From assembly GCF_057098645.1 (NCBI RefSeq), contig NZ_CM169472.1: 64,000 nucleotides of DNA; one strand, written 5' to 3'. How positions within the stretch are numbered: position 1 is the first letter of the stretch; the number at the start of each line of letters is the position of its first letter. The notes under the pieces were generated by a model. That model worked only from the letters and a program-made list of their open reading frames with translations, did not search any database and was not told where the DNA came from. Positions 1 through 64,000 of the stretch are shown here, piece after piece. A program made the translations under genes and the position numbers.

Positions 1-1134
<1,134 letters not shown>

Positions 1135-2085
1135 CTAAGCAATGCTGAGTCTCTACAACGCCAGGAGTTAAGCGACAATTTTCATACCATTAAAAAGAAC
1201 TGGCATCGTTTAATGAATCGTCAGCGGTGGCTTGATTACTGGCAGAATATTTATTCGCGCTCGCTTAGCGTTCTTCCCTACTTTCTGTTATTGCCGCAGT
1301 TTATTAGCGGGCAGATCAATCTGGGCGGACTGATGAAATCGCGCCAGGCATTTATGCTGGTATCGAACAATTTAAGCTGGTTTATTTATAAATATGATGA
1401 ACTTGCTGAACTGGCTGCGGTTATCGATCGCTTGTATGAGTTCCATCAACTCACCGAACAGCGCCCTACGAATAAGCCTAAAAATTGCCAACATGCGGTA
1501 CAAGTGGCTGACGCGAGTATTCGTACCCCTGATAATAAGATCATATTAGAGAACCTGAACTTTCATGTTCCGCCAGGCAAATGGCTATTACTGAAAGGTT
1601 ACTCTGGTGCGGGAAAAACCACACTGCTTAAAACATTATCTCACTGCTGGCCGTGGTTTAAAGGTGATATTTCTTCTCCTGCTGACAGTTGGTATGTGTC
1701 ACAAACACCGTTAATCAAAACCGGCTTACTGAAAGAGATTATTTGTAAAGCACTTCCCCTGCCCGTAGACGATAAATCGTTGAGCGAAGTACTGCATCAG
1801 GTTGGTCTGGGGAAATTTGCTGCGCGTATTCATGACCACGATCGCTGGGGAGATATTCTTTCCAGCGGCGAAAAACAACGTATCGCCCTGGCACGATTAA
1901 TTTTACGACGTCCGAAATGGATATTTCTTGACGAAACTACCTCTCATCTTGAGGAACAAGAGGCTATCCGCTTACTGCGTTTAGTGCGTGAAAAACTACC
2001 CACAAGCGGCGTCATTATGGTTACACATCAACCCGGTGTCTGGAACCTGGCCGATGATATTTGTGACATTAGCGCGGTTTTATAA
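1135..2085 (+). pseudogene. yddA: 3' fragment of ABC transporter ATP-binding/permease gene yddA, truncated by the IS5 insertion
   Basis: Frame is open from the IS5 end; encodes only the C-terminal ABC ATPase domain (Walker A GYSGAGKTT, signature LSSGEKQR, Walker B IFLDETTS); first 5 codons of the tracked ORF lie in the IS5 end. Confidence 0.8.
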
Positions 2086-2122
2086 AAACAATAAAAGCCC
2101 TGCTGTACGGAGATATAAATAA

Positions 2123-4495
2123 ATGAAGCGAGTTCTTATTCCTGGCGTCATTTTATGTGGCGCTGATGTGGCGCAGGCCGTCGATGACAAAAACATGTAC
2201 ATGCATGTTTTTGAAGAGATGACGGTCTATGCTCCTGTCCCTGTACCCGTAAACGGCAACACGCATTACACCAGTGAAAGCATCGAGCGTTTACCGACCG
2301 GGAATGGCAATATCAGCGATCTGCTGAGAACCAACCCTGCGGTACGCATGGATTCAACGCAAAGTACCTCGTTGAACCAGGGAGATATTCGCCCGGAGAA
2401 AATCTCTATTCACGGTGCGTCGCCCTACCAGAATGCCTATTTGATTGATGGTATTAGTGCCACTAATAACCTGAACCCAGCGAATGAGTCCGATGCCAGT
2501 AGTGCAACCAATATTAGCGGAATGTCACAGGGGTATTATCTTGATGTCAGCTTCCTGGACAATGTGACGCTTTATGACAGTTTTGTGCCGGTTGAATTCG
2601 GTCGCTTCAATGGCGGGGTAATTGATGCAAAGATCAAACGCTTCAACGCTGATGATAGCAGCGTGAAACTGGGTTATCGCACTACGCGTTCGGACTGGTT
2701 AACATCGCATATCGATGAGAATAACAAGAGCGCATTTAATCAAGGCTCTTCAGGAAGTACTTATTACTCCCCAGATTTTAAAAAGAACTTTTATACCTTG
2801 TCGTTTAATCAGGAACTCGCTGATAACTTTGGCGTTACCGCCGGTTTATCGCGCCGCCAGTCTGATATCACCCGCGCGGATTATGTTTCGAATGACGGCA
2901 TTGTCGCCGGTCGGGCACAGTATAAAAACGTTATCGATACTGCATTGAGCAAATTTACCTGGTTTGCCAGCGACCGCTTTACCCACGATTTAACCTTAAA
3001 ATATACCGGCTCCAGCCGTGATTATAATACCAGCACCTTCCCGCAGTCTGATCGCGAAATGGGTAATAAATCCTATGGTCTGGCATGGGATATGGATACG
3101 CAGCTCGCATGGGCCAAACTACGTACCACCGTTGGTTGGGATCATATTAGTGATTATACCCGTCACGATCATGACATCTGGTACACCGAACTTTCATGTA
3201 CATATGGTGATATTACAGGGCGTTGCACCCGTGGCGGATTAGGACACATTTCCCAGGCTGTAGATAATTACACCTTCAAAACACGCCTGGACTGGCAAAA
3301 ATTCGCCGTGGGTAATGTTTCGCATCAACCCTACTTCGGCGCGGAATACATCTATTCCGATGCATGGACTGAACGCCATAACCAGTCTGAATCCTATGTG
3401 ATTAATGCTGCCGGAAAGAAAACTAACCATACCATTTACCATAAAGGTAAAGGCAGCCTGGGAATTGACAACTACACACTGTATATGGCGGATCGCATTA
3501 GCTGGCGTAATGTGTCATTAATGCCCGGCGTGCGGTATGACTATGACAACTATCTGTCAAACCACAATATCTCCCCGCGCTTTATGACGGAATGGGATAT
3601 TTTTGCTGATCAAACCTCAATGATTACAGCAGGTTATAACCGTTACTATGGCGGGAATATTCTTGATATGGGATTACGTGATATCCGCAATAGCTGGACG
3701 GAATCGGTATCAGGTAATAAAACCCTGACGCGTTATCAGGATTTGAAAACACCTTATAACGATGAACTGGCAATGGGATTGCAGCAAAAAATCGGTAAGA
3801 ACGTTATTGCGCGCGCAAACTATGTTTACCGTGAAGCGCATGATCAAATCAGCAAAAGCAGTCGTACCGACAGCGCGACTAAAACCACCATTACTGAATA
3901 TAACAACGACGGCAAAACCAAAACGCATTCGTTCAACCTCAGTTTTGAACTGGCCGAACCCCTGCATATCAGCCAGGTAGATATTAACCCGCAAATTGTC
4001 TTTAGCTATATCAAGAGCAAGGGTAACTTGTCGTTAAACAATGGTTATGAGGAGAGCAATACCGGTGATAACCAGGTGGTTTATAACGGTAATCTTGTCT
4101 CTTACGATAGCGTTCCAGTGGCGGATTTTAATAACCCATTAAAGATCTCCTTAAACATGGATTTCACGCATCAACCGAGCGGGTTGGTGTGGGCGAATAC
4201 GCTGGCCTGGCAAGAAGCGCGTAAAGCTCGCATTATCCTGGGTAAGACGAATGCGCAATACATCAGCGAATATTCAGATTACAAGCAGTATGTTGACGAA
4301 AAACTGGATAGCAGCCTGACCTGGGACACCCGCTTGTCCTGGACGCCACAATTTCTGAAACAACAAAACCTGACGATCAGTGCCGATATTCTCAATGTAC
4401 TGGATAGCAAAACCGCTGTTGATACAACGAATACCGGTGTGGCGACCTACGCCAGTGGCCGTACTTTCTGGCTTGATGTCAGCATGAAATTTTAA
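2123..4495 (+). CDS. yddB: TonB-dependent outer membrane receptor-like protein YddB
   Basis: 790 aa ORF, C-terminal aromatic residue, conserved position between yddA and pqqL. Confidence 0.85.
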   Translation: MKRVLIPGVILCGADVAQAVDDKNMYMHVFEEMTVYAPVPVPVNGNTHYTSESIERLPTGNGNISDLLRTNPAVRMDSTQSTSLNQGDIRPEKISIHGASPYQNAYLIDGISATNNLNPANESDASSATNISGMSQGYYLDVSFLDNVTLYDSFVPVEFGRFNGGVIDAKIKRFNADDSSVKLGYRTTRSDWLTSHIDENNKSAFNQGSSGSTYYSPDFKKNFYTLSFNQELADNFGVTAGLSRRQSDITRADYVSNDGIVAGRAQYKNVIDTALSKFTWFASDRFTHDLTLKYTGSSRDYNTSTFPQSDREMGNKSYGLAWDMDTQLAWAKLRTTVGWDHISDYTRHDHDIWYTELSCTYGDITGRCTRGGLGHISQAVDNYTFKTRLDWQKFAVGNVSHQPYFGAEYIYSDAWTERHNQSESYVINAAGKKTNHTIYHKGKGSLGIDNYTLYMADRISWRNVSLMPGVRYDYDNYLSNHNISPRFMTEWDIFADQTSMITAGYNRYYGGNILDMGLRDIRNSWTESVSGNKTLTRYQDLKTPYNDELAMGLQQKIGKNVIARANYVYREAHDQISKSSRTDSATKTTITEYNNDGKTKTHSFNLSFELAEPLHISQVDINPQIVFSYIKSKGNLSLNNGYEESNTGDNQVVYNGNLVSYDSVPVADFNNPLKISLNMDFTHQPSGLVWANTLAWQEARKARIILGKTNAQYISEYSDYKQYVDEKLDSSLTWDTRLSWTPQFLKQQNLTISADILNVLDSKTAVDTTNTGVATYASGRTFWLDVSMKF

Positions 4496-4539
4496 TAGTT
4501 CGGATTTTACTTAACCGGGTAAATTCGCCCGGTTTTCGC

Positions 4540-7335
4540 ATGGAGATAATTATGAGAAACCTCTGTTTCTTACTGACGTTAGTGGCAACTCTGTTGCTCC
4601 CCGGGCGGCTGATTGCCGCCGCCTTACCGCAGGATGAAAAGTTAATTACCGGACAACTGGACAATGGCTTGCGATATATGATTTATCCGCATGCTCATCC
4701 AAAGGATCAGGTAAATTTATGGCTGCAAATTCATACCGGTTCATTGCAGGAAGAAGACAATGAGCGCGGCGTGGCTCATTTTGTAGAACATATGATGTTT
4801 AACGGCACAAAAGCATGGCCGGGTAATAAAGTCATCGAAACATTTGAGTCAATGGGCCTGCGTTTTGGTCGCGATGTTAATGCCTATACCAGCTATGACG
4901 AAACGGTGTATCAGGTGAGTTTGCCGACTACGCAGAAACAAAATCTGCAACAAGTGATGGCAATCTTCAGTGAATGGAGTAATGCCGCAACCTTTGAAAA
5001 ACTCGAAGTAGACGCTGAACGTGGCGTAATTACTGAGGAATGGCGTGCCCATCAGGATGCGAAATGGCGCACCTCTCAGGCGCGCCGCCCTTTCCTGCTG
5101 GCTAATACCCGTAATTTAGACCGTGAACCTATCGGCCTGATGGATACTGTCGCCACGGTCACACCGGCACAATTGCGCCAATTTTATCAACGCTGGTATC
5201 AACCAAATAATATGACCTTTATCGTGGTTGGCGATATCGACAGTAAAGAAGCGCTGGCGCTGATAAAGGATAATTTAAGTAAGCTTCCGGCTAACAAAGC
5301 AGCTGAAAATCGCGTCTGGCCGACAAAAGCCGAAAATCACCTGCGCTTTAATATCATTAATGATAAAGAAAACCGGGTGAACGGCATCGCACTCTATTAT
5401 CGCCTGCCAATGGTACAAGTGAACGATGAGCAAAGCTTTATCGAACAAGCTGAATGGAGCATGTTAGTTCAGCTGTTCAATCAACGTCTGCAGGAACGCA
5501 TACAGTCGGGCGAGTTGAAGACTATTTCTGGCGGCACTGCGCGCAGCGTTAAAATTGCACCCGATTATCAGTCGCTGTTTTTCCGTGTAAATGCACGAGA
5601 CGATAATATGCAGGATGCTGCGAATGCATTAATGGCAGAGTTGGCAACCATTGATCAGCATGGTTTTTCTGCTGAAGAACTCGATGATGTCAAATCTACC
5701 CGCCTCACCTGGCTGAAAAATGCGGTTGATCAGCAAGCTGAACGTGATTTACGTATGCTGACCAGTCGCCTGGCATCCAGCTCATTAAATAATACGCCGT
5801 TCTTGTCGCCGGAAGAGACATATCAACTTTCGAAACGTCTGTGGCAGCAAATTACCGTGCAAAGTCTGACGGAAAAATGGCAGCAGTTAAGAAAGAACCA
5901 GGACGCATTTTGGGAGCAAATGGTAAACAATGAGGTTGCCGCCAATAAAGCATTGTCTCCTGCGGCTATCCTGGCGCTGGAAAAAGAGTACGCCAACAAA
6001 AAGCTGGCGGCTTACATCTTCCCTGGCAGAAATTTATCGTTAACAGTAGACGCTGACCCACAGGCGGAAATTAGCAGCAAAGAAACGCTGGCTGAGAATC
6101 TGACATCATTAACACTTTCCAATGGTGCCAGGGTTATTCTGGCAAAATCCGCGGGTGAAGAGCAAAAGCTACAAATTACTGCCGTATCGAATAAAGGCGA
6201 GTTAAGTTTCCCTGCGCAGCAAAAATCACTTATCGCGCTGGCAAATAAAGCAGTAAGCGGAAGCGGCGTTGGTGAACTCTCCTCTTCCAGCCTGAAACGC
6301 TGGAGTGCGGAAAACTCGGTAACCATGAGCAGTAAAGTCAGTGGCATGAATACATTGCTCTCCGTTAGCGCGCGGACTAATAACCCTGAACCTGGTTTCC
6401 AGTTGATTAACCAGCGAATCACCCACAGCACGATTAACGACAATATTTGGGCATCGCTACAAAATGCTCAAATTCAGGCGTTGAAAACGCTCGACCAGCG
6501 TCCAGCGGAGAAATTCGCCCAGCAGATGTATGAGACGCGCTATGCTGATGACCGCACGAAATTACTGCAAGAAAATCAGATTGCACAGTTTACTGCCGCA
6601 GATGCGCTGGCTGCCGATCGCCAGTTGTTTTCATCTCCAGCGGATATCACGTTTGTCATTGTCGGTAATGTCGCAGAAGACAAACTCGTGGCGTTAATTA
6701 CGCGTTACTTAGGCTCAATCAAACACTCTGATTCGCCATTAGCCGCAGGTAAACCATTAACTCGCGCGACGGACAACGCATCGGTTACTGTAAAAGAACA
6801 AAATGAACCTGTGGCACAGGTTTCACAGTGGAAGCGTTATGATTCCCGGACACCTGTTAATCTGGCGACGCGTATGGCGCTCGATGCTTTTAACGTCGCA
6901 CTAGCAAAAGATCTACGCGTTAATATTCGTGAACAGGCATCTGGGGCATACAGCGTTTCTTCTCGCCTCTCGGTTGATCCTCAGGCTAAAGATATCAGTC
7001 ATTTGCTGGCTTTTACTTGTCAACCAGAACGACATGATGAACTGTTAACGTTAGCGAATGAAGTGATGGTTAAGCGTCTGGCTAAAGGGATCAGTGAGCA
7101 AGAACTGAACGAATACCAGCAAAACGTTCAGCGCAGCCTCGATATCCAACAGCGTAGCGTTCAACAATTAGCGAACACTATTGTAAATAGTCTTATTCAA
7201 TATGACGATCCTGCAGCATGGACTGAGCAGGAGCAATTATTGAAACAAATGACGGTAGAGAATGTTAACACTGCCGTTAAACAATATCTTTCTCATCCGG
7301 TAAATACTTATACCGGAGTATTATTGCCAAAATAA
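4540..7335 (+). CDS. pqqL: Periplasmic M16-family zinc metallopeptidase PqqL
   Basis: 931 aa ORF with signal peptide and inverted zinc-binding motif HFVEH; an alternative start at 4552 (MRNLCF) has the better Shine-Dalgarno (GGAGA). Confidence 0.85.
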   Translation: MEIIMRNLCFLLTLVATLLLPGRLIAAALPQDEKLITGQLDNGLRYMIYPHAHPKDQVNLWLQIHTGSLQEEDNERGVAHFVEHMMFNGTKAWPGNKVIETFESMGLRFGRDVNAYTSYDETVYQVSLPTTQKQNLQQVMAIFSEWSNAATFEKLEVDAERGVITEEWRAHQDAKWRTSQARRPFLLANTRNLDREPIGLMDTVATVTPAQLRQFYQRWYQPNNMTFIVVGDIDSKEALALIKDNLSKLPANKAAENRVWPTKAENHLRFNIINDKENRVNGIALYYRLPMVQVNDEQSFIEQAEWSMLVQLFNQRLQERIQSGELKTISGGTARSVKIAPDYQSLFFRVNARDDNMQDAANALMAELATIDQHGFSAEELDDVKSTRLTWLKNAVDQQAERDLRMLTSRLASSSLNNTPFLSPEETYQLSKRLWQQITVQSLTEKWQQLRKNQDAFWEQMVNNEVAANKALSPAAILALEKEYANKKLAAYIFPGRNLSLTVDADPQAEISSKETLAENLTSLTLSNGARVILAKSAGEEQKLQITAVSNKGELSFPAQQKSLIALANKAVSGSGVGELSSSSLKRWSAENSVTMSSKVSGMNTLLSVSARTNNPEPGFQLINQRITHSTINDNIWASLQNAQIQALKTLDQRPAEKFAQQMYETRYADDRTKLLQENQIAQFTAADALAADRQLFSSPADITFVIVGNVAEDKLVALITRYLGSIKHSDSPLAAGKPLTRATDNASVTVKEQNEPVAQVSQWKRYDSRTPVNLATRMALDAFNVALAKDLRVNIREQASGAYSVSSRLSVDPQAKDISHLLAFTCQPERHDELLTLANEVMVKRLAKGISEQELNEYQQNVQRSLDIQQRSVQQLANTIVNSLIQYDDPAAWTEQEQLLKQMTVENVNTAVKQYLSHPVNTYTGVLLPK

Positions 7336-7597
7336 TAACAGCCCCGTCAACACATCGTTGGCGGGGATTTTAGCAATATTCGCTATTTTTATGTAATAAT
7401 TTTATAAATGCGTTCAAAATAATAACCAAGTACTAATAGTGATATTTTAAGGTCTGATTTTTACGTGATAATTCAGGAGGCACAGAAAGCGCATAAAAAT
7501 AACAACATAAAACACCTTACCACCACCCAAGAGCCCCCTACTATATTGTTTTTCAATGAAAAAATATTATTCACGCAATATCTCACGATAAATAACA

Positions 7598-7617
7598 TTA
7601 GGATTTTGTTATTTAAA
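7598..7617 (+). promoter_or_regulatory. GAD box (GadE binding site) in the gadBC promoter
   Basis: Exact 20-nt match TTAGGATTTTGTTATTTAAA about 80 nt upstream of the gadB start. Confidence 0.65.
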
Positions 7618-7696
7618 CACGAGTCCTTTGCACTTGCTTACTTTATCGATAAATCCTACTTTTTTAATGCGATCCAATCATTTTAAGGAGTTTAAA

Positions 7697-9097
7697 ATGG
7701 ATAAGAAGCAAGTAACGGATTTAAGGTCGGAACTACTCGATTCACGTTTTGGTGCGAAGTCTATTTCCACTATCGCAGAATCAAAACGTTTTCCGCTGCA
7801 CGAAATGCGCGACGATGTCGCATTTCAGATTATCAATGACGAATTATATCTTGATGGCAACGCTCGTCAGAACCTGGCCACTTTCTGCCAGACCTGGGAC
7901 GACGAAAATGTCCACAAGTTGATGGATTTATCCATTAACAAAAACTGGATCGACAAAGAAGAATATCCGCAATCTGCAGCCATCGACCTGCGTTGCGTAA
8001 ATATGGTTGCCGATCTGTGGCATGCGCCTGCGCCGAAAAATGGTCAGGCCGTTGGCACCAACACCATTGGTTCTTCCGAGGCCTGTATGCTCGGCGGGAT
8101 GGCGATGAAATGGCGTTGGCGCAAGCGTATGGAAGCTGCAGGCAAACCAACGGATAAACCAAACCTGGTGTGCGGTCCGGTGCAAATCTGCTGGCATAAA
8201 TTCGCCCGCTACTGGGATGTGGAGCTGCGTGAGATCCCTATGCGCCCCGGTCAGTTGTTTATGGACCCGAAACGCATGATTGAAGCCTGCGACGAAAACA
8301 CCATCGGCGTGGTGCCGACTTTCGGCGTGACCTACACCGGTAACTATGAGTTCCCGCAACCGCTGCACGATGCGCTGGATAAATTCCAGACCGACACCGG
8401 TATCGACATCGACATGCACATCGACGCCGCCAGCGGTGGCTTCCTGGCACCGTTCGTCGCCCCGGATATCGTCTGGGACTTCCGCCTGCCGCGTGTGAAA
8501 TCGATCAGTGCTTCAGGCCATAAATTCGGTCTGGCTCCGCTGGGCTGCGGCTGGGTTATCTGGCGTGATGAAGAAGCGCTGCCGCAGGAACTGGTGTTCA
8601 ACGTTGACTACCTCGGTGGTCAGATTGGTACTTTCGCCATCAACTTCTCCCGCCCGGCGGGTCAGGTGATTGCACAGTACTATGAATTCCTGCGCCTTGG
8701 TCGTGAAGGCTATACCAAAGTACAGAACGCCTCTTACCAGGTTGCCGCTTATCTGGCGGATGAAATCGCCAAACTGGGGCCGTATGAGTTCATCTGTACG
8801 GGTCGCCCGGACGAAGGCATCCCGGCGGTTTGCTTCAAACTGAAAGATGGTGAAGATCCGGGATACACCCTGTACGACCTCTCTGAACGTCTGCGTCTGC
8901 GCGGCTGGCAGGTTCCGGCCTTCACTCTCGGCGGTGAAGCCACCGACATCGTGGTGATGCGCATTATGTGTCGTCGCGGCTTCGAAATGGACTTTGCTGA
9001 ACTGTTGCTGGAAGACTACAAAGCCTCCCTGAAATATCTCAGCGATCACCCGAAACTGCAGGGTATTGCCCAACAGAACAGCTTTAAACATACCTGA
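7697..9097 (+). CDS. gadB: Glutamate decarboxylase beta
   Basis: 466 aa from [25 protein letters not shown]-dependent decarboxylase; ORF track extends upstream but this start matches the known N-terminus. Confidence 0.95.
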
Positions 9098-9117
9098 TAA
9101 CGTTTAACGGTAACGGT

Positions 9118-9150
9118 GTCCCGAAACGAACCCGTTTCGGGACAATTTCC
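9118..9150 (+). terminator. Stem-loop downstream of gadB (GTCCCGAAACG-AAC-CCGTTTCGGGAC)
   Basis: Perfect inverted repeat seen in sequence; weak U-tract. Confidence 0.45.
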
Positions 9151-9252
9151 AAAGTCTGTTCACTGGCATTAGCAACGGAAAATATTGTTCTGAATACGCT
9201 TCAGAACAAAACAGGTGCGGTTCCGACAGGAATACCGTTTTAGGGGGATAAT

Positions 9253-10788
9253 ATGGCTACATCAGTACAGACAGGTAAAGCTAAGCAGCTCACATTACTC
9301 GGATTCTTTGCCATAACGGCATCGATGGTAATGGCTGTTTATGAATACCCTACCTTCGCAACATCGGGCTTTTCATTAGTCTTCTTCCTGCTATTAGGCG
9401 GGATTTTATGGTTTATTCCCGTGGGACTTTGTGCTGCGGAAATGGCCACCGTCGACGGCTGGGAAGAAGGTGGTGTCTTCGCCTGGGTATCAAATACTCT
9501 GGGGCCGAGATGGGGATTTGCAGCGATCTCATTTGGCTATCTGCAAATCGCCATTGGTTTTATTCCGATGCTCTATTTCGTGTTAGGGGCACTCTCCTAC
9601 ATCCTGAAATGGCCAGCGCTGAATGAAGACCCCATTACCAAAACTATTGCAGCACTCATCATTCTTTGGGCGCTGGCATTAACGCAGTTTGGTGGCACGA
9701 AATACACGGCGCGAATTGCTAAAGTTGGCTTCTTCGCCGGTATCCTGTTACCTGCATTTATTTTGATCGCATTAGCGGCTATTTATCTGCACTCCGGTGC
9801 CCCCGTTGCTATCGAAATGGATTCGAAGACCTTCTTCCCTGACTTCTCTAAAGTGGGCACCCTGGTAGTATTTGTTGCCTTCATTTTGAGTTATATGGGC
9901 GTAGAAGCATCCGCAACCCACGTCAATGAAATGAGCAACCCAGGGCGCGACTATCCGTTGGCTATGTTACTGCTGATGGTGGCGGCAATCTGCTTAAGCT
10001 CTGTTGGTGGTTTGTCTATTGCGATGGTCATTCCGGGTAATGAAATCAACCTCTCCGCAGGGGTAATGCAAACCTTTACCGTTCTGATGTCCCATGTGGC
10101 ACCGGAAATTGAGTGGACGGTTCGCGTGATCTCCGCACTGCTGTTGCTGGGTGTTCTGGCGGAAATCGCCTCCTGGATTGTTGGTCCTTCTCGCGGGATG
10201 TATGTCACAGCGCAGAAAAACCTGCTGCCAGCGGCATTCGCTAAAATGAACAAAAATGGCGTACCGGTAACGCTGGTCATTTCGCAGCTGGTGATTACTT
10301 CTATCGCGTTGATCATCCTCACCAATACCGGTGGCGGTAACAACATGTCCTTCCTGATCGCACTGGCGCTGACGGTGGTGATTTATCTGTGTGCTTATTT
10401 CATGCTGTTTATTGGCTACATTGTGTTGGTTCTTAAACATCCTGACTTAAAACGCACATTTAATATCCCTGGTGGTAAAGGGGTGAAACTGGTCGTGGCT
10501 ATTGTCGGTCTGCTGACTTCAATTATGGCGTTTATTGTTTCCTTCCTGCCGCCGGATAATATCCAGGGTGACTCTACCGATATGTATGTTGAATTACTGG
10601 TCGTTAGTTTCCTGGTGGTACTTGCCCTGCCCTTTATTCTCTATGCTGTTCATGATCGTAAAGGCAAAGCGAATACCGGCGTCACTCTGGAGCCAATCAA
10701 CAGTAAGAACGCACCAAAAGGTCACTTCTTCCTGCACCCGCGTGCACGTTCACCACACTATATTGTGATGAATGACAAGAAACACTAA
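9253..10788 (+). CDS. gadC: Glutamate:GABA antiporter
   Basis: 511 aa polytopic membrane protein downstream of gadB. Confidence 0.95.
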
Positions 10789-10812
10789 CTATGTCTGAAT
10801 GGTTATAAGATA

Positions 10813-10843
10813 AGGGAGCGATAATTCATCGCTCCCTTTTTCG
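10813..10843 (+). terminator. Rho-independent terminator after gadC
   Basis: GGGAGCGAT-AATTC-ATCGCTCCC followed by TTTTTCG. Confidence 0.6.
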
Positions 10844-10918
10844 TGCTTGCTGTCGTATTGACTTAACCGGGATAAGTACGAGAATGAGCGCACATCTGTT
10901 TACCGGAAACCAGCACAT

Positions 10919-12238
10919 ATGGATATCTGCTCCCGAAACGAGAAATTAGCGATTAGAAGACCAGCGATACTGGTTGCACTGGCACTTTTACTGTGTAGTT
11001 GTAAAAGCACGCCTCCAGAGTCCATGGTGACACCACCAGCAGGTTCAAAGCCACCAGCCACGACGCAACAATCGTCACAACCGATGCGTGGCATCTGGCT
11101 GGCCACGGTGTCTCGCCTCGACTGGCCACCGGTTTCCTCGGTTAACATTAGTAACCCCACCAGCCGGGCCCGTGTACAACAACAGGCGATGATCGACAAA
11201 CTGGATCATCTGCAACGTCTCGGTATAAACACGGTCTTTTTCCAGGTCAAGCCGGACGGTACCGCCCTGTGGCCTTCAAAAATTTTGCCATGGTCCGATC
11301 TTATGACCGGTAAGATTGGTGAAAATCCGGGTTACGATCCGCTGCAATTTATGCTCGACGAAGCCCACAAGCGTGGGATGAAAGTACACGCCTGGTTTAA
11401 CCCCTATCGCGTATCGGTTAATACGAAGCCCGGTACTATCAGGGAACTGAATAGCACTCTGTCTCAACAACCGGCGAGCGTCTATGTGCAACACCGTGAC
11501 TGGATCAGAACGTCTGGCGATCGCTTTGTCCTCGACCCGGGCATCCCTGAGGTTCAGGACTGGATCACATCAATAGTCGCAGAAGTGGTTTCCCGCTATC
11601 CGGTAGATGGCGTGCAGTTTGACGACTATTTCTATACTGAGTCACCGGGTTCACGGCTAAATGATAACGAAACGTACCGTAAATACGGAGGCGCATTTGC
11701 GTCAAAAGCAGACTGGCGGCGCAACAATACTCAGCAGTTAATTGCAAAGGTATCGCACACCATTAAAAGCATTAAGCCGGGAGTCGAATTTGGTGTTAGC
11801 CCGGCAGGCGTGTGGCGTAACCGATCACACGATCCGCTCGGTTCCGATACCCGAGGCGCGGCAGCCTATGACGAATCCTACGCTGACACCCGTCGATGGG
11901 TGGAACAAGGATTGCTGGATTACATTGCTCCCCAAATTTACTGGCCGTTCTCACGGAGTGCCGCGCGTTATGACGTGTTGGCAAAATGGTGGGCGGATGT
12001 CGTTAAACCGACCAGGACCCGCCTGTATATCGGTATCGCCTTCTATAAAGTGGGTGAACCTTCAAAGATAGAGCCAGACTGGATGATTAACGGCGGCGTA
12101 CCGGAACTGAAAAAGCAGCTCGATCTTAACGATGCGGTACCAGAAATTAGCGGCACCATCTTGTTCCGTGAGGACTATCTGAATAAACCGCAGACTCAAC
12201 AAGCGGTCAGCTATCTGCAAAGTCGTTGGGGCAGTTAA
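10919..12238 (+). CDS. yddW: Lipoprotein YddW (glycoside-hydrolase-like family)
   Basis: 439 aa ORF with lipoprotein-type signal (LLLCSCK). Confidence 0.85.
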   Translation: MDICSRNEKLAIRRPAILVALALLLCSCKSTPPESMVTPPAGSKPPATTQQSSQPMRGIWLATVSRLDWPPVSSVNISNPTSRARVQQQAMIDKLDHLQRLGINTVFFQVKPDGTALWPSKILPWSDLMTGKIGENPGYDPLQFMLDEAHKRGMKVHAWFNPYRVSVNTKPGTIRELNSTLSQQPASVYVQHRDWIRTSGDRFVLDPGIPEVQDWITSIVAEVVSRYPVDGVQFDDYFYTESPGSRLNDNETYRKYGGAFASKADWRRNNTQQLIAKVSHTIKSIKPGVEFGVSPAGVWRNRSHDPLGSDTRGAAAYDESYADTRRWVEQGLLDYIAPQIYWPFSRSAARYDVLAKWWADVVKPTRTRLYIGIAFYKVGEPSKIEPDWMINGGVPELKKQLDLNDAVPEISGTILFREDYLNKPQTQQAVSYLQSRWGS

Positions 12239-12609
12239 ACTCCCATTCTTACTTTGTAACAAGCCGGTACATTACCCACCGGCTTGTTACCCTCTTGAAC
12301 TATCCCACTACTAATCATGCTTACTAAAGTCAAATTAACCATGCAATTAACCACACTTAGTTAAACAGCCATAAATCCCCTAATAAAAATGTATGAATAT
12401 GAAAAACCATACGATATTCGCTGTCACCGAAAAATAATTACGATGGGCTATACTCTTCTGAAGAACAGTAGCGTAGATTGAAACTGTCCTAAGTCGCTTA
12501 TTTCTTTTCAGTATATCTTCATATTTCAGGAGAATATGGTGCAGTTAGTCGATCTCGCACGTTGCGTTTTGATTCCGTCTGATTTCCCAGCCTTATAAGA
12601 GTGTGAATT

Positions 12610-13992
12610 ATGGAGATGTATTTTAAAAGAATGAAAGATGAGTGGACCGGACTTGTCGAACAGGCAGATCCGCCCATTCGTGCTAAAGCCGCGGAAATTG
12701 CCGTTGCGCATGCTCATTATCTGAGTATCGAGTTTTATCGAATTGTCCGCATCGACCCGCATGCCGAAGAATTCTTGAGTAATGAACAAGTTGAGCGGCA
12801 GTTGAAAAGTGCGATGGAACGCTGGATTATTAACGTGCTTTCTGCCCAGGTTGACGATGTCGAAAGGCTAATACAAATCCAGCATACCGTCGCGGAAGTG
12901 CATGCCCGCATAGGAATTCCGGTAGAAATTGTCGAGATGGGGTTTCGGGTGCTGAAAAAGATCCTCTATCCGGTAATCTTCTCTTCGGATTATTCTGCCG
13001 CAGAAAAACTTCAGGTCTACCATTTCTCGATTAACAGTATTGATATCGCTATGGAAGTGATGACCCGCGCGTTTACCTTTAGTGACAGTAGTGCCTCAAA
13101 AGAAGATGAAAACTATCGTATCTTCTCGTTACTGGAAAACGCCGAAGAAGAAAAAGAACGGCAAATAGCCTCAATACTTTCATGGGAAATAGATATCATC
13201 TATAAAATCCTGCTGGATTCTGATTTAGGCAGTAGTTTGCCTTTAAGCCAGGCTGATTTTGGCCTGTGGTTTAACCATAAAGGTCGACATTATTTCAGCG
13301 GCATTGCTGAAGTGGGCCATATCTCTCGTCTGATTCAGGATTTCGACGGTATTTTCAATCAAACAATGCGTAACACCAGGAATTTGAATAACAGAAGTCT
13401 GCGGGTGAAATTTTTATTACAGATAAGAAATACTGTATCGCAAATTATTACCTTGCTGCGTGAATTGTTTGAAGAAGTATCGCGCCACGAAGTCGGTATG
13501 GATGTACTGACGAAATTACTTAACCGCCGTTTCCTGCCGACTATCTTCAAACGCGAAATTGCCCATGCCAACCGGACCGGTACACCGCTGTCAGTGCTGA
13601 TTATTGACGTTGATAAATTCAAAGAGATCAACGATACGTGGGGCCATAACACTGGCGATGAAATTCTGCGTAAAGTCTCTCAGGCCTTTTATGACAACGT
13701 CCGCAGTAGTGATTATGTTTTCCGCTACGGGGGCGATGAATTTATCATTGTTTTGACTGAAGCTTCTGAAAACGAAACGTTACGTACCGCAGAACGTATT
13801 CGCAGTCGGGTGGAGAAAACCAAACTGAAATCCGCAAACGGCGAGGATATTGCCCTCTCACTTTCCATCGGTGCCGCCATGTTTAATGGTCATCCTGACT
13901 ATGAGCGCCTCATTCAAATAGCCGATGAAGCTCTGTATATCGCCAAAAGACGAGGTAGAAACCGTGTTGAACTCTGGAAAGCCAGTCTTTAG
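12610..13992 (+). CDS. dosC: Globin-coupled diguanylate cyclase DosC
   Basis: 460 aa; N-terminal globin sensor, C-terminal GGDEF domain (RYGGDEF). Confidence 0.9.
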   Translation: MEMYFKRMKDEWTGLVEQADPPIRAKAAEIAVAHAHYLSIEFYRIVRIDPHAEEFLSNEQVERQLKSAMERWIINVLSAQVDDVERLIQIQHTVAEVHARIGIPVEIVEMGFRVLKKILYPVIFSSDYSAAEKLQVYHFSINSIDIAMEVMTRAFTFSDSSASKEDENYRIFSLLENAEEEKERQIASILSWEIDIIYKILLDSDLGSSLPLSQADFGLWFNHKGRHYFSGIAEVGHISRLIQDFDGIFNQTMRNTRNLNNRSLRVKFLLQIRNTVSQIITLLRELFEEVSRHEVGMDVLTKLLNRRFLPTIFKREIAHANRTGTPLSVLIIDVDKFKEINDTWGHNTGDEILRKVSQAFYDNVRSSDYVFRYGGDEFIIVLTEASENETLRTAERIRSRVEKTKLKSANGEDIALSLSIGAAMFNGHPDYERLIQIADEALYIAKRRGRNRVELWKASL

Positions 13993-14016
13993 ATGCGCCA
14001 GGATGCAGAGGTAATC

Positions 14017-16416
14017 ATGAAGCTAACCGATGCGGATAATGCCGCCGATGGCATTTTTTTCCCCGCCCTTGAGCAAAATATGATGGGTGCGGTGTTAATT
14101 AACGAAAATGATGAAGTGATGTTTTTCAACCCCGCCGCAGAGAAGCTCTGGGGGTACAAACGTGAAGAAGTCATTGGCAATAACATTGATATGCTGATTC
14201 CGCGGGATTTGCGTCCTGCGCATCCTGAATACATTCGTCACAACCGTGAAGGCGGTAAAGCGCGCGTCGAGGGGATGAGTCGGGAGCTGCAGCTGGAGAA
14301 AAAAGACGGCAGTAAAATCTGGACCCGTTTTGCGCTATCGAAAGTGAGCGCCGAGGGGAAAGTTTATTACCTGGCGCTGGTACGGGATGCCAGCGTAGAA
14401 ATGGCGCAAAAAGAACAGACCAGACAATTGATTATTGCCGTTGACCATCTCGACCGACCGGTGATTGTCCTCGATCCGGAACGCCATATTGTGCAGTGCA
14501 ATCGCGTATTTACCGAAATGTTTGGTTACTGCATTAGCGAAGCCAGCGGTATGCAGCCCGATACACTCCTGAACATTCCTGAATTCCCTGCCGATAACCG
14601 CATTCGTTTACAACAGTTGCTATGGAAAACCGCCCGCGATCAGGACGAATTTCTGCTGTTGACGCGCACCGGTGAAAAAATCTGGATTAAAGCCTCTATC
14701 AGCCCGGTTTATGACGTGCTCGCGCATCTGCAGAACCTGGTAATGACTTTCTCGGATATCACCGAAGAACGGCAAATCCGCCAGCTTGAAGGCAATATTC
14801 TCGCCGCCATGTGCAGCAGTCCGCCATTTCATGAAATGGGGGAAATCATTTGTCGTAATATCGAATCTGTTCTCAACGAATCGCATGTTTCGCTGTTCGC
14901 ACTGCGCAACGGGATGCCGATACACTGGGCGTCATCTTCGCACGGTGCAGAAGTTCAAAATGCGCAAAGCTGGTCAGCGACCATTCGTCAGCGTGATGGC
15001 GCGCCTGCGGGGATCCTGCAAATTAAAACCTCCTCAGGAGCAGAAACCAGCGCCTTTATCGAACGCGTGGCAGATATCAGCCAGCATATGGCCGCGCTGG
15101 CGCTGGAACAGGAAAAAAGCCGTCAGCATATTGAACAACTCATCCAATTTGATCCGATGACCGGTCTGCCAAATCGCAATAACCTGCACAATTACCTCGA
15201 TGACCTGGTCGACAAAGCCGTCTCTCCGGTGGTGTATCTCATCGGTGTTGACCATATTCAGGATGTGATTGATAGCCTTGGCTATGCGTGGGCCGATCAG
15301 GCATTGCTGGAAGTGGTCAATCGCTTTCGTGAAAAACTCAAACCGGATCAGTATCTCTGTCGTATCGAAGGTACGCAGTTTGTCCTCGTGAGCCTGGAAA
15401 ACGACGTCAGTAACATTACCCAAATCGCCGATGAGCTACGGAATGTGGTCAGCAAGCCGATAATGATTGACGATAAACCCTTCCCGCTTACCTTGAGTAT
15501 TGGCATCAGCTACGACGTGGGTAAAAACCGCGATTACCTGCTCTCCACTGCTCACAATGCAATGGATTATATTCGCAAGAATGGCGGTAACGGCTGGCAG
15601 TTCTTCAGCCCGGCGATGAACGAAATGGTAAAAGAGCGTTTGGTTTTAGGCGCAGCGCTGAAAGAGGCGATTAGCAATAACCAACTGAAACTGGTTTACC
15701 AGCCGCAAATCTTCGCAGAAACGGGTGAACTCTACGGCATCGAAGCCCTTGCTCGCTGGCACGATCCCCAGCATGGTCATGTGCCCCCTTCACGGTTTAT
15801 TCCTCTCGCAGAAGAGATTGGTGAAATCGAAAATATTGGGCGCTGGGTCATCGCGGAAGCTTGCCGTCAGTTAGCAGAATGGCGTAGCCAGAATATTCAT
15901 ATCCCGGCGTTATCCGTGAACTTGTCAGCGCTGCACTTTCGCAGTAATCAGCTGCCTAATCAGGTATCTGATGCAATGCACGCCTGGGGTATTGACGGCC
16001 ACCAGCTGACGGTAGAAATCACGGAAAGCATGATGATGGAACACGATACCGAAATCTTTAAGCGCATTCAGATCCTGCGTGATATGGGCGTGGGTTTATC
16101 GGTAGATGATTTTGGCACGGGCTTTTCCGGATTATCCCGCTTAGTCAGTCTTCCGGTAACGGAAATCAAAATTGACAAAAGTTTTGTCGATCGTTGTCTG
16201 ACGGAAAAACGCATCCTTGCCTTACTTGAAGCCATTACCAGCATTGGGCAAAGCCTCAATTTAACCGTCGTGGCGGAAGGCGTCGAAACCAAAGAGCAAT
16301 TTGAGATGCTACGCAAGATCCACTGTCGCGTTATTCAGGGATATTTCTTTTCCCGCCCCCTACCCGCCGAAGAAATTCCAGGCTGGATGAGCAGCGTGTT
16401 ACCGCTGAAAATCTGA
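14017..16416 (+). CDS. dosP: Heme-PAS c-di-GMP phosphodiesterase DosP
   Basis: 799 aa from MKLTDADNAADGIFFPALEQ; PAS-GGDEF-EAL architecture; starts immediately after dosC. Confidence 0.9.
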   Translation: MKLTDADNAADGIFFPALEQNMMGAVLINENDEVMFFNPAAEKLWGYKREEVIGNNIDMLIPRDLRPAHPEYIRHNREGGKARVEGMSRELQLEKKDGSKIWTRFALSKVSAEGKVYYLALVRDASVEMAQKEQTRQLIIAVDHLDRPVIVLDPERHIVQCNRVFTEMFGYCISEASGMQPDTLLNIPEFPADNRIRLQQLLWKTARDQDEFLLLTRTGEKIWIKASISPVYDVLAHLQNLVMTFSDITEERQIRQLEGNILAAMCSSPPFHEMGEIICRNIESVLNESHVSLFALRNGMPIHWASSSHGAEVQNAQSWSATIRQRDGAPAGILQIKTSSGAETSAFIERVADISQHMAALALEQEKSRQHIEQLIQFDPMTGLPNRNNLHNYLDDLVDKAVSPVVYLIGVDHIQDVIDSLGYAWADQALLEVVNRFREKLKPDQYLCRIEGTQFVLVSLENDVSNITQIADELRNVVSKPIMIDDKPFPLTLSIGISYDVGKNRDYLLSTAHNAMDYIRKNGGNGWQFFSPAMNEMVKERLVLGAALKEAISNNQLKLVYQPQIFAETGELYGIEALARWHDPQHGHVPPSRFIPLAEEIGEIENIGRWVIAEACRQLAEWRSQNIHIPALSVNLSALHFRSNQLPNQVSDAMHAWGIDGHQLTVEITESMMMEHDTEIFKRIQILRDMGVGLSVDDFGTGFSGLSRLVSLPVTEIKIDKSFVDRCLTEKRILALLEAITSIGQSLNLTVVAEGVETKEQFEMLRKIHCRVIQGYFFSRPLPAEEIPGWMSSVLPLKI

Positions 16417-16427
16417 CAAATTCCTCT

Positions 16428-16450
16428 CGCCCGCACTCGCGGGTTTTCAT
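16428..16450 (+). terminator. Rho-independent terminator after dosP
   Basis: CGCCCGC-ACTC-GCGGG followed by TTTTCATTT. Confidence 0.5.
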
Positions 16451-16613
16451 TTAACGTGACACTGTCACTTAAATACTGTGATTTCAGCTACGATTCCGGG
16501 AGATTCCTTCCTTAACTTCCCCTCTTGCACCAAAACTGCACTACGCTGCACAAATGTTGATCAAAAGTTAAAAAATATAACTTTCAGCCAGCATTCTGGC
16601 GCTTATCCCGGCA

Positions 16614-16630
16614 TGGCATGAGATCTGCAT
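16614..16630 (+). promoter_or_regulatory. Candidate sigma-54 promoter for the ddp operon (TGGCAT-N5-CTGCAT)
   Basis: GG and GC elements with correct -24/-12 spacing, about 44 nt upstream of the ddpX start. Confidence 0.35.
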
Positions 16631-16673
16631 AAGTGGAAAGCGCAGCAATTTTTGTCTTATACAGGAACCGTTT

Positions 16674-17255
16674 ATGTCGGATACCACCGAACTGGTTGAT
16701 TTAGCCGTGACCTTCCCTGATCTGGAGATCGAATTGAAATACGCCTGCGCTGATAACATCACAGGTAAAGCTATTTATCAGCAAGCGCGTTGTCTGCTAC
16801 ACAAGGATGCGATTACCGCGCTGGCGAAAAGTATCAGTATCGCCCAGCTATCAGGCTTACAACTGGTGATTTACGATGCGTATCGCCCACAACAAGCACA
16901 GGCGATGTTGTGGCAAGCCTGCCCAGACCCGCAATATGTTGTTGATGTGACGGTCGGTTCTAATCACAGCCGTGGCACGGCGATCGACCTGACGCTTCGT
17001 GATGAGCACGGGAACATCCTCGATATGGGCGCAGGATTCGATGAAATGCACGAACGTTCCCATGCTTACCATCCTTCCGTCCCGCCCGCCGCTCAGCGCA
17101 ATCGGCTGTTGCTGAATGCGATTATGACTGGTGGCGGTTTTGTCGGTATCTCCAGCGAATGGTGGCACTTCGAATTACCCCAGGCAGCGAGTTACCCTCT
17201 GCTCGCTGATCAATTCTCTTGTTTTATATCCCCTGGCACACAGCACGTCAGTTAA
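16674..17255 (+). CDS. ddpX: D-Ala-D-Ala dipeptidase (VanX homologue)
   Basis: 193 aa; VanX-type zinc-ligand motif SNHSRGTAIDLTL. Confidence 0.9.
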   Translation: MSDTTELVDLAVTFPDLEIELKYACADNITGKAIYQQARCLLHKDAITALAKSISIAQLSGLQLVIYDAYRPQQAQAMLWQACPDPQYVVDVTVGSNHSRGTAIDLTLRDEHGNILDMGAGFDEMHERSHAYHPSVPPAAQRNRLLLNAIMTGGGFVGISSEWWHFELPQAASYPLLADQFSCFISPGTQHVS

Positions 17256-17268
17256 TCAGGAAACTGTC

Positions 17269-18819
17269 ATGAAGAGATCGATATCGTTTCGTCCCACATT
17301 GCTCGCGCTCGTCCTTGCCACAACTTTCCCGGTTGCGCACGCCGCCGTACCGAAAGATATGCTGGTGATTGGTAAGGCCGCCGATCCACAAACCCTCGAC
17401 CCGGCGGTAACAATAGATAATAACGACTGGACGGTGACCTACCCGTCTTATCAGCGACTGGTTCAGTACAAAACGGACGGTGATAAAGGCTCAACCGACG
17501 TTGAAGGCGATCTGGCAAGTAGCTGGAAAGCGTCTGACGATCAAAAAGAGTGGACGTTCACCCTGAAAGATAATGCTAAATTTGCCGATGGCACACCTGT
17601 CACTGCCGAAGCAGTAAAACTTTCTTTTGAGCGGCTACTAAAAATCGGCCAGGGGCCAGCAGAAGCATTTCCCAAAGATTTAAAGATTGATGCTCCCGAC
17701 GAACATACGGTGAAGTTTACCCTTAGCCAGCCATTTGCACCGTTCCTCTACACGCTGGCGAATGACGGTGCATCCATTATCAATCCGGCGGTCTTAAAGG
17801 AACATGCAGCGGATGATGCTCGCGGCTTCCTCGCGCAAAATACCGCCGGTTCCGGACCATTTATGCTGAAAAGCTGGCAAAAAGGTCAGCAATTAGTTCT
17901 GGTGCCAAATCCGCATTACTCCGGCAATAAACCGAACTTTAAGCGAGTATCGGTAAAAATTATCGGTGAAAGTGCCTCCCGTCGCCTGCAGCTCTCCCGT
18001 GGCGACATTGACATTGCCGATGCGCTGCCGGTGGATCAACTCAACGCCCTGAAGCAGGAAAATAAAATCAATGTGGCAGAGTATCCGTCACTGCGCGTCA
18101 CCTATCTGTATCTGAATAACAGCAAAGCGCCACTTAATCAGGCTGATCTGCGTCGGGCCATTTCCTGGTCTACCGATTATCAGGGCATGGTTAACGGCAT
18201 TCTGAGTGGTAACGGAAAACAGATGCGCGGCCCGATTCCGGAAGGCATGTGGGGCTACGATGCGACGGCAATGCAATACAACCATGACGAAACGAAAGCC
18301 AAAGCTGAATGGGATAAAGTGACGAGCAAACCCACCATCCTGACGTTTCTCTACTCCGATAACGATCCGAACTGGGAGCCTATTGCTCTGGCGACACAAT
18401 CCAGTCTCAACAAGCTGGGCATCAATGTGAAGCTGGAAAAGCTGGCGAACGCCACCATGCGCGACAGAGTGGGTAAAGGTGATTACGACATTGCGATTGG
18501 CAACTGGAGTCCGGATTTTGCCGACCCGTATATGTTTATGAATTACTGGTTTGAGTCCGACAAAAAAGGTCTGCCGGGTAACCGCTCGTTCTATGAAAAC
18601 AGTGAGGTCGATAAGTTACTGCGCAATGCGCTCGCGACCACCGACCAGACGCAGCGTACCCGAGACTACCAGCAGGCACAGAAAATCGTCATTGATGACG
18701 CTGCTTATGTGTACCTGTTCCAGAAAAACTACCAACTGGCGATGAACAAAGAGGTGAAAGGCTTTGTGTTCAATCCCATGCTGGAACAGGTCTTCAATAT
18801 CAATACCATGAGTAAATAA
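17269..18819 (+). CDS. ddpA: D-Ala-D-Ala ABC transporter periplasmic binding protein
   Basis: 516 aa from MKRSISFRPTLLAL with signal peptide; family 5 solute-binding protein. Confidence 0.9.
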   Translation: MKRSISFRPTLLALVLATTFPVAHAAVPKDMLVIGKAADPQTLDPAVTIDNNDWTVTYPSYQRLVQYKTDGDKGSTDVEGDLASSWKASDDQKEWTFTLKDNAKFADGTPVTAEAVKLSFERLLKIGQGPAEAFPKDLKIDAPDEHTVKFTLSQPFAPFLYTLANDGASIINPAVLKEHAADDARGFLAQNTAGSGPFMLKSWQKGQQLVLVPNPHYSGNKPNFKRVSVKIIGESASRRLQLSRGDIDIADALPVDQLNALKQENKINVAEYPSLRVTYLYLNNSKAPLNQADLRRAISWSTDYQGMVNGILSGNGKQMRGPIPEGMWGYDATAMQYNHDETKAKAEWDKVTSKPTILTFLYSDNDPNWEPIALATQSSLNKLGINVKLEKLANATMRDRVGKGDYDIAIGNWSPDFADPYMFMNYWFESDKKGLPGNRSFYENSEVDKLLRNALATTDQTQRTRDYQQAQKIVIDDAAYVYLFQKNYQLAMNKEVKGFVFNPMLEQVFNINTMSK

Positions 18820-18820
18820 C

Positions 18821-19843
18821 GTGACCTTCTGGAGTATTTTACGCCAACGCTGCTGGGGGCTGGTGCTCGTGGTGGCGGGCGTCTGCGTGATTACGTTTAT
18901 TATCTCGCATCTGATCCCTGGTGATCCGGCGCGGTTACTGGCGGGTGACCGCGCCAGCGATGCTATCGTGGAAAATATTCGCCAGCAACTGGGGCTGGAC
19001 CAGCCACTGTACGTACAGTTTTACCGCTACGTCAGCGATCTGTTTCATGGTGACCTGGGGACATCCATTCGTACCGGGCGTCCGGTGCTGGAAGAGTTGC
19101 GCATATTCTTCCCGGCGACGCTGGAACTGGCATTTTGCGCGCTGCTACTGGCACTCCTGATTGGCATCCCGCTGGGCATACTCTCTGCAGTCTGGCGAAA
19201 TCGCTGGCTGGATCATCTGGTGCGAATAATGGCCATTACCGGAATCTCCACACCTGCGTTCTGGCTTGGGCTGGGCGTCATTGTGCTGTTTTATGGTCAT
19301 CTGCAAATTCTTCCCGGCGGCGGAAGGCTTGATGACTGGCTGGATCCACCAACGCACGTTACCGGCTTTTATCTGCTCGATGCGTTGCTTGAAGGCAACG
19401 GTGAAGTCTTCTTCAATGCGTTGCAACATCTCATCTTACCGGCATTAACGCTGGCGTTTGTTCACCTGGGGATTGTCGCCCGCCAGATCCGCTCAGCGAT
19501 GCTGGAACAATTGAGTGAAGACTACATTCGTACCGCCCGGGCCAGCGGCTTGCCCGGCTGGTATATCGTTCTATGTTATGCGCTACCCAATGCGTTGATC
19601 CCATCGATTACCGTATTAGGTCTGGCGCTGGGCGATTTGTTGTATGGCGCAGTGCTCACCGGAACCGTTTTTGCCTGGCCCGGAATGGGGGCATGGGTAG
19701 TGACATCAATACAGGCGCTCGACTTCCCGGCAGTGATGGGCTTTGCCGTCGTGGTTTCATTTGCTTATGTGCTGGTCAACCTGGTGGTGGATTTGCTCTA
19801 TTTGTGGATTGATCCGCGTATCGGACGTGGAGGTGATGAATGA
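18821..19843 (+). CDS. ddpB: Dipeptide ABC transporter permease
   Basis: 340 aa membrane protein. Confidence 0.9.
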   Translation: MTFWSILRQRCWGLVLVVAGVCVITFIISHLIPGDPARLLAGDRASDAIVENIRQQLGLDQPLYVQFYRYVSDLFHGDLGTSIRTGRPVLEELRIFFPATLELAFCALLLALLIGIPLGILSAVWRNRWLDHLVRIMAITGISTPAFWLGLGVIVLFYGHLQILPGGGRLDDWLDPPTHVTGFYLLDALLEGNGEVFFNALQHLILPALTLAFVHLGIVARQIRSAMLEQLSEDYIRTARASGLPGWYIVLCYALPNALIPSITVLGLALGDLLYGAVLTGTVFAWPGMGAWVVTSIQALDFPAVMGFAVVVSFAYVLVNLVVDLLYLWIDPRIGRGGDE

Positions 19844-20736
19844 TGCTAAGCGAGGAAACGTCCGCCGTACGCCCAGCAAAACAAACGCGATTTAACGGTG
19901 CAAAACTGGTATGGATGCTGAAAGGCAGTCCGCTCACCGTGACCGGCGCAGTCATCATTGTATTAATGCTATTGATGATGATTTTTTCACCGTGGCTTGC
20001 GACGCATGATCCCAACGCCATTGATTTAACCGCCCGCCTTTTGCCGCCTTCTGCGGCGCACTGGTTTGGCACCGATGAAGTGGGACGCGATCTGTTCAGC
20101 CGCGTACTGGTCGGCAGTCAGCAATCAATTCTCGCCGGATTAGTCGTGGTTGCCATTGCGGGTATGATTGGTTCGCTACTCGGATGTCTATCCGGTGTGC
20201 TTGGCGGACGCGCAGACGCCATCATCATGCGCATCATGGACATTATGCTGTCGATTCCTTCGTTGGTACTGACAATGGCACTGGCTGCCGCTCTCGGGCC
20301 GAGTTTATTTAACGCCATGCTGGCGATTGCTATTGTGCGAATTCCCTTTTATGTGCGCCTGGCGCGGGGGCAAGCATTAGTTGTACGCCAGTATACCTAT
20401 GTTCAGGCGGCGAAAACCTTTGGCGCGTCTCGTTGGCATCTGATCAGCTGGCATATTTTACGTAACTCCCTGCCGCCGCTGATCGTGCAGGCATCGCTGG
20501 ATATCGGTAGCGCGATTTTAATGGCCGCCACGTTGGGATTTATTGGCCTGGGTGCTCAACAACCGAGTGCTGAATGGGGCGCGATGGTAGCAAATGGTCG
20601 CAACTATGTACTCGATCAGTGGTGGTATTGCGCATTTCCGGGGGCAGCGATTTTGCTTACCGCCGTCGGGTTTAATCTCTTTGGTGATGGTATTCGCGAT
20701 CTGCTTGACCCGAAAGCAGGAGGAAAGCAGTCATGA
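19840..20736 (+). CDS. ddpC: Dipeptide ABC transporter permease
   Basis: 298 aa membrane protein, 4-nt overlap with ddpB. Confidence 0.9.
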   Translation: MMLSEETSAVRPAKQTRFNGAKLVWMLKGSPLTVTGAVIIVLMLLMMIFSPWLATHDPNAIDLTARLLPPSAAHWFGTDEVGRDLFSRVLVGSQQSILAGLVVVAIAGMIGSLLGCLSGVLGGRADAIIMRIMDIMLSIPSLVLTMALAAALGPSLFNAMLAIAIVRIPFYVRLARGQALVVRQYTYVQAAKTFGASRWHLISWHILRNSLPPLIVQASLDIGSAILMAATLGFIGLGAQQPSAEWGAMVANGRNYVLDQWWYCAFPGAAILLTAVGFNLFGDGIRDLLDPKAGGKQS

Positions 20737-21719
20737 CCCAACCCGTTCTGGACATTCAACAACTGCATTTGAGTTTCCCCGGTTTTAACGGTGATGTTCA
20801 CGCGCTCAACAATGTGTCCTTGCAGATTAACCGCGGTGAAATTGTCGGTCTGGTGGGAGAATCCGGCTCAGGTAAATCAGTCACCGCAATGCTGATTATG
20901 CGTCTGCTACCGACGGGCAGTTATTGCGTACATCGGGGGCAGATTTCCCTGCTGGGAGAAGATGTTCTTAACGCTCGGGAAAAACAGCTTCGTCAGTGGC
21001 GCGGCGCACGAGTGGCGATGATCTTTCAGGAACCGATGACCGCCCTCAATCCGACACGTCGAATAGGTCTTCAGATGATGGACGTAATCCGACATCATCA
21101 ACCAATAAGTCGTCGGGAAGCCAGAGCTAAAGCGATTGCCCTGCTGGAAGAGATGCAAATCCCGGATGCCGTGGAAGTTATGTCGCGCTATCCGTTTGAG
21201 CTTTCAGGTGGTATGCGCCAGCGGGTTATGATTGCGCTGGCATTTTCCTGCGAGCCGCAATTGATTATTGCCGACGAACCGACTACGGCGCTGGACGTCA
21301 CGGTACAGTTGCAGGTACTGCGTTTGCTTAAACATAAAGCTCGCGCCAGTGGAACTGCGGTACTGTTCATCAGCCATGATATGGCCGTGGTGTCGCAACT
21401 GTGCGATAGCGTTTACGTGATGTATGCCGGAAGCGTAATTGAAAGCGGCGTGACGGCAGACGTTATCCATCATCCCCGGCATCCGTATACCATTGGTTTG
21501 CTGCAATGCGCACCAGAACATGGAGTACCACGCCAGCCATTACCCGCCATTCCAGGGACGGTACCAAACCTCACCCATTTGCCTGACGGCTGCGCTTTTC
21601 GCGATCGTTGCTATGCGGCAGGTGCACAGTGTGAAAACGTCCCGGCGCTAACAGCGTGTGGTGACAACAACCAGCGCTGCGCCTGTTGGTATCCGCAGCA
21701 GGAGGTCATAAGTGTCTGA
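20733..21719 (+). CDS. ddpD: Dipeptide ABC transporter ATP-binding protein
   Basis: 328 aa; Walker A GESGSGKS, signature LSGGMRQR. Confidence 0.9.
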   Translation: MTQPVLDIQQLHLSFPGFNGDVHALNNVSLQINRGEIVGLVGESGSGKSVTAMLIMRLLPTGSYCVHRGQISLLGEDVLNAREKQLRQWRGARVAMIFQEPMTALNPTRRIGLQMMDVIRHHQPISRREARAKAIALLEEMQIPDAVEVMSRYPFELSGGMRQRVMIALAFSCEPQLIIADEPTTALDVTVQLQVLRLLKHKARASGTAVLFISHDMAVVSQLCDSVYVMYAGSVIESGVTADVIHHPRHPYTIGLLQCAPEHGVPRQPLPAIPGTVPNLTHLPDGCAFRDRCYAAGAQCENVPALTACGDNNQRCACWYPQQEVISV

Positions 21720-22638
21720 CACGTTATTAACGTTACGCGACGTCCATATCAATTTCCCGGCCCGTAAAAACTGGCTTGGTAAAACTACGGAACATGTTCA
21801 TGCCATTAATGGTATTGATTTACAGATCCGCCGTGGTGAAACCTTAGGGATCGTCGGCGAGTCAGGCTGCGGCAAAAGCACCCTCGCACAGCTTTTAATG
21901 GGTATGCTGCAACCGAGCCACGGGCAGTACATCCGTTCTGGCTCACAACGCATTATGCAGATGGTGTTTCAGGACCCGCTCTCTTCGCTCAATCCGCGCT
22001 TACCGGTGTGGCGCATCATCACAGAACCGCTCTGGATAGCTAAGCGTAGTAGTGAACAACAGCGGCGAGCGTTGGCAGAGGAGCTGGCTGTGCAGGTGGG
22101 TATTCGTCCGGAGTATCTCGACCGCCTGCCTCATGCGTTCTCCGGCGGGCAGCGGCAACGCATCGCCATTGCCAGAGCACTCTCTTCGCAGCCTGACGTG
22201 ATTGTGCTTGATGAGCCAACCTCTGCGCTGGATATCTCCGTGCAGGCACAGATCCTCAATTTACTGGTAACGCTACAGGAAAATCACGGGCTGACTTATG
22301 TGCTGATTTCACACAATGTCTCGGTGATACGTCATATGAGCGATCGGGTGGCGGTGATGTATCTCGGGCAGATTGTGGAATTAGGGGAAGCGCAACAGGT
22401 GCTAACGGCTCCGGCACATCCATACACCCGATTATTGCTGGATTCCCTCCCCGCCATTGATAAACCACTGGAGGAAGAATGGGCATTACGTAAAACGGAT
22501 CTGCCGGGAAACCGCACGTTGCCGCAAGGCTGTTTTTTCCGCGAACGTTGCCCCCTTGCAACCAGCGGATGCGAAGTCCGGCAATCATTAGCAATAAGGG
22601 AGGACGGACGTGAGATCCGTTGCTGGCGGGCGCTGTAG
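21712..22638 (+). CDS. ddpF: Dipeptide ABC transporter ATP-binding protein
   Basis: 308 aa; Walker A GESGCGKST, signature FSGGQRQR. Confidence 0.9.
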   Translation: MSDTLLTLRDVHINFPARKNWLGKTTEHVHAINGIDLQIRRGETLGIVGESGCGKSTLAQLLMGMLQPSHGQYIRSGSQRIMQMVFQDPLSSLNPRLPVWRIITEPLWIAKRSSEQQRRALAEELAVQVGIRPEYLDRLPHAFSGGQRQRIAIARALSSQPDVIVLDEPTSALDISVQAQILNLLVTLQENHGLTYVLISHNVSVIRHMSDRVAVMYLGQIVELGEAQQVLTAPAHPYTRLLLDSLPAIDKPLEEEWALRKTDLPGNRTLPQGCFFRERCPLATSGCEVRQSLAIREDGREIRCWRAL

Positions 22639-22674
22639 GACGCGGCATCCGGCTATTGCATGTCTGCGGAAACG

Positions 22675-23565
22675 TTATGCGTCATAGGTTTTTTTTAACG
22701 TTTCCATCAACGCCTGCGCCGCAGTAGAAAGCTTATGGTGTGACGAACGCAGTACGCCTACTCGTCGCTCAATCACTGGATTATCCAGTTCCAGACACAC
22801 TGCGCCCAGTTCGCTCATCTGCCTGCGGCACAGCGCAGGCACAGCGCTTCCTCCCAAACCGTTTGCCACCAGCCGCCCAACCGTAACCAGTTGATGGCTT
22901 TCCAGCGCCACTTCCAGTTGCGTTCCACTTTGTGCCAACTGCTCCTCCAGCATCAACCTGACGGCTGACGGTCGCTGGAGGGTGATAAAATCGAGCGTCA
23001 GCAAATCCCGCCAACTCACGCGTTGCCGATTTGCCAGTCGTGAATCGGCTGGAACAATAGCGACAAACCGATCCACGCCCAGTGGGGTAAAATGCACATG
23101 GCCGCAATAGTCAGGTTCAAAGGCAATACCCATCTCCACACGCCCTTCGCTCACCATTTCGATCACCTGCTCATTCACCACATCGTGCACGGTGACATTA
23201 ATCCCTGAATAACAATCGCGGAAGGTTTTCAGCACCGGAGGCAGAACGTTGGCTGCAAATGACGGCATCGCTGCCACCGAGACTTTTCCCCGCCTGAGCG
23301 TGAATCGCTGACGCATGGCCTCCTCAGTGTTATCCCAGTCAGCCAGCAAAGGCCGTGCCATCGACAATAGCGTTTCCCCCTCCTGGGTTAATGTCACTTT
23401 TCGCGTAGTACGCAGCAGTAAAGCGCCCCCTAAGGCATCTTCCAGTCCTTTAATGGTAAGACTTAGCGCAGGCTGCGACATATTCAGCCGTTCACTGGCA
23501 TGGGCAAAGTTCAGAGTGTGAGCTACCGCTAAAAACGCGCGTAACTGTTTGATGCTCATTTTCAT
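22675..23565 (-). CDS. LysR-family transcriptional regulator, divergent from the catabolic operon
   Basis: 296 aa; N-terminal HTH (IKQLRAFLAVAHTLNFAHASERLNMSQPALS). Confidence 0.85.
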   Translation of the reverse strand: MKMSIKQLRAFLAVAHTLNFAHASERLNMSQPALSLTIKGLEDALGGALLLRTTRKVTLTQEGETLLSMARPLLADWDNTEEAMRQRFTLRRGKVSVAAMPSFAANVLPPVLKTFRDCYSGINVTVHDVVNEQVIEMVSEGRVEMGIAFEPDYCGHVHFTPLGVDRFVAIVPADSRLANRQRVSWRDLLTLDFITLQRPSAVRLMLEEQLAQSGTQLEVALESHQLVTVGRLVANGLGGSAVPALCRRQMSELGAVCLELDNPVIERRVGVLRSSHHKLSTAAQALMETLKKTYDA

Positions 23566-23706
23566 CTGGCACTCCGTTAACCTACTGAATACATTTAATT
23601 AACATTATATTGATAAATAATACAAATGAATGAGTCACAAATTTAAAATTAACAAATCATTTTTTGCCCTTAATGATGTTGAAAAGGACAACTGGAGGGC
23701 AACTGT

Positions 23707-24414
23707 ATGGCTGGGTTGGATAAACGGGTCGCTACGTATCACGAGGCACTTGAAGGACTTACCAATGAGATGACGATTCTGGCAGGAGGTTTTGGCCTGT
23801 GCGGCATCCCGGAGAATCTGATTGCTGAAGTTCGCCACCGTGGAGTAACCGGATTAACGGTGGTTTCCAATAACTGTGGCGTAGATGGTTTTGGACTGGG
23901 TGTACTACTGGAAAGCCGACAGATCCGTAAAGTCGTCGCTTCTTATGTTGGCGAGAATGCTTTGTTTGAAAAACAGGTGCTTAACGGCGAACTGGAGGCG
24001 ATTCTCACACCACAAGGAACCCTGGCAGAACAACTGCGCGCAGGCGGCGCGGGTATCCCGGCGTTCTTTACTGCCACCGGTTACGGTACTCCCGTTGCCG
24101 AAGGGAAAGAAGTCCGCGAATTCAACGGTCGCCCGTACATCATGGAACAGGCTATCACCGGTGATTTTGCCCTGGTCAAAGGCTGGAAAGCCGACTGGTA
24201 CGGCAACGTGATTTATCGTCATACCGCGCAAAACTTCAACCCACTGATGGCGGCTGCCGGAAAAATCACCGTGGTGGAAGTGGAAGAAATAGTGCCACCT
24301 GGTGAACTTGATCCTGCCGCTATCCATACCCCGGGGATTTTTGTTAATCGCGTCATTCAGGGGCAATTTGAAAAACGCATTGAACAACGCACCCTTAGCC
24401 GCAAAGGAGCCTGA
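23707..24414 (+). CDS. 3-oxoacid (acetoacetate) CoA-transferase subunit A
   Basis: 235 aa AtoD/ScoA-like sequence. Confidence 0.85.
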
Positions 24415-24416
24415 CC

Positions 24417-25073
24417 ATGTTAACCCGTGAACAAATGGCGATGCGAGTCGCCCGCGAATTGCGCGATGGCTATTACGTCAATCTCGGCATTGGTATCCCG
24501 ACCCTGGTGGCAAACTACATTCCTGACGGGATGGATGTGATGTTGCAGTCAGAAAACGGTTTGCTGGGAATGGGCGCATTTCCTACGGAAGACGAACTGG
24601 ACGCCGACATGATTAATGCCGGTAAACAAACCGTTACCGCGCGGAAAGGCGCGGCAATTTTCGATTCGGCGCAATCATTCGCCATGATCCGTGGCGGTCA
24701 TGTGGATCTGACTGTACTTGGCGCATTTGAAGTGGATGTGAATGGCAACATTGCCTCATGGATGATCCCCGGCAAGATGGTTAAAGGCATGGGCGGTGCC
24801 ATGGATCTGGTTGCCGGTGCCGAGAATATTATTGTGGTAATGACCCACGCCTCCAAATCCGGCGAATCCAAACTGCTTCCTGACTGTACCCTTCCGTTGA
24901 CCGGCGCCGGATGCATCAAACGCGTCTTAACCGACCTTGCTCTGCTGGAAATTGCTGACGGAGCTTTCATTCTGCGCGAGCGCGCGCCGGGAATCAGCGT
25001 TGCGGAAATCATCGCCAAAACCGCCGGTAAGTTGTTTGTGCCGGAACATGTCCCGGAAATGCAATTCAACTGA
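24417..25073 (+). CDS. 3-oxoacid (acetoacetate) CoA-transferase subunit B
   Basis: 218 aa AtoA/ScoB-like; conserved SENG glutamate motif. Confidence 0.85.
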   Translation: MLTREQMAMRVARELRDGYYVNLGIGIPTLVANYIPDGMDVMLQSENGLLGMGAFPTEDELDADMINAGKQTVTARKGAAIFDSAQSFAMIRGGHVDLTVLGAFEVDVNGNIASWMIPGKMVKGMGGAMDLVAGAENIIVVMTHASKSGESKLLPDCTLPLTGAGCIKRVLTDLALLEIADGAFILRERAPGISVAEIIAKTAGKLFVPEHVPEMQFN

Positions 25074-25082
25074 GGAATCACC

Positions 25083-26288
25083 ATGCAGGACGTTGTTATT
25101 GTTGCCGCTACGCGCACACCGATTGGCTGTTTTCATGGCGCTCTCGCCCCACTTTCTGCGGTTGATCTCGGTGCTGCCACCATCCGTTCGTTGCTGGAGA
25201 AAACCGCACTTGCAGCAGAACAGATCGACGAAGTGATTTTTGGTCAGGTCCTGACCGCCGGAAGCGGACAAAACCCGGCACGACAATCGGCGCTCAAAGC
25301 CGGGTTAAGCCACAATACACCCGCCGTTACCATCAACCTGGTATGTGGTTCCGGTCTGAAAGCCGTACACCAGGCAGTGCAGGCGATCCGTTGCGGTGAT
25401 GCACAGATAATTATCGCAGGTGGCCAGGAAAGCATGAGCAACGCGCCCTATTTTATTGATGGCGCGCGGGCAGGTTTACGCCTCGGGCATACCAGCATGA
25501 AAGACAGCGTGGTTCATGACGGACTATGGGATGCTTTCAATGATTACCACATGGGCATTACTGCAGAAAACCTGGCGCAAAAATATGCCATCAGTCGCGA
25601 GCGACAGGACACATTCGCGCTACGTTCTCAGCAAAAAGCCGCTGCCGCAATGGAAGCCGGGCGCTTTGCAGACGAAATTACTCCGGTGAGCGTACCACAA
25701 GGTAAAAAACCACCACGCTGGGTAAATACCGACGAACAACCACGTTCCGGGACGCAACTGGAAAAACTAGCGCAACTGAAACCGGCCTTTCTTCCGGGGG
25801 CGGGAAGCGTCACCGCAGGAAATGCCTCTTCCATTAATGATGGTGCCGCCGCAGTCATGTTAATGCGCGCCAGCAAAGCTGCTGAACTGGGCCTCCCAGT
25901 GCTGGCTCGGGTGGCAGGTTATGCCGTTTCTGGCGTCGATCCTGCCTTTATGGGCATTGGTCCGGTCGCCGCTACCCGCGAATGTCTTAAGCGTTGCGGA
26001 TGGACGCTGGAAGATATTGATCTTATTGAAGCCAACGAGGCTTTCGCAGCGCAGGCGCTGGCCGTTGGCGACGAACTGAACTGGGATTGCGACAAAGTGA
26101 ATGTTAACGGCGGCGCAATCGCACTTGGGCATCCTATTGGCGCTTCCGGTTGCCGCATTCTGGTCACTCTCATTTATGAAATGGCGCGACGTAATGCGCA
26201 AAAAGGGCTGGCGACGCTGTGCGTCGGTGGCGGTCAGGGCGTGGCGCTGACACTGGAAAGAACCACAGAAGAACACCATGCAAACTGA
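25083..26288 (+). CDS. Acetyl-CoA C-acetyltransferase (thiolase II)
   Basis: 401 aa; typical thiolase motifs including C-terminal GGGQG. Confidence 0.9.
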
Positions 26289-27201
26289 ACAATTTGCGGT
26301 ACTGGGCGCCGGATTGATGGGCGTGGGGATTGCCACTCATTTCGCCCGCTTTGGTCATGATATCTGGCTGTACGATACCGAGCAGAGCCGGATTGCAGAA
26401 ATCCACGTAGTTGCAGGCGGAATTCTTGATGAGCTGATTAGCTGCGAACAGTTTACTGCCCCGGAAAAAGAGAATGTGCTTAAACGTCTGCACGGCACGA
26501 CTTCTCTTGCAGACATCGCCGACTCGCAACTACTGATTGAGGCGATCCCGGAGCGACTTGAACTAAAACACGCATTATATACCGAGCTTGAAACGCTTAT
26601 TTCTCCTGAGGCCATTGTCGCCAGCAATACCAGCGGTCTGCCGCCCGATGATCTGGCCGCGAAAATGCGCTACCCGCAACGACTGCTGATCGCCCATTTC
26701 TGGCATCCGCCGCACTTCATTCCACTTGTGGAGATTATCCCCGGCAGCGTTACCGAGCCAAAGCATTTGCACTGGCTGCAACACTTGCTTGTGTCACTGC
26801 AACTGGAAGCAGTGTTGCTGGATCGCGCTGCGCCAGGATTTGTCGGCAACCGTCTGCAATTTGCACTGTTGCGTGAAGCCCTGCATATCGTAAAAAGCGG
26901 CATCGCCAGTGCAGAAGTGGTGGATCAGGTGATGCGCGCCTCGCTTGGGCGACGTTATGCCATGGTCGGCCCGCTGGAGGCCGCCGACATGACCGGACTT
27001 TCGACGGTGCAGGATATTTGTCGCCATCTGCTCCCTGAACTAGCGACTGGCAGCGACATGATGTCATTAGTTGCCGAAAAAGTGGAACGTGGAGACATCG
27101 GCGTACGTAGCGGTCAGGGATTTTACTGCTGGGATGAATCGCGGAAGCAGTACATCCAGCAGAGTCGGGAACATCAACTTCGCTTCGCCCTTAAACCATA
27201 A
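26278..27201 (+). CDS. NAD-dependent 3-hydroxyacyl-CoA dehydrogenase family protein
   Basis: 307 aa; Rossmann motif [12 protein letters not shown] at N-terminus. Confidence 0.75.
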
Positions 27202-27246
27202 CTTCTCTCGCTGTACCCACTATAACAACGATATTGAGGAGTCCCG

Positions 27247-28638
27247 ATGAGTGTATTAATCGCCCTTGCCGCGCTTGGGCTGCTAATGCTGGCAGCCTAT
27301 CGCGGATACAGCGTTATCCTTTTTGCCCCCATCGCAGCATTAGGCGCTGTTCTTGTCACCGATCCGGGGGCCGTTGGCCCAGCATTTACCGGCCTGTTCA
27401 TGGAAAAAATGGTCGGCTTCGTGAAATTGTACTTCCCGGTGTTTCTGCTCGGGGCCGTGTTCGGAAAACTGATTGAACTTTCAGGATTTTCTCGTTCGAT
27501 TGTCGCTGCTGCAATCAACATTCTCGGCCGGCGGCATGCGATTCCGGTGATTGTGCTGGTATGTGCATTACTCACCTATGGCGGAGTGTCGCTGTTTGTG
27601 GTGGCATTTGCCGTTTATCCGTTCGCGGCTGAACTGTTCCGCCAGAGTAACATCCCAAAACGACTTATACCGGCAACGGTGGCCCTGGGGGCATTCTCTT
27701 TTACTATGGACGCTCTGCCCGGCACGCCACAAATTCAGAACATTATTCCTACCAGTTTCTTTGGCACCAACGCCTGGGCCGCGCCGTGGCTGGGGCTTAT
27801 TGGTTCACTGTTTATCATTGCCGTCGGGCTTATCTATCTGGAGCGGCAGCGTCGTAAAGCGCAGGCAAAAAATGAAGGTTACGGCACAGAGTTACTTAAT
27901 GAACCTGAAACACCAGATAACATCAATTTACCGAACCCACTCATTGCGATTTCACCATTGATTCTGGTGGGGCTGTTGAACTTGTTGTTTACCTGGTGGA
28001 TCCCTGTTTGGTACGGTGCGAGCCACCAACTGGAGTTGCCGGGACTTGCCGCCCCGATTACCACAGATGTCGCCAAAATCACCGCAATCTGGGCCGTCGA
28101 AGCTGCGCTCATTGCCGGAATTTTGCTGGTAGTGATTTTTGGATATCGCAATATTCATGGAAGACTGGCAGAAGGAAGCCGTACAGCGGTGGGCGGCGCA
28201 ATTCTGGCTGCGATGAACACCGCCTCAGAATATGGCTTCGGTGCGGTTATCGCCGCCCTACCCGGTTTTCTGGTGCTCTCAAAGGCGCTGGCCGCCATTC
28301 CTGATCCATTACTCAACGAAGCCATCAGCATCACCACACTTGCCGGAATTACCGGTTCAGCGTCCGGCGGGATGAGTATTGCTCTTGCGGCTATGTCCGA
28401 CACTTTTATTGCCGCTGCGCACGCTGCCAATATTCCACTGGAAGTTTTTCACCGCGTGGCATCTATGGCCAGTGGCGGCATGGATACATTGCCCCATAAC
28501 GGCGCTGTGATCACCCTGCTGGCAATTACTGGGCTGAGTCACCGTCAGGCTTACGGCGGCATCTTCGCAATTACGATCATTAAAAGTCTGGCCGTGCTGT
28601 TTATCATCGGCGTGTACTACACCACCGGCATTGTCTAA
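27247..28638 (+). CDS. Polytopic permease, GntP-like (candidate 3-hydroxybutyrate/acetoacetate transporter)
   Basis: 463 aa hydrophobic protein; substrate inferred from operon context only. Confidence 0.6.
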   Translation: MSVLIALAALGLLMLAAYRGYSVILFAPIAALGAVLVTDPGAVGPAFTGLFMEKMVGFVKLYFPVFLLGAVFGKLIELSGFSRSIVAAAINILGRRHAIPVIVLVCALLTYGGVSLFVVAFAVYPFAAELFRQSNIPKRLIPATVALGAFSFTMDALPGTPQIQNIIPTSFFGTNAWAAPWLGLIGSLFIIAVGLIYLERQRRKAQAKNEGYGTELLNEPETPDNINLPNPLIAISPLILVGLLNLLFTWWIPVWYGASHQLELPGLAAPITTDVAKITAIWAVEAALIAGILLVVIFGYRNIHGRLAEGSRTAVGGAILAAMNTASEYGFGAVIAALPGFLVLSKALAAIPDPLLNEAISITTLAGITGSASGGMSIALAAMSDTFIAAAHAANIPLEVFHRVASMASGGMDTLPHNGAVITLLAITGLSHRQAYGGIFAITIIKSLAVLFIIGVYYTTGIV

Positions 28639-28649
28639 GGAAAATCATC

Positions 28650-29420
28650 ATGAATTTACAAGGTAAAACTGCGCTGGTGACGGGGTCCACCAGCGGTATC
28701 GGACTCGGTATTGCTCAGACACTGGCAAACGCTGGCGCGCAAGTGATCCTCAACGGCTTCGGTGATGTTGACGCGGCAATCAATGCGGTTTCTCGTATGG
28801 GTAAAACGCCTGGCTATCATGAGGCAGACCTCAGCGATGAATCGCAAATTATCAACATGGTGGCCTACGCACGGCGGGAATTTGGCGGTGTGGACATTCT
28901 GGTGAATAACGCCGGGATCCAGTATGTCTCCCCGGTTGAATCTTTCCCTGTAGAAAAATGGAACGCCATTATCGCTATCAATCTCTCTTCTGTCTTTCAC
29001 ACCACGCGTCTGGCACTGCCAGAAATGCGCACTCGTAACTGGGGTCGGATCATTAACATTGCCTCTGTGCATGGGCTGGTAGCGTCGAAAGACAAATCAG
29101 CTTATGTTGCGGCAAAACATGGCGTGGTGGGACTCACAAAGACCATTGCTCTGGAAACTGCGCAGACGGGTATTACCTGCAACGCGCTCTGCCCTGGCTG
29201 GGTGCTGACGCCGCTGGTACAACAGCAGATTGATAAGCGCATTGCGCAAGGCGAAGATGCGGAAAGCGCGCGTGACGCCTTACTGGCAGAAAAACAGCCT
29301 TCTCGTGAATTTGTGACTCCGCAACAACTGGGTGAACTGGCGCTGTTTCTCTGTTCGGATGCGGCAGCACAAGTGCGTGGGGTGGCGTGGAATATGGATG
29401 GCGGTTGGGTAGCGCAGTAA
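28650..29420 (+). CDS. Short-chain dehydrogenase, 3-hydroxybutyrate dehydrogenase-like
   Basis: 256 aa SDR; TGSTSGIG cofactor motif and YVAAKHG catalytic motif. Confidence 0.8.
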   Translation: MNLQGKTALVTGSTSGIGLGIAQTLANAGAQVILNGFGDVDAAINAVSRMGKTPGYHEADLSDESQIINMVAYARREFGGVDILVNNAGIQYVSPVESFPVEKWNAIIAINLSSVFHTTRLALPEMRTRNWGRIINIASVHGLVASKDKSAYVAAKHGVVGLTKTIALETAQTGITCNALCPGWVLTPLVQQQIDKRIAQGEDAESARDALLAEKQPSREFVTPQQLGELALFLCSDAAAQVRGVAWNMDGGWVAQ

Positions 29421-29426
29421 GTGTTC

Positions 29427-29448
29427 GCCGGATGACGCGTCATCCGGC
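29427..29448. repeat. Perfect 22-bp palindrome GCCGGATGACGCGTCATCCGGC between convergent SDR gene and osmC (REP-like, possible bidirectional terminator)
   Basis: Seen in sequence; a related half-motif GCGGCATCCGGC occurs at 22641-22652, the other edge of the catabolic insertion. Confidence 0.5.
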
Positions 29449-29454
29449 AATGCT

Positions 29455-29886
29455 TTACGATTTCAACTGGTAATCCAGCGTAATTTCCGCTTTCAGTACC
29501 TGAGAGACCGGGCATCCTGCTTTTGCTTTCTGGATGATGCCGTCAAAGGTAGAGGCATCAATACCCGGCACCGCAACTTCACTCTTCAGGGCGATTTTCG
29601 TAATCGCAAAACCGGCATCCACTTTATCCAGCGACACATCGGCGGTGGTATCAATCGATGTTGGCGTGAATCCCGCTTCCCCCAGCATTAATGAAAGCGC
29701 CATTGAGAAACATGCGGCATGCGCTGCGCCAATCAGTTCCTCAGGGTTGGTTCCTTTTTCGCCTTCAAAACGCGTGTTAAATCCATACGGCTGTTGGTTC
29801 AGCACGCCACTCTCGGTGGATACTGTTCCCTTCCCGCGTTTGATATCGCCTTCCCAGTGTGCCTGACCTTTCTTATGGATTGTCAT
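29455..29886 (-). CDS. osmC: Osmotically inducible peroxiredoxin OsmC
   Basis: 143 aa, recognised sequence. Confidence 0.95.
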   Translation of the reverse strand: MTIHKKGQAHWEGDIKRGKGTVSTESGVLNQQPYGFNTRFEGEKGTNPEELIGAAHAACFSMALSLMLGEAGFTPTSIDTTADVSLDKVDAGFAITKIALKSEVAVPGIDASTFDGIIQKAKAGCPVSQVLKAEITLDYQLKS

Positions 29887-30231
29887 TGTTGCTCTCCTGT
29901 GGGCTTAAAAAGGAAATTATAGACTACGTGAGAAACAGCACGAGGATAAGCAGGATATTCCGAATAAAATCCGGCAGAAAATATTACTTCTGCACTTAAA
30001 TTAAATTCCCACAATTGATAACGGGGAATATATAACCCAAAAGATATTGCATCAATATTAATCGAATAGTCCCAATCACAATCCCTATGAATATCATGGT
30101 GTTAAAATATAAAAATCATCAACCAGGACTAATCTTAACAACGAAGCGGCAAATATTTGCCATGCTGAATATGCTTTATAAATCTGCGATCCGTAGCAGA
30201 CACCATAAATACACAGACACGGAGAATCACT

Positions 30232-30447
30232 ATGTTTACTTATTATCAGGCAGAAAATTCAACAGCAGAACCCGCTCTGGTTAATGCCATTGAGCAAGGC
30301 CTTCGGGCAGAGCACGGTGTTGTCACTGAAGATGACATTCTCATGGAGCTGACCAAATGGGTGGAAGCTTCTGATAACGACATCCTCAGTGATATCTACC
30401 AACAAACGATCAATTATGTGGTCAGTGGCCAGCACCCTACGCTTTAA
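30232..30447 (+). CDS. bdm: Biofilm-dependent modulation protein
   Basis: 71 aa (MFTYYQAENSTAEPALVNAIEQG...). Confidence 0.9.
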   Translation: MFTYYQAENSTAEPALVNAIEQGLRAEHGVVTEDDILMELTKWVEASDNDILSDIYQQTINYVVSGQHPTL

Positions 30448-30548
30448 GGTGCTATGCTTGATCGGCAACCTAATTTAGGGGTTTAGCACGTGTTTCTTCG
30501 CTACGGCGATGTTGTCCTTAAAACTAGCAACAGGATTGAGGAGTTAAA

Positions 30549-30686
30549 ATGAAATCGAACCGTCAGGCACGTCATATTCTTGGACTGGACCATAAAATTT
30601 CTAACCAGCGCAAAATAGTTACCGAAGGTGACAAATCCAGCGTGGTAAATAACCCAACCGGCAGAAAACGCCCCGCTGAAAAGTAA
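30549..30686 (+). CDS. sra: Stationary-phase ribosome-associated protein Sra
   Basis: 45 aa ([45 protein letters not shown]) with Shine-Dalgarno GAGGAG; below the ORF track size cutoff, found by reading the sequence. Confidence 0.85.
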
Positions 30687-30715
30687 TTCATAACCATTAG
30701 TCCTCAATGACGATT

Positions 30716-30750
30716 AAACACCATTGCCTGCGCAATGGTGTTTTTGTTTT
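30716..30750 (+). terminator. Rho-independent terminator after sra
   Basis: CACCATTGC-CTGC-GCAATGGTG followed by TTTTTGTTTTT. Confidence 0.6.
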
Positions 30751-30841
30751 TATCTGCTTTATACTTGGGGCCGACGCCCTGGCGGTAAAGCAAAGACGAT
30801 AAAAGCCCCCAGGGATGGATATTCAAAAAAGAGTGAGTGAC

Positions 30842-32539
30842 ATGGAACCAAAAACAAAAAAACAGCGTTCGCTTTATATCCCTTACGCTGGCCCTGTACT
30901 GCTGGAATTTCCGTTGTTGAATAAAGGCAGTGCCTTCAGCATGGAAGAACGCCGTAACTTCAACCTGCTGGGGTTACTGCCGGAAGTGGTCGAAACCATC
31001 GAAGAACAAGCGGAACGAGCATGGATCCAGTATCAGGGATTCAAAACCGAAATCGACAAACACATCTACCTGCGTAACATCCAGGACACTAACGAAACCC
31101 TCTTCTACCGTCTGGTAAACAATCATCTTGATGAGATGATGCCTGTTATTTATACCCCAACCGTCGGCGCAGCCTGTGAGCGTTTTTCTGAGATCTACCG
31201 CCGTTCACGCGGCGTGTTTATCTCTTACCAGAACCGGCACAATATGGATGATATTCTGCAAAACGTACCAAACCATAATATTAAAGTGATTGTGGTGACT
31301 GACGGTGAACGTATTCTGGGGCTTGGTGACCAGGGCATCGGCGGGATGGGCATTCCGATCGGTAAACTGTCGCTCTATACCGCCTGTGGCGGCATCAGCC
31401 CGGCGTATACCCTTCCGGTGGTGCTGGATGTCGGGACGAATAACCAACAGCTGCTTAACGATCCGCTGTATATGGGCTGGCGTAATCCGCGTATCACTGA
31501 CGACGAATACTATGAATTCGTTGATGAATTTATCCAGGCTGTGAAACAACGCTGGCCAGACGTGCTGTTGCAGTTTGAAGACTTTGCTCAAAAAAATGCG
31601 ATGCCGTTACTTAACCGCTATCGCAATGAAATTTGTTCTTTTAACGATGACATTCAGGGCACTGCGGCGGTAACAGTCGGCACACTGATCGCAGCAAGCC
31701 GCGCGGCAGGTGGTCAACTGAGCGAGAAAAAAATCGTCTTCCTTGGCGCAGGTTCAGCGGGATGCGGCATTGCCGAAATGATCATCGCCCAGACCCAGCG
31801 TGAAGGATTAAGCGAGGAAGCAGCGAGGCAGAAAGTCTTTATGGTCGATCGCTTTGGCCTGCTGACTGACAAGATGCCGAACCTGCTGCCTTTCCAGACC
31901 AAACTGGTGCAGAAGCGCGAAAACCTCAGTGACTGGGATACCGACAGCGATGTGCTGTCACTGCTGGATGTGGTGCGCAATGTAAAACCAGATATTCTGA
32001 TTGGCGTCTCAGGACAGACCGGGCTGTTTACGGAAGAGATCATCCGTGAGATGCATAAACACTGTCCGCGTCCGATCGTGATGCCGCTGTCTAACCCGAC
32101 GTCACGCGTGGAAGCCACACCGCAGGACATTATCGCCTGGACCGAAGGTAACGCGCTGGTCGCCACGGGCAGCCCGTTTAATCCAGTGGTATGGAAAGAT
32201 AAAATCTACCCTATCGCCCAGTGTAACAACGCCTTTATTTTCCCAGGCATCGGCCTGGGTGTTATTGCTTCCGGCGCGTCACGTATCACCGATGAGATGC
32301 TGATGTCGGCAAGTGAAACGCTGGCGCAGTATTCACCATTAGTGCTGAACGGCGAAGGTATGGTACTGCCGGAACTGAAAGATATTCAGAAAGTCTCCCG
32401 CGCAATTGCGTTTGCGGTTGGCAAAATGGCGCAGCAGCAAGGCGTGGCGGTGAAAACCTCTGCCGAAGCCCTGCAACAGGCCATTGACGATAATTTCTGG
32501 CAAGCCGAATACCGCGACTACCGCCGTACCTCCATCTAA
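30842..32539 (+). CDS. maeA: NAD-dependent malic enzyme
   Basis: 565 aa from [23 protein letters not shown]. Confidence 0.92.
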
Positions 32540-32544
32540 GCCTG

Positions 32545-32580
32545 CGCCCGGTAGTGAAGGCTACCGGGCAATTTCCCTCT
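32545..32580 (+). terminator. Stem-loop terminator after maeA
   Basis: CGCCCGGTAG-TGAAG-GCTACCGGGC followed by a T-containing tract. Confidence 0.5.
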
Positions 32581-32672
32581 CCCTTTTTCAGATCTCATCC
32601 ATACTGGGTAGTGGCGAATAAATCTCATTTGCCTCACCTGCTATGCAGAACATCATCCGAAAAGGAGGAACT

Positions 32673-33680
32673 ATGAAGGCTGCAGTTGTTACGAAGGATC
32701 ATCATGTTGACGTTACGGATAAAACACTGCGCTCACTGAAACATGGCGAAGCCCTGCTGAAAATGGAGTGTTGTGGTGTATGTCATACCGATCTTCATGT
32801 TAAGAATGGCGATTTTGGTGACAAAACCGGCGTAATTCTGGGCCATGAAGGCATCGGTGTGGTGGCAGAAGTGGGTCCAGGTGCCTCATTAAAACTAGGC
32901 GATCGTGCCAGCGTGGCGTGGTTCTACGAAGGATGCGGTCATTGCGAATACTGTAACAGTGGTAACGAAACGCTCTGCCGTTCAGTTAAAAATGCCGGAT
33001 ACAGCGTTGATGGCGGGATGGCGGAAGAGTGCATCGTGGTCGCCGATTACGCGGTAAAAGTGCCAGATGGTCTGGACTCGGCGGCGGCCAGCAGCATTAC
33101 CTGTGCGGGGGTCACCACCTACAAAGCCGTTAAACTGTCAAAAATTCGTCCCGGTCAGTGGATTGCTATCTACGGTCTTGGCGGTCTGGGTAACCTCGCC
33201 CTGCAATACGCGAAGAATGTCTTTAACGCGAAAGTGATCGCCATTGATGTCAATGATGAGCAGTTAAAACTGGCAACCGAAATGGGCGCTGATTTAGCGA
33301 TTAACTCACGCACCGAAGACGCCGCCAAAATTGTACAGGAGAAAACTGGTGGCGCTCACGCTGCGGTGGTAACAGCAGTAGCTAAAGCTGCGTTTAACTC
33401 GGCAGTTGATGCTGTCCGTGCAGGTGGGCGTGTTGTGGCAGTCGGTCTGCCGCCGGAGTCTATGAGCCTGGATATCCCACGTCTTGTGCTGGATGGTATT
33501 GAAGTGGTCGGTTCGCTGGTCGGCACGCGCCAGGATTTAACTGAAGCCTTCCAGTTTGCCGCCGAAGGTAAAGTGGTGCCGAAAGTCGCCCTGCGTCCGT
33601 TAGCGGACATCAACACCATCTTTACCGAGATGGAAGAAGGCAAAATCCGTGGCCGTATGGTGATTGATTTCCGCCGCTAA
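32673..33680 (+). CDS. adhP: Zinc-dependent alcohol dehydrogenase (propanol-preferring)
   Basis: From [14 protein letters not shown] with Shine-Dalgarno AAGGAGG; zinc-binding CGVCHTD motif. Confidence 0.92.
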
Positions 33681-33825
33681 GAGGCCTTTGCTGCGACTGC
33701 CATGTTCGGGTTGCAGCATCGCACACTCTCCAACATGAAATGGCTAAATGGATTATTGTTGCGTAGGAAGGAACAATAATGATAGTGTTCCCAGAGAAGG
33801 AACGCTACTGAGAGTAAAGACACTA

Positions 33826-34110
33826 ATGAAAATGGCCAATCATCCCCGCCCGGGGGACATTATTCAGGAATCACTGGACGAACTTAATGTCAGCCTGCGC
33901 GGGTTTGCCAGAGCAATGGAAATTGCTCCCTCAACGGCAAGCCGATTGCTGACCGGAAAAGCAGCTTTGACGCCAGAAATGGCAATTAAACTTTCCGTGG
34001 TGATCGGCAGTTCGCCGCAAATGTGGCTGAATCTGCAAAACGCCTGGAGTCTGGCAGAGGCTGAAAAAACGGTGGATGTGTCGCGATTACGTCGTCTGGT
34101 TGCGCAATAA
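33826..34110 (+). CDS. yddM: HTH-type (HigA/XRE-like) putative transcriptional regulator YddM
   Basis: 94 aa from [22 protein letters not shown] track gives a longer 120 aa frame starting 33748. Confidence 0.75.
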
Positions 34111-34315
34111 AAAATGGCGCCTTTTACAGCGCCATTTGAAACTGATGACAAACGCAACATTGCCTGATGCGCTACGCTTATCAGGCCTACACGTTCACTG
34201 CAATCTATTGGATTTGAACGGTTTGTAGGCCGGATAAGGCGTTCACGCCGCATCCGGCATGAACAAAGCCTACGTTGTCTACAATATGAAAATGGCGCCT
34301 TTTACAGCGCCATTT
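34111..34315. repeat. BIME/REP cluster flanked by a duplicated terminator-like hairpin (AAAATGGCGCCTTTTACAGCGCCATTT at both ends)
   Basis: Two inverted REP-like motifs (GCCTGATGCGCTACGCTTATCAGGCCTAC and GTAGGCCGGATAAGGCGTTCACGCCGCATCCGGC) between two copies of the same ~27-bp hairpin. Confidence 0.6.
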
Positions 34316-34337
34316 TCAGCTTAAAGTTCAAAAGAGA

Positions 34338-34991
34338 TTATATCCCTTCTTCACTCTCTTTTTTCGCTTCTGCCTTCTCGATTTCACGATACCAGCGCGG
34401 ATGGTGTTTCTTCGCCCAGCGACGGCTCACCTTCCCTTCGATCATCCCTTTAATCGATCCTTTCACCCAGAATGCCATATACATATGGATCAGGATGGCG
34501 TGGATCAGGATGATACCCGCAGCCGCGTGGATCAGCAGGCTGTAGCGAACAACCTGCATCGGGAAGTACTGCGCAAAGTACGGACGCCAGATAATCACCC
34601 CGGTCACCAGCAGCACGAAAATCATGCTCATGATCGACCAGAACATCATCTTTTGCCCGGCGTTGTACTTACCGACATCCGCCACTTTATGCTCATTGCC
34701 TTTTAATACTTCGACAATGTTTAACAGCCACGGAATATCTTTCTTATCCGGGATGTTGTGATGCACAAAACGCACAAACATAAACATCAGTGCGACGAAA
34801 ATCGCAATGCCGAAGAATGGGTGCAAAATGCGTCCCATCTGCGGCGTACCGAAGGTTTGCGTCAGCCATTGCAGCGTCGGGAAGAAGAACGAAATCCCGG
34901 ACAGCGCCACCAGGAAGAAGCAAATCACCACGGTCCAGTGACAGGCGCGATCAATAAATTTGGTGCGCACAATCATTTTCGACTTACTCAT
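34338..34991 (-). CDS. fdnI: Formate dehydrogenase-N cytochrome b556 gamma subunit
   Basis: 217 aa from [12 protein letters not shown]; multi-pass membrane protein. Confidence 0.92.
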
Positions 34992-45936: not shown

Positions 45937-48900
45937 ATGAGTAAACTTTTGGATCGCTTTCGCTACTTCAAACAAAAGGGCGATACCTTTGCCGATGGTC
46001 ACGGACAGGTGATGCATAGCAACCGCGACTGGGAGGACAGCTATCGCCAGCGTTGGCAGTTCGACAAAATCGTGCGTTCCACCCACGGTGTTAACTGTAC
46101 AGGCTCCTGTAGCTGGAAAATCTACGTTAAAAATGGTCTGGTGACCTGGGAAATCCAACAGACCGACTACCCGCGCACTCGCCCTGACCTGCCCAATCAT
46201 GAACCTCGCGGCTGCCCGCGTGGCGCAAGTTACTCCTGGTATCTTTACAGCGCTAACCGCCTGAAATACCCGCTCATTCGTAAACGACTGATTGAACTGT
46301 GGCGCGAAGCCCTCAAACAACACAGCGATCCGGTACTGGCGTGGGCATCGATTATGAACGATCCGCAAAAGTGCCTGAGCTACAAACAAGTGCGTGGGCG
46401 CGGCGGGTTTATCCGCTCCAACTGGCAGGAACTAAACCAGCTGATTGCCGCCGCTAACGTCTGGACCATCAAAACCTACGGCCCGGATCGCGTTGCCGGT
46501 TTCTCGCCGATCCCGGCGATGTCGATGGTTTCTTACGCCGCCGGAACACGTTATCTGTCACTATTAGGTGGCACCTGTTTAAGCTTCTACGACTGGTATT
46601 GCGACCTGCCGCCCGCCTCGCCGATGACCTGGGGCGAGCAAACCGACGTACCGGAATCTGCCGACTGGTATAACTCCAGTTACATCATCGCCTGGGGGTC
46701 TAACGTACCGCAGACACGTACGCCGGACGCCCACTTCTTTACCGAAGTACGTTACAAAGGCACCAAAACTATCGCCATTACCCCTGACTACTCTGAAGTG
46801 GCCAAATTGTGCGACCAGTGGCTGGCACCGAAACAAGGCACTGATAGCGCCCTGGCGATGGCAATGGGCCATGTGATTTTAAAAGAGTTTCATCTCAATA
46901 ATCCCAGCGACTACTTTATCAACTACTGCCGCCGCTACAGCGACATGCCGATGCTGGTAATGCTGGAGCCTCGCGACGATGGTAGCTACGTTCCCGGGCG
47001 CATGATCCGCGCATCTGACCTGGTGGATGGACTGGGCGAAAGCAACAATCCGCAGTGGAAAACCGTAGCAGTTAATACCGCAGGTGAATTGGTAGTGCCG
47101 AACGGTTCGATTGGTTTCCGCTGGGGAGAAAAAGGCAAATGGAATCTGGAATCCATTGCCGCCGGTACGGAAACCGAATTGTCGTTAACCCTGCTCGGTC
47201 AACATGACGCTGTTGCAGGCGTGGCCTTCCCCTACTTTGGCGGCATTGAAAATCCGCATTTTCGCAGCGTAAAACACAATCCGGTGCTGGTGCGCCAATT
47301 GCCCGTTAAAAACCTGACGTTAGTCGATGGCAACACCTGTCCGGTGGTCAGCGTTTATGATTTGGTACTGGCGAATTACGGCCTCGATCGCGGGCTGGAA
47401 GATGAAAACAGCGCGAAAGATTACGCTGAAATCAAACCGTACACCCCAGCCTGGGGTGAGCAAATTACCGGCGTACCGCGCCAGTATATTGAAACCATCG
47501 CCCGCGAATTTGCCGATACCGCCCATAAAACGCATGGGCGCTCAATGATTATCCTCGGTGCTGGCGTCAACCACTGGTATCACATGGATATGAACTACCG
47601 TGGGATGATCAATATGCTGATCTTCTGCGGTTGTGTCGGGCAAAGCGGCGGCGGCTGGGCGCACTATGTCGGTCAGGAAAAACTGCGCCCACAAACCGGC
47701 TGGTTGCCGCTGGCCTTTGCGCTCGACTGGAACCGCCCACCGCGCCAGATGAACAGTACCTCGTTTTTCTACAATCATTCCAGCCAATGGCGCTATGAAA
47801 AAGTCTCTGCGCAGGAGTTACTTTCACCGCTCGCCGATGCCAGTAAGTACAGCGGTCATCTGATTGATTTCAACGTTCGCGCCGAACGTATGGGCTGGCT
47901 ACCTTCTGCGCCGCAGCTGGGGCGTAACCCGCTCGGGATTAAAGCTGAAGCCGACAAGGCCGGATTATCCCCCACAGAATTTACCGCCCAGGCGCTGAAA
48001 TCGGGCGATTTACGTATGGCCTGCGAACAACCAGATAGCGGCAGCAATCATCCGCGTAATTTGTTTGTCTGGCGTTCTAACCTGCTTGGCTCCTCAGGCA
48101 AAGGCCACGAGTATATGCAGAAGTATCTGCTGGGGACCGAAAGCGGGATTCAGGGCAAGGAACTCGGTGCCAGCGACGGGATCAAACCGGAAGAAGTCGA
48201 GTGGCAAACTGCGGCGATTGAAGGCAAGCTCGACCTGCTGGTGACGCTCGACTTCCGCATGTCCAGTACCTGCCTGTTCTCCGATATCGTTCTGCCCACC
48301 GCCACCTGGTATGAAAAAGACGATATGAACACCTCGGATATGCATCCATTTATTCATCCGCTTTCTGCGGCGGTCGATCCGGCCTGGGAATCACGCAGCG
48401 ACTGGGAAATCTACAAAGGTATTGCCAAAGCATTTTCGCAAGTGTGTGTGGGTCATCTTGGCAAAGAAACCGACATGGTATTGCAACCACTGCTGCACGA
48501 CTCTCCGGCAGAGCTCTCACAGCCGTGTGAAGTGCTCGACTGGCGCAAAGGCGATTGCGATCTGATCCCGGGTAAAACCGCGCCGAATATTGTGGCGGTG
48601 GAGCGCGACTACCCTGCTACGTATGAACGCTTTACCTCGCTCGGGCCATTGATGGACAAACTTGGCAACGGCGGTAAAGGGATTTCGTGGAATACGCAGG
48701 ATGAAATCGATTTCCTCGGTAAACTCAATTACACCAAGCGTGATGGCCCAGCGCAGGGGCGTCCGCTGATTGACACCGCCATTGACGCTTCAGAAGTGAT
48801 TCTGGCACTGGCACCAGAAACCAACGGTCATGTTGCAGTTAAAGCGTGGCAGGCGCTGGGCGAGATCACCGGACGCGAACATACCCATCTGGCGCTGCAC

Positions 48901-49644
48901 AAAGAGGACGAGAAGCTTCGCTTTCGCGATATTCAGGCGCAGCCGCGTAAAATTATCTCCAGCCCCACATGGTCCGGTCTGGAAAGCGATCACGTATCCT
49001 ATAACGCGGGATACACCAACGTTCATGAGTTAATTCCGTGGCGCACGCTGTCGGGACGCCAGCAGCTCTATCAGGATCATCCGTGGATGCGTGCTTTTGG
49101 TGAAAGCCTGGTGGCTTATCGCCCGCCTATCGACACCCGTAGCGTCAGTGAGATGCGCCAGAGCCCGCCAAACGGCTTCCCGGAAAAAGCACTTAACTTC
49201 CTGACGCCGCACCAGAAATGGGGCATTCACTCAACCTACAGTGAAAACCTGCTAATGCTGACACTCTCTCGCGGTGGACCGATTGTCTGGATCAGCGAAA
49301 CAGATGCCCGAGAATTGACCATTGTCGATAACGACTGGGTGGAAGTGTTTAACGCCAACGGCGCGCTGACTGCCCGCGCGGTGGTCAGCCAACGTGTACC
49401 GCCGGGTATGACCATGATGTATCACGCTCAGGAACGCATTATGAATATTCCTGGTTCGGAAGTAACTGGCATGCGCGGCGGTATTCATAACTCGGTCACC
49501 CGCGTTTGTCCGAAACCAACGCATATGATTGGCGGTTACGCACAGCTGGCCTGGGGCTTTAACTACTACGGCACCGTCGGCTCGAACCGCGACGAATTCA
49601 TCATGATCCGCAAGATGAAGAACGTTAACTGGCTGGATGATTAA
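45937..49644 (+). CDS. narZ: Respiratory nitrate reductase Z alpha subunit
   Basis: Start at MSKLLDRFRYFKQKGDTF with GGAG Shine-Dalgarno; strongly NarG-like. Confidence 0.92.
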   Translation: MSKLLDRFRYFKQKGDTFADGHGQVMHSNRDWEDSYRQRWQFDKIVRSTHGVNCTGSCSWKIYVKNGLVTWEIQQTDYPRTRPDLPNHEPRGCPRGASYSWYLYSANRLKYPLIRKRLIELWREALKQHSDPVLAWASIMNDPQKCLSYKQVRGRGGFIRSNWQELNQLIAAANVWTIKTYGPDRVAGFSPIPAMSMVSYAAGTRYLSLLGGTCLSFYDWYCDLPPASPMTWGEQTDVPESADWYNSSYIIAWGSNVPQTRTPDAHFFTEVRYKGTKTIAITPDYSEVAKLCDQWLAPKQGTDSALAMAMGHVILKEFHLNNPSDYFINYCRRYSDMPMLVMLEPRDDGSYVPGRMIRASDLVDGLGESNNPQWKTVAVNTAGELVVPNGSIGFRWGEKGKWNLESIAAGTETELSLTLLGQHDAVAGVAFPYFGGIENPHFRSVKHNPVLVRQLPVKNLTLVDGNTCPVVSVYDLVLANYGLDRGLEDENSAKDYAEIKPYTPAWGEQITGVPRQYIETIAREFADTAHKTHGRSMIILGAGVNHWYHMDMNYRGMINMLIFCGCVGQSGGGWAHYVGQEKLRPQTGWLPLAFALDWNRPPRQMNSTSFFYNHSSQWRYEKVSAQELLSPLADASKYSGHLIDFNVRAERMGWLPSAPQLGRNPLGIKAEADKAGLSPTEFTAQALKSGDLRMACEQPDSGSNHPRNLFVWRSNLLGSSGKGHEYMQKYLLGTESGIQGKELGASDGIKPEEVEWQTAAIEGKLDLLVTLDFRMSSTCLFSDIVLPTATWYEKDDMNTSDMHPFIHPLSAAVDPAWESRSDWEIYKGIAKAFSQVCVGHLGKETDMVLQPLLHDSPAELSQPCEVLDWRKGDCDLIPGKTAPNIVAVERDYPATYERFTSLGPLMDKLGNGGKGISWNTQDEIDFLGKLNYTKRDGPAQGRPLIDTAIDASEVILALAPETNGHVAVKAWQALGEITGREHTHLALHKEDEKLRFRDIQAQPRKIISSPTWSGLESDHVSYNAGYTNVHELIPWRTLSGRQQLYQDHPWMRAFGESLVAYRPPIDTRSVSEMRQSPPNGFPEKALNFLTPHQKWGIHSTYSENLLMLTLSRGGPIVWISETDARELTIVDNDWVEVFNANGALTARAVVSQRVPPGMTMMYHAQERIMNIPGSEVTGMRGGIHNSVTRVCPKPTHMIGGYAQLAWGFNYYGTVGSNRDEFIMIRKMKNVNWLDD

Positions 49645-49673
49645 GGTCGCGATCAGGTACAGGAGGCGAAAAA

Positions 49674-51218
49674 ATGAAAATCCGTTCGCAAGTCGGCATG
49701 GTGCTTAATCTCGATAAATGTATCGGCTGCCATACCTGTTCGGTGACCTGTAAAAACGTCTGGACCGGACGCGAAGGCATGGAGTACGCATGGTTTAACA
49801 ACGTCGAAACCAAACCGGGCATTGGTTATCCGAAAAACTGGGAAGATCAGGAAGAGTGGCAAGGCGGCTGGGTCCGCGATGTGAATGGCAAGATACGCCC
49901 GCGTCTGGGCAGCAAGATGGGCGTAATAACCAAAATCTTCGCCAACCCGGTGGTACCGCAGATTGATGATTACTACGAACCTTTCACCTACGACTACGAA
50001 CATTTGCATAGCGCACCGGAAGGCAAACATATCCCTACTGCTCGCCCGCGTTCGCTGATTGACGGTAAGCGGATGGACAAAGTGATCTGGGGGCCAAACT
50101 GGGAAGAACTGCTGGGCGGCGAGTTTGAAAAACGTGCCCGCGACCGCAACTTCGAGGCCATGCAAAAGGAGATGTACGGGCAGTTTGAAAACACCTTCAT
50201 GATGTACCTGCCGCGCCTGTGCGAACACTGCCTCAATCCCAGCTGCGTGGCGACCTGCCCAAGCGGCGCTATCTACAAACGCGAAGAAGACGGCATTGTG
50301 CTGATTGATCAGGATAAATGCCGTGGCTGGCGTTTGTGCATTAGCGGTTGTCCGTACAAAAAAATCTACTTCAACTGGAAAAGCGGCAAGTCAGAAAAAT
50401 GTATCTTCTGTTACCCACGAATTGAGTCCGGTCAACCGACCGTGTGCTCAGAAACCTGCGTGGGTCGCATCCGGTATCTGGGCGTGCTGCTTTACGACGC
50501 CGACCGCATCGAGGAAGCGGCGAGCACCGAGCGCGAAGTTGACCTCTATGAACGCCAGTGCGAAGTGTTCCTCGATCCACACGATCCCTCAGTGATCGAG
50601 GAAGCCCTGAAACAAGGTATTCCACAAAATGTGATTGACGCTGCCCAGCGTTCGCCTGTCTACAAAATGGCGATGGACTGGAAACTGGCGCTACCGTTGC
50701 ACCCTGAATACCGCACCCTGCCGATGGTCTGGTACGTTCCTCCGCTGTCACCGATTCAGTCTTACGCTGATGCGGGCGGTTTGCCGAAAAGCGAAGGCGT
50801 GCTACCCGCCATCGAAAGCCTGCGTATTCCGGTGCAATATCTTGCCAATATGTTGAGTGCCGGTGATACCGGTCCGGTACTGCGGGCGCTGAAACGGATG
50901 ATGGCTATGCGCCACTATATGCGTTCACAAACCGTGGAAGGCGTTACTGATACTCGTGCCATCGACGAAGTAGGCCTGAACGTCCTCCAGGTCGAAGAGA
51001 TGTATCGCTATCTCGCCATTGCCAACTATGAAGACCGTTTTGTCATTCCAACCAGTCATCGGGAAATGGCGGGCGATGCCTTCGCTGAACGCAACGGCTG
51101 CGGTTTTACCTTTGGCGACGGTTGTCACGGCTCGGACAGCAAATTCAACCTGTTCAACAGTAGCCGTATCGATGCCATCAACATCACCGAAGTGCGCGAC
51201 AAAGCGGAGGGCGAATAA
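49674..51218 (+). CDS. narY: Respiratory nitrate reductase Z beta subunit (Fe-S)
   Basis: 514 aa with ferredoxin-type cysteine clusters. Confidence 0.95.
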   Translation: MKIRSQVGMVLNLDKCIGCHTCSVTCKNVWTGREGMEYAWFNNVETKPGIGYPKNWEDQEEWQGGWVRDVNGKIRPRLGSKMGVITKIFANPVVPQIDDYYEPFTYDYEHLHSAPEGKHIPTARPRSLIDGKRMDKVIWGPNWEELLGGEFEKRARDRNFEAMQKEMYGQFENTFMMYLPRLCEHCLNPSCVATCPSGAIYKREEDGIVLIDQDKCRGWRLCISGCPYKKIYFNWKSGKSEKCIFCYPRIESGQPTVCSETCVGRIRYLGVLLYDADRIEEAASTEREVDLYERQCEVFLDPHDPSVIEEALKQGIPQNVIDAAQRSPVYKMAMDWKLALPLHPEYRTLPMVWYVPPLSPIQSYADAGGLPKSEGVLPAIESLRIPVQYLANMLSAGDTGPVLRALKRMMAMRHYMRSQTVEGVTDTRAIDEVGLNVLQVEEMYRYLAIANYEDRFVIPTSHREMAGDAFAERNGCGFTFGDGCHGSDSKFNLFNSSRIDAINITEVRDKAEGE

Positions 51219-51913
51219 TGCAGATCCTCAAAGTGATCGGTCTGTTGATGGAGTATCCGGATGAGCTGTTGTGGGAATGTAAGGAGGACGCGCTGGCGTT
51301 GATCCGCCGCGACGCGCCGATGCTTACGGATTTCACCCGCAACCTGCTTAACGCGCCGCTGCTGGATAAACAGGCCGAATGGTGCGAAGTGTTTGACCGC
51401 GGGCGCACCACGTCGCTGCTGCTGTTCGAACATGTTCATGCCGAGTCCCGCGATCGCGGCCAGGCAATGGTGGACCTGCTGGCGGAGTATGAAAAGGTCG
51501 GCCTGCAGCTGGATTGTCGGGAACTGCCCGATTATCTACCGCTGTATCTGGAGTATTTAAGCGTACTGCCTGACGATCAGGCGAAAGAAGGATTGCTCAA
51601 TGTTGCGCCGATCCTCGCCCTGCTTGGCGGTCGCTTAAAACAACGCGAAGCTCCGTGGTATTCGTTGTTTGACGCCCTGCTGCATCTGGCGGGAAGCATA
51701 CTTTCAAGTGACAGTGTCACAAAACAAGTGAATAGCGAGGAGCGCGATGACACCCGCCAGGCGCTGGATGCGGTGTGGGAAGAGGAACAGGTGAAGTTTA
51801 TTGAAGATAATGCCACGGCGTGTGACAGCTCGCCGCTTAATCAATATCAGCGACGCTTTAGCCAGGATGTCGCGCCGCAATATGTCGACATCAGTGCGGG
51901 AGGTGGGAAATGA
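51218..51913 (+). CDS. narW: Nitrate reductase Z assembly chaperone
   Basis: 231 aa NarJ-like. Confidence 0.92.
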
Positions 51914-52590
51914 TTCAGTATCTGAACGTCTTTTTTTACGATATCTACCCGTACATTTGTGCGACGGTGTTTTTCCTCGGCAGCTGGCTGCGCTACGACT
52001 ACGGCCAGTACACCTGGCGCGCCTCCTCAAGTCAAATGCTCGATAAACGCGGGATGGTGATATGGTCGAATCTGTTCCATATCGGCATTTTGGGGATCTT
52101 CTTCGGGCACCTGTTCGGCATGTTAACGCCGCACTGGATGTACGCGTGGTTTTTGCCAGTGGCAGCGAAACAACTAATGGCGATGGTGCTCGGCGGTATT
52201 TGCGGTGTGTTGACGTTGATTGGCGGCGCAGGACTGCTGTGGCGCAGGCTGACAAATCAGCGCGTGCGTGCCACTTCCACTACGCCGGATATCATCATCA
52301 TGAGCATTTTGCTGGTCCAGTGTCTGTTGGGGCTAAGCACCATACCGTTTTCAGCACAGTATCCTGATGGTAGCGAAATGATGAAGCTGGTGGGTTGGGC
52401 GCAAAGCATTGTCACTTTCCGTGGTGGATCGTCAGAGATGCTTAACGGTGTAGCGTTCGTCTTCCGCCTGCATCTGGTGTTGGGAATGACCATCTTCCTG
52501 CTCTTCCCGTTCACCCGACTGGTGCATGTGTGGAGCGCCCCGTTTGAGTACTTTACTCGTCGGTATCAGATTGTGCGCTCGCGGCGATAA
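51910..52590 (+). CDS. narV: Respiratory nitrate reductase Z gamma subunit (cytochrome b)
   Basis: 226 aa membrane protein NarI-like. Confidence 0.92.
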
Positions 52591-52668
52591 TTTCACCCTG
52601 GCCGGATAGCCCTTCGCTCTCCGGCCACTTGCAGGCTATGATAGTTCTCCAGTCACAGGAGAACGTTA

Positions 52669-53562
52669 ATGAAACCGCAGGTTTACCACGTCGATGCTTT
52701 TACCTCTCAACCATTTCGCGGCAATTCTGCCGGTGTTGTTTTCCCCGCCGATAATCTTAGCGAAGCGCAAATGCAGCTTATCGCCCGCGAATTAGGTCAT
52801 TCGGAAACTGCTTTTCTGCTGCACAGCGACGACAGCGATGTGCGCATCCGCTACTTTACGCCAACGGTTGAAGTTCCGATTTGTGGTCACGCGACAGTAG
52901 CTGCGCACTATGTACGTGCGAAGGTGTTAGGTTTAGGAAATTGCACGGTCTGGCAAACATCGCTGGCAGGAAAACATCGCGTGACTATCGAAAAGCACCA
53001 CGATGGTTATCGTATTTCGCTGGAACAAGGTACGCCGGGCTTTGAGCCACCGCTGGAAGGTGAAACACGTGCGGCGATTATCAACGCGCTTCATCTCACT
53101 GAGGACGATATTCTGCCAGGCTTGCCAATTCAGGTGGCAACAACAGGACACTCAAAAGTGATGATCCCGTTGAAACCAGAAGTGGATATCGACGCCCTTT
53201 CGCCTGATCTTGCTGCGCTGAGCGCTATCAGCAAACAGATTGGCTGCAATGGTTTCTTCCCATTCCAGATCCGCCCAGGCAAAAACGAAACCGATGGTCG
53301 TATGTTCTCGCCTGCGATTGGTATTGTGGAAGATCCGGTGACTGGCAATGCCAATGGCCCGATGGGTGCATGGTTGGTACATCACAACGTATTGCCCCAC
53401 GATGGCAACGTGTTGCGTGTTAAAGGCCATCAGGGGCGCGCATTGGGGCGTGACGGCATGATTGAAGTGACGGTGACAATTCGTGATAACCAACCGGAAA
53501 AAGTCACCATTTCAGGCACAGCGGTGATTTTGTTTCATGCCGAATGGGCAATTGAACTCTGA
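52669..53562 (+). CDS. yddE: PhzF-family isomerase-like protein
   Basis: 297 aa. Confidence 0.9.
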   Translation: MKPQVYHVDAFTSQPFRGNSAGVVFPADNLSEAQMQLIARELGHSETAFLLHSDDSDVRIRYFTPTVEVPICGHATVAAHYVRAKVLGLGNCTVWQTSLAGKHRVTIEKHHDGYRISLEQGTPGFEPPLEGETRAAIINALHLTEDDILPGLPIQVATTGHSKVMIPLKPEVDIDALSPDLAALSAISKQIGCNGFFPFQIRPGKNETDGRMFSPAIGIVEDPVTGNANGPMGAWLVHHNVLPHDGNVLRVKGHQGRALGRDGMIEVTVTIRDNQPEKVTISGTAVILFHAEWAIEL

Positions 53563-53565
53563 AAC

Positions 53566-53650
53566 CGTTGTCTGATGCGCTTCGCCTGTCAGGTCTACAA
53601 CCGGGCTAATGTATGCCGGATAAGGCGTTTACGCCGCATCCGGCAACCTG
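53566..53650. repeat. REP/BIME element between yddE and nhoA
   Basis: REP-like palindromic motifs including GCCGGATAAGGCGTTTACGCCGCATCCGGCA. Confidence 0.55.
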
Positions 53651-53657
53651 ACATAAA

Positions 53658-54503
53658 TTATTTTCCCGCCTCCGGGTGCGTATCAAACGCCGCCATCACC
53701 AGCGCTAACTCATCCACGGTAAAGCCATGTTTCGCATCATCCACGCCCAGACCAAACTGTTCTTGCATCACGGCATATAACGACGCCACATCCGGTAGAT
53801 TTCGCTGCTCCACCGCGTGCCCATTTTCATAATGGGTAAAATGAAAATTGGTCAGTGTCAGCTTGCCGCCGTCCGGTAAATGGCGGCACATCAGCAAATG
53901 ATGGCGAAAATGCGACTGCGGCCAGTGCGCCGACCAGAAATTGCCCATCACATAATCGCTTTGTTGCTGCTCGCAGAGATCAAAACGGTACATCGACTGC
54001 CAGTGCTGATGATGATTAAACTGCAACACCCAATTATCACCCTCCTGCAACAACCGATACTCTCCGTGTGGCGTGGTCTGCACGAGATCGGGAACTAAAC
54101 GAATCGGCGCGGTTAGCGTCTGCCCACCGAAACCGACATCAGCAATCCATTTTTCCTCTTCCAGTTCCACCAACAGCAAACGATGGGTGCGCGGCGGTAA
54201 TGCTGGCGGATTTGATAACACTACGCGCCCTAACAAGCTGCGAACGTTAAACCCCAGCTCGCGTAACACCCGCTCAAACACGCCATTCTGCTCAAAACAG
54301 TAACCGCCACGACGGGCTATCACCAGTTTCTCTTCCAGCGATTGATCATCAAGCTGCATTTCCCTCGGCAGCAAAACGTCGAGGTTTTCAAACGGAATGG
54401 TGCAATTGTGTTTCAGGTGCAATGCACGAAGCGTATCAATATTGACCGCAGCAGTTCCCGACCAGTTAATACGGGCAAAATAGTGATTCAGAATGGGCGT
54501 CAT
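53658..54503 (-). CDS. nhoA: N-hydroxyarylamine O-acetyltransferase
   Basis: 281 aa; arylamine N-acetyltransferase catalytic Cys motif RGGYCFE. Confidence 0.92.
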   Translation of the reverse strand: MTPILNHYFARINWSGTAAVNIDTLRALHLKHNCTIPFENLDVLLPREMQLDDQSLEEKLVIARRGGYCFEQNGVFERVLRELGFNVRSLLGRVVLSNPPALPPRTHRLLLVELEEEKWIADVGFGGQTLTAPIRLVPDLVQTTPHGEYRLLQEGDNWVLQFNHHQHWQSMYRFDLCEQQQSDYVMGNFWSAHWPQSHFRHHLLMCRHLPDGGKLTLTNFHFTHYENGHAVEQRNLPDVASLYAVMQEQFGLGVDDAKHGFTVDELALVMAAFDTHPEAGK

Positions 54504-54675
54504 CAGGCGTTTCCCTTAGTGGTTTTCTCAACTTATAACCTGGAATAGACGCCGCACCGGCTATTTTGTGCGATCGCGGACATGCATCACGTTCGCAAAT
54601 CGCCAATCCCGTTAATTTCGTTACTTATTGCGTTACGGACTACGCTTAAAAAAACCTTCTTCGCGAGGCGATACC

Positions 54676-55245
54676 ATGAGCCGATTCATCCCCATAGAAT
54701 TACACCATGCCAGCCGTCTGTTAAATCATGGCCCAACGGTCTTGATCACCAGTTTCGATGAGCAATCCCAGCGGCGTAACATTATGGCTGCAGCCTGGTC
54801 AATGCCGGTGGAGTTTGAACCGCCACGCGTCGCGATTGTGGTAGATAAATCGACATGGACCAGGGAGTTGATTGAACGTAACGGTAAGTTTGGCATCGTT
54901 ATCCCGGGCGTTGCAGCAACTAACTGGACGTGGGCGGTGGGAAGTGTGTCGGGGCGTGATGAAGATAAATTTAATTGCTATGGCATTCCGGTTGTGAGAG
55001 GCCCGGTATTTGGTTTGCCTCTGGTCGAGGAAAAATGTCTGGCGTGGATGGAGTGCCGCCTGCTACCTGCGACTTCTGCGCAACAAAAATACGATACGCT
55101 GTTTGGCGAGGTGGTATCAGCAGCGGCAGACGCACGGGTATTTGTCGAAGGCCGCTGGCAGTTTGATGATGATAAGCTCAATACGTTGCATCATTTAGGT
55201 GCTGGCACGTTTGTTACCAGCGGCAAGCGTGTTACGGCAGGTTAA
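54676..55245 (+). CDS. yddH: Flavin reductase-like domain protein
   Basis: 189 aa from MSRFIPIELHHA. Confidence 0.85.
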   Translation: MSRFIPIELHHASRLLNHGPTVLITSFDEQSQRRNIMAAAWSMPVEFEPPRVAIVVDKSTWTRELIERNGKFGIVIPGVAATNWTWAVGSVSGRDEDKFNCYGIPVVRGPVFGLPLVEEKCLAWMECRLLPATSAQQKYDTLFGEVVSAAADARVFVEGRWQFDDDKLNTLHHLGAGTFVTSGKRVTAG

Positions 55246-55248
55246 GCA

Positions 55249-55476
55249 TTACATGCTGTAACCGGGTTTCTTTATCAAAGCCTCCATTTGGGGCGCGATT
55301 TCGGCATCCCAGATAGCTTGCCAAGATTCTGGTTGAATCTGCTGTAGAGCAATGCTTATCGAACTGTCTTTACTGTTCATATGGCGAATAATAACGTCGG
55401 TAATATCTGCAGCAAGTGCTGCTTTTTGTTGTTCGTCCAGTTCACGCGGAAAACATTTAATGTCTATGTGCGGCAT
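55249..55476 (-). CDS. pptA: Tautomerase PptA (4-oxalocrotonate tautomerase family)
   Basis: 75 aa from [13 protein letters not shown] (Pro-1 after Met). Confidence 0.85.
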
Positions 55477-55574
55477 GATTACGCTCCTTTTGAAAGATGT
55501 CAGTAAAATTAACACACATTGTGAATGTCGTGTGTCCGGTAATGCGTTTTTACGACAATAATGCCAGGGCAAGA

Positions 55575-55928
55575 TTACGAAAGCCTTCTCCCCGCAAGGA
55601 CTGACGCCAGGTAGTTTCTGTCCATGGCTGCTTTTCGCATCTTACGTCTTAACCCAGCCTTGAATACCTTATCATTCGTCAAAATATTAATAGCAATGTG
55701 CCGTATCCCTGAAAATAATTCTGCTGCATTTCCTCTTCTTATTTTGCAGTCGTCTTCATTCATTACCACGTCCAGACGCCAGTGCAGCTTATTCTCCACG
55801 TGCCAGTGGTTTCGGATTGCTGTGGCGAACTTCTCTGCGGTTAAATCAGCAGAACTGATATAATATCTGACCGTCATTTCTGGCTCTTTCTTTTGTTCTG
55901 CTATTATGGACCGAAAGGAGACTGCCAC
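55575..55928 (-). pseudogene. C-terminal remnant of an H-repeat-associated (ISAs1-family) transposase
   Basis: 117 aa frame with motif [32 protein letters not shown] typical of the H-rpt protein C-terminus; the N-terminal ~260 aa are missing. Confidence 0.7.
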
Positions 55929-56246
55929 GCATAATTTCTTCAGCCCTTTCCATTCAAACGTGAAATCAATAAGTTCATCAGGAACATCGCAAACAATATG
56001 AAGACGGATTTCTTCTCTGCCGTGACTAAAATGCGAATTATTTAGTACAAAAAAAGCGGCGCACCTTGTTCTTTCCCAGATTCCTAATATGGCAACTTTA
56101 AGTTATCGCCGTCTATACTTATAGAAATTTCATCAGGGGTGACATAAATAGAATTTTTTTCATCCTCAATTGCCCATAACTGATTAATAAAAAAGTGTTT
56201 TTTATCATCTAATAACAAATCATCACATGTAGTAAAATTATTAATA

Positions 56247-56678
56247 TCAAAAAAAATCATCAGCACAATTAATTTTTAAATTTAAAAAATAAAGAAAAAT
56301 ATTATTGATTGATTTGAGTGTAAACCACTTGTCATTAACAAATTTATAGCTAGATGATTTTATAAAATAATAATTATCTCCTGGTATAAAGGCATACATA
56401 TCATTTAAGGTTATACTCAACAAAAAACTACGACCTGGTTTAATAGTATTCCAGCGTTCAGGATTCGTATTAATTTCAAAAGGACATGAACCACCTAAGT
56501 AGTCCAACGTGATATTCCCAGAGTTGATCCTGAATGGTTTTTTGCATATCGCATCATATTCATCTCCTTTTCCATCTTTTACTTTCATAGGTAGATAATA
56601 TTTAGAAAAAAAATACGTGGTAGAGCTATTGTTAGTAAAGGTTATGTTAGCAAAAATCCTGTTATTTTTTTTACTCAT
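56247..56678 (-). CDS. Hypothetical protein (AT-rich; probably continues by frameshift into ORF 56084..56266)
   Basis: 143 aa ORF; downstream 60 aa ORF in another frame begins 19 nt before its stop. Confidence 0.4.
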   Translation of the reverse strand: MSKKNNRIFANITFTNNSSTTYFFSKYYLPMKVKDGKGDEYDAICKKPFRINSGNITLDYLGGSCPFEINTNPERWNTIKPGRSFLLSITLNDMYAFIPGDNYYFIKSSSYKFVNDKWFTLKSINNIFLYFLNLKINCADDFF

Positions 56679-56956
56679 AGCTAATTGAGCATTGACATCC
56701 GCTATATAATTTATATGATTACATTTTTTCTTACACTCATCATAATTTTCGATAGGATAAATTAATGGTCTTCCTTTGATATCTCTCTCAAGCCCAAACC
56801 CGTATTTTTTATTAAAACCATTTCATCCGCAGTCGATTGAAAGGAATAGAAAAATATAATATTTACGATTGTCATTATTATGATTTTTTTATAGCTTGCA
56901 GCATTAATATATTTCTCGACTTATTAGTTAATGGAGAAGTGTTTTTTCTAATTCCG

Positions 56957-57184
56957 CTATTTTTTCTTAACTGAATTGCTTAATATTTCATCATTAATCG
57001 AGTCTATCTCACTTTCAATTAATCTTATTTCAAAATATCTTTCTATGTTATATGCATTCTCAAATATTTGATCTTTTTGTTTAGAGATCAGTTTAGTTGC
57101 AATACGGATATGTTCGTCATATGAAACTTCATCCTCTTTGCACGTTGAATATTTATCAGTAGTTGTATAATCCTGTGACCACAT
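56957..57184 (-). CDS. Hypothetical small acidic protein
   Basis: 75 aa ORF in AT-rich accessory block. Confidence 0.35.
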   Translation of the reverse strand: MWSQDYTTTDKYSTCKEDEVSYDEHIRIATKLISKQKDQIFENAYNIERYFEIRLIESEIDSINDEILSNSVKKK

Positions 57185-57266
57185 ACCACCTTTTTATTAT
57201 CCCCATAATACCACTGAATATGAGACATTTCATGACATAAAGTAGTAACATGAGAATCCTTTCCCG

Positions 57267-57716
57267 TTACTGGATTTTTTTGCCATCTCTATACTCAAAT
57301 TTTGCGCCTATGTTAATTATATAGGACATATCCTTACTTGGGCTGACGAATGCTGCAAATTCATTACAACCTGTATAATTTATAAAACTGCTCATTGTTA
57401 AATCATTAGCTATAATCATTAATCTTCTCACGCCATCCATCATAAGAAATCTAGCATTCATGCGCCTACCTGTATTATATCCATATTTTCTTATATTAAC
57501 TTCCTTATTTCCTTTAACACCAAAGATCTTACTGAAATAATATTCCTCCTGTGCTCCCCATCTCAAAAGATCATCTGCTCTTTTTATCAAAACCAACTTT
57601 TGTGCCTTACGAGCCTTATCAATCATTATTTTAAAATGATCAGTTATTTTTTGCTCTTTCACACATTCTTCTGGCTCTGGCTTTGGTTGTCCAGAAGTTT
57701 GATTATTATCGTCCAT
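57267..57716 (-). CDS. Hypothetical protein
   Basis: 149 aa from MDDNNQTSGQ with Shine-Dalgarno AAGGAC; tracked ORF extends 19 codons further upstream. Confidence 0.45.
   Translation of the reverse strand: MDDNNQTSGQPKPEPEECVKEQKITDHFKIMIDKARKAQKLVLIKRADDLLRWGAQEEYYFSKIFGVKGNKEVNIRKYGYNTGRRMNARFLMMDGVRRLMIIANDLTMSSFINYTGCNEFAAFVSPSKDMSYIINIGAKFEYRDGKKIQ

Positions 57717-64000: not shown

What the first reader, a model, noticed from the sequence alone, without database searches (positions are those of the whole stretch)
4513..4552. Hairpin between yddB and pqqL and ambiguous pqqL start
A stem-loop (AACCGGG-TAAATTCG-CCCGGTT followed by TTCG) sits immediately before the ATG at 4540. The better Shine-Dalgarno (GGAGA) serves the ATG at 4552. 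This suggests partial termination or attenuation between yddB and pqqL, and that the true PqqL N-terminus may be MRNLCF...
Basis: seen in the sequence. Interest (0 to 1): 0.2.

Follow-up and report, generated by a model that had tools for sequence, protein, structure and literature searches.

The report
Hairpin and start site upstream pqqL
Between the E. coli iron-regulated genes yddB and pqqL lies a small, conserved RNA hairpin of unproven function, and PqqL almost certainly starts four codons later than the K-12 reference annotation says; this is an ordinary operon feature plus an annotation detail that RefSeq's automatic annotation and published data already point to.

Summary
A 7-8 bp GC-rich hairpin (4513-4534, -12.8 kcal/mol) lies 17 nt after the yddB stop, followed by UUUU, ATG 4540, GGAG 4542-4545 and ATG 4552.

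The start-site reading is well supported but not new:
- All eight PGAP-annotated genomes I opened start pqqL at 4552. Only the curated K-12 record uses 4540.
- Published in vitro initiation-site mapping (INRI-seq) shows about 20 times more signal next to 4552 than at 4540.
- DeepRibo flagged PqqL as its top alternative-start case in E. coli.
- Anti-SD pairing is -6.4 kcal/mol for 4552 against -2.4 for 4540.
- The signal peptide is cleaved (mature N-terminus AALPQD), so ordinary N-terminal proteomics cannot decide.

The termination or attenuation reading is plausible but unproven:
- The hairpin block is conserved about as well as coding sequence across three Escherichia species, and the only stem changes keep G·U pairs.
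- Against it, the U-run is short and the consensus scan does not call a terminator.
- The hairpin is weaker than all neighbouring operon-end hairpins.
- Stem-weakening alleles occur in about 13% of genomes, and no compensatory changes exist.
- RT-PCR shows co-transcription, and no 3'-end data exist for inducing conditions.

Low interest.

The parts
2123..4495 (+). yddB coding sequence (TonB-dependent receptor). The stop TAA is at 4493-4495, followed by an in-frame TAG at 4496-4498.
   Evidence: ORF list. RefSeq annotation of an identical region.
4496..4512 (+). Post-stop spacer that evolves at a near-neutral rate.
   Evidence: 2, 3 and 3 substitutions in 17 nt against three Escherichia lineages.
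4513..4534 (+). RNA hairpin. The 5' arm is AACCGGG(U), the loop is (U)AAAUUC(G), and the 3' arm is (G)CCCGGUU.
   Evidence: Sequence. Fold energy -12.8 kcal/mol, z = -3.3. 0, 2 and 0 substitutions in 22 nt across Escherichia; the two changes (AA to GG) keep G.U pairs. One copy per genome.
4533..4536 (+). Run of four U. The first two pair with A4513/A4514. This is the only U-tract available for intrinsic termination.
   Evidence: Sequence. Not called by the terminator scan.
4540..4542 (+). Upstream in-frame ATG (ATG1), the start used in NC_000913.3 (931 aa). It probably just forms part of the Shine-Dalgarno region.
   Evidence: No SD pairing, -2.4 kcal/mol. INRI-seq gives 0-6.8 CPM.
4542..4546 (+). 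Shine-Dalgarno GGAGA serving ATG 4552.
   Evidence: Anti-SD duplex -6.4 kcal/mol, with 6 nt between GGAG and the ATG. Invariant in all sequences aligned.
4552..4554 (+). Most likely true pqqL start codon (ATG2; MRNLCF...).
   Evidence: PGAP annotation in eight records. INRI-seq peak of 126.9 CPM assigned to the adjacent ATT at +9.
4552..4617 (+). Signal peptide coding region (MRNLCFLLTLVATLLLPGRLIA). The mature protein starts AALPQD at 4618.
   Evidence: Edman sequence AALPQD in Grinter 2019. PDB chains 6ofs and 6oft start at AALPQD. Translation.
4552..7335 (+). pqqL coding sequence (periplasmic M16 metalloprotease), 927 aa from ATG2.
4553..4572 (+). Weak AU-rich predicted hairpin beginning inside ATG2. 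It may lower initiation.
   Evidence: Predicted in the 81- and 131-nt folds. Not tested further.

Best explanation
yddA-yddB-pqqL is one Fur-controlled transcript. Seventeen nucleotides after the yddB stop, the mRNA folds into a conserved 7-8 bp GC-rich hairpin followed by UUUU.

I take this to be a cis-acting RNA element on the + strand. Most likely it is a leaky intrinsic terminator, a 3'-end-protecting stem-loop, or both. Either would make pqqL mRNA somewhat less abundant or less stable than yddA-yddB mRNA.

Read-through transcripts are translated from ATG 4552, using the GGAG at 4542-4545. ATG 4540 is part of that ribosome-binding region rather than the start. The resulting 22-residue signal peptide is cleaved to give mature AALPQD.

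What is shown: the structure, its conservation, co-transcription, the SD geometry, in vitro initiation next to 4552, and signal-peptide cleavage. What is inferred: that the hairpin forms 3' ends or changes the yddB:pqqL ratio.

My component probabilities are:
- Start at 4552: about 0.9.
- Hairpin under functional constraint: about 0.6.
- Leaky terminator or 3'-end element specifically: about 0.35-0.4.
For: Structure and position:
- The hairpin is real and stable, at -12.8 kcal/mol and z = -3.3.
- It sits 17 nt after a stop codon in the transcribed orientation and is followed directly by UUUU.

Conservation:
- The conserved block starts exactly at the base of the hairpin. Positions 4496-4512 change at 12-18%, while 4513-4551 shows 1, 3 and 0 changes in 39 nt.
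- For comparison, third-codon positions differ by 11-30%, and the pqqL-gadB spacer differs by 17-32%.
- The only interspecies stem changes (A4513/A4514 to GG) keep pairing as G.U. That works only for + strand RNA.
- The commonest E. coli alleles keep the fold at or below -11.9 kcal/mol, and one loop allele strengthens it to -13.8.

Other features:
- No promoter-like site precedes pqqL, so pqqL depends on read-through. This is consistent with RT-PCR co-transcription and tight co-expression.
- The U content of the tail (4 U) is no lower than that of several operon-end hairpins nearby, for example the one after pqqL, AUUUUAGC.

Start site: PGAP annotation, INRI-seq, DeepRibo, and SD and opening energies.
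Against: - The U-run is short, two of its U pair in the stem, and the consensus terminator scan does not call the site.
- The hairpin is 2-10 kcal/mol weaker than every clear operon-end hairpin in the neighbourhood. It lies within the range of chance hairpins in coding DNA.
- The 6-8 nt loop is longer than typical for a terminator, and it is fully conserved between species. A pure terminator would not require that.
- Alleles that weaken the stem are tolerated. A4513T occurs in 577 and C4529G (-8.4 kcal/mol) in 34 of 4,635 records.
- No compensatory double changes were found in genomes or metagenomes.
- The block is no more conserved than 11-18% of equally long coding windows.
- All three genes rise more than 30-fold together, and the junction is spanned by RT-PCR products.
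- No 3' end is listed at the junction in Adams et al. 2021, although the operon is repressed in those conditions.
- For the start site: INRI-seq is an in vitro method, it names ATT (+9) rather than ATG (+12), and it still scores ATG1 as weakly 'identified'. In vivo Ribo-RET has no signal at either site.
Confidence: 0.4

Rival explanations
1. The hairpin is an incidental palindrome with no role of its own. Its apparent conservation reflects the low divergence of a cluster found only in Escherichia, together with constraint on the adjacent ribosome-binding region.
For: - Fold energy is unremarkable: 2.5% of 36-nt windows fold as well, and chance hairpins in coding DNA reach -18 kcal/mol.
- 18% of 22-nt coding windows are equally conserved.
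- Only three diverged lineages exist for comparison.
- There is no compensatory covariation.
- Stem-weakening alleles are found in about 13% of genomes.
- There is no Rfam match.
Against: - Non-coding DNA immediately upstream (4496-4512) and the pqqL-gadB spacer diverge at 12-32%. The 22-nt hairpin shows 0, 2 and 0 changes; for E1V33, P(0 of 22) is about 2e-4 at the spacer rate.
- The only stem substitutions preserve pairing as G.U.
- The hairpin lies 18-39 nt upstream of ATG 4552, beyond the core SD and start region.
Confidence: 0.25
2. The hairpin belongs to the pqqL translation-initiation region. It would act as a structural insulator or standby platform, keeping the SD and ATG 4552 single-stranded and presenting an A/U-rich loop to the 30S subunit or protein S1. 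It would then tune PqqL translation rather than transcription.
For: - The whole block 4513-4551, loop included, is conserved as one unit.
- The INRI-seq template begins at the hairpin and still yields a clear initiation peak.
- Predicted longer-range folds place the initiation region in a multi-branch loop closed by yddB 3' sequence. The 131-nt fold has z = -3.2.
- Opening energy for -13..+14 around ATG2 is 8.8 kcal/mol, against 12.7 for ATG1.
Against: - There is no direct test.
- The peak-to-template ratio for pqqL in INRI-seq is low, about 0.08 against about 1.4 for yddB. This is a crude comparison, but it argues against an enhancer role.
- The hairpin ends 17 nt before ATG2, at the edge of the ribosome footprint.
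Confidence: 0.15
3. ATG 4540 is the true or co-used start, as in the K-12 reference annotation, giving the 931-aa precursor MEIIMRN...
For: - It is the longest ORF, and the ATG is conserved in every sequence examined.
- It is the curated NC_000913.3 annotation.
- INRI-seq formally scores the annotated site as identified, with 5.9 and 6.8 CPM in 2 of 5 replicates.
- The 26-residue signal peptide it implies would still be plausible.
Against: - There is no SD (-2.4 kcal/mol), and its upstream region is locked in the hairpin.
- The in vitro signal is about 20 times lower than at the downstream site.
- PGAP chose 4552 in all eight records.
- Conservation of this ATG is explained by its overlap with the SD (AUGGAG).
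- The n-region MEIIMRN has net charge 0, against +1 for MRN (inference from the sequence).
Confidence: 0.08
4. The inverted repeat is a DNA operator for a dimeric transcription factor acting inside the operon.
For: - It is a 7-8-7 inverted repeat spanning 22 bp.
- The loop or spacer sequence is conserved between species.
Against: - The AA to GG change in one lineage breaks DNA symmetry but keeps RNA pairing.
- There is no promoter-like site nearby.
- The sequence occurs once per genome.
- No known factor with this motif came up in anything I read.
Confidence: 0.04

Closest known systems
Leaky intra-operon intrinsic terminators or attenuators in E. coli, for example the rplL-rpoB attenuator and T1 in rpsU-dnaG-rpoD (from established knowledge, not tested here)
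   Same: A GC-rich stem-loop followed by U residues in an intercistronic gap of a co-transcribed operon. Downstream genes depend on read-through.
   Different: - The U-tract here is only UUUU, partly paired.
- The loop is long (6-8 nt) and conserved.
- The stem is weaker than neighbouring terminators.
- No 3' ends or termination efficiency have been measured.
Intercistronic mRNA-stabilising stem-loops, for example the REP element between malE and malF (from established knowledge)
   Same: A stable hairpin just downstream of an upstream cistron. It could block 3'-to-5' exonucleases and give more product from the upstream gene.
   Different: It is not a REP or BIME element, because the sequence is single-copy per genome. 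It is also much smaller than REP pairs. No decay data exist.
Start codons mis-annotated by a few codons and corrected by initiation-site mapping, for example uidR, four codons too long (INRI-seq paper, PMC9825163)
   Same: - The annotated ATG lacks signal.
[quoted passage not shown]
- The K-12 reference annotation is too long by 4 residues.
   Different: For pqqL the published table names the adjacent ATT (+9) rather than ATG (+12). There is no in vivo signal and no N-terminal peptide, because the signal peptide is cleaved.
OxyS-fhlA two-site antisense repression (from established knowledge). pqqL is listed as an OxyS target in PMC3318445.
   Same: OxyS has exact complements to the SD region (UGGAGAU with OxyS 95-101, the 3' stem-loop) and to a second site just inside the coding region (UGAGAAAC with OxyS 52-59). 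The two sites bracket ATG 4552.
   Different: The matches are only 7 and 8 nt and were found post hoc. The second OxyS segment differs from the one used on fhlA. No regulatory experiment on the pqqL leader was found.

Membership tests
Intrinsic (Rho-independent) terminator | GC-rich stem-loop in the transcript, just downstream of a gene in the same orientation | tested here: met
   7-8 bp stem with 5 G-C pairs, -12.8 kcal/mol, 17 nt after the yddB stop. It is weaker than all local operon-end hairpins, which range from -15 to -23.
Intrinsic (Rho-independent) terminator | U-rich tract of about 7-9 nt immediately 3' of the stem | tested here: not met
   Only UUUU is present (4533-4536), two of these bases are inside the stem, and CGCAUGG follows. 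The consensus scan, which needs at least 5 T in 8, does not report the site.
Intrinsic (Rho-independent) terminator | RNA 3' ends mapped at the U-tract, or termination in vitro | not testable with these tools
   Adams 2021 supplements list no 3' end at the junction, but the operon is Fur-repressed in those cultures. Other 3'-end data sets were not held as text.
Conserved structured RNA element | Base pairs maintained by compensatory or wobble-compatible substitutions | tested here: inconclusive
   One lineage has AA to GG, which keeps G.U pairs. No double compensatory change was found in 10 aligned genomes or 16 metagenome loci. The stem-breaking alleles A4513T (577 records) and C4529G (34 records) exist.
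Conserved structured RNA element | Conservation above the neutral rate | tested here: met
   0, 2 and 0 changes in 22 nt, against 12-32% divergence in flanking non-coding DNA and 11-30% at third codon positions. It is not above the level of well-conserved coding windows.
Repetitive extragenic palindromes (REP/BIME) or any curated RNA family | Multiple copies per genome, or a match to an Rfam model | tested here: not met
   Median of 1 place per genome for the 80-nt query. No relevant Rfam hit even at E up to 10.
Canonical SD-led start at ATG 4552 | Shine-Dalgarno complementarity at 5-9 nt spacing | tested here: met
   GGAG at 4542-4545, -6.4 kcal/mol, 6-nt spacer. ATG 4540 has -2.4 kcal/mol.
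Canonical SD-led start at ATG 4552 | Initiation complexes mapped to the codon | tested here: inconclusive
   Published INRI-seq shows a peak of 126.9 CPM in 3 of 5 replicates, assigned to ATT at +9, which abuts ATG at +12. The annotated ATG gives 0-6.8 CPM. The method is in vitro with +/-3 nt resolution, and in vivo Ribo-RET gives 0 at both sites.
Sec-type signal peptide | Positive n-region, hydrophobic core, and cleavage by signal peptidase I | tested here: met
   MRN / LCFLLTLVATLLL / PGRLIA, followed by AALPQD. Cleavage was shown by Edman sequencing in Grinter 2019. Both candidate starts are compatible with this, so it does not discriminate between them.
OxyS antisense target (fhlA-like) | Complementarity of OxyS to the SD and to a second nearby site | tested here: met
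   7-nt and 8-nt exact complements bracket ATG 4552. Only 0.40% of 30-nt windows in the 64-kb window carry two such sites.
OxyS antisense target (fhlA-like) | OxyS-dependent change in translation that is lost and then restored by compensatory mutations | not testable with these tools
   The only evidence found is a compiled table listing pqqL as an OxyS target. No further paper was found.

The most novel reading that the evidence does not exclude
The conserved 39-nt block (a hairpin with an invariant loop, plus the SD and start region) could be a regulatory platform rather than a passive terminator. Under peroxide stress, the small RNA OxyS would pair with the SD (4541-4547) and with codons 1-3 (4553-4560) on either side of ATG 4552. 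This would shut off synthesis of the PqqL protease of an iron-linked protein-import system. The upstream hairpin would set the accessibility of this region or form the 3' end of the yddAB message once pqqL translation stops.
Probability: 0.08. Interest if true: 0.45.

Novelty: new member of a known kind. Interest (0 to 1): 0.12.

Why it matters
The practical value is modest.
- The K-12 reference record, and residue numbering in the literature that follows it (for example the catalytic His80/His84 in the PqqL structure paper, which matches 931-aa numbering), are probably four residues too long. This affects signal-peptide models, expression constructs and clean deletions.
- If the hairpin does trim read-through or stabilise the upstream message, it would set the ratio of the outer-membrane receptor YddB to the periplasmic protease PqqL. 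This protease-associated import system contributes to fitness of uropathogenic E. coli.

Neither point changes how such operons are understood.

Tried and rejected
- Rfam search of 4000-5000 at a permissive threshold gave nothing relevant.
- Repeat-element idea (REP/BIME): rejected, because the sequence is single-copy per genome.
- Wider comparative analysis: close pqqL orthologues exist only in three Escherichia species-level lineages, and the next best hits are 41% identical or less with no comparable junction. Real covariation analysis is therefore impossible.
- Metagenome scan anchored on the conserved flanks returned 16 loci. Fourteen match the reference and two carry A4513T, so no new variation was found.
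- 3'-end data: Adams 2021 has no end at the junction. Supplements of four other papers were not held or had no entry.
- Nascent N-terminome data (TRAINSPOTTER): no PqqL entry.
- Solved structures start at the mature AALPQD and are uninformative about the start.
- Internal promoter for pqqL: no promoter-like match in the last 300 nt of yddB on the + strand.
- Minus-strand terminator: the tail would be UUAAGUAAAA, which is not U-rich.
- RyhB pairing, tested because RyhB is reported to raise yddAB-pqqL RNA: the junction scores -14 to -15 against a regional mean of -14.0, so nothing special.
- Whole-sRNA duplex energies with OxyS were uninformative, at the 36th percentile. Only the short exact matches are noted.
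Full report
**What is there**

The window is Escherichia coli. Positions 4300-4800 are 100% identical to E. coli O145 RM9872, and the locus is present in 4,639 of 5,426 complete genomes.

yddB (2123-4495) ends AAA TTT TAA TAG. Seventeen nucleotides later the sequence reads AACCGGG-TAAATTCG-CCCGGTT (4513-4534). Then come TTCGC, ATG (4540), GGAGA (4542-4546), and a second in-frame ATG (4552).

The long ORF from 4540 is 931 codons. As RNA the hairpin has 7 Watson-Crick pairs plus a U.G pair. Its energy is -12.8 kcal/mol, z = -3.3 against shuffles.

**Is it more than chance?**

Not on energy alone.
- 2.5% of all 36-nt windows of the 64-kb window fold at least as well (196 loci on the + strand). 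A perfect 7-bp GC-rich inverted repeat occurs at about 17 loci.
- I measured the best hairpin downstream of 35 annotated stop codons in this region. Clear operon-end hairpins are -15 to -23 kcal/mol. The yddB hairpin is weaker than all of them.
- It falls inside the range seen by chance in coding DNA downstream of overlapping genes.
- The consensus terminator scan does not report it. Only four U follow, and two of them pair in the stem.

**Conservation**

Close pqqL orthologues exist only in Escherichia. They are E. coli, Escherichia sp. MOD1-EC7003 (96% protein identity) and Escherichia sp. E1V33 (92%). The next hits are 41% or less. This agrees with the statement that the cluster is restricted to E. 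coli and Shigella.

Substitutions against these three lineages, by segment:

| Segment | Substitutions (L004, L005, L006) | Length |
|---|---|---|
| Post-stop spacer 4496-4512 | 2, 3, 3 | 17 nt |
| Hairpin 4513-4534 | 0, 2, 0 | 22 nt |
| 4535-4551 | 1, 1, 0 | 17 nt |

Neutral-like comparators diverge much faster. Third-codon positions differ by 11-30%, and the pqqL-gadB spacer differs by 17-32%.

The two hairpin changes are A4513/A4514 to GG. They keep pairing as G.U and leave the energy at -12.7 kcal/mol. That is compatible with a + strand RNA structure, but not with a minus-strand RNA or a symmetric DNA site.

The block is, however, no better conserved than 11-18% of equally long coding windows.

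Allele counts within E. coli, over 4486-4565 in 4,635 records:

| Allele | Records | Effect |
|---|---|---|
| Reference | 3,562 | -12.8 kcal/mol |
| A4513T | 577 | Loses the bottom pair, -11.9 |
| C4526T | 294 | Loop change that adds a pair, -13.8 |
| C4529G | 34 | Mid-stem mismatch, -8.4 |

No compensatory double change was seen in ten aligned genomes or sixteen metagenome loci. The sequence is single-copy per genome and matches no Rfam family.

Overall, the hairpin looks constrained. The evidence is modest and cannot distinguish between mechanisms.

**Transcription context**

- RT-PCR amplicons span adjacent genes of yddA-yddB-pqqL in CFT073.
- All three genes rise more than 30-fold in urine and rise in a fur mutant.
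- Expression compendia show tight co-expression, even though older transcription-unit annotation split yddAB from pqqL.
- No promoter-like site lies in the last 300 nt of yddB.

pqqL therefore depends on read-through, and the hairpin is at most a partial terminator.

The only 3'-end catalogue I could read lists no end at the junction. It lists one bicyclomycin-sensitive site inside pqqL. The operon is Fur-repressed in those cultures, so the absence says little. Four other data sets were not available.

**The start codon**

- The curated K-12 record starts pqqL at the upstream ATG, giving 2,796 nt and 931 aa.
- All eight PGAP-annotated genomes I opened start at the downstream ATG, giving 927 aa.
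- The 16S anti-SD pairs with GGAG 4542-4545 at -6.4 kcal/mol, with a 6-nt spacer to ATG 4552.
- The 20 nt before ATG 4540 give -2.4 kcal/mol and lie partly in the hairpin.
- Opening -13..+14 costs 12.7 kcal/mol for ATG 4540 and 8.8 for ATG 4552.

Published INRI-seq data bear on this directly. The method traps initiation complexes with retapamulin in vitro on synthetic transcripts. The pqqL template starts at the hairpin.
- The annotated start gives 0, 0, 0, 5.9 and 6.8 CPM.
- An 'alternative TIS' gives 126.9 CPM in 3 of 5 replicates. It is assigned to the in-frame ATT at +9.
- ATT (+9) directly abuts ATG 4552 (+12). I therefore read the peak as initiation at ATG 4552. This is an inference from SD spacing and codon strength.
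- In vivo Ribo-RET has no signal at either site.

DeepRibo shows PqqL as its highest-ranking alternative-start prediction in E. coli, but the coordinate is not given in the text I could read.

Both ATGs are conserved everywhere, so conservation does not discriminate. ATG 4540 overlaps the SD (AUGGAG).

Edman sequencing of PqqL from cells gives AALPQD, and the crystallised chains start there. The signal peptide is therefore removed, and ordinary N-terminal proteomics cannot settle the question. The His80/His84 numbering in the structure paper follows the 931-aa form.

**Mechanism**

My best reading is a cis-acting RNA stem-loop that makes some transcripts end just after yddB, or protects such ends. 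Read-through mRNA is translated from ATG 4552.

I put the probabilities as follows:
- Start at 4552: about 0.9.
- Hairpin functionally constrained: about 0.6.
- Leaky terminator or 3'-end element specifically: about 0.35-0.4.

The rival readings are an incidental palindrome (0.25), a translation-region insulator or standby structure (0.15), ATG 4540 as a real or co-used start (0.08), and a DNA operator (0.04).

**Side lead**

pqqL appears in a compiled list of OxyS targets. OxyS carries exact complements to UGGAGAU (4541-4547, the SD) and to UGAGAAAC (4553-4560), on either side of ATG 4552. Only 0.40% of 30-nt windows of the 64-kb window have two such sites. This was found post hoc and is untested.

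RyhB is reported to raise yddAB-pqqL RNA, but it shows no special complementarity at the junction.

**Verdict**

- The start-site interpretation is supported, but it is already embodied in RefSeq PGAP annotation and visible in two published data sets.
- The attenuation idea remains a reasonable, untested hypothesis about an ordinary kind of element.
- Interest is low.

Noticed in passing
window 1-1134: The window begins inside an IS5-like (ISKpn26-family) element with a 326-aa transposase ORF at 86-1066 on the minus strand. The element interrupts yddA: homology to intact yddA resumes at window 1135, which is yddA nucleotide 736. In this strain the Fur-regulated yddA promoter is therefore separated from yddB-pqqL. 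Only 13 complete genomes match at least 80% of this arrangement.
   Followed up: partly
L089 (E. coli GPEC1185), equivalent to window 4490-4522: A 32-nt tandem duplication (TTTAATAGTTCGGATTTTACTTAACCGGGTAA) duplicates the yddB stop region and the 5' arm of the hairpin. PGAP accordingly ends yddB at the first copy.
   Followed up: no
window 4548 (L004 and L005): An A-to-G allele turns ATA into ATG. This creates a third in-frame ATG at 4546, between the two candidate starts (ATG GAG ATG ATT ATG).
   Followed up: no
window 4541-4547 and 4553-4560: Exact 7-nt and 8-nt complements to the small RNA OxyS (positions 95-101 and 52-59) bracket ATG 4552. pqqL is listed as an OxyS target in PMC3318445. 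Only 0.40% of 30-nt windows carry two such sites.
   Followed up: partly
window 4471-4483 with 4573-4586; 4553-4572: The 131-nt fold (z = -3.2) predicts long-range pairing between the last codons of yddB and codons 8-12 of pqqL. This would enclose the whole initiation region. It also predicts a weak hairpin starting inside ATG 4552. Translation of yddB would open the long-range helix.
   Followed up: no
window about 6240 (MG1655 1573502, minus strand): The supplement of Adams et al. 2021 lists a bicyclomycin-responsive (Rho-type) 3' end internal to pqqL.
   Followed up: no
window 7336-7560: The pqqL-gadB intergenic region is far more diverged between Escherichia lineages (17-32%, with indels) than the flanking genes.
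   Followed up: no
window 34114-34135 and 34292-34313: Two identical copies of the palindrome ATGGCGC-CTTTTACA-GCGCCAT lie 178 nt apart, at the two ends of the yddM-fdnI intergenic region. They look like paired terminator hairpins for the convergent genes.
   Followed up: no

Follow-up and report, generated by a model that had tools for sequence, protein, structure and literature searches.

The GAD box upstream of gadB in an Escherichia coli chromosome segment matches the K-12 gadBC promoter element in sequence and position

The gadA and gadBC promoters of E. coli K-12 are the closest described counterparts of the site reported here. Their GAD box is a 20-bp element centred 63 bp 5′ of the gadA and gadBC transcription starts and lying 16 bp 5′ of the -35 hexamer (PMC2887963; Castanie-Cornet et al. 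2010); its published sequence, as quoted in PMC4918353 and credited to Castanie-Cornet & Foster 2001, is TTAGGAttTTgTTATTTAAa. Binding to this element has been dissected on gadA, where purified GadE alone at concentrations up to 10-20 µM gave neither a footprint nor a shift, RcsB plus GadE produced a footprint from -50 to -76, and mixed-tag gel shifts indicated equal amounts of RcsB and GadE with the apparent binding constant put at about 10 nM (PMC2887963). The same study attributed earlier GadE-only binding to RcsB contaminating the GadE preparations, and placed a further RcsB box just 5′ of the -10 hexamer, the gadB copy being the same except for C in place of G at its left end (PMC2887963). 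Farther upstream, ChIP-exo has yielded a motif for GadX and GadW, AKGKCTGWTWTTWWYMYVAK (PMC4918353).

A second point of reference is the family of RcsB and RcsAB boxes, the sites of FixJ/NarL-family response regulators. The GAD box resembles them in that RcsB makes up one subunit of the pair that binds it, and differs in that it requires GadE as a partner and activates transcription. The RcsB box at the -10 differs from the GAD box in turn, since RcsB occupies it without a partner and at low affinity, to repressive effect.

The window, that is, the whole 64-kb stretch of DNA that was analysed, carries the gene order yddA-yddB-pqqL-gadB-gadC-digH-dosC, as in K-12, where it lies on the opposite strand. 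The elements of the gadBC promoter and the genes that it serves are listed below, with promoter positions counted from the predicted start at 7670; the resulting coordinate map is a by-product of the analysis.

7450..7469, plus strand: predicted GadX/GadW motif match, AGGTCTGATTTTTACGTGAT, at about -220 to -201; 19 of 20 positions agree with AKGKCTGWTWTTWWYMYVAK
7533..7545, plus strand: polymorphic patch defined by alignment, at -137 to -125; GCCCCCTACTATA in the window and ATTTCATATTGTA in K-12
7598..7617, plus strand: GAD box, TTAGGATTTTGTTATTTAAA, at -72 to -53
7634..7639, plus strand: -35 hexamer TTGCTT, 16 bp 3′ of the box; the same in K-12 gadB
7647..7659 (limits approximate), plus strand: predicted RcsB (repression) box, CGATAAATCCTAC, directly 5′ of the -10 and overlapping it
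7657..7662, plus strand: -10 hexamer TACTTT, separated by a 17-bp spacer from the -35; invariant in 12 Escherichia gadA/gadB promoters
7670, plus strand: transcription start (+1), placed by homology, giving a 27-nt leader
7685..7690, plus strand: Shine-Dalgarno sequence AAGGAG, 6 nt ahead of the ATG; unchanged across the 12 gad promoters that were aligned
7697..9097, plus strand: gadB, glutamate decarboxylase B, 466 aa, intact; 465 of 466 residues identical to K-12 GadB, the sole change being A232T
9253..10788, plus strand: gadC, glutamate:GABA antiporter, 511 aa, intact; 510 of 511 residues identical to K-12 GadC

The 20-mer at 7598-7617 has the same sequence as the published box and agrees at 20 of 20 positions with the boxes of both K-12 gadB and K-12 gadA. 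It is the only match to TTAGGATTTTGTTATTTAAA on either strand of the window, even when up to three mismatches are allowed, and dinucleotide-preserving shuffles give a chance expectation of 0.02 matches per window at three mismatches. Its end lies 79 nt before the gadB ATG, a gap of 16 bp separates it from the -35, and its centre falls at -62.5 when counted from the predicted +1. The original prediction, that an intact 20-nt GAD box occupies 7598-7617 on this strand within an AT-rich region upstream of gadB, is thus borne out in both parts: the match is exact, and the 361-nt pqqL-gadB intergenic region (7336-7696) has an A+T content of 68%, compared with 51% in the window overall. Sequence, promoter position (with the start placed by homology) and a downstream glutamate decarboxylase gene all agree with those that define a GAD box. 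Judged from sequence and context, the site is almost certainly the canonical GAD box already described for the E. coli gadBC promoter, in its canonical place.

The comparison with characterised promoters, which the original prediction had proposed as its check, was made by taking the regions upstream of gadB and gadA from K-12 MG1655 at their coordinates and aligning them with the window. The K-12 gadBC promoter is identical to that of the window, without gaps, from 7577 (21 nt 5′ of the box) to the ATG, a stretch covering the -35, the RcsB box, the -10, the leader and the Shine-Dalgarno sequence, and the neighbouring genes are likewise pqqL, gadB and gadC. The differences are confined to 13 substitutions between -94 and -244, all at least 22 nt 5′ of the box, and to an IS5-like element within yddA, 6.5 kb from the gadB promoter. 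K-12 gadA shares the box (20/20), the 79 nt to the ATG, the 16 bp to a TTGCTT -35, an RcsB box (GATAAATCCTAC) and a TACTTT -10, but its 16-bp spacer and upstream flank are unrelated in sequence to those of gadB, its RcsB box begins with G where that of gadB begins with C, its GadX/GadW motif lies about 90 bp nearer the box, and its genomic location is the acid fitness island. A different distance between motif and promoter had been named as the observation that would count against the prediction; since the spacing equals that of the characterised K-12 gadB and gadA promoters, with the centre at about -63, the comparison came out in its favour.

Downstream of the box, the 17-bp spacer between the -35 and the -10 contains CGATAAATCC, present in both the window and K-12 gadB, whereas the alignment places GGATAAATCC at the corresponding position of gadA; this equals the published difference between the gadA and gadB copies of the RcsB box. 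The position of the start can be cross-checked against the gadB primers named -173 and +77 in PMC3050690, which map to 7498 and 7746 in the window and put +1 at 7670 or 7671. A generic sigma-70 promoter scan of 7300-7750 returned nothing on the plus strand because the gadB -10, TACTTT, is too weak (a 3/6 match), as expected for an activator-dependent promoter, and its silence says nothing against the gadB promoter. Searched with Rfam at gathering thresholds, the pqqL-gadB intergenic region contained no RNA family; the sole hit was the SECIS element of fdnG. The program-made list of open reading frames opens the gadB frame at an in-frame upstream TTG (7628), while the gadB ATG is at 7697; the annotation of E. 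coli O145 str. RM9872 places gadB at the same coordinates as in the window. Compared with K-12, neither the two genes gadB and gadC nor any part of the core promoter bears a sign of decay.

Conservation was examined at several depths. Of 5426 complete E. coli genomes, 5405 contain the 385-nt region corresponding to 7336-7720, with identities of 91-100%. The 99-nt segment from the box to the ATG is carried by 5402 of the 5426; its identity is 99% or higher in 3583 of 5405 complete E. coli records, with almost all of the remainder at 95-99%. The gadBC core promoter is wild type, as in nearly all E. coli, and the value of the result lies mainly in annotation, with no new mechanism. Eight E. coli lineages were then picked across the identity range, having been retrieved by similarity of the wider region and not by the box. 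Their upstream regions are 91-98% identical to that of the window, and the box together with the ten bases preceding it is invariant in all eight, while positions -52 and -51, just 3′ of the box, vary among them, and the same holds for many positions from -83 to -333.

Twelve Escherichia gad promoters gave a similar picture, with invariant positions amounting to 1 of 16 in the spacer and 2 of 60 upstream; the constancy of the box itself in this set is partly circular because some of the loci were retrieved by an exact box match. The comparison of the paralogues gadA and gadB provides a cleaner footprint at the level of alignment, all 20 box bases being shared while the spacer and flank have diverged. 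A scan of 298 Gb of species-representative genomes gave 11 exact copies of the 20-mer. Of these, eight lie 79-80 nt 5′ of gadA- or gadB-type genes in E. coli, E. albertii, E. whittamii and Escherichia sp. E1V33, with diverged flanks, and this placement before gad genes is the non-circular part of the cross-species evidence. The remaining three lie in unrelated metagenome-assembled genomes without a gad gene, and are consistent with chance at this database size.

Rare natural disruptions of the gadB promoter were encountered in two strains. E. coli MSI001 has lost the GAD box to an IS5-like element that sits between pqqL and gadB. In E. coli 4/4, an IS1 ends about 25 nt before the gadB ATG, and the far side of the element is occupied by hipA, not pqqL. 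Neither type of disruption is seen in the window, and the two strains would serve as natural tests of GAD-box dependence.

How the box would work can be read from the K-12 literature. An RcsB/GadE heterodimer would, by homology with K-12, bind the 20-bp box at -72 to -53 and, once bound, would activate a promoter whose -35 (TTGCTT) and -10 (TACTTT) are weak. The activated promoter would drive gadB and gadC, and thereby supply glutamate-dependent acid resistance with its decarboxylase and its glutamate/GABA antiporter. Under high RcsB activity, RcsB alone would be expected to occupy the box beside the -10 and bring about repression, and GadX and GadW would act farther upstream. Carrying the gadA binding data over to gadB depends on the identity of the box, and the window box at -72 to -53 falls within the published -50 to -76 footprint of RcsB plus GadE. 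For this strain, we infer the transcription start, the protein binding and the induction by acid and in stationary phase from the published K-12 work.

Two readings of the 20-mer itself compete with that of a canonical RcsB/GadE site. According to one, it is a functionless chance match in A+T-rich DNA, for which one may point to the 68% A+T of the region and to the three exact chance copies among 298 Gb; against it stand the very low shuffle expectation for the window even with three mismatches, a position and context identical to those of K-12 gadB and gadA, and the retention of the box while its flanks diverge. This reading has next to no probability, having already been refuted by the shuffle expectation, the K-12 alignment, the conservation across lineages and the placement before gad genes. 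The other accepts the box but supposes that a GadE homodimer binds it alone, with RcsB absent from the complex. Earlier reports cited in PMC2887963 described GadE preparations that bound by themselves, and ChIP-exo finds GadE at gad promoters (PMC4918353), but that method cannot separate the partners; the failure of GadE alone to bind at up to 10-20 µM, and the appearance of a footprint only with RcsB plus GadE, both obtained on gadA (PMC2887963), make binding by GadE alone very unlikely. The original prediction had described a GadE-binding box of acid-resistance promoters; its identification as the canonical GAD box holds, and the naming of GadE alone was incomplete, as the binding species is the RcsB/GadE heterodimer (PMC2887963). 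Because the box is an RcsB/GadE site, rcsB needs checking alongside gadE. The GadE ChIP-exo motif as printed in PMC4918353, TTARGAWWWWAAATA, was also tried; it misses the GAD box at up to two mismatches, it matches six other places in the window, a count consistent with chance (3.3 expected), and it was set aside.

By itself, a canonical RcsB/GadE site does not decide if the strain resists acid. The further claim that the box implies intact regulation of glutamate-dependent acid resistance went too far, as the cis site is necessary, not sufficient, and the trans-acting genes lie outside the window: none of gadE, gadX, gadW, rcsB, rpoS, evgAS and ydeO is found within the 64 kb, so that intact regulation cannot be concluded from it. 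A correct but idle box, with regulation faulty through a defect in gadE, rcsB, gadX/W, rpoS, evgAS or ydeO, would be compatible with the regulators lying elsewhere. Mobile-element activity near the locus, in the form of the IS5-like element in yddA 6.5 kb upstream, points the same way, as does the natural occurrence of insertions that destroy gad regulation, exemplified by the gadB promoters of MSI001 and 4/4. Loss-of-function alleles of rpoS are, moreover, common among E. coli isolates. Against such a defect, gadB, gadC and the core promoter of the window are undecayed, and the annotation of a close relative gives indirect support for gadE, gadX, gadW and gadA. Positions 1135-63996 of the window align with E. 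coli O145 str. RM9872 (NZ_CP028379.1) at 99.949% identity over 62.9 kb (blastn), and the two are separated by 26 substitutions, four small indels and the IS5-like element; RM9872 is the closest complete genome, a close relative and not the source strain. In the acid fitness island annotation of RM9872, which is not the source strain, gadE, gadX, gadW and gadA carry no pseudogene flags; its GadE is identical to that of K-12 at 175 of 175 residues, and its gadA has an exact GAD box upstream. A regulatory defect in trans is thus regarded as unlikely in the strain studied; it opposes the inference of intact regulation and leaves the identity of the site as the canonical GAD box untouched.

Upstream of the conserved core, the predicted GadX/GadW motif match at 7450-7469 is the only one in the window, where 0.02 would be expected; K-12 gadB carries the identical sequence, and gadA has a related copy upstream. 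The patch at 7533-7545 holds 7 of the 13 differences between the window and K-12, reading GCCCCC in the window where K-12 has ATTTCA, so that a G+C-rich stretch interrupts an A+T-rich tract. This patch varies in all eight lineages sampled; no other part of the region is as polymorphic across E. coli, and the window has a single private base within it, 7535 (T to C). There is a slight chance, smaller than that of a defect in trans, that the lineage-specific upstream changes, chiefly those at -137 to -125, alter H-NS silencing or GadX/GadW action at gadBC. If they did, this O145/O157-like lineage would express gadBC at a threshold different from that of K-12 despite an identical core promoter.

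Several observations elsewhere in the window and in its relative were recorded in passing. The window starts inside an IS5-like element (ISKpn26/IS5 family; 1-1138), with a transposase ORF of 326 aa on the minus strand (86-1066) and a terminal repeat, ggaacttgttcgcaccttcc, that ends at 1134 and is followed by the target site CTAA; the insertion disrupts yddA in the window strain, while yddA is intact in RM9872 and K-12. Between ddpF and osmC, at 22675-29420, lies a seven-gene cluster encoding a LysR regulator, CoA-transferase subunits A and B, an acetyl-CoA acetyltransferase, a 3-hydroxyacyl-CoA dehydrogenase, a GntP-family permease and a 3-hydroxybutyrate dehydrogenase; K-12 has ddpF and osmC side by side, and the cluster therefore represents an insertion or deletion difference between lineages.

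Further along, a SECIS_3 element (Rfam, 84 bits) was found inside fdnG at 38288-38346 on the minus strand, as expected for formate dehydrogenase-N. At 40301-41398 there is a full-length OmpC-like porin ORF of 365 aa where K-12 has only the short yddL; relative to RM9872 it shows a 3-bp in-frame deletion at 40315, and it adjoins a leucine-rich-repeat gene (a yddK homologue, about 42.9-44.1 kb) that is longer than that of K-12. In place of K-12 rhsE/ydcD/ydcC, a decayed region at about 55.5-60.5 kb contains an ISAs1 transposase fragment, small peptidase-like ORFs, a C-terminally truncated vgrG/tssI and a PAAR gene; single-base indels at 56665, 56883 and 57190 set the window apart from RM9872 here. 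Outside the window, RM9872 has a ghrB with an internal stop, and at 4275402-4276637 (positions 5403-6638 of the retrieved locus L013) its bcsQ and bcsE are annotated as abutting truncated pseudogenes, an arrangement that suggests a deletion in the cellulose synthesis locus.

What the first reader, a model, noticed from the sequence alone, without database searches (positions are those of the whole stretch)
12536..12598. Possible 20-codon upstream ORF 11 nt ahead of dosC
A short ORF ([20 protein letters not shown]) with a strong Shine-Dalgarno (AGGAGA, 5 nt spacing) ends 11 nt before the dosC start, in an otherwise AT-rich leader. It could be a leader peptide or translational coupling element for the oxygen-sensing dosCP operon, or an unannotated small protein.
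Basis: seen in the sequence. Interest (0 to 1): 0.4.

Follow-up and report, generated by a model that had tools for sequence, protein, structure and literature searches.

The report
Frameshifted allele of small gene yddY
The 20-codon ORF ahead of dosC is real, but it is a 5-bp-deletion allele of yddY, a small E. coli gene already shown to be translated; its peptide is not conserved, so any role is more likely in cis on dosC translation than as a protein.

Summary
The ORF (12536-12598, [20 protein letters not shown]) exists as described and ends 11 nt before dosC. It is not new. It shares its Shine-Dalgarno, start codon and first 11 codons with yddY (b4746) of E. coli K-12, a 13-aa protein detected by chromosomal tagging and induced at low Mg2+ through PhoQP. 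Relative to K-12, the window lacks 5 bp in a T-run. This shifts the frame, lengthens the ORF to 20 codons and moves its stop onto the dosC ribosome-binding site.

By match length, among 5,426 complete E. coli genomes:
- about 57% carry the 13-codon form
- about 23% carry the 20-codon form
- about 20% carry a deletion running from inside yddY into dosC

In four other Escherichia lineages the SD and start are kept, but a stop follows after 2-3 codons. Outside Escherichia the element is absent. The peptide is therefore young and unconstrained.

Folding predicts a helix masking the dosC start. A ribosome terminating at the 20-codon stop would melt it (opening cost 13 to 3 kcal/mol). A ribosome at the 13-codon stop would barely do so. 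The helix has no covariation support and is not exceptional among genes in the window.

The parts
12449..12454 (+). Inferred -10 element TATACT within the invariant block GGGCTATACTCTTC (12445-12458). It resembles a sigma-S -10 with C at -13. The implied transcription start is near 12461.
   Evidence: The block is invariant in 8 Escherichia sequences. A promoter upstream of yddY is shown by a PhoQP-dependent reporter in K-12 (PMC11429745). The exact TSS is not verified: no TSS paper was found, and the sigma-70 consensus scan found nothing.
12528..12533 (+). Shine-Dalgarno AGGAGA (core AGGAG, 12528-12532) of yddY.
   Evidence: Read from the sequence. Identical in K-12 and in four non-coli Escherichia lineages.
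12536..12598 (+). yddY, 20-codon allele ([20 protein letters not shown] plus TAA). Codons 1-11 are identical to K-12 YddY and codons 12-20 are frameshifted.
12539..12541 (+). In-frame GTG, an alternative start codon 6 nt after the AGGAG core (near-optimal spacing). In E. albertii this codon is ATG.
   Evidence: Sequence and alignment. The spacing argument rests on established knowledge of SD spacing, not on a test made here.
12545..12547 (+). TTA (Leu4). The homologous codon is the stop TAA in the non-coli Escherichia lineages. This change extended a 2-3 codon mini-ORF into yddY.
12567..12570 (+). T-run that marks the site of the 5-bp deletion. K-12 has GCGTTTCATTTTGA and the window has GCGTTTTGA. 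The deletion is derived, because the outgroups carry the long form GCGTTTCGTTTTTCGA.
12596..12601 (+). TAAGAG: the yddY stop codon (12596-12598) overlapping the SD-like element of dosC. Most E. coli have TAAGGG. The A at 12600 is rare: only 31 genomes match the window's 85-nt stretch (12528-12612) at 99% identity or better.
12501..12531 (+). 5' arm of a predicted long-range helix (UUUCUUUUCAGUAUAUCUUCAUAUUUCAGGA).
   Evidence: Present in the MFE folds. Duplex energy is -24.4 kcal/mol, matched or beaten by 4 of 1000 shuffles. No covariation.
12601..12632 (+). 3' arm of the predicted helix. It covers the dosC start codon (12610) and the first 7 codons.
12610..13992 (+). dosC (diguanylate cyclase DosC), the gene downstream of yddY on the same strand.

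Best explanation
The ORF is the E. coli small gene yddY, carried in the 5' leader of the dosC-dosP mRNA.

Sequence history. The window holds a derived allele in which a 5-bp deletion in a T-run shifts the frame after codon 11. The product changes from the 13-aa K-12 form (…CVSF) to a 20-aa form (…[11 protein letters not shown]). The stop moves from 37 nt to 11 nt upstream of the dosC ATG, onto the TAA of the dosC SD-like TAAG(G/A)G.

Translation. The translation-initiation region is identical to that of K-12 over 42 nt upstream of the ATG (12494-12535), the only leader difference being G/A at 12493. The ORF is therefore very probably translated in this strain too.

The peptide. It is probably not the functional entity. 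The ORF arose in E. coli by a TAA-to-TTA change in a 2-3 codon mini-ORF. It tolerates a frameshift in about a quarter of genomes, and it showed no knockout or overexpression phenotype in K-12.

Proposed consequence (inferred, not shown). In this allele yddY translation is coupled in cis to dosC. A ribosome reaching the yddY stop unwinds the 3' arm of a leader helix that masks the dosC start, and it terminates 11 nt upstream of the dosC ATG, so it can reinitiate or hand over there.

Sub-confidences: identity with yddY 0.97; translated in this strain 0.85; peptide sequence unimportant 0.75; real cis coupling to dosC in this allele 0.35.
For: Identity with yddY: K-12 annotates yddY at the homologous position. 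The alignment shows an identical SD, ATG and 11 codons, plus the 5-bp indel.

Translation of yddY in K-12:
- SPA-tag immunoblot, PMC6001520 Table 1
- low abundance, bioRxiv 10.1101/511675
- Ribo-RET start-site reads at least 3-fold up at low Mg2+, and a PhoQP-dependent promoter reporter, PMC11429745

Derived state of the deletion: four outgroups carry the long form.

Allele frequencies: about 3,120 long-form genomes, about 1,230 short-form and about 1,080 deleted, out of 5,426.

Peptide unconstrained:
- Outgroup ORFs are MVP*, MVL*, MVR* and MM*.
- Against the outgroups, the ORF body is 54-64% identical, while the leader is 85-93% and the SD plus start 93-100%.
- Amino-acid polymorphisms R9H and C10R occur within E. 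coli.
- No Pfam or NCBIfam family matches.
- Deletion and overexpression had no effect.

Coupling:
- No terminator lies between yddY and dosC.
- The helix appears in the MFE of all E. coli alleles examined.
- The duplex is -24.4 kcal/mol, z = -3.3 against shuffles.
- A ribosome at the yddY stop lowers the cost of opening the dosC initiation region from 13.1 to 3.1 kcal/mol (window) and from 17.1 to 5.2 (main 20-codon allele). In 13-codon alleles it falls only to 9.7-18.2.
Against: - No experiment addresses the 20-codon allele or any effect of yddY on DosC.
- The TSS is inferred, not mapped.
- The helix has no compensatory changes. Substitutions in it are mostly disruptive (10 broken cells against 2 one-sided changes), and it drops out of the MFE in two outgroups.
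- In absolute energy the duplex is matched or beaten by 10 of 48 control gene starts. The opening cost of the dosC start is upper-quartile, not exceptional.
- Part of the predicted drop in opening cost is trivial, because the modelled ribosome footprint overlaps the dosC initiation region.
- YddY is a low-abundance product, so few ribosomes may traverse the ORF.
- The commonest allele (13 codons) and the outgroups would lack this coupling. It therefore cannot be the conserved role of the element.
Confidence: 0.5

Rival explanations
1. Neutral leader translation. The SD-like AGGAG and the ATG/GTG recruit some ribosomes to the dosCP leader. The resulting peptide (2, 3, 13, 20 or 57 codons, depending on lineage) is a by-product with no function in cis or in trans. 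The 5-bp deletion is a neutral slippage polymorphism.
For: - ORF length varies freely between and within species.
- The ORF body is the least conserved stretch of the leader.
- K-12 shows no phenotype and low protein abundance.
- The helix lacks covariation and is unexceptional.
- The deletion lies between TTT repeats, a typical slippage context.
Against: - The SD plus start is 93-100% identical across four other Escherichia lineages, while the adjacent ORF body is 54-64%.
- The second codon is always start-capable (GTG or ATG).
- The short allele is at about 23% frequency, so it is not a rare lesion.
- With four non-independent outgroups the conservation signal is only modest.
Confidence: 0.3
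2. The conserved CAGGAGAAUAUG is primarily an RNA-protein or RNA-RNA site. One candidate is a CsrA GGA site presented in the loop of a small hairpin (UCAUAUUU-CAGGA-GAAUAUGG), paired with a second GGA at the dosC start (AUGGAG). Under this reading the ORF is incidental, or CsrA and ribosomes compete for the site.
For: - GGA sits in the loop of the predicted local hairpin, and the motif is invariant in Escherichia.
- yddV (dosC) mRNA is up-regulated in a csrA51 mutant (PMC4844966).
- From my own knowledge, not checked here: other diguanylate cyclase genes (ycdT, ydeH) are direct CsrA targets. Jonas et al. 2008 could not be opened.
Against: - The hairpin is weak (-3.9 kcal/mol, z = -0.44).
- The two GGA motifs are about 83 nt apart, which by my recollection is beyond the usual span bridged by a CsrA dimer.
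- No binding data were found.
- This reading does not exclude translation, which is shown experimentally in K-12.
Confidence: 0.12
3. YddY is a trans-acting small protein with its own target, for example in the PhoQP low-Mg2+ response, and the 13-aa and 20-aa forms are functional variants.
For: The protein was detected in K-12 and is induced at low Mg2+ in a PhoQP-dependent way. The first 11 residues are shared by both alleles.
Against: - Sister species lack the ORF.
- A frameshift of the C-terminal part is at 23% frequency.
- Nonsynonymous polymorphism occurs within 13 codons.
- The protein is not membrane-associated, and deletion or overexpression has no phenotype.
- No protein family matches.
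Confidence: 0.06
4. Translation of the leader ORF protects the dosCP transcript from premature Rho-dependent termination, as in the mgtA/mgtL and corA leaders that also respond to Mg2+.
For: The promoter is induced at low Mg2+. A conserved pyrimidine-rich stretch, GAUUCCGUCUGAUUUCCCAGCC, lies inside the 20-codon ORF and just after the 13-codon stop.
Against: There is no clear C>G skew: the minimum GC skew in the leader is -0.07. No experimental link was found. The idea comes only from analogy.
Confidence: 0.03

Closest known systems
yddY (b4746, YP_009518783.1) of E. coli K-12 MG1655
   Same: Same locus (between digH/yddW and dosC, same strand), identical SD, ATG and first 11 codons, and the same upstream leader apart from one SNP.
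   Different: A 5-bp deletion gives 20 aa instead of 13, with a different C-terminus (LIPSDFPAL instead of SF). The stop is TAA 11 nt before dosC instead of TGA 37 nt before it. RefSeq does not annotate the gene in this strain.
Translational coupling through an upstream ORF that unmasks a structured start. Classic examples are the MS2 coat-replicase long-distance interaction and termination-reinitiation between closely spaced bacterial cistrons (from established knowledge).
   Same: The upstream ORF ends 11 nt before the downstream start, on its SD. A predicted long-range helix covers the downstream start and would be melted by the terminating ribosome.
   Different: Nothing is shown experimentally. 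The helix lacks covariation. The property belongs to one allele only and is absent from the K-12 form and from sister species.
Mini-ORFs and 'start-stop' elements in bacterial leaders, seen as retapamulin or Onc112 initiation peaks (from established knowledge of the Ribo-RET literature)
   Same: The non-coli Escherichia versions are 2-3 codons long (MM*, MVP*, MVL*, MVR*) behind a conserved SD. If the second codon is the real start, E. albertii has ATG-TAG, a literal start-stop.
   Different: The window's version is a 20-codon ORF. No ribosome data exist for the mini-ORF versions.
Regulatory leader peptides of Mg2+-responsive operons (mgtL, mgtP, corA leader ORFs)
   Same: A short ORF in a leader whose promoter responds to low Mg2+ via PhoQP.
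   Different: No conserved sensing codons, no terminator or antiterminator alternative, no rut-like composition, and a reading frame that is not conserved.

Membership tests
yddY (E. coli K-12 small protein gene b4746) | Located between digH (yddW) and dosC, on the same strand as dosC | tested here: met
   the gene order gadC-digH-[ORF]-dosC-dosP is the same in the window and in K-12.
yddY (E. coli K-12 small protein gene b4746) | Same ribosome-binding site and start codon, and a homologous coding sequence | tested here: met
   AGGAGAATATG and codons 1-11 are identical at the nucleotide level.
yddY (E. coli K-12 small protein gene b4746) | 13-aa product [13 protein letters not shown] | tested here: not met
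   the window encodes 20 aa because of a 5-bp deletion. It is an allele of the gene, not the same protein.
yddY (E. coli K-12 small protein gene b4746) | Protein product detectable | not testable with these tools
   Shown only for the K-12 allele (PMC6001520; 10.1101/511675; Ribo-RET in PMC11429745).
Translationally coupled upstream ORF (termination-reinitiation or RBS unmasking) | Upstream stop codon within a few nucleotides of, or overlapping, the downstream ribosome-binding site | tested here: met
   TAA at 12596-12598 is the TAA of TAAGAG, 11 nt before the dosC ATG. In K-12 the gap is 37 nt.
Translationally coupled upstream ORF (termination-reinitiation or RBS unmasking) | Downstream start sequestered in a structure that upstream translation opens | tested here: inconclusive
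   The helix is predicted, and the opening cost falls from 13.1 to 3.1 kcal/mol with a ribosome at the stop. However, there is no covariation and the masking is not exceptional.
Translationally coupled upstream ORF (termination-reinitiation or RBS unmasking) | Downstream protein synthesis depends on upstream ORF translation | not testable with these tools
   Needs reporter fusions with yddY start, SD and stop mutants.
Attenuator-type leader peptide | Alternative terminator/antiterminator structures controlled by ribosome position | tested here: not met
   no intrinsic terminator-like site in 12150-12700; no Rfam cis-regulatory family.
Attenuator-type leader peptide | Conserved regulatory codons or arrest motif in the peptide | tested here: not met
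   the frame is truncated to 2-3 codons in sister species, and the ORF body is only 54-64% identical.
CsrA-regulated leader | GGA motifs, at least one in a hairpin loop and one overlapping the target's initiation region | tested here: inconclusive
   The motifs are present (CAGGA in a hairpin loop, AUGGAG at the dosC start), but the hairpin is weak and the motifs are about 83 nt apart.
CsrA-regulated leader | Direct CsrA binding and CsrA-dependent expression | not testable with these tools
   The only indirect evidence is that yddV mRNA is up in csrA51 (PMC4844966).

The most novel reading that the evidence does not exclude
yddY is a natural allelic series of one upstream ORF: 2-3 codons in sister species, 13 codons in most E. 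coli, 20 codons in about 23%, and a 57-codon chimera in dosC-deleted strains. In this series, ORF length sets how strongly leader translation is coupled to synthesis of the oxygen-sensing diguanylate cyclase DosC. A common 5-bp slippage polymorphism would then tune c-di-GMP signalling between E. coli lineages. It would also document the birth of a translated small ORF from a conserved mini-ORF by loss of a stop codon.
Probability: 0.2. Interest if true: 0.5.

Novelty: already known. Interest (0 to 1): 0.25.

Why it matters
The gene itself adds nothing new. yddY is catalogued, and its 20-aa form already sits in databases as a hypothetical protein.

The comparison made here does add something. 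A validated E. coli 'small protein' has no conserved peptide, originated recently by stop-codon loss, and is frameshift-polymorphic at high frequency. This is a caution against reading tagged or ribosome-profiled small ORFs as functional proteins.

It also offers a cheap natural experiment, 13-codon against 20-codon alleles, on whether leader translation controls DosC, one of the main diguanylate cyclases of E. coli.

Tried and rejected
1. 'An initiating ribosome at the yddY start opens the dosC-masking helix.' This would have explained the conserved SD and start in species that have only a mini-ORF. Constraint folding rejects it: the cost of opening the dosC initiation region is unchanged or higher with the start occupied (13.1 to 14.1 and 15.1 to 18.5 kcal/mol).

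2. Covariation support for the long-range helix: none (0 compensatory pairs).

3. The helix as an outlier among genes: no. Ten of 48 control starts have duplexes at least as stable, and 23% have an equal or higher opening cost.

4. The local GGA hairpin as a significant structure: no (z = -0.44).

5. Known RNA family: the Rfam scan gave only a sub-threshold rli61 hit on the digH terminator region.

6. Protein family: no Pfam or NCBIfam hit.

7. Sigma-70 promoter and intrinsic terminator scans of 12150-12700: nothing. The -10 I propose is a sigma-S-like reading by eye plus conservation.

8. Literature search for a mapped dosC/yddV TSS, CsrA binding to dosC, or PhoP control of dosC: nothing usable. 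Jonas et al. 2008 and the journal version of Weaver et al. are not held. The supplements of the two key papers are not held.

9. Rho/rut hypothesis: no C>G skew.

10. Single or recurrent origin of the 5-bp deletion: SNP distances among 7 haplotypes do not decide.

Full report
**1. What is in the sequence**

Window 12536-12598 (+) holds an ATG-initiated ORF of 20 codons plus TAA, encoding [20 protein letters not shown]. It lies in the 371-nt gap between a 439-aa ORF (10919-12238) and a 460-aa ORF (12610-13992). These are digH (yddW) and dosC, followed by dosP. The window is 100% identical in this region to E. coli O145 strain RM9872.

AGGAGA is at 12528-12533. The stated spacing of 5 nt is wrong for the ATG, which is 2 nt from AGGAGA and 3 nt from the AGGAG core. 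Five nt fits the in-frame GTG at 12539. From established knowledge of SD spacing, 3 nt is well below the optimum, while 6 nt from AGGAG is near it. The second codon may therefore be the true start. In E. albertii that codon is ATG. Published Ribo-RET counts used a 4-20 nt window and cannot separate the two candidates.

**2. It is a known gene**

The curated K-12 record NC_000913.3 annotates yddY (b4746, 13 aa) at the homologous position. The alignment shows that the window and K-12 share the SD, the ATG and the first 11 codons. The window lacks 5 bp inside a T-run: K-12 reads GCGTTTCATTTTGA and the window reads GCGTTTTGA. The frameshift replaces …CVSF* (TGA, 37 nt before dosC) with …[11 protein letters not shown] (TAA, 11 nt before dosC).

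Published evidence on YddY in K-12:
- It was detected as a chromosomally SPA-tagged 13-aa protein (PMC6001520 Table 1).
- It was among the least abundant small proteins compared on the immunoblot (bioRxiv 10.1101/511675).
- It was one of 17 small ORFs whose start-site Ribo-RET signal rises at least 3-fold at low Mg2+.
- Its upstream region drives a PhoQP-dependent reporter.
- It is not membrane-associated, and deletion or overexpression gave no phenotype (PMC11429745).

RefSeq/PGAP does not annotate the gene in RM9872 or in the other genomes sampled. The exact 20-aa sequence is nevertheless already present in public protein collections as 'hypothetical protein', on at least 1000 contigs.

**3. 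Distribution within E. coli**

I searched 5,426 complete genomes with both alleles as queries (85 nt and 90 nt, from the SD to the dosC ATG). The two searches gave reciprocal, consistent classes by match length and identity:

| Class | Genomes | Share |
|---|---|---|
| 90-nt form (13-codon) | about 3,120 | 57% |
| 85-nt form (20-codon) | about 1,230 | 23% |
| Deletion from inside yddY into dosC | about 1,080 | 20% |

Only 31 genomes match the window's 85-nt stretch at 99% identity or better. Every short-form row sampled in the K-12-query search (15 of 15) differs from K-12 only by the 5-bp gap, so these carry TAAGGG rather than the window's TAAGAG at the dosC SD.

I translated seven fetched alleles:
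- two encode the 20-aa product (window, CFSAN061769)
- five encode 13-aa products, with R9H or C10R variants among them

The classes rest on alignment length and identity bands, not on translating every genome.

**4. Evolution**

DosC-anchored loci from one genome per species show that four non-coli Escherichia lineages keep CAGGAGAATATG. They are E. albertii, E. whittamii and two divergent 'E. coli' records. In all four a stop follows at codon 3 or 4, giving MM*, MVL*, MVP* and MVR*. E. coli has TTA (12545-12547) where they have TAA. Upstream of dosC in Citrobacter, Kluyvera, Phytobacter, Enterobacter and Trabulsiella, nothing homologous is present.

The outgroups carry the long form at the indel site, so the window's 5-bp deletion is derived.

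Identity between the window and the outgroups, by segment:

| Segment | Identity |
|---|---|
| 5' leader (12460-12527) | 85-93% |
| SD plus start (12528-12541) | 93-100% |
| ORF body (12542-12566) | 54-64% |
| 12567-12609 | 74-86% |
| First 26 nt of dosC | 96% |

The peptide is therefore young and unconstrained. The initiation site looks conserved, although with four related outgroups this is only a modest signal.

**5. Leader anatomy and mechanism**

The block GGGCTATACTCTTC (12445-12458) is invariant in all eight Escherichia sequences. It reads as a sigma-S-type -10 element (TATACT with C at -13). I infer a TSS near 12461, but I found no mapped TSS. No terminator lies between yddY and dosC, so co-transcription is inferred.

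MFE folds of the leader pair 12501-12531, just 5' of and running into the yddY SD, with 12601-12632, which holds the dosC ATG and first codons. The pairing appears in every E. coli allele examined and in two outgroups, but not in the other two. The duplex has 25 bp and -24.4 kcal/mol. Four of 1000 dinucleotide shuffles do as well.

Three results weigh against the helix:
- 10 of 48 other gene starts in the window have duplexes at least as stable in the same geometry.
- There are no compensatory substitutions, and most substitutions break pairs.
- The cost of opening the dosC initiation region (13.1 kcal/mol) is upper-quartile, not extreme: controls average 10.3 ± 3.3.

I then tested two coupling models by constraint folding.

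*Ribosome on the yddY start.* This does not lower the opening cost (13.1 to 14.1; K-12 15.1 to 18.5). I reject the idea that initiation alone unmasks dosC.

*Ribosome at the yddY stop.* This lowers the cost to 3.1 (window) and 5.2 (main 20-codon allele). In 13-codon alleles it falls only to 9.7-18.2, and the outgroups show no reduction. Part of this drop is trivial, because the modelled footprint overlaps the dosC site.

Together with the stop lying on the dosC SD 11 nt from the ATG, termination-reinitiation or unmasking is a coherent prediction for this allele only. It is an inference, not a demonstration.

**6. Rivals**

- **Neutral leader translation (0.3).** It fits the free variation in ORF length, the lack of phenotype and the weak structural evidence.
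- **A CsrA site (0.12).** It is suggested by GGA in a small hairpin loop and by the rise in yddV mRNA in a csrA51 mutant. The hairpin is weak and no binding data were found.
- **A trans-acting peptide (0.06).** Unlikely given the evolution of the ORF.
- **Rho anti-termination (0.03).** It has no compositional support.

**7. Verdict**

The object is the known gene yddY in a common frameshifted allele. The 'unannotated small protein' reading is out of date, the 'leader peptide' reading is unsupported, and the 'translational coupling' reading remains plausible for this allele but is untested.

Novelty: already known. Interest is low to moderate. It rests on the allelic series as a natural test of upstream-ORF coupling and as an example of a validated small protein without a conserved peptide.

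Noticed in passing
window 12570-13827 (absent in L088, CFT073, and in L003, JCM 5491): About 1,080 of 5,426 E. coli genomes carry a compound deletion (window 12570-13250 and 13296-13827, leaving a 45-bp island). It removes the 3' part of yddY and most of dosC. The yddY SD and start then head a 57-codon chimeric ORF ([19 protein letters not shown]…SASFK), annotated in UTI89 as hypothetical protein UTI89_C1704, which ends 96 nt before dosP. Loss of DosC in many strains is already noted in the literature (PMC5635171). The chimeric ORF driven by the yddY start is not discussed there.
   Followed up: partly
window 12600: The window has A where K-12, the six other E. coli alleles examined and all four outgroups have G (TAAGAG against TAAGGG). 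This weakens the dosC SD-like element. Only 31 genomes match the window's 85-nt stretch (12528-12612) at 99% identity or better. Whether the variant is linked to the 5-bp deletion for functional reasons is unknown.
   Followed up: partly
window 12391-12412: A perfect inverted repeat GTATG-N12-CATAC lies inside a block (about 12384-12460) that is nearly invariant across Escherichia, 37-58 bp upstream of the inferred -10. It is a candidate transcription-factor site (PhoP or another factor) for the yddY-dosCP promoter. No convincing PhoP box was seen by eye.
   Followed up: no
window 12333-12344: A 12-bp tandem duplication (AATTAACCATGC next to AATTAACCAC) is present in the window and in the five other E. 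coli alleles aligned, but absent from K-12. It lies in the poorly conserved part of the digH-yddY gap.
   Followed up: no
window 12258-12288: An 11-bp perfect hairpin (AACAAGCCGGT…ACCGGCTTGTT) lies 20 nt after the digH stop and has no T-run. It is probably the digH terminator or a stabiliser, and it is conserved as a structure. The outgroups keep the GCCGGTG…CACCGGC core with changed flanks. The only Rfam hit, sub-threshold (rli61, E = 0.3), falls here.
   Followed up: no
L086 and L087 (strains 14EC020, WP8), homologous to window 12502-12598: In these alleles a C-to-G change at window 12504 creates a TTG-initiated 33-codon ORF with no SD, in the frame that ends at the conserved TAA 11 nt before dosC. 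The same change breaks a C-G pair of the predicted long-range helix without compensation.
   Followed up: no
window 12389-12481: A second small ORF (30 codons, MYEYEKPYDIRCHRKIITMGYTLLKNSSVD) overlaps the inferred promoter. It has no SD, and its ATG is ACG in three of the four outgroups, so it is probably spurious.
   Followed up: partly
K-12 L001 (yddY codons 12-14: TCA TTT TGA): The 13-codon allele ends in UUU UGA. On this sequence a +1 slip of tRNA-Phe would re-pair perfectly (UUU) and add DSV*. This is a formal resemblance to the prfB frameshift site, but there is no upstream SD at the right distance, and I regard it as coincidence.
   Followed up: no

What the first reader, a model, noticed from the sequence alone, without database searches (positions are those of the whole stretch)
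16614..16630. Sigma-54-type promoter candidate upstream of ddpX
TGGCAT-GAGAT-CTGCAT matches the -24 GG and -12 GC elements with correct spacing, about 44 nt upstream of the ddpX start. This would fit nitrogen-limitation control of the D-Ala-D-Ala dipeptide uptake operon.
Basis: partly seen in the sequence, partly recalled or inferred. Interest (0 to 1): 0.3.

Follow-up and report, generated by a model that had tools for sequence, protein, structure and literature searches.

The report
Known sigma-54 promoter of ddpX operon
The motif is real and is the already documented nitrogen-starvation (sigma-54/NtrC) promoter of the E. coli D-Ala-D-Ala dipeptidase and uptake operon, so the finding is correct but ordinary; the only new point is that related bacteria place the same promoter in front of an extra regulator gene that Escherichia has lost.

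Summary
TGGCATGAGATCTGCAT lies at 16614-16630 (+). GG (16615-16) and GC (16627-28) are separated by 10 nt, and the motif ends 44 nt before the ddpX ATG (16674). The window is E. coli O145:H28 DNA.

The promoter core is identical to K-12. The 17-mer ATGGCATGAGATCTGCA is site OS16 of the published sigma-54 ChIP-seq map (PMC4591121). Published NtrC ChIP-seq, gSELEX, gel shifts and RT-qPCR (ddpX 104.5-fold up on nitrogen depletion) also cover this promoter (PMC4066584, PMC8743547).

My own tests agree:
- The site scores 15.9 bits, the median of 41 ChIP-proven E. coli sites.
- The core is invariant in divergent Escherichia.
- An equivalent motif is present in 64 of 64 orthologous loci from other Enterobacterales genera (background 0.0011 per 200 nt).

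In those genera the motif sits about 57 nt upstream of an RpiR-family regulator gene that immediately precedes ddpX. Escherichia lacks that gene and its likely operator. An approximately 0.85-kb deletion probably fused the ancestral promoter and its upstream activator block (16526-16571) directly to ddpX.

Two things remain unresolved: the reported RpoS dependence of ddpXA, and the lack of a transcription-start map in the literature I could search.

The parts
16613..16629 (+). Sigma-54 promoter core, the 17-mer ATGGCATGAGATCTGCA. The -24 GG is at 16615-16616 and the -12 GC at 16627-16628. The finding's own coordinates, 16614-16630, are the same element shifted by one base.
   Evidence: Sequence. 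PWM score 15.9 bits, the median of 41 ChIP-seq-proven sites. Identical to site OS16 of PMC4591121. The core is invariant in divergent Escherichia.
16640..16640 (+). Predicted transcription start (G), 12 nt downstream of the C of the -12 GC. This gives a 34-nt leader.
   Evidence: Inferred from sigma-54 promoter geometry. It matches the 'Distance 34' listed for ddpX in Table 1 of PMC4591121. It has not been mapped experimentally in any paper I could search.
16526..16571 (+). Upstream activator block TGCACCAAAACTGCACTACGCTGCACAAATGTTGATCAAAAGTTAA. It holds three TGCAC repeats 10-11 bp apart. NtrC-like boxes lie at 16526-16542, 16537-16553 and 16547-16563. The block sits 42-87 nt upstream of the promoter core.
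   Evidence: The block is conserved with the region upstream of the orthologous promoter in Citrobacter, Enterobacter, Franconibacter, Huaxiibacter and Mixta (blastn E 2e-17). The best matches to TGCACCAnnnTGGTGCA carry 4-5 mismatches (shuffle P about 0.03). NtrC binding to this region is known only from ChIP-seq and gel shift at low resolution.
16644..16673 (+). The 3' part of the leader, with the Shine-Dalgarno AGGA at 16663-16666. It is probably a remnant of the 3' end of a lost RpiR-family gene plus the ancestral rpiR-ddpX junction.
   Evidence: CAGCAATTTTTGTC...ACAGGAACCGT in E. coli corresponds to CAACAATTTGGTCAATTCGAACAATAAACAGGAACCGT in Citrobacter. BLAST supports the homology only from 16658 onward; the rest is judged by eye.
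16674..22638 (+). The ddpXABCDF operon driven by the promoter: ddpX 16674-17255, ddpA 17269-18819, ddpB 18821-19843, ddpC 19840-20736, ddpD 20733-21719, ddpF 21712-22638.
   Evidence: RefSeq annotation of the 100%-identical strain RM9872. Pfam assigns Peptidase_M15 to DdpX (1.9e-78) and SBP_bac_5 to DdpA.
16429..16444 (+). Terminator-like hairpin after dosP (GCCCGC-ACUC-GCGGGU followed by UUUCAUUU). It bounds the promoter region on the upstream side.
   Evidence: Found. Folding gives -10.9 kcal/mol, z = -3.35. Its efficiency is unknown, which matters for possible read-through from dosCP.

Best explanation
This is ddpXp, the enhancer-dependent sigma-54 (RpoN) promoter of the ddpXABCDF operon. 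RNA polymerase carrying sigma-54 binds the -24 GG / -12 GC element at 16613-16629 as a closed complex. Under nitrogen limitation, phosphorylated NtrC bound to the conserved upstream block (16526-16571) contacts the polymerase by DNA looping and uses ATP to open the promoter. Transcription then starts near 16640. The cell makes the D-Ala-D-Ala dipeptidase and its ABC importer, which scavenge D-alanine as a nitrogen source.

What is shown: the motif, its geometry and its conservation (tested here); in vivo and in vitro binding of E-sigma54 and NtrC, and induction on nitrogen depletion (literature, on the identical K-12 sequence).

What is inferred: the exact NtrC boxes, the looping step and the start site.

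The promoter is ancestral in Enterobacterales, where it drives rpiR-like-ddpXABC. In Escherichia, a deletion of the rpiR-like gene placed it directly in front of ddpX.
For: Motif and spacing.

Score: 15.9 bits, the median of 41 ChIP-proven sites.

Identity to K-12: no difference in the motif and 2 of 257 intergenic differences.

Literature on that sequence:
- Sigma-54 ChIP-seq site OS16 with the same 17-mer.
- NtrC ChIP-seq peak at ddpXABCDF.
- gSELEX peak, binary and ternary gel-shift complexes with NtrC and RpoN holoenzyme, and ddpX mRNA up 104.5-fold on nitrogen depletion.

Conservation:
- TGGCA and TGC are invariant in divergent Escherichia. The two variants seen affect a non-critical base or move towards consensus.
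- 64 of 64 orthologous loci with an rpiR-like-ddpX arrangement carry a hit of at least 12 bits (median 16.2) 53-102 nt upstream of the first gene. Background is 0.0011 per 200 nt, and flanking DNA is essentially randomised.
- NtrC-like boxes with 2-3 mismatches lie 93-125 nt upstream in several genera.

No sigma-70-type promoter is called in 16300-16800. No Rfam family matches there.
Against: - The score alone is not significant at window scale.
- The E. coli NtrC boxes are weak, with 4-5 mismatches to the 14 specified consensus positions. No footprint defines them.
- No experimental start-site map was found.
- ddpXA is also among the 100 most RpoS-dependent stationary-phase genes in O157:H7. 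A sigma-54 promoter does not explain that.
- Anchoring the orthologue alignment on the best PWM hit makes invariance of the core partly circular.
Confidence: 0.93

Rival explanations
1. The motif is a functional sigma-54 site, but a second, RpoS-dependent route supplies much of ddpX expression in stationary phase. That route could be an unrecognised sigma-S promoter in the intergenic region, or read-through from the upstream dosCP operon across the modest dosP terminator. On this view the sigma-54 promoter is only one of two inputs.
For: - ddpXA shows 39- and 31-fold RpoS dependence in stationary-phase EDL933.
- The dosP terminator-like hairpin is short: 6 bp, -10.9 kcal/mol, with an interrupted U tract.
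- From my own knowledge, not verified here: dosCP (yddV-dos) is sigma-S dependent, and Lessard et al. 1998 reported rpoS-dependent ddpX expression.
Against: - No sigma-70/sigma-S-like -35/-10 pair is found in 16300-16800.
- RpoS dependence in a microarray can be indirect.
- This route complements the sigma-54 promoter rather than replacing it, and it does not explain the motif itself.
Confidence: 0.35
2. The site binds E-sigma54 but is transcriptionally silent or acts mainly as a roadblock (a 'repressive promoter' in the sense of Shimada et al. 2021). Induction of ddpX on nitrogen depletion would then be indirect.
For: Many E. coli sigma-54 sites are non-productive or intragenic. Shimada et al. 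describe repressive RpoN sites.
Against: - ddpX mRNA rises 104.5-fold on nitrogen depletion.
- NtrC binds the region in vivo and in vitro.
- The site is intergenic, correctly oriented, and 34-45 nt from the start codon.
- The same arrangement is conserved in front of the operon in 64 of 64 loci of other genera.
Confidence: 0.03
3. The motif is a chance match with no function.
For: About 0.6 hits of this quality are expected per random 64-kb window on both strands. An equally good hit lies inside a LysR gene at 23345-23361.
Against: Published sigma-54 ChIP-seq and gSELEX signals exist on the identical sequence. The site is conserved across Escherichia and at the orthologous position in other genera.
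Confidence: 0.01

Closest known systems
ddpXp of E. coli K-12 (site OS16 in Bonocora et al. 2015; listed as an RpoN/NtrC promoter in EcoCyc and RegulonDB)
   Same: The 17-mer is identical, as are its position relative to ddpX, the upstream block and the operon. Only 2 of 257 intergenic bases differ (16585 C/A; 16634 T/C).
   Different: Nothing functional is evident. The T at 16634 (about -6) is a minority allele: only 30 of 4274 genomes are identical over 16600-16649.
Other NtrC-dependent sigma-54 promoters of E. coli (glnAp2, glnHp2, astCp, nac, argT, yeaG)
   Same: They share the -24 GG / -12 GC core with the same spacing, a short leader, NtrC ChIP-seq peaks and induction by nitrogen limitation. 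The first 11 bases of the ddpX core are identical to the yeaG site ATGGCATGAGAGTTGCT, and the core is close to the argT site ATGGCATAAGACCTGCA.
   Different: glnAp2 has two near-consensus palindromic NtrC sites. The ddpX upstream block has one perfect half-site (TGCACCA) plus direct TGCAC repeats, and no box with fewer than 4 mismatches. ddpX has T rather than C at the sixth position (TGGCAT) and C rather than T before TGCA.
Sigma-54 promoter in front of rpiR-like-ddpXABC in Citrobacter, Enterobacter, Serratia, Pantoea, Raoultella, Brenneria and others (found here; I know of no description)
   Same: The promoter core is orthologous (for example ATGGCACGCGTCCTGCA) and the upstream TGCACCAAAA...GTTAA block is shared. 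The downstream ddpXABC genes are the same.
   Different: In those genera the promoter is followed by a TTGTTA-N6-TAACA palindrome and a 285-aa RpiR-family (HTH_6) regulator gene before ddpX. Escherichia lacks both.

Membership tests
Sigma-54 (RpoN) dependent promoter | A -24 GG and -12 GC dinucleotide with exactly 10 nt between them, in a TGGCAC-N5-TTGCW context | tested here: met
   TGGCATGAGATCTGCA at 16614-16629. The PWM score of 15.9 bits is the median of 41 ChIP-proven sites.
Sigma-54 (RpoN) dependent promoter | Intergenic location, oriented towards a downstream gene at a short distance | tested here: met
   The site is on the + strand in the 257-bp dosP-ddpX spacer, 44 nt before the ddpX ATG.
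Sigma-54 (RpoN) dependent promoter | Occupied by E-sigma54 in vivo or in vitro | not testable with these tools
   Literature on the identical K-12 sequence: ChIP-seq site OS16, and gSELEX plus gel shift.
Sigma-54 (RpoN) dependent promoter | Transcription start about 12 nt downstream of the GC element, lost in an rpoN mutant | not testable with these tools
   The predicted start is 16640. No mapped start was found. RT-qPCR in rpoN and ntrC mutants was done by Shimada et al., but values for ddpX are only in their figure.
Sigma-54 (RpoN) dependent promoter | Conservation of the element at orthologous loci | tested here: met
   The core is invariant in Escherichia. 64 of 64 loci in other genera have a hit of at least 12 bits in front of the operon, against a background of 0.0011 per 200 nt.
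NtrC (Ntr) regulon promoter | NtrC binding sites (TGCACCAnnnTGGTGCA) roughly 60-150 bp upstream of the promoter | tested here: inconclusive
   The best boxes have 4-5 mismatches (16547-16563, 16526-16542), shuffle P about 0.03. However, the 46-bp block is conserved across genera, and orthologues in other genera have boxes with 2-3 mismatches.
NtrC (Ntr) regulon promoter | NtrC occupancy, and induction by nitrogen limitation that depends on NtrC | not testable with these tools
   Literature: NtrC ChIP-seq peak, NtrC gel shift, and 104.5-fold induction on nitrogen depletion.

The most novel reading that the evidence does not exclude
The E. coli ddpX promoter is a truncated version of an ancestral, doubly controlled unit. 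In most Enterobacterales, an NtrC/sigma-54 promoter carries a TTGTTA-N6-TAACA operator over its start site. It drives an RpiR-family regulator gene followed by ddpXABCDF, which probably adds substrate-specific repression to nitrogen control. In the Escherichia lineage, and apparently independently in an Enterobacterales metagenome-assembled genome (MAG, L041), a deletion of about 0.85 kb removed the operator and the regulator. That deletion fused the promoter to ddpX and left the operon under nitrogen control alone. If so, E. coli is an atypical model for ddp regulation, and there is an uncharacterised regulator of D-Ala-D-Ala (or D,D-dipeptide) use.
Probability: 0.6. Interest if true: 0.3.

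Novelty: already known. Interest (0 to 1): 0.12.

Why it matters
For the finding itself, little is at stake. It re-derives from raw sequence a promoter that is already in EcoCyc and RegulonDB and is supported by ChIP-seq, gSELEX and expression data. It is a useful positive control for the first-stage reader.

The comparative result adds modest value. It shows the promoter is ancient and under strong selection across Enterobacterales. It also shows that E. coli has lost an RpiR-family regulator and a start-site palindrome that accompany the promoter elsewhere. This points to a second, unstudied layer of control of D-Ala-D-Ala scavenging in Citrobacter, Enterobacter, Serratia, Pantoea and related genera.

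Tried and rejected
- **Window-scale significance.** Neither the degenerate pattern nor the PWM score is significant on its own, so I did not use the score as proof.
- **Sigma-70/sigma-S promoter in 16300-16800.** The consensus scan found none. By eye, AATACT near 16472 and TATAAC near 16576 lack properly spaced -35 elements, so I did not pursue them.
- **Known RNA family in the region.** None was found.
- **Original papers.** Zimmer et al. 2000 and Reitzer & Schneider 2001 are not held in the library. I cite them only through the papers that cite them.
- **Published start site.** Searches for 'ddpXp' and related terms found nothing relevant.
- **Published link between ddpX and an RpiR regulator.** None was found.
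- **A 14-nt match of window 16579-16592 to the 5' coding part of the rpiR-like gene.** With E = 0.48, I rejected it as chance.
- **IHF site.** GATCAAAAGTTAA misses the WATCAANNNNTTR consensus by register, so I make no IHF claim.
- **First scan of the 400 nt directly upstream of ddpX orthologues.** It seemed to show no conservation of the promoter. This was misleading, because an extra gene lies between the promoter and ddpX in other genera.

Full report
**Observation**

The window read shows TGGCATGAGATCTGCAT at 16614-16630 on the + strand. GG is at 16615-16616 and GC at 16627-16628, with 10 nt between them. The motif ends 44 nt before the ATG of a 193-aa ORF at 16674-17255. That ORF is a Peptidase_M15 D-Ala-D-Ala dipeptidase (Pfam 1.9e-78).

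The window is 100% identical over this stretch to E. coli O145:H28 strains such as RM9872. The annotation there reads dosC, dosP, ddpX, ddpA, ddpB, ddpC, ddpD, ddpF, all on the + strand.

**Is it more than chance?**

The score alone is not. TGGCAYN6TGCW occurs twice in the window against 0.93 expected.

I built a position weight matrix from the 41 other intergenic sigma-54 ChIP-seq sites in Table 1 of Bonocora et al. 2015, leaving ddpX out. The 17-mer ATGGCATGAGATCTGCA (16613-16629) scores 15.9 bits, exactly the median of the proven sites. However, random 64-kb sequences contain 0.62 hits of that quality on average. The case for function therefore rests on location, conservation and experiment.

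**What is known**

The identical 17-mer is site OS16 in the genome-wide sigma-54 ChIP-seq map of E. coli K-12. It is assigned to ddpX (b1488) with a 34-nt distance to the gene, and it is flagged as previously predicted in EcoCyc (PMC4591121).

- NtrC ChIP-seq under nitrogen starvation has a peak at ddpXABCDF (PMC4066584).
- Shimada et al. 2021 (PMC8743547) recovered the site by genomic SELEX.
- The same authors showed gel shifts with NtrC alone, with RpoN holoenzyme alone, and a ternary complex. Their probe primers map to window 16342-16750.
- They measured a 104.5-fold rise of ddpX mRNA on nitrogen depletion, which they attribute to RpoN plus NtrC. They cite Zimmer et al. 2000 for the original assignment to the Ntr regulon.

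The dosP-ddpX spacer in the window differs from K-12 at only two positions, 16585 and 16634, both outside the motif. So this is ddpXp, a known promoter.

**Independent comparative test**

About 4274 of 5426 complete E. coli genomes carry the promoter segment. Divergent Escherichia, namely a cryptic-clade strain and rare E. coli variants, keep TGGCA and TGC invariant. The only changes inside the 17-mer are A to G at the non-critical first base, and C to T, which makes TCTGCA into TTTGCA and so moves closer to consensus.

A scan of one genome per species for DdpX relatives returned 80 loci from Enterobacterales. The ddpX-ddpA-ddpB-ddpC order is conserved.

The 400 nt directly upstream of ddpX at first seemed to lack the motif outside Escherichia. 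The reason is that a 285-aa gene with an RpiR-family HTH_6 domain sits there on the same strand, ending 12 nt before ddpX. Upstream of that gene, 64 of 64 loci have a sigma-54 hit of at least 12 bits (median 16.2). The hit lies 53-102 nt (median 57) before the start codon. The background is 1 hit in 181,804 nt of neighbouring coding DNA, or 0.0011 per 200 nt.

In an alignment anchored on the motif, the 25 nt upstream carry almost no information (0.26 bit per position). That argues for selection on the element rather than recent common descent. Invariance of the core itself is partly circular, because the anchor was the best PWM hit.

**Upstream activator region**

A 46-bp block at 16526-16571, TGCACCAAAACTGCACTACGCTGCACAAATGTTGATCAAAAGTTAA, is shared almost base for base with the region upstream of the orthologous promoter in Citrobacter, Enterobacter, Lelliottia, Franconibacter, Huaxiibacter and Mixta (E 2e-17).

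The block contains one perfect NtrC half-site (TGCACCA) and three TGCAC repeats spaced 10-11 bp apart. Full 17-bp boxes match TGCACCAnnnTGGTGCA with 4-5 mismatches, so they are weak (shuffle P about 0.03). Raoultella, Pantoea, Serratia, Lonsdalea and others have boxes with 2-3 mismatches 93-125 nt upstream.

I take this block as the NtrC enhancer. That is an inference: the published ChIP-seq and gel-shift data do not resolve it.

**Mechanism**

E-sigma54 sits on 16613-16629 as a closed complex. NtrC-P bound to 16526-16571 loops to it and drives open-complex formation. Transcription starts near G16640 and gives a 34-nt leader with AGGA at 16663-16666.

The binding and the induction are shown in the literature. 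The start site, the exact NtrC boxes and the looping step are inferred from the family's established mechanism.

**Evolutionary anatomy (beyond the finding)**

In genomes that carry the rpiR-like gene, the -12 element is followed at once by the palindrome TTGTTA-N6-TAACA. It is exact in 52 of 64 loci, and a second TGACAG...TAACA element follows. This is a plausible operator overlapping the start site.

E. coli has neither the palindrome nor the gene. Its leader retains ACAGGAACCGT, the ancestral rpiR-ddpX junction, and CAGCAATTTTTGTC, which resembles the last codons of the rpiR-like gene, CAACAATTTGGTCAA.

The simplest reading is a deletion of about 0.85 kb in the Escherichia lineage that fused the ancestral promoter to ddpX. 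An Enterobacterales metagenome-assembled genome (MAG, L041) shows a similar fusion. No paper in the library links ddpX with an RpiR regulator.

**Loose ends**

ddpXA is among the 100 most RpoS-dependent stationary-phase genes in O157:H7. No sigma-70/sigma-S-type promoter is detected in the spacer. The terminator-like hairpin after dosP is modest (-10.9 kcal/mol). Read-through from dosCP or an indirect effect is therefore possible, and this remains unresolved.

No Rfam family matches the region. No experimental start-site map was found.

**Verdict**

The feature is already known, so interest is low. The comparative finding, an ancestral promoter plus loss of an RpiR-family regulator in Escherichia, is the only new element and is of modest interest.

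Noticed in passing
L006-L083 (e.g. L017 2061-2988; L007 2046-2986); compare window 16613-16673: Outside Escherichia, a 285-aa RpiR-family (HTH_6) regulator gene lies between the sigma-54 promoter and ddpX. A TTGTTA-N6-TAACA palindrome directly follows the -12 element and is exact in 52 of 64 loci. E. coli lacks both, and its leader looks like the remnant of a deletion of about 0.85 kb.
   Followed up: yes
window 16496-22638; L003 4001-4620: The whole ddpXABCDF operon, together with its promoter, is absent from roughly 1150 of 5426 complete E. coli genomes. In those genomes dosP is followed directly by osmC, as in strain CEA212U. The operon therefore behaves as accessory DNA within the species.
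   Followed up: partly
window 23345-23361 (- strand): A second sigma-54-like 17-mer, ATGGCACGGCCTTTGCT, scores 16.6 bits, higher than the ddpX site. It lies in sense orientation inside a LysR-family regulator gene (22675-23565, - strand). From memory that gene is not at this position in K-12 (not checked here), and this 17-mer is not among the sites listed in Bonocora et al.'s main text. It may be an intragenic sigma-54 site of the kind Bonocora et al. describe, or a chance match.
   Followed up: no
window 22675-28000: After ddpF, this O145 strain carries a gene cluster on the opposite side of a divergent spacer from the LysR regulator. The cluster encodes CoA-transferase A and B subunits, an acetyl-CoA C-acetyltransferase, a 3-hydroxyacyl-CoA dehydrogenase and a GntP permease. 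From memory, ddpF abuts osmC in K-12 (not checked here), which would make the cluster an accessory insertion here.
   Followed up: no
window 16451-16473: A near-perfect palindrome, TTAACGTGACA-C-TGTCACTTAA, lies just after the dosP terminator-like hairpin. It is present in divergent Escherichia (L004, L005) but not in Citrobacter or Enterobacter. Whether a protein binds it is unknown.
   Followed up: partly
window 16477-16500: TGTGAT...ACGA is conserved with Citrobacter (AATGTGATCG..CGACGAA) and Enterobacter (AATGTGAAC...TGACGTA), about 45 nt upstream of the NtrC-like block. It resembles a CRP half-site and could be a further regulatory input.
   Followed up: no
window 16587-16601: A perfect 5-bp inverted repeat, GCCAG-CATT-CTGGC, lies immediately upstream of the -24 element. 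It is conserved within Escherichia only.
   Followed up: no
window 16634: The T at about -6 of the promoter is a minority allele; K-12 and most strains have C. Only 30 of 4274 genomes are identical to the window over 16600-16649. It lies in the region melted in the open complex, and its effect is unknown.
   Followed up: partly

Follow-up and report, generated by a model that had tools for sequence, protein, structure and literature searches.

The seven genes that separate ddpF from osmC in the DNA analysed here probably represent a LysR-controlled 3-hydroxybutyrate operon that was ancestral at this site and was lost by an old deletion in K-12 and most other E. coli, a reading to which we assign a probability of about 0.7. 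If so, the locus is a clear case in which "extra compared with K-12" means a loss in K-12 and not a gain, with an ancestral operon that survives at low frequency and whose allele is still moving between lineages.

Organization of the ddpF-osmC interval

The window, meaning the whole stretch of 64,000 nucleotides analysed, presents a 100% match to E. coli O145 strain RM9872 (NZ_CP028379.1) over positions 22000-30000. Seven intact ORFs fill the interval between the end of ddpF, at 22638, and the end of osmC on the minus strand, at 29455. The features of the locus are the following:

21712-22638, plus strand: ddpF, last gene of the ddp operon and left flank, annotated in the identical RM9872 record and matching ABC ATPase families
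22639-22653, plus strand: left half-REP motif GACGCGGCATCCGGC, a 14/15 direct repeat of 29434-29448
22675-23565, minus strand: LysR-type regulator, divergent from the operon
23566-23706, no strand: control region between the LysR gene and the CoA-transferase A gene
23707-24414, plus strand: predicted 3-oxoacid CoA-transferase subunit A, SCOT/ScoA type (TIGR02429)
24417-25073, plus strand: predicted 3-oxoacid CoA-transferase subunit B (TIGR02428)
25083-26288, plus strand: predicted acetoacetyl-CoA thiolase (acetyl-CoA C-acetyltransferase; TIGR01930)
26278-27201, plus strand: oxidoreductase of the 3-hydroxyacyl-CoA dehydrogenase (HADH) family (Pfam 3HCDH_N and 3HCDH)
27247-28638, plus strand: predicted GntP-like carboxylate permease of the IT superfamily (homologues, AlphaFold model)
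28650-29420, plus strand: predicted D-3-hydroxybutyrate dehydrogenase, SDR family, bdh (NF009093, TIGR01963)
29427-29448, no strand: REP-like hairpin lying between the stop codons of the convergent genes bdh and osmC
29455-29886, minus strand: osmC, right flank, annotated as such (TIGR03562, 204 bits, cut-off 85.8)

The operon genes are closely packed, with gaps of 2, 9, 45 and 11 nt and a single 11-nt overlap between the thiolase and HADH-family genes. As the original prediction had stated, the seven genes are absent from K-12: in MG1655 the stop codons of ddpF and osmC lie 55 nt apart, the distance also found in O157:H7, and the surplus of the window over K-12 is about 6.76 kb. The gene content first noted was likewise borne out by family models, solved homologues and catalytic motifs. 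The cluster genes are already annotated in RefSeq, and the enzymology is not new in kind.

Both edges of the cluster carry a common 15-nt imperfect direct repeat, GACGCG[G/T]CATCCGGC, at 22639-22653 and 29434-29448, for which the chance expectation in the window is 0.03. The left motif reported earlier, GCGGCATCCGGC, is real, with its position corrected by one base to 22642-22653, and the half-REP that contains it is similar to the canonical REPs at window positions 34229 and 53615, namely to their right half. At the right edge, the perfect 22-nt palindrome at 29427-29448, GCCGGATGACGCGTCATCCGGC, was confirmed. It forms a stable hairpin, with folding energies of -21.8 kcal/mol on one strand and -19.7 kcal/mol on the other (z about -4.5), has no U-tract and had no match in Rfam; its arms match the same two canonical REPs, but it spans 22 nt against their 30.

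Probable ancestry and loss of the operon

The order ddpF, seven genes, osmC is shared by Citrobacter youngae, three further Citrobacter species and Escherichia SCPM-O-B-8794, a divergent lineage; in C. sedlakii the cluster adjoins osmC-bdm-sra-maeA and has an MCP gene and an hdeA-like gene, not ddpF, as left neighbours. The depth of this ancestry is based on Citrobacter and two divergent Escherichia lineages, among 80 loci returned, which contain neither E. albertii nor E. fergusonii nor the species representatives of Salmonella and Klebsiella. Nucleotide identity to the window is 96.4-97.9% for the cluster and 95-97.6% for most flanks in strain 2013C-4282 (about 100% for bdm and sra), 90.6-94.0% for the cluster genes and 87-95.7% for the flanks in SCPM, and 75-81% and 73.5-87%, respectively, in C. 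youngae. The dS of the cluster genes tracks that of the flanks at these three depths, and dN/dS is 0.007-0.13 across all seven genes. The cluster G+C of 52-56% is like that of the flanks, with no compositional anomaly, and no integrase, transposase or tRNA was found in the cluster region.

The spacer of K-12 aligns as a remnant of the left end of the cluster followed by the right-end hairpin. The left-hand similarity is confined to a short run of 18 aligned columns (p about 0.004), with a score of 20 against 10.8 +/- 2.3 for shuffled sequences, 20 of 5,000 shuffles reaching 20. A diverged copy of the left motif, GCATCAGGC, remains in the K-12-type spacer; the right arm of the hairpin is kept in both K-12-type and B2 spacers, and in B2 strains the remnant known from the K-12 spacer adjoins dosP. 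Of the five Citrobacter loci read, three (L014-L016) have a GCCGGAT...ATCCGGC hairpin between bdh and osmC, as does the divergent Escherichia locus L013; different hairpins stand there in L017 and C. sedlakii. Since the K-12 spacer looks like joined remnants of the two cluster ends, one old deletion of about 6.76 kb is the best explanation for it. Taken together, the synteny, the co-divergence, the hairpin in relatives and the spacer remnants therefore point to loss in K-12 as the polarity, not gain in the present strain.

We propose that the operon was ancestral at the ddpF-osmC site in the Escherichia/Citrobacter lineage, and that one deletion, covering roughly window positions 22664-29423, would have joined the half-REP 3' of ddpF to the bdh/osmC hairpin, producing the 55-nt spacer of K-12, O157:H7 and most E. 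coli. In B2 strains a later loss would have taken the ddp operon too. The cluster of Klebsiella and Salmonella is found at other loci, and it must therefore have moved at some time in the history of the family.

At least 80% of the cluster is present in 230 of 5,426 complete E. coli genomes (about 4%), including IAI1 and E24377A, so the "strain-specific" ability first suggested was too narrow a term. All of these copies are chromosomal, and plasmid-borne copies were not found among the cluster-bearing complete genomes. The detailed comparison covered eight cluster-bearing genomes. Across seven strains the cluster diverges by 0.03-1.15% and the adjoining flanks by 0.4-5%, the copies of O145, IAI1, PCN033, 33F4, MLI121 and EC1515 included; this low divergence compared with the flanks suggests that the intact allele spread recently between lineages. 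The intact allele would persist in about 4% of E. coli while moving between lineages, presumably by homologous recombination.

The chances are about even that, in an operon ancestral to the genus, the O145, B1 and D copies were recently re-acquired from another E. coli, the deleted allele being replaced either through recombination in the homologous flanks or by a discrete unit with REP-like ends. Besides the low divergence of the cluster copies, three observations speak for such re-acquisition. The ddpF haplotype tracks the strain background and in the window is O157:H7-like over most of its length, yet O157 has no cluster; SNP density shifts 9-40 bp to the left of 22639 and 3-160 bp to the right of 29433; and a mosaic patch in the thiolase gene of PCN033 indicates recombining cluster alleles. 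On the other hand, no hitch-hiking donor flank is visible, although ordinary homologous recombination would be expected to leave one, and vertical retention, with flanks overwritten from cluster-free donors by tracts ending at the heterology, fits as well.

A genomic island or mobile element was considered and rejected on account of the missing mobility genes, the flank-like G+C, the synteny in relatives and the apparent REP origin of the 15-nt repeat. The insertion originally proposed, of a horizontally acquired cassette into a REP-like hairpin at a site ancestrally empty in K-12, is very improbable and largely refuted by the synteny and the co-divergence of cluster and flanks: it would account for the absence of the genes from K-12 and about 96% of E. 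coli, for the REP-like repeat motifs at both edges and for the low-diversity blocks that stop right there, but the co-diverging ddpF-cluster-osmC arrangement and the bdh-osmC hairpin of Citrobacter and divergent Escherichia contradict it, as do the lack of mobility genes and of compositional anomaly, and the empty site differs from the occupied site without its insert, as it has 34 extra nt alignable with the left end of the cluster and looks like fused end remnants.

Predicted functions of the cluster genes

The route first predicted, from 3-hydroxybutyrate through acetoacetate and acetoacetyl-CoA to acetyl-CoA, is well supported by family models, solved homologues and catalytic motifs, and the seven-gene operon would serve the use of 3-hydroxybutyrate, and very probably of acetoacetate, as a carbon source. 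All of the functions given here rest on homology and gene context; in the literature searched we found neither data on growth, expression or enzyme activity for the cluster genes of E. coli nor experiments on the Klebsiella orthologue. The GntP-like permease would import 3-hydroxybutyrate; the SDR dehydrogenase would oxidize the D-(R)-form to acetoacetate; the SCOT-type transferase would convert acetoacetate to acetoacetyl-CoA, probably with succinyl-CoA as CoA donor; and the thiolase would yield two acetyl-CoA.

The SDR protein passes both curated 3-hydroxybutyrate dehydrogenase models (NF009093, 370.7 against 258; TIGR01963, 343 against 307) and has full-length matches to the solved 3-hydroxybutyrate dehydrogenases 5yss (5.6e-146) and 2q2q of P. 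putida (6e-116). Its block IASVHGLVASKDKSAYVAAKHG aligns position for position with P. putida 2q2q and with the sequence group of 2yz7, and the S-x-H...K...Y-x-x-x-K region, NNAGIQ and PLVQQQI are conserved; these we take to hold the catalytic Ser-Tyr-Lys and the His/Lys/Gln that contact the substrate carboxylate. It is predicted to be a D-3-hydroxybutyrate dehydrogenase (EC 1.1.1.30), which would form acetoacetate from (R)-3-hydroxybutyrate by NAD-dependent oxidation.

Transferase subunit A passes TIGR02429 (244.8 bits, cut-off 128.5), and its nearest solved structures are 3rrl and 3cdk, both subunit A of succinyl-CoA:3-ketoacid CoA-transferases, at about 1e-92 against 1e-50 for AtoD; the transferase is therefore taken to be of the SCOT type and not of the AtoDA type. 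Subunit B passes TIGR02428 (327 bits, cut-off 243.55) and contains QSENG, the motif of the catalytic glutamate. The thiolase passes TIGR01930 (502 bits, cut-off 240.55), falls slightly under the subfamily model NF004206 (677, cut-off 688) and is matched by solved thiolases, the best at 3e-184; its motifs (18 protein letters, not shown, and CVGGGQG) include the Cys/His/Cys catalytic residues.

PF02447 (GntP) does not match the permease even at E <= 10, and no Pfam, NCBIfam or PDB sequence match was obtained for it, but PF02447 is matched by 34 of 47 homologues at 32-71% identity, the best at 1.1e-17. The AlphaFold model (pLDDT 92.6) has a fold matching TRAP-M, YdaH and DASS transporters, with MleN, TRAP SiaQM and VcINDY among the matches. 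By transitive homology and by the IT-superfamily fold, the protein is classed as GntP-like, and it is predicted to be a 3-hydroxybutyrate importer. The permease-bdh gene pair is kept in about 70 Pseudomonas species. In P. putida, PP_3074, a permease for D-beta-hydroxybutyrate whose gene shares an operon with that of the dehydrogenase PP_3073, shows a fitness defect on 1,3-butanediol (bioRxiv 10.1101/2020.07.04.188060), the likeness to the window being that of the neighbouring permease-bdh pair in Pseudomonas and not a direct comparison of the window permease with PP_3074.

The HADH-family gene had no role in the pathway of the original prediction. The only models that its product passes are two general ones of Pfam, 3HCDH_N and 3HCDH; it lies below every NCBIfam cut-off. 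The best models are for free-acid enzymes, FHMPC dehydrogenase (FHMPC_DH, 220.8 against 500) and PRK06129 (199 against 347), and no equivalog cut-off was reached for FHMPC dehydrogenase, lambda-crystallin/L-gulonate 3-dehydrogenase or carnitine dehydrogenase. The cut-offs for (S)-3-hydroxybutyryl-CoA dehydrogenase (Hbd) were missed too, with PRK05808 at 180.9 against 408, PRK07819 at 160.6 against 319 and PRK07530 at 150.8 against 420. The nearest solved relative is PDB 4om8 (8.7e-49), with Hbd behind at about 1e-39, and the motifs GxGxxG, SNTSG, H...E and GNR are all intact. The protein falls in neither the Hbd nor the free-acid group, and assigning it a substrate is a guess. Most likely it would bring the L-(S)-enantiomer into the 3-hydroxybutyrate route, by an oxidation that would yield acetoacetate from free (S)-3-hydroxybutyrate or, alternatively, acetoacetyl-CoA from (S)-3-hydroxybutyryl-CoA. 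A more specific proposal, which we consider doubtful, is that it is a free-acid (S)-3-hydroxybutyrate dehydrogenase of an uncharacterised lineage in a dual-enantiomer operon, and in addition that the intact allele may travel as a discrete unit with REP-like ends and not through recombination in the homologous flanks; the SDR enzyme would then take the R-form and the HADH-family enzyme the S-form, both meeting at acetoacetate.

It is improbable that the HADH-family enzyme marks the true entry step and that the real substrate is acetoacetate alone or another short 3-hydroxy or 3-oxo acid (e.g., 3-hydroxyvalerate). In favour of this, SDR and SCOT enzymes often take C5 analogues, and the substrates of the nearest characterised HADH-family relatives are free and unrelated compounds (FHMPC and L-gulonate, for instance). 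Against it stand the SDR protein, which passes two curated models and has close relatives among the D-3-hydroxybutyrate dehydrogenases defined by biochemistry and structure; the permease-bdh pairing conserved with the 3-hydroxybutyrate genes of P. putida; and the clusters of Enterobacter MGH24 and P. gergoviae, which lack the HADH-family gene and are otherwise identical.

The regulator matches PF00126 (HTH_1, 3.9e-20) and PF03466 (LysR_substrate, 2.3e-41), reaches no NCBIfam equivalog cut-off and has a dN/dS of 0.03-0.06. Blocks of the 141-nt control region are nearly invariant in an alignment of 11 genera or species. It contains a dyad (GTTAAC at 23576-23581, 17 nt, TTAAC at 23599-23603), which in Klebsiella is a perfect palindrome; a sigma-70-like promoter that is a consensus match from a promoter scan only (TTAACA at 23649-23654, AATGAT at 23672-23677); and a Shine-Dalgarno sequence, GGAGGG, at 23694-23699 ahead of the CoA-transferase A gene. 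The regulator is predicted to bind this divergent control region.

If the predicted function is right, 3-hydroxybutyrate can be used by about 4% of E. coli, but not, by the same route, by K-12. This compound is both a ketone body of the host and the building block of bacterial polyhydroxybutyrate. Its use is a candidate niche trait; the carriers include cattle-associated O145:H28 STEC, many animal, soil and water strains, and B1 references such as IAI1.

Related systems in other bacteria

The recovered Pseudomonas genomes, including the putida group, share with the window the adjacent permease-bdh pair, with amino acid identities of about 77% for the permease and 70% for the dehydrogenase. RB-TnSeq in P. 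putida showed that the hbdH-permease operon (PP_3073, PP_3074) and atoAB (PP_3122-3) matter on a substrate metabolized by way of 3-hydroxybutyrate; the Pseudomonas genes for the transferase and thiolase lie at other places, and the regulator is sigma-54 dependent (bioRxiv 10.1101/2020.07.04.188060). The window cluster differs in that all steps, a LysR regulator and the HADH-family enzyme are joined in one divergent unit.

The yxjC-scoA-scoB-yxjF operon of B. subtilis unites genes for a permease, for both SCOT subunits (A and B) and for a 3-hydroxybutyrate dehydrogenase, without a thiolase, HADH-family gene or LysR regulator. One of the best matches of subunit A, at 1.6e-91, is 3cdk, the structure of B. 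subtilis ScoA, and YxjC would be the counterpart of the permease by gene role. The K-12 atoDAEB/AtoSC system performs the same acetoacetate chemistry, CoA-transferase and then thiolase; it has no 3-hydroxybutyrate dehydrogenase and uses a transporter of the AtoE family and a two-component regulator.

The seven-gene clusters of Citrobacter and Klebsiella pneumoniae are identical to that of the window in gene order and orientation, with 71-96% amino acid identity and a conserved control region; the Klebsiella cluster adjoins budR-budABC and not osmC.

The locus and its control region

Between the stop codons of ddpF (22638) and osmC (29455), the ORF listing and the RefSeq annotation place seven intact ORFs, all of them under strong purifying selection (dN/dS 0.007–0.13). 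The chromosome of E. coli O145 strain RM9872 is identical to the window across positions 22000–30000. The ddpF–osmC spacer has about 55 nt in K-12 MG1655, in O157:H7 and in the great majority of the 5,409 matching genomes, which bears out the original prediction of some 6.8 kb of extra DNA relative to K-12.

Genes of the cluster (window coordinates; ORF listing and RefSeq annotation)
22675–23565, minus strand: LysR-type regulator, divergent from the other cluster genes
23707–24414: CoA-transferase subunit A (scoA)
24417–25073: CoA-transferase subunit B (scoB)
25083–26288: thiolase (thl)
26278–27201: 3-hydroxyacyl-CoA-dehydrogenase (HADH)-family protein (hadh), overlapping the thiolase gene by 11 nt
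27247–28638: permease of 463 aa (perm)
28650–29420: SDR dehydrogenase (bdh)

The perfect palindrome predicted at 29427–29448 is present, and the motif described for the left end also exists, one base away from where it had been placed, at 22642–22653. A 15-nt imperfect direct repeat is common to both cluster ends (0.03 matches expected by chance). Canonical REP/BIME elements (GCCGGATAAGGCGTTYACGCCGCATCCGGC) at 34162–34258 and 53615–53644 serve as an internal reference for these REP-like ends. The Rfam search returned no RNA family within 22000–31500 at E ≤ 0.1.

The divergent region of 141 nt shows strong conservation across taxa from Escherichia to Pluralibacter. Within it lie a GTTAAC-N17-TTAAC dyad, perfectly palindromic in Klebsiella, and a predicted promoter, TTAACA-17-AATGAT. 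The number of sites in the promoter and terminator scan was no higher than in shuffled sequence, and a single promoter, conserved across genera, was retained from the promoter scan. In strain PCN033, a 1-nt deletion beside a T8 run, close to where the LysR gene stops (window 22687), shifts the last codons; the annotated regulator gene has 912 nt in this strain against 891 nt, a difference of 21 nt.

Enzymes, permease and predicted pathway

The SDR dehydrogenase scored above the cut-off of two curated 3-hydroxybutyrate dehydrogenase models and aligned over its full length with two solved 3-hydroxybutyrate dehydrogenases, 5yss and 2q2q (the latter from P. putida), with the catalytic and substrate-binding block kept. 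Both CoA-transferase subunits exceed the cut-offs of the 3-oxoacid CoA-transferase models; the enzyme is much nearer to succinyl-CoA:3-ketoacid transferases (about 1e-92) than to AtoD (1e-50), and the SENG glutamate motif is found in it. The thiolase is a typical acetoacetyl-CoA thiolase, including the catalytic motifs.

The permease had no match in Pfam, NCBIfam or PDB sequences by direct search, and for this reason remote homologues and a modelled structure were needed to assign its family. An exhaustive search revealed a highly conserved family with 3,286 cluster representatives at 50% identity (E ≤ 1e-3), and the GntP_permease model is matched by 34 of 47 selected homologues; the earlier label "GntP-like" is right, though solely by this transitive homology. 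The AlphaFold model, of high confidence (pLDDT 92.6), matches elevators of the ion-transporter superfamily, such as TRAP SiaQM, YdaH and VcINDY. The branch found in Enterobacteriaceae and Pseudomonas is missed by Pfam GntP_permease and by every NCBIfam model, a coverage gap of these libraries. In about 70 Pseudomonas species, bdh lies directly 3′ of the permease gene. The counterpart operon of P. putida, PP_3073/PP_3074, shows fitness defects, as do the transferase genes atoAB, on 1,3-butanediol, whose breakdown passes through 3-hydroxybutyrate (bioRxiv 10.1101/2020.07.04.188060).

Family models, solved homologues and motifs, together with the permease context, the control region and the selection on the genes, give good support to a predicted route that leads from 3-hydroxybutyrate to acetyl-CoA by way of acetoacetate and acetoacetyl-CoA. 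Homology supports the 3-hydroxybutyrate/acetoacetate catabolism originally proposed, in which the HADH-family gene had been left idle, and extends it slightly with a probable role for this gene.

In the HADH-family protein the NAD site is intact and the catalytic residues Ser/His-Glu/Asn are present, but it reaches the cut-off of no specific family model. Its nearest relatives are FHMPC dehydrogenase (4om8, 8.7e-49) and proteins of the PRK06129/lambda-crystallin type, all acting on free substrates; (S)-3-hydroxybutyryl-CoA dehydrogenases rank next, at about 1e-39, and one UniRef record names the protein L-gulonate 3-dehydrogenase. The gene is absent from the otherwise identical clusters of Enterobacter MGH24 and P. 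gergoviae, and it lies at a rearranged position in a cluster of P. oryzihabitans; in this it resembles an optional module. Enzymes of the HADH family are specific for the S-form and the SDR for the R-form, and the CoA-transferase belongs to the type specific for 3-oxoacids. Most economically, the HADH-family protein would serve to bring the S-enantiomer into the pathway, as free acid or as CoA ester.

Searches of the literature on ddpF/osmC, 3-hydroxybutyrate enzymes, Klebsiella, phylogroup and IAI1 returned no study or experiment on this E. coli cluster. The system is a so far uncharacterised example of a pathway type that is well known, and public genomes already carry its annotation.

History of the ddpF–osmC junction

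The original prediction held that the cluster was inserted at a REP hairpin. Synteny, the joint divergence of cluster and flanks, the hairpin of other genomes and a remnant in the empty site, the junction lacking the cluster, argue against it. When one genome per species was scanned, the order and orientation ddpF, LysR, scoA, scoB, thl, hadh, perm, bdh, osmC, maeA were conserved in Citrobacter youngae, in three other Citrobacter species and in SCPM-O-B-8794, a divergent Escherichia; the cluster of C. sedlakii likewise adjoins osmC-bdm-sra-maeA. Nucleotide identity to the window is similar in cluster and flanking genes: 96.4–97.9% for the cluster of E. coli 2013C-4282 and 95–97.6% for most of its flanks (about 100% for bdm and sra), 90.6–94.0% and 87–95.7% for SCPM-O-B-8794, and 75–81% and 73.5–87% for C. 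youngae. The synonymous divergence of cluster and flanks tracks alike at these three depths.

An origin from a plasmid was dismissed: all 233 places where the cluster was found lie off plasmids, the plasmid matches are four Klebsiella records only, at about 73% identity and two of them megabase-sized, and the record examined (120 kb) carries the cluster next to the bud locus of the chromosome. The cluster carries no mobility genes and its G+C is unremarkable. Recent transfer from Citrobacter does not agree with a nucleotide identity of the cluster (74–81%) below that of adjacent core genes (83–88%). The empty site retains 34 extra nt, and a simple excision by way of the 15-nt direct repeat was discarded on this ground.

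Where bdh and osmC converge, three of the five Citrobacter loci that were read (L014–L016) and SCPM-O-B-8794 have a GCCGGAT...ATCCGGC hairpin between the two genes, while the Citrobacter locus L017 and C. sedlakii have other hairpins there. It folds stably on both strands and is similar to the canonical REPs elsewhere in the window. This hairpin belongs to the intergenic region as a resident REP-like element and is no scar of an insertion. In its first part, the 55-nt spacer of the empty site can be aligned with the left cluster end in diverged form (GCATC[A/C]GGC-ATT-CATG), with 20 of 5,000 shuffles scoring as well; the right-end hairpin comes next, aligned with a 3-nt gap, and the two halves make a new hairpin. 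Judged from this alignment, the empty site is not the occupied site minus an insert. In KMi006 (L003, 1633–1666), a 17-nt tandem duplication (GCTGTAGAGATGCTAAC twice) includes the ddpF stop codon and accounts for the empty-site spans of 1256 bp vs 1239 bp.

In B2 strains (Nissle, ST131), the whole ddpXABCDF operon is absent and dosP adjoins osmC. Their dosP–osmC spacer (in Nissle L004, 5834–6023) has the same REP remnant as the K-12-type empty sites, and homology of the Nissle locus to the window resumes at 29433. The B2 junction differs from both the K-12-type and the cluster-bearing ones, and the junction therefore has three structural alleles. In the simplest history, the operon would be ancestral at ddpF–osmC, one old deletion of about 6.76 kb would have produced the majority allele, and ddp would have been lost later in B2.

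Distribution within E. coli and beyond

The operon had been proposed as a possibly strain-specific trait, but it is kept in 230 of 5,426 complete E. coli genomes (about 4%), and in 226 of these its identity to the window is 99% or more. Among seven carriers with differing flank haplotypes, divergence is 0.03–1.15% in the operon and reaches 5% in the adjacent half of ddpF and 3.9% on the osmC side; 2013C-4282 is the exception, with 3.1% in operon and flanks alike. Flank haplotypes go with the strain background, and ddpF of the window is O157-like, O157 being without the operon. This low operon divergence beside high flank divergence indicates that the intact allele spread among lineages far later than the flanks diverged. 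The SNP density shifts within 9–40 bp of the left edge and 3–160 bp of the right edge. Edges this sharp may have arisen where recombination tracts of donors without the operon halted at the heterology, or through the transfer of a unit bounded by REP-like ends.

In the thiolase gene of PCN033 (L007; window 25172–25916), 22 SNPs occur in about 750 bp (about 3%), the cluster being otherwise 99.8% identical. Some positions of this patch are shared with the divergent allele of 2013C-4282. The mosaic shows that operon alleles recombine with each other.

The 3′ end of ddpF (22591–22602) is a hypervariable block with two haplotypes, of GGAGGACGGAC type and GGCTGACGGAC type, independent of the presence of the cluster and of the remaining ddpF haplotype. 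The rare Salmonella carriers have the cluster at another locus, adjoining transketolase genes, and in one Salmonella enterica assembly (L011, 11841–12977) bdh is split by an IS (DDE_Tnp_1 transposase). In E. coli BEC1-S17-ESBL-07 (NZ_AP022295.1), the cluster ends inside the permease gene after about 75% of its length, so that the 3′ part of this gene and bdh are lacking. Another genome carries a copy of the cluster with only 90–95% identity.

Follow-up and report, generated by a model that had tools for sequence, protein, structure and literature searches.

The DNA analyzed here (the window) is a stretch of 64 kb in which maeA, adhP and yddM follow one another on one strand, with fdnI, fdnH and fdnG on the opposite strand (Table 1). 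Positions 33500-34400 are 100% identical to Escherichia coli O145 strain RM9872, in which RefSeq places the yddM coding sequence at the same coordinates, 33826-34110. Position 33826 is an inner start of a 120-aa open reading frame (33748-34110, plus strand).

Table 1. Features of the adhP-yddM-fdnI region (positions in the window)
Feature	Position	Strand	Remarks
adhP	32673..33680	+	upstream flanking gene
yddM ORF, upstream in-frame extension	33748..33825	+	non-coding; overlies promoter and operators
putative operator O1	33757..33775		imperfect palindrome TGTTGC-N7-GGAACA; overlaps putative -35
putative -35	33759-33764		TTGCGT; within O1
putative -10	33781..33786	+	GATAGT; between O1 and O2, at the end of the N10 spacer
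putative operator O2	33786..33804		palindrome TGTTCC-N7-GGAACG; covers expected transcription start
deletion scar	33805..33825	+	from alignments with toxin-bearing alleles; junction ~33811/33812
yddM CDS	33826..34110	+	94 aa plus stop; HigA-family antitoxin, XRE-type HTH, DNA-binding class
bidirectional intrinsic terminator hairpin	34111..34137		between convergent yddM and fdnI; identical second copy at 34289-34315
fdnI	34338..34991	-	downstream flanking gene, convergent to yddM

The protein belongs to the HigA family, and PGAP already names it a HigA family antitoxin. It matches TIGR02607 (antidote_HigA) over residues 3-81 of 94 with 91.4 bits; this model, described as "HigA family addiction module antitoxin", is an equivalog with a curated cut-off of 47.7 bits. 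Pfam HTH_3 (PF01381) was likewise found, at 34.4 bits (cut-off 23; E=2e-8), and together these matches bear out the original prediction of an XRE/HigA-type helix-turn-helix (HTH). The window's YddM differs by two residues, E26G and T93A, from the chain in PDB entries 2ICP and 2ICT, "antitoxin HigA" of E. coli CFT073. It thus has the equivalog score and the XRE/Cro-type HTH of its family, and its own promoter carries predicted palindromic operators. One family feature, a position directly downstream of a HigB (PF05015) gene in one operon, is absent from the window; the orthologous locus has it in 1,329 genomes of E. coli as well as in outgroup genera. The window contains no complete type II HigBA module, the toxin having been deleted, and therefore holds an orphan antitoxin, not a toxin-antitoxin (TA) system.

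Paralogues of this antitoxin are found on Stx1a- and Stx2a-converting phages (e.g. LC727903.1, 5857-6120; MG710528.1, 19243-19506), where the encoded HigA is about 49-50% identical to YddM and, in one record, is annotated beside a "plasmid maintenance system killer" gene. Since Stx phages encode such a paralogue, the chromosomal orphan may, in STEC hosts like the source of the window, be accompanied by a HigBA pair on a prophage. On its other side, yddM is separated from fdnI by a spacer (34111-34337) that contains a 178-bp unit made up of the bidirectional terminator hairpin AAAATGGCGCCTTTTACAGCGCCATTT and a REP pair. Strains 2013C-4465 and UID2309220003 have no extra unit, the window and UPEC 536 have one and K-12-like strains have two; judged from these spacers, the unit is a copy-number polymorphism. 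An Rfam scan of 33500-34500 returned sub-threshold matches only, to naRNA4 and ES036. Both are REP-derived families, the matches lie in the REP region, and they reflect REP similarity.

The toxin is missing at the protein level throughout the window. We built a hidden Markov model (HMM) from 19 orthologous HigB proteins and searched a six-frame translation of all 64 kb with all filters off; the best match scored no better than E=2.4, and 33600-33900 gave no match at all. The spacer between adhP and yddM measures 145 nt, and the sole toxin trace in the window is a vestige, at the DNA level, of the last four toxin codons. Two further open reading frames, 34076-34228 (plus) and 33864-34253 (minus), were considered as toxin candidates and rejected, as they give no HMM signal and overlap yddM or REP sequence. 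The original prediction had held that no HigB/RelE-like toxin gene adjoins yddM and that the upstream frame, 33748-33825, has no toxin features, and had suggested a profile search for RelE/HigB remnants nearby. The spacer and the negative HMM search confirm the first statement, and the second also stands: the extension is not coding, because it runs across the conserved putative promoter and operators.

At orthologous loci the toxin is present and intact. In UPEC 536 a 92-aa reading frame lies between adhP and yddM, its TGA stop overlapping the yddM ATG by one base. The product matches PF05015 (HigB-like_toxin) with E=4e-17 and aligns with Rts1 HigB (4MCT) with E=1e-31, including the HPL and C-terminal EDYH motifs; Rts1 HigB, from Proteus vulgaris plasmid Rts1 (PDB 4MCT), is a ribosome-dependent endoribonuclease. 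A megablast search of 5,426 complete E. coli genomes recovered the toxin DNA from 1,329, always as a single copy; ATCC 11775, UTI89 and 536 are among them, and an annotated toxin gene is also found in E. coli NRG857c. Beyond E. coli, we scanned with YddM as query and one genome per species, which returned 36 loci. The yddM homologue adjoins a full-length toxin gene in E. albertii, in the cryptic-clade Escherichia sp. MOD1-EC7003 and in at least 10 Citrobacter assemblies, as well as in Buttiauxella, "Enterobacteriaceae bacterium 89", two Chimaeribacter and Erwinia rhapontici. E. albertii and two Citrobacter also retain the flanks, in the order adhP-higB-yddM-fdnI. Because the outgroups carry a full toxin abutting yddM, partly with the adhP and fdnI flanks, the paired state is evidently ancestral and the toxin-less state of the window derived.

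These comparisons, which the original prediction had also suggested, place an intact HigB directly upstream of orthologous yddM and bear on the choice that it had left between a solo regulator and the remnant of a TA pair. The remnant option is upheld by the upstream HigB in 1,329 of the 5,426 E. coli genomes and in the outgroups and by the deletion in the window. The two options are not exclusive, as the remnant still looks like a working repressor. An intact toxin adjacent in related genomes had been named as the observation that would overturn the prediction; it exists and settles that choice, while the orphan status of yddM in the window stands.

Not every carrier of toxin DNA has a functional toxin gene. 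About 40% of carriers, approximately 12 of 30 evenly sampled carrier rows, have a 278-bp copy with a 1-nt deletion in higB, and in the sole 278-bp copy inspected (AVS0753, 1867-2144) PGAP annotates the gene as "frameshifted". A large share of "toxin-positive" E. coli would therefore also be functionally orphan. Toxin decay was also seen in other genera, with the antitoxin intact throughout. The toxin gene has an internal deletion in Citrobacter sp. FP75 and a frameshift in C. portucalensis A60 and Xenorhabdus lircayensis. X. khoisanae and Chimaeribacter californicus retain only its last 16-29 codons, the 5' part and the upstream operator region having been replaced. Decay that strikes the toxin first and leaves the antitoxin intact has arisen repeatedly and independently.

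Pairwise and multiple alignments with toxin-bearing alleles define the scar in the window. About 270 bp are missing; the gap opens approximately 9 nt ahead of the toxin ATG and closes 12 nt short of the toxin stop. Positions 33812-33826 (GAG TAA AGA CAC TAA) are a mutated vestige of the last four toxin codons and the stop, which read GAG GAC TAT CAC TGA in UPEC 536. The junction, in which CTACTGA is joined to GAGTAAAGACAC, is common to three allele types: K-12-like, other STEC, and a diverged type (e.g. O111:H8; B1-type). The window has lost the Shine-Dalgarno sequence GAGGA that toxin-bearing alleles possess, and reads GAGAGTAAAGA instead. Near the junction about 11 of 31 nt differ from toxin-bearing alleles; just upstream of O1, divergence reaches about 50% over roughly 40 nt, and there is a 49-bp indel. 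The toxin was therefore not lost by simple excision from present-day toxin-bearing sequence: its loss took at least two steps, or else the locus recombined with a divergent allele.

A census of the 5,426 complete E. coli genomes is nearly closed by three classes. Toxin DNA is present in 1,329, the window-type junction in 3,023, and the diverged (B1-type) allele, at 95% identity or more and with the same junction, in about 1,062; together these account for 5,414 genomes, of which approximately 4,085 (about 75% of E. coli) are toxin-less. The adhP-yddM spacer of O157:H7 strain TR01 (L004, 1102-1246) is a mosaic into which two segments from the toxin-bearing allele are set, 34 and 48 nt long, with the final 47 nt of higB among them. 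The replaced segments are exactly equal in length to their toxin-less counterparts, which suggests an assembly artefact, and a partial toxin match of this kind occurs in just 2 of the 5,426 genomes. An independent deletion in O157:H7 was rejected, as typical O157:H7 genomes show the window-type junction at 100% identity; the TR01 spacer looks like the product of reference-guided assembly rather than of a second deletion event.

Upstream of the scar, the window appears to have kept the control region of the ancestral operon. Four half-sites are conserved upstream of higB-yddM in five genera (Escherichia, Citrobacter, Buttiauxella, Chimaeribacter and Erwinia) while the flanks diverge, and at the position of the putative -10 the other genera have GATAAT, TATACT or TATGAT. 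The core GGAACA-N10-TGTTCC (33770-33791) is found a single time in the window, where chance predicts 0.00 occurrences. When the spacing was relaxed to N9-11, the yddM site was still the sole match in the 64 kb, and TGTTCC-N6-8-GGAACA had no exact match there. A generic sigma-70 consensus scan of 33600-34400 reported no site, the GATAGT -10 lying below the scanner's threshold, so the promoter is proposed solely from conservation across genera. By the same conservation, O1 and O2 are candidate binding sites for YddM.

The antitoxin gene itself is still constrained. The same YddM protein (WP_000781370.1, the common E. coli form) is encoded by K-12, O157:H7 TR01, FDAARGOS_403 (which has the diverged toxin-less allele), UPEC 536 and E. 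albertii, and toxin-less alleles differ from those of 536 or E. albertii by 4-13 synonymous changes. Between K-12 and E. albertii there are 13 synonymous and no non-synonymous differences, between K-12 and the B1-type allele 4 and none, and pN/pS against Citrobacter is about 0.1. Among the toxin-less alleles compared we counted about 9 synonymous and 3 non-synonymous changes, where approximately 28 non-synonymous changes are expected under neutrality; yddM is therefore under purifying selection. Two of those three belong to the window's allele (WP_001400396.1): T93A and E26G, the latter in helix 2 of the HTH domain. A related STEC allele combines T93A with E79A, and the non-synonymous changes seem to be concentrated in the window's O145/STEC lineage. 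In view of E26G and T93A, the window's allele could be less active than the common YddM.

Altogether, we hold with high confidence that yddM is the antitoxin half of an ancestral higB-higA operon that lost its toxin through a deletion of ~270 bp, and that it now encodes a solo HigA that most likely represses its own synthesis and remains competent to neutralize toxin. The ancestral chromosomal operon lay between adhP and fdnI, and its toxin gene came first. The HigB reading frame was deleted in the lineage that gave rise to E. coli phylogroups A, B1 and E, including the O145 strain, which placed yddM directly behind the promoter and 5' leader of the operon. YddM most likely binds as a HigA dimer to two 19-bp palindromic operators of the TGTTCC-N7-GGAACA type. 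With one operator on either side of the -10, binding would shut down the promoter, once that of higBA, from which yddM itself is transcribed. Neutralization of the cognate HigB is very probably retained as well, since the protein of the common toxin-less allele is identical to that of toxin-bearing strains.

After the loss of its toxin, YddM could have been kept for its control of other genes, exapted as a stand-alone XRE transcription factor with a small regulon of which autoregulation is just a part, a reading that is not mutually exclusive with the deletion model and that we consider possible, leaning gently against it. In K-12, YddM has ChIP-exo peaks and a motif (PMC6237786), a CRISPRi screen reported new regulatory connections for yddM (bioRxiv 10.64898/2025.12.20.695731), and there is a precedent in P. 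aeruginosa HigA, which represses mvfR and binds the pel promoter (PMC6987408); the operator pattern, however, has no second copy in the 64-kb window. Strong purifying selection on yddM in toxin-less lineages, and the retention of operator and promoter across the toxin-less genomes, would likewise suit a regulator, yet the same protein is found in toxin-bearing strains and so gives no sign of adaptive change after toxin loss. Another possible use is as an anti-addiction or immunity factor that neutralizes related HigB toxins of plasmids or prophages, whether deployed in post-segregational killing or borne by phages. Enterobacterial plasmids commonly carry HigB homologues (538 plasmid records, of which 99 are from Escherichia), the Stx-converting phages carry their YddM paralogue beside a "killer" gene, the window comes from an STEC-type O145 genome, and the common YddM is unchanged from that of toxin-bearing strains. 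Against this, the genuine mobile homologues are all distant, with plasmid toxins at 59% identity or less and phage HigA paralogues at about 50%. TA pairs that have diverged to this extent are usually insulated from each other. Three near-identical "plasmid" matches come from records that look chromosomal, 253 kb to 4.9 Mb in length, and were rejected as close mobile copies of the toxin. We regard an anti-addiction role as unlikely.

We give almost no credence to the idea that yddM was never paired and is a solo XRE regulator resembling HigA, with the B2 toxin as a later insertion. The absence of the toxin from about three-quarters of E. coli genomes would fit such a history, but outgroups at growing distance have the toxin at the same position and with the same 1-nt overlap, partly with the adhP and fdnI flanks; in toxin-bearing genomes the operator lies upstream of the toxin and not of yddM, and the window keeps the vestige of the toxin's last codons. 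The position of the toxin in the outgroups and that of the operator refute this reading. Returning to the deletion model, a pN/pS near 0.1 and a fully conserved promoter and operator long after toxin loss lead us to a tentative and, in our estimation, rather doubtful extension of it: rather than a decaying remnant, YddM might be a domesticated repressor that selection retains in about 75% of E. coli for a job unrelated to its lost toxin, be it the control of a small regulon or cross-immunity to the HigB of Stx prophages and plasmids.

For annotation, our results mean that yddM should be described as an orphan HigA left by toxin deletion, and neither as a TA system nor as an unexplained regulator; beyond correct annotation the finding has little significance. 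The locus is a clean natural case of toxin-first decay of a chromosomal TA system in which antitoxin, operator and promoter have stayed under purifying selection, and it offers a convenient system for asking what orphan antitoxins are domesticated for, regulation or anti-addiction. The orphan status of the antitoxin at this locus is already known, and its structure has been solved (2ICP/2ICT). Bustamante and Vidal (2020; PMC7232551) reported that K-12 and HS retain the antitoxin alone of parE-2/higA-2 and that UPEC and AIEC strains keep the HigB/HigA-2 pair. What we add is the exact scar, the polarity given by the outgroups, the allele counts across 5,426 genomes, the conservation of the two-operator footprint and the purifying selection on the orphan gene.

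Among known systems the closest is TA20 (parE-2/higA-2; NRG857_07325/07320) of AIEC NRG857c, also present in CFT073, 536 and UTI89, which occupies the orthologous locus between adhP and fdnI. HigA-2 of these strains is 98% identical to the window's YddM and 100% identical to that of K-12, and the operator half-sites are the same. The window differs from TA20 in lacking the 279-bp toxin gene, in its altered leader and Shine-Dalgarno sequence, and in E26G and T93A.

More distant is HigB-HigA of plasmid Rts1 (PDB 4MCT/4MCX, 6CHV), which shares the toxin-first order, a HigA that is small, fully folded and has its HTH at the N-terminus, and a toxin that resembles the B2-type toxin in its HPL and EDYH motifs (E=1e-31). 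The layout of its hig promoter is similar to the one proposed here, and Rts1 HigA alone robustly represses Phig via two operators over the -35 and -10 (PMC12266136). Unlike the window's locus, the Rts1 system is plasmid-borne and complete; its HigA has 104 aa and is distant from YddM (E=2.5e-18), and its operator sequence is another one. P. aeruginosa HigA and P. putida GraA share the HigA class of fold (a Z of 12.6 to 2ICP has been reported) and bind palindromes in their own promoters, and P. aeruginosa HigA also controls other genes, such as mvfR and pel. In contrast to the window, their toxins are still present; the palindrome is TTAAC-GTTAA, and two dimers bind cooperatively. The chromosomal HigB-HigA of K-12 (YgjN-YgjM) has in common with yddM the name, a RelE-type toxin and an HTH antitoxin, but its HigA has 138 aa with a C-terminal HTH and its locus is fadH-rlmG. 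That locus shows the mirror image in NRG857c and CFT073, where it holds an orphan higA (PMC7232551).

What the first reader, a model, noticed from the sequence alone, without database searches (positions are those of the whole stretch)
34111..34315. REP/BIME element inserted within a duplicated terminator hairpin between yddM and fdnI
The same ~27-bp hairpin sequence (AAAATGGCGCCTTTTACAGCGCCATTT) occurs at both ends of a ~150-bp segment containing two inverted REP-like palindromes. This looks like a mosaic element inserted into, or duplicating, the bidirectional terminator shared by the convergent yddM and fdnI genes.
Basis: seen in the sequence. Interest (0 to 1): 0.35.

Follow-up and report, generated by a model that had tools for sequence, protein, structure and literature searches.

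The report
BIME-1 repeat flanked by duplicated terminator
A known 151-base E. coli repeat element (BIME-1) sits between yddM and fdnI with a copy of their shared terminator hairpin on each side; strains lacking the element have one hairpin, and other BIME-1 copies show the same footprint.

Summary
The 27-nt sequence AAAATGGCGCCTTTTACAGCGCCATTT occurs exactly twice (34111-34137, 34289-34315; none expected by chance). The two copies bracket a full-length 151-nt BIME-1: inverted Y REP, L linker, Z1 REP and conserved end motifs.

The locus varies among 5,426 complete E. coli genomes.
- About 44% have no BIME-1 here; the sequenced examples carry a single hairpin.
- About 37% have one unit.
- About 17%, including K-12, have two tandem units and three hairpins.
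- Rarer alleles carry a hairpin deletion (strain B), IS200C or IS1397.

Citrobacter outgroups have one hairpin and no BIME-1. E. albertii already has the filled form. The exact 27/27 identity is confined to 354 genomes (listed examples: O157:H7, O55:H7, O145). Elsewhere the left hairpin differs at 3-5 positions.

The flanking duplication is not peculiar to this locus. Seven of 13 BIME-1 loci examined have the local hairpin duplicated against both ends. At three of these the empty allele has exactly one hairpin (duplications of 21-23 nt).

I read this as a target-site duplication set by the hairpin, with the joints 2-3 nt 3' of the G+C stem on each strand. The enzyme is unknown. The element is known; I could not find the footprint described, but the key 1997 paper was unreadable here.

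The parts
33826..34110 (+). yddM coding sequence (HigA-family antitoxin, 94 aa), ending in TAA at 34108-34110
   Evidence: Translation; RefSeq annotation of the identical genome (H1) and of the other loci.
34111..34137 (.). Terminator hairpin, left copy (left target-site duplication). Stem 34112-34120 / 34129-34137, loop CTTTTACA.
   Evidence: Exact 27-nt repeat. Folds on both strands. On the - strand it is the only site that passes the terminator scan, with tail TTTATTGCGC.
34138..34288 (.). Full-length BIME-1 element (151 nt)
   Evidence: nhmmer against a profile of 8 BIME-1 copies, which included this one: E = 1.7e-47, model positions 1-152. The K-12 copy is 85% identical to the entD-fepA BIME-1 over about 160 nt.
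34138..34161 (.). Left terminal motif GAAACTGATGACAAACGCAACATT (family consensus GAGACTGATGACAAACGCAAAACT)
   Evidence: Alignment of 8 copies. It is an imperfect inverted repeat of the right end, 12 of 15 positions.
34162..34190 (-). Y-type REP in inverted orientation (GCCTGATGCGCTACGCTTATCAGGCCTAC)
   Evidence: Sequence; arm of inverted repeat I2; sub-threshold Rfam ES036 match at 34183-34224. The type assignment follows the description in PMC3333891 plus recalled consensus.
34191..34224 (.). L linker with a degraded IHF-like site (ATCCAATAGATTG on the - strand)
   Evidence: Aligns with the conserved linker of the family, tgcaatatattgaatttgca. By eye the IHF consensus match is 11/13 here and 12/13 in the family consensus.
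34225..34259 (+). Z1-type REP (GTAGGCCGGATAAGGCGTTCACGCCGCATCCGGCA)
   Evidence: Sequence; inverted repeat I4; sub-threshold Rfam naRNA4 match at 34228-34264, E = 1.3e-4.
34260..34288 (.). Right terminal motif TGAACAAAGCCTACGTTGTCTACAATATG (family consensus TGAACAAAGCGCACTTTGTCAACAATCTG)
   Evidence: Alignment.
34289..34315 (.). Terminator hairpin, right copy (right target-site duplication). The extended stem is 34287-34298 / 34307-34318.
   Evidence: Its loop resembles the single hairpin of Citrobacter sp. Awk 4 and NCU1 (GGCGCCTTTT(T)CAGCGCC), so this is probably the original copy.
34338..34991 (-). fdnI coding sequence (formate dehydrogenase-N gamma subunit); stop codon at 34338-34340
   Evidence: ORF list; RefSeq annotation.

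Best explanation
Window 34138-34288 is a full-length BIME-1, a non-autonomous, nearly palindromic repeat element of the REPIN type. It lies in the hairpin terminator shared by the convergent genes yddM and fdnI, and one copy of that hairpin abuts each of its ends. This is a target-site duplication whose length is set by the hairpin rather than by a fixed enzyme stagger.

Shown:
- Strains without the element have exactly one hairpin, with the same outer flanks.
- The same footprint occurs at six other BIME-1 loci.
- At three of those loci the empty allele has one hairpin.

Inferred mechanism: the element is joined 2-3 nt 3' of the G+C stem on each strand. The two joints are therefore offset by the length of the hairpin, and gap repair copies the hairpin. 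The REP-associated Y1 transposase (TnpA-REP, also called RAYT) is the obvious candidate enzyme but was not tested.

Inferred later history: the two hairpin copies act as direct repeats for unequal recombination or slippage. That accounts for the 0-, 1- and 2-unit alleles and for overwriting of the left hairpin by the right-hand type in the window's lineage (listed examples O157:H7, O55:H7, O145), which gives the exact 27/27 identity.

Inferred consequence for expression: each gene keeps a hairpin just after its stop codon, but with only 3-4 U after the stem. The full U-tract stays with the distal copy. Some transcripts of either gene should therefore run through the BIME-1 and end at the far hairpin.
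For: Anatomy of the window.

Alleles at this locus: empty single-hairpin alleles L002, L048, L049, L050 and L005, plus L004 with IS200C; one-unit alleles; the two-unit K-12 allele. A total of 3,039 of 5,426 genomes carry at least one unit.

Outgroups: six Citrobacter genomes have one hairpin and no BIME-1.

Generality: hairpins are duplicated against both ends at fbp-downstream L107 (23/23 exact), L054(-), yqjG-yqjF, ymdF-rutG, prohibitin-tkt and artJ-rlmC.

Filled versus empty alleles at other loci:
- yqjG-yqjF: filled in 78 genomes.
- ymdF-rutG: filled in 1,734 genomes.
- prohibitin-tkt: filled in 1,213 genomes.
- In each case the empty allele holds one hairpin, giving duplications of 23, 22 and 21 nt.

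Hairpin adjacency: a perfect hairpin of at least 7 bp abuts 9-11 of 17 BIME-1 ends, against about 1% of intergenic-like positions in the window (P about 1e-14 to 1e-18).

Joint symmetry: if the element's terminal A is assigned to the target, the yddM-fdnI, yqjG-yqjF and prohibitin-tkt duplications become symmetric palindromes, A2-3 + stem + loop + stem + T2-3.

Window-type junction: restricted to 354 genomes.
Against: No transposition event was observed and no enzyme was tested.

At this locus the filled state is shared with E. albertii and a divergent Escherichia lineage, so polarity within E. coli is unresolved.

The hairpin of the empty allele differs from both copies of the filled allele at 3 positions, so it is not a simple recent product of either insertion or excision.

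Five of 13 loci have a hairpin at one end only and one has none, so duplication is not obligatory.

Four of the seven two-sided loci (yqjG-yqjF, ymdF-rutG, prohibitin-tkt, artJ-rlmC) came from BLAST queries that included hairpin flanks. The unbiased estimate is therefore 3 of 9 loci.

The rare yqjG-yqjF copy has no paralogue above 93% identity, so no donor copy was identified.

The effect on termination is read from sequence only.
Confidence: 0.75

Rival explanations
1. The polymorphism within E. coli reflects excision, not insertion. The hairpin-BIME-1-hairpin arrangement was already fixed in the ancestor of E. coli and E. albertii. The roughly 44% of genomes without it lost one unit (BIME-1 plus one hairpin) by slippage or recombination between the two hairpin repeats, helped by the palindromic element between them. 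This changes the polarity within E. coli but not the origin of the duplication.
For: E. albertii, E. coli E69 and the divergent SCPM-O-B-8794 genome all carry the filled form, with the same junctions and the same left/right loop difference. All five empty alleles with an intact loop share one hairpin sequence across different flank backgrounds, including a strain that keeps the upstream toxin gene as a frameshifted pseudogene. The literature reports 'excisions of a whole BIME-1' (abstract of Bachellier 1997 as I recall it; that paper is cited in PMC1187871 for BIME-1 presence/absence among isolates). Unit number clearly changes here: 0, 1 or 2 units.
Against: The empty allele's loop (TTCTTAAA) is 3 changes from either copy, so it is not a simple chimera. 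Citrobacter has the single-hairpin state, so an empty ancestor existed at some point. E. albertii flanks are only about 3.5% diverged in yddM, so transfer of the filled allele between species is possible.
Confidence: 0.45
2. The duplication was made by replication template switching rather than by a transposase. A nascent strand that had just copied the hairpin jumped to a BIME-1 at another locus and copied it. It then returned upstream of the hairpin through A/T microhomology and copied the hairpin a second time.
For: The duplication length varies with the hairpin (21-27 nt), which no fixed-geometry transposase would produce. Hairpins are known sites of fork pausing and template switching (general knowledge). 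The same locus shows hairpin-interior inversions typical of template switching: the loop flip in L005 versus L002 and the flipped Z1 REP in L052. Junctions have 1-3 nt of A or T ambiguity.
Against: The element boundaries are the same to within 1-3 nt at all 13 loci, GAGACTG...CAATCTG(A). That is expected for defined element ends but not for microhomology-driven copying from varied donors. The joints lie symmetrically 2-3 nt from the stem on both strands. One-sided loci also use the same element ends.
Confidence: 0.2
3. The two events were separate. Either the hairpin first duplicated in tandem and a BIME-1 later landed between the copies, or a BIME-1 landed beside the hairpin and the hairpin was later copied to its other side.
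For: K-12 shows that the BIME-1-plus-hairpin unit can duplicate in tandem. One-sided arrangements exist at other loci, and E. coli B shows they can arise by deletion.
Against: None of the alleles I sequenced at any locus has two adjacent hairpins without a BIME-1. Seven independent loci would each need the same two-step history ending with hairpins flush against both element ends.
Confidence: 0.05

Closest known systems
BIME-1 (also called RIP or RIB elements) of E. coli
   Same: One Y and one Z1 palindromic unit in inverted orientation, separated by the conserved long L linker that often holds an IHF site. About 140-150 bp, extragenic, at 3' ends of transcription units, and present or absent among isolates (PMC3333891, PMC1187871). 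The window element aligns end to end with the family.
   Different: BIME-1 is described as occurring as single copies (PMC3333891), yet K-12 has two tandem copies here, each with a hairpin. A review states that REPs 'do not display MITE signatures' (PMC3184786). Here the element has imperfect terminal inverted repeats and a flanking target duplication.
REPIN elements with their RAYT (TnpA-REP) transposase
   Same: Two inverted REPs plus a spacer that fold into one long hairpin. They are thought to be mobilised in trans by a Y1 HUH transposase (PMC3337134, PMC2817692).
   Different: No target site or insertion footprint is described for REPINs in the papers I could read. The presence and role of a RAYT were not tested here.
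IS200/IS605-family insertion sequences
   Same: They are related to the presumed mobilising enzyme, act on single-stranded hairpin DNA and join at a set distance from a hairpin. An IS200C copy sits at the 5' foot of this same hairpin in some strains.
   Different: This family inserts 3' of a short target sequence without target duplication (PMC2817692 background). That fits the one-sided BIME-1 loci but not the two-sided ones.
Repeat duplication at CRISPR spacer integration (Cas1-Cas2), as an analogy only
   Same: Staggered joining at the two borders of a partly palindromic repeat of about 28 nt, followed by gap repair, leaves the insert flanked by two copies of the repeat (general knowledge).
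   Different: The enzyme, insert and biology are unrelated. No Cas proteins are implicated. This is a resemblance in outcome, not membership.
Class C group II introns
   Same: They insert just after intrinsic terminator stem-loops and recognise the structure rather than the sequence (recalled from Robart et al. 2007, not checked here).
   Different: They are retroelements that insert on one side only, without duplicating the hairpin.

Membership tests
BIME-1 | One Y and one Z1 palindromic unit in opposite orientation | tested here: met
   34162-34190 (GCCTGATGCGCTACGCTTATCAGGCCTAC) and 34225-34259 (GTAGGCCGGATAAGGCGTTCACGCCGCATCCGGCA) are in inverted orientation. The Y and Z1 type assignment rests on PMC3333891 and recalled consensus sequences.
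BIME-1 | Conserved long L linker between the two units, frequently with an IHF site | tested here: inconclusive
   A 34-nt linker aligns with the family linker. The IHF consensus WATCAANNNNTTR is matched 11/13 here and 12/13 in the family consensus, by eye only. Binding was not tested.
BIME-1 | Full-length similarity to other BIME-1 copies, including the outer motifs | tested here: met
   nhmmer E = 1.7e-47 over model positions 1-152 (the profile included this copy). The K-12 copy is 85% identical to the entD-fepA copy.
BIME-1 | Single copy per locus | tested here: met
   There is one copy in the window. The feature is not met in K-12 and about 17% of genomes, which have two tandem units.
BIME-1 | Extragenic, and present or absent among isolates | tested here: met
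   It lies in the 227-nt yddM-fdnI spacer and is present in 3,039 of 5,426 genomes.
Bidirectional intrinsic terminator | G+C-rich stem-loop with an A-tract before it and a T-tract after it, so that it works on both strands | tested here: inconclusive
   The hairpins fold on both strands. Only the left copy read on the - strand passes the terminator scan. The proximal copy for each gene has only 3-4 U after the stem, whereas the empty allele has U4 on the + strand and U7 on the - strand.
Bidirectional intrinsic terminator | Transcript 3' ends map to the U-tract | not testable with these tools
   I found no 3'-end data for fdnI or yddM. PMC6061677 has no supplementary files held.
MITE-like transposable element | Terminal inverted repeats | tested here: met
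   GAGACTGATGACAAA against the reverse complement of the right end, CAGATTGTTGACAAA, matches at 12 of 15 positions.
MITE-like transposable element | Target-site duplication shown by comparing filled and empty sites | tested here: met
   Four loci have filled and empty alleles, with duplications of 27, 23, 22 and 21 nt. The length varies with the hairpin, unlike classical MITEs.
REPIN with RAYT | A cognate RAYT transposase in the same genome that mobilises the element | not tested
   I did not look for a RAYT gene in the 64-kb window, and the rest of the genome was not available. No assay was possible.

The most novel reading that the evidence does not exclude
BIME-1 elements integrate specifically at the foot of intrinsic-terminator hairpins. 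They join 2-3 nt 3' of the G+C stem, and when this happens on both strands the whole hairpin is duplicated. That would be a structure-measured target duplication of variable length (21-27 nt). It would give REP/BIME elements a defined target and insertion footprint, features that a review says they lack. It would also explain why these elements sit at the 3' ends of transcription units without destroying termination.
Probability: 0.45. Interest if true: 0.6.

Novelty: already known. Interest (0 to 1): 0.42.

Why it matters
How REP/BIME elements spread has been open since the 1980s. No transposition has been seen in vivo, and in the papers I could read no target site or footprint is described. 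Matched filled and empty alleles at four loci now give a concrete prediction that can be tested. The target would be a terminator hairpin, the joints would lie 2-3 nt beyond the stem on each strand, and the hairpin would be duplicated.

The arrangement also suggests why such insertions are tolerated: both neighbouring genes keep a hairpin next to their stop codon. In addition, the duplicated hairpins make the locus unstable, which explains a common length polymorphism between K-12, B, O157 and other strains.

For the window alone this is an ordinary, catalogued kind of repeat.

Tried and rejected
- Rfam gave only sub-threshold matches to REP-derived families (naRNA4, ES036) and nothing for the hairpins.
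- I tested whether the differing loops of the two hairpin copies are inversions of each other. They are not at any locus. Loops also vary between strains (ymdF-rutG right loop TAATC versus TAACC), so fast loop change is the simpler reading.
- I looked for a donor copy of the rare yqjG-yqjF element. The best paralogue is 93% identical, so neither a donor nor recency can be claimed.
- The fbp-downstream example (L107) is not E. coli; its flanks do not match any E. coli genome. No population data could be obtained for it.
- A scan of viral contigs with an internal BIME-1 pattern returned only the entD-fepA copy again.
- The 15-mer scan of metagenomes was mostly chance matches; 13 of 120 loci were real BIME-1 copies.
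- The RefSeq K-12 record shows no REP features at this locus.
- Bachellier 1997, Boccard and Prentki 1993, and Gilson 1991 could not be read, so I cannot exclude that the hairpin duplication was described there.
- No 3'-end mapping data were found.
- I rejected chance and the idea of two independent terminators, because of the 27/27 identity, the empty alleles and the recurrence at other loci.

Full report
**Observation.** The sequence AAAATGGCGCCTTTTACAGCGCCATTT occurs at 34111-34137 and 34289-34315, 178 nt apart. These are the only two matches in the 64-kb window even with three mismatches allowed, and shuffles gave none. The first copy starts immediately after the yddM stop codon (yddM 33826-34110, +). 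The second ends 22 nt before the fdnI stop codon (fdnI 34338-34991, -). Gene names come from the RefSeq annotation of a genome identical over the region, E. coli O145 RM9872. Each copy folds into a 9-13 bp hairpin on both strands, at -13.6 to -20.8 kcal/mol. Read on the - strand, the left copy is the only site that passes a simple terminator scan.

**What lies between the copies.** The 151 nt at 34138-34288 hold:
- an inverted Y-type REP (34162-34190);
- a 34-nt linker;
- a Z1-type REP (34225-34259);
- conserved outer motifs at both ends.

A profile built from eight copies, including this one, matches it end to end (E = 1.7e-47). The K-12 copy at this locus is 85% identical to the copy between entD and fepA. 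This is a full-length BIME-1 as defined in the literature: one Y and one Z1 unit, a long L linker that often holds an IHF site, and a size of about 140 bp (PMC3333891, PMC1187871). The family consensus runs from GAGACTGATGACAAACGC to GCGCACTTTGTCAACAATCTGA. The two ends are imperfect inverted repeats, matching at 12 of 15 positions. Rfam gave only sub-threshold matches to REP-derived RNAs.

**The locus is polymorphic.** I compared it with 5,426 complete E. coli genomes. A total of 3,039 carry at least one unit. Percentages below are estimates from evenly spaced rows of the ranked hit lists.

| Allele | Approximate share | Example |
|---|---|---|
| No BIME-1 at this locus (a single hairpin in all six sequenced) | 44% | GF47 (AAAAATGGCGCTTCTTAAAGCGCCATTTT, 49-nt spacer) |
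| One unit | 37% | the window |
| Two tandem units, three hairpins | 17% | K-12 |
| Right hairpin removed by a 34-nt deletion between AAA repeats | rare | E. coli B |
| IS200C at the 5' foot of the hairpin in an otherwise empty allele | rare | FDAARGOS_448 |
| IS1397 inside the Z1 REP | rare | MP1 |
| Tn3-family transposon truncating yddM | rare | 19SZHZ663Rt |

**Polarity.** Six Citrobacter genomes with yddM next to fdnI have one hairpin and no BIME-1. Two of them have a loop (GGCGCCTTTT(T)CAGCGCC) close to the fdnI-side copy in E. coli. A single-hairpin ancestor therefore existed, and the fdnI-side copy is probably the original.

However, E. albertii, E. coli E69 and a divergent 'E. coli' genome (SCPM-O-B-8794) already carry hairpin-BIME-1-hairpin, with the same junctions and the same difference between left and right loops. 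All five empty alleles with an intact loop share one hairpin sequence, which differs from either copy of the filled allele at three positions. I cannot decide whether the E. coli empty alleles are retained ancestral sites or old precise excisions. Both readings fit.

**The exact 27/27 identity is secondary.** In most strains the yddM-side hairpin reads GGCAC(C/T)TTATAAAGCGCC and the fdnI-side hairpin reads GGCGCCTTTTACAGCGCC. The window-type junction, with a right-hand-type hairpin directly after yddM, occurs in 354 genomes; all the listed examples are O157:H7, O55:H7 or O145. It matches the internal junction of the K-12 two-unit allele. The window allele is most simply explained in one of two ways: loss of the first unit from a two-unit array, or conversion of the left copy by the right.

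**The footprint recurs at other BIME-1 loci.** I collected BIME-1 copies in several ways:
- a 15-mer scan of metagenome contigs;
- BLAST hits in E. coli genomes;
- a 40-kb stretch around one further BLAST hit.

Of 13 distinct loci, seven have the local hairpin duplicated flush against both ends of the element:
- yddM-fdnI;
- downstream of fbp in a non-E. coli enterobacterium (23/23 exact);
- a second copy on contig L054;
- yqjG-yqjF;
- ymdF-rutG;
- prohibitin-tkt;
- artJ-rlmC.

These are shown. Five further loci have a hairpin against one end only, and entD-fepA has none.

Four of the seven two-sided loci (yqjG-yqjF, ymdF-rutG, prohibitin-tkt, artJ-rlmC) came from BLAST queries that included hairpin flanks. 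The unbiased fraction is therefore 3 of 9. In the window, about 1% of intergenic-like positions abut a perfect hairpin of at least 7 bp. Among BIME-1 ends the figure is 9-11 of 17 (P about 1e-14 to 1e-18).

**Filled and empty alleles at three more loci.**

| Locus | Genomes with the element | Hairpins in the empty allele | Duplication |
|---|---|---|---|
| yqjG-yqjF | 78 | one | 23 nt |
| ymdF-rutG | 1,734 | one | 22 nt |
| prohibitin-tkt | 1,213 | one | 21 nt |

In each case the outer flanks of the empty allele continue those of the filled allele. If the element's terminal A is assigned to the target, the yddM-fdnI, yqjG-yqjF and prohibitin-tkt duplications become symmetric palindromes: two or three A, the G+C stem, the loop, the stem, and two or three T. 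The joints therefore lie 2-3 nt 3' of the stem on each strand, inside the T-tract, even where the possible A-T pairing runs further.

**Mechanism (inferred).** A duplication whose length tracks the hairpin (21-27 nt) implies that the two joints are positioned by the structure, not by a fixed enzyme stagger. The simplest model has three steps:
1. The element is joined at the 3' foot of the hairpin on both strands.
2. The hairpin is left single-stranded on each side of the element.
3. Gap repair copies it.

Joining on one strand only would give the one-sided loci. That outcome is what the related IS200/IS605 transposases produce. An IS200C copy at the foot of this very hairpin in some strains is at least compatible with this. 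TnpA-REP (RAYT) is the natural candidate enzyme (PMC3333891, PMC2817692) but was not tested.

Template switching at a stalled fork is the main rival. It fits the variable length and the hairpin-interior inversions seen at this locus: the loop flip in L005 and the flipped Z1 REP in L052. It fits less well with element ends that are constant to within 1-3 nt at all 13 loci.

**Afterlife of the duplication.** Two direct repeats flanking a near-palindrome are a classic substrate for slippage and unequal exchange. That accounts for the 0-, 1- and 2-unit alleles here. BIME-1 is described as occurring as single copies (PMC3333891), so the K-12 tandem pair, built on the hairpin repeats, is an exception.

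**Consequence for expression (inferred from sequence).** In the empty allele the hairpin is followed by U4 on the yddM strand and U7 on the fdnI strand. After insertion the copy proximal to each gene has only 3-4 U after the stem, and the full U-tract stays with the distal copy. Some transcripts should therefore read through the BIME-1, where REP stems can act as decay barriers or attenuators (PMC6061677). I found no 3'-end data for these genes.

**Relation to what is known.** The element, its presence/absence polymorphism and IS1397 targeting of BIMEs are all known (PMC1187871, PMC3333891). I did not find a description of a hairpin-length target duplication. [quoted passage not shown] The papers most likely to mention it, Bachellier 1997 and Boccard and Prentki 1993, could not be read. 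I therefore class the feature as already known and flag the footprint as a possibly undescribed property.

**Verdict.** For the window alone this is an ordinary BIME-1. The added value is the general, testable insertion footprint.

Noticed in passing
window 33681-33825; loci L009, L011, L051 (1-46 or 1-277): yddM is an orphan antitoxin in the window. Some strains (UPEC957C, GABEEC10, N64, MP1) have a RelE/ParE-family toxin gene ending at the yddM start codon. The window has an unrelated 145-nt spacer after adhP, and similarity to the toxin-bearing allele begins only 5 nt before the ATG.
   Followed up: partly
L002 562-590 versus L005 488-516: Among empty alleles the hairpin interior is inverted: GGCGCTTCTTAAAGCGCC versus GGCGCTTTAAGAAGCGCC, which are exact reverse complements. 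This is a loop-flip polymorphism.
   Followed up: partly
L052, about 670-740: In strain CDE2901 the Z1 REP is inverted in place (GCCGGATGCGGCGTGAACGCCTTATCCGGC instead of GCCGGATAAGGCGTTCACGCCGCATCCGGC), while its surroundings are unchanged.
   Followed up: no
L004 562-1275: IS200C (IS200/IS605 family) is inserted in the A-run between the yddM stop codon and the single hairpin of an otherwise empty allele, that is, at the hairpin's 5' foot. It appeared in 2 of 40 evenly spaced rows.
   Followed up: partly
L008 about 560-962: In strain MP1, IS1397 interrupts the loop of the Z1 REP of this BIME-1, as expected from its known specificity for palindromic units.
   Followed up: no
L003 about 740-756: E. 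coli B has lost the fdnI-side hairpin through a 34-nt deletion between two AAA repeats. That leaves a hairpin on one side of the BIME-1 only, and shows how one-sided loci can derive from two-sided ones.
   Followed up: partly
L174, L175, L177, L054, L187 and the window locus: Where a hairpin is duplicated around a BIME-1, the stems of the two copies are identical or nearly so, but the loops differ at 2-5 positions (for example TTTC/ATTT, TTACC/TAATC, AACC/ACAT). The exceptions are L107 and the window lineage. Loops also vary between strains. Fast loop change is likely, but the cause is not established.
   Followed up: partly
L016, L018, L019 (2786-2850): Three Citrobacter species (L016, L018, L019) have a single REP between the yddM stop codon and the single hairpin. 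REP insertions beside this terminator have therefore happened independently in another genus.
   Followed up: no
window 53554-53660: A second REP cluster lies here. It includes a unit with TTTAC in its loop (GCCGGATAAGGCGTTTACGCCGCATCCGGC) and gives only a partial match to the BIME-1 profile.
   Followed up: no
L012 2783-3300: In Escherichia sp. MOD1-EC7003, yddM ends in TAG and is followed by at least 500 nt of other sequence that I did not characterise, before an AAAAAATGGC motif like the start of the hairpin. This is a different arrangement of the same neighbourhood.
   Followed up: no
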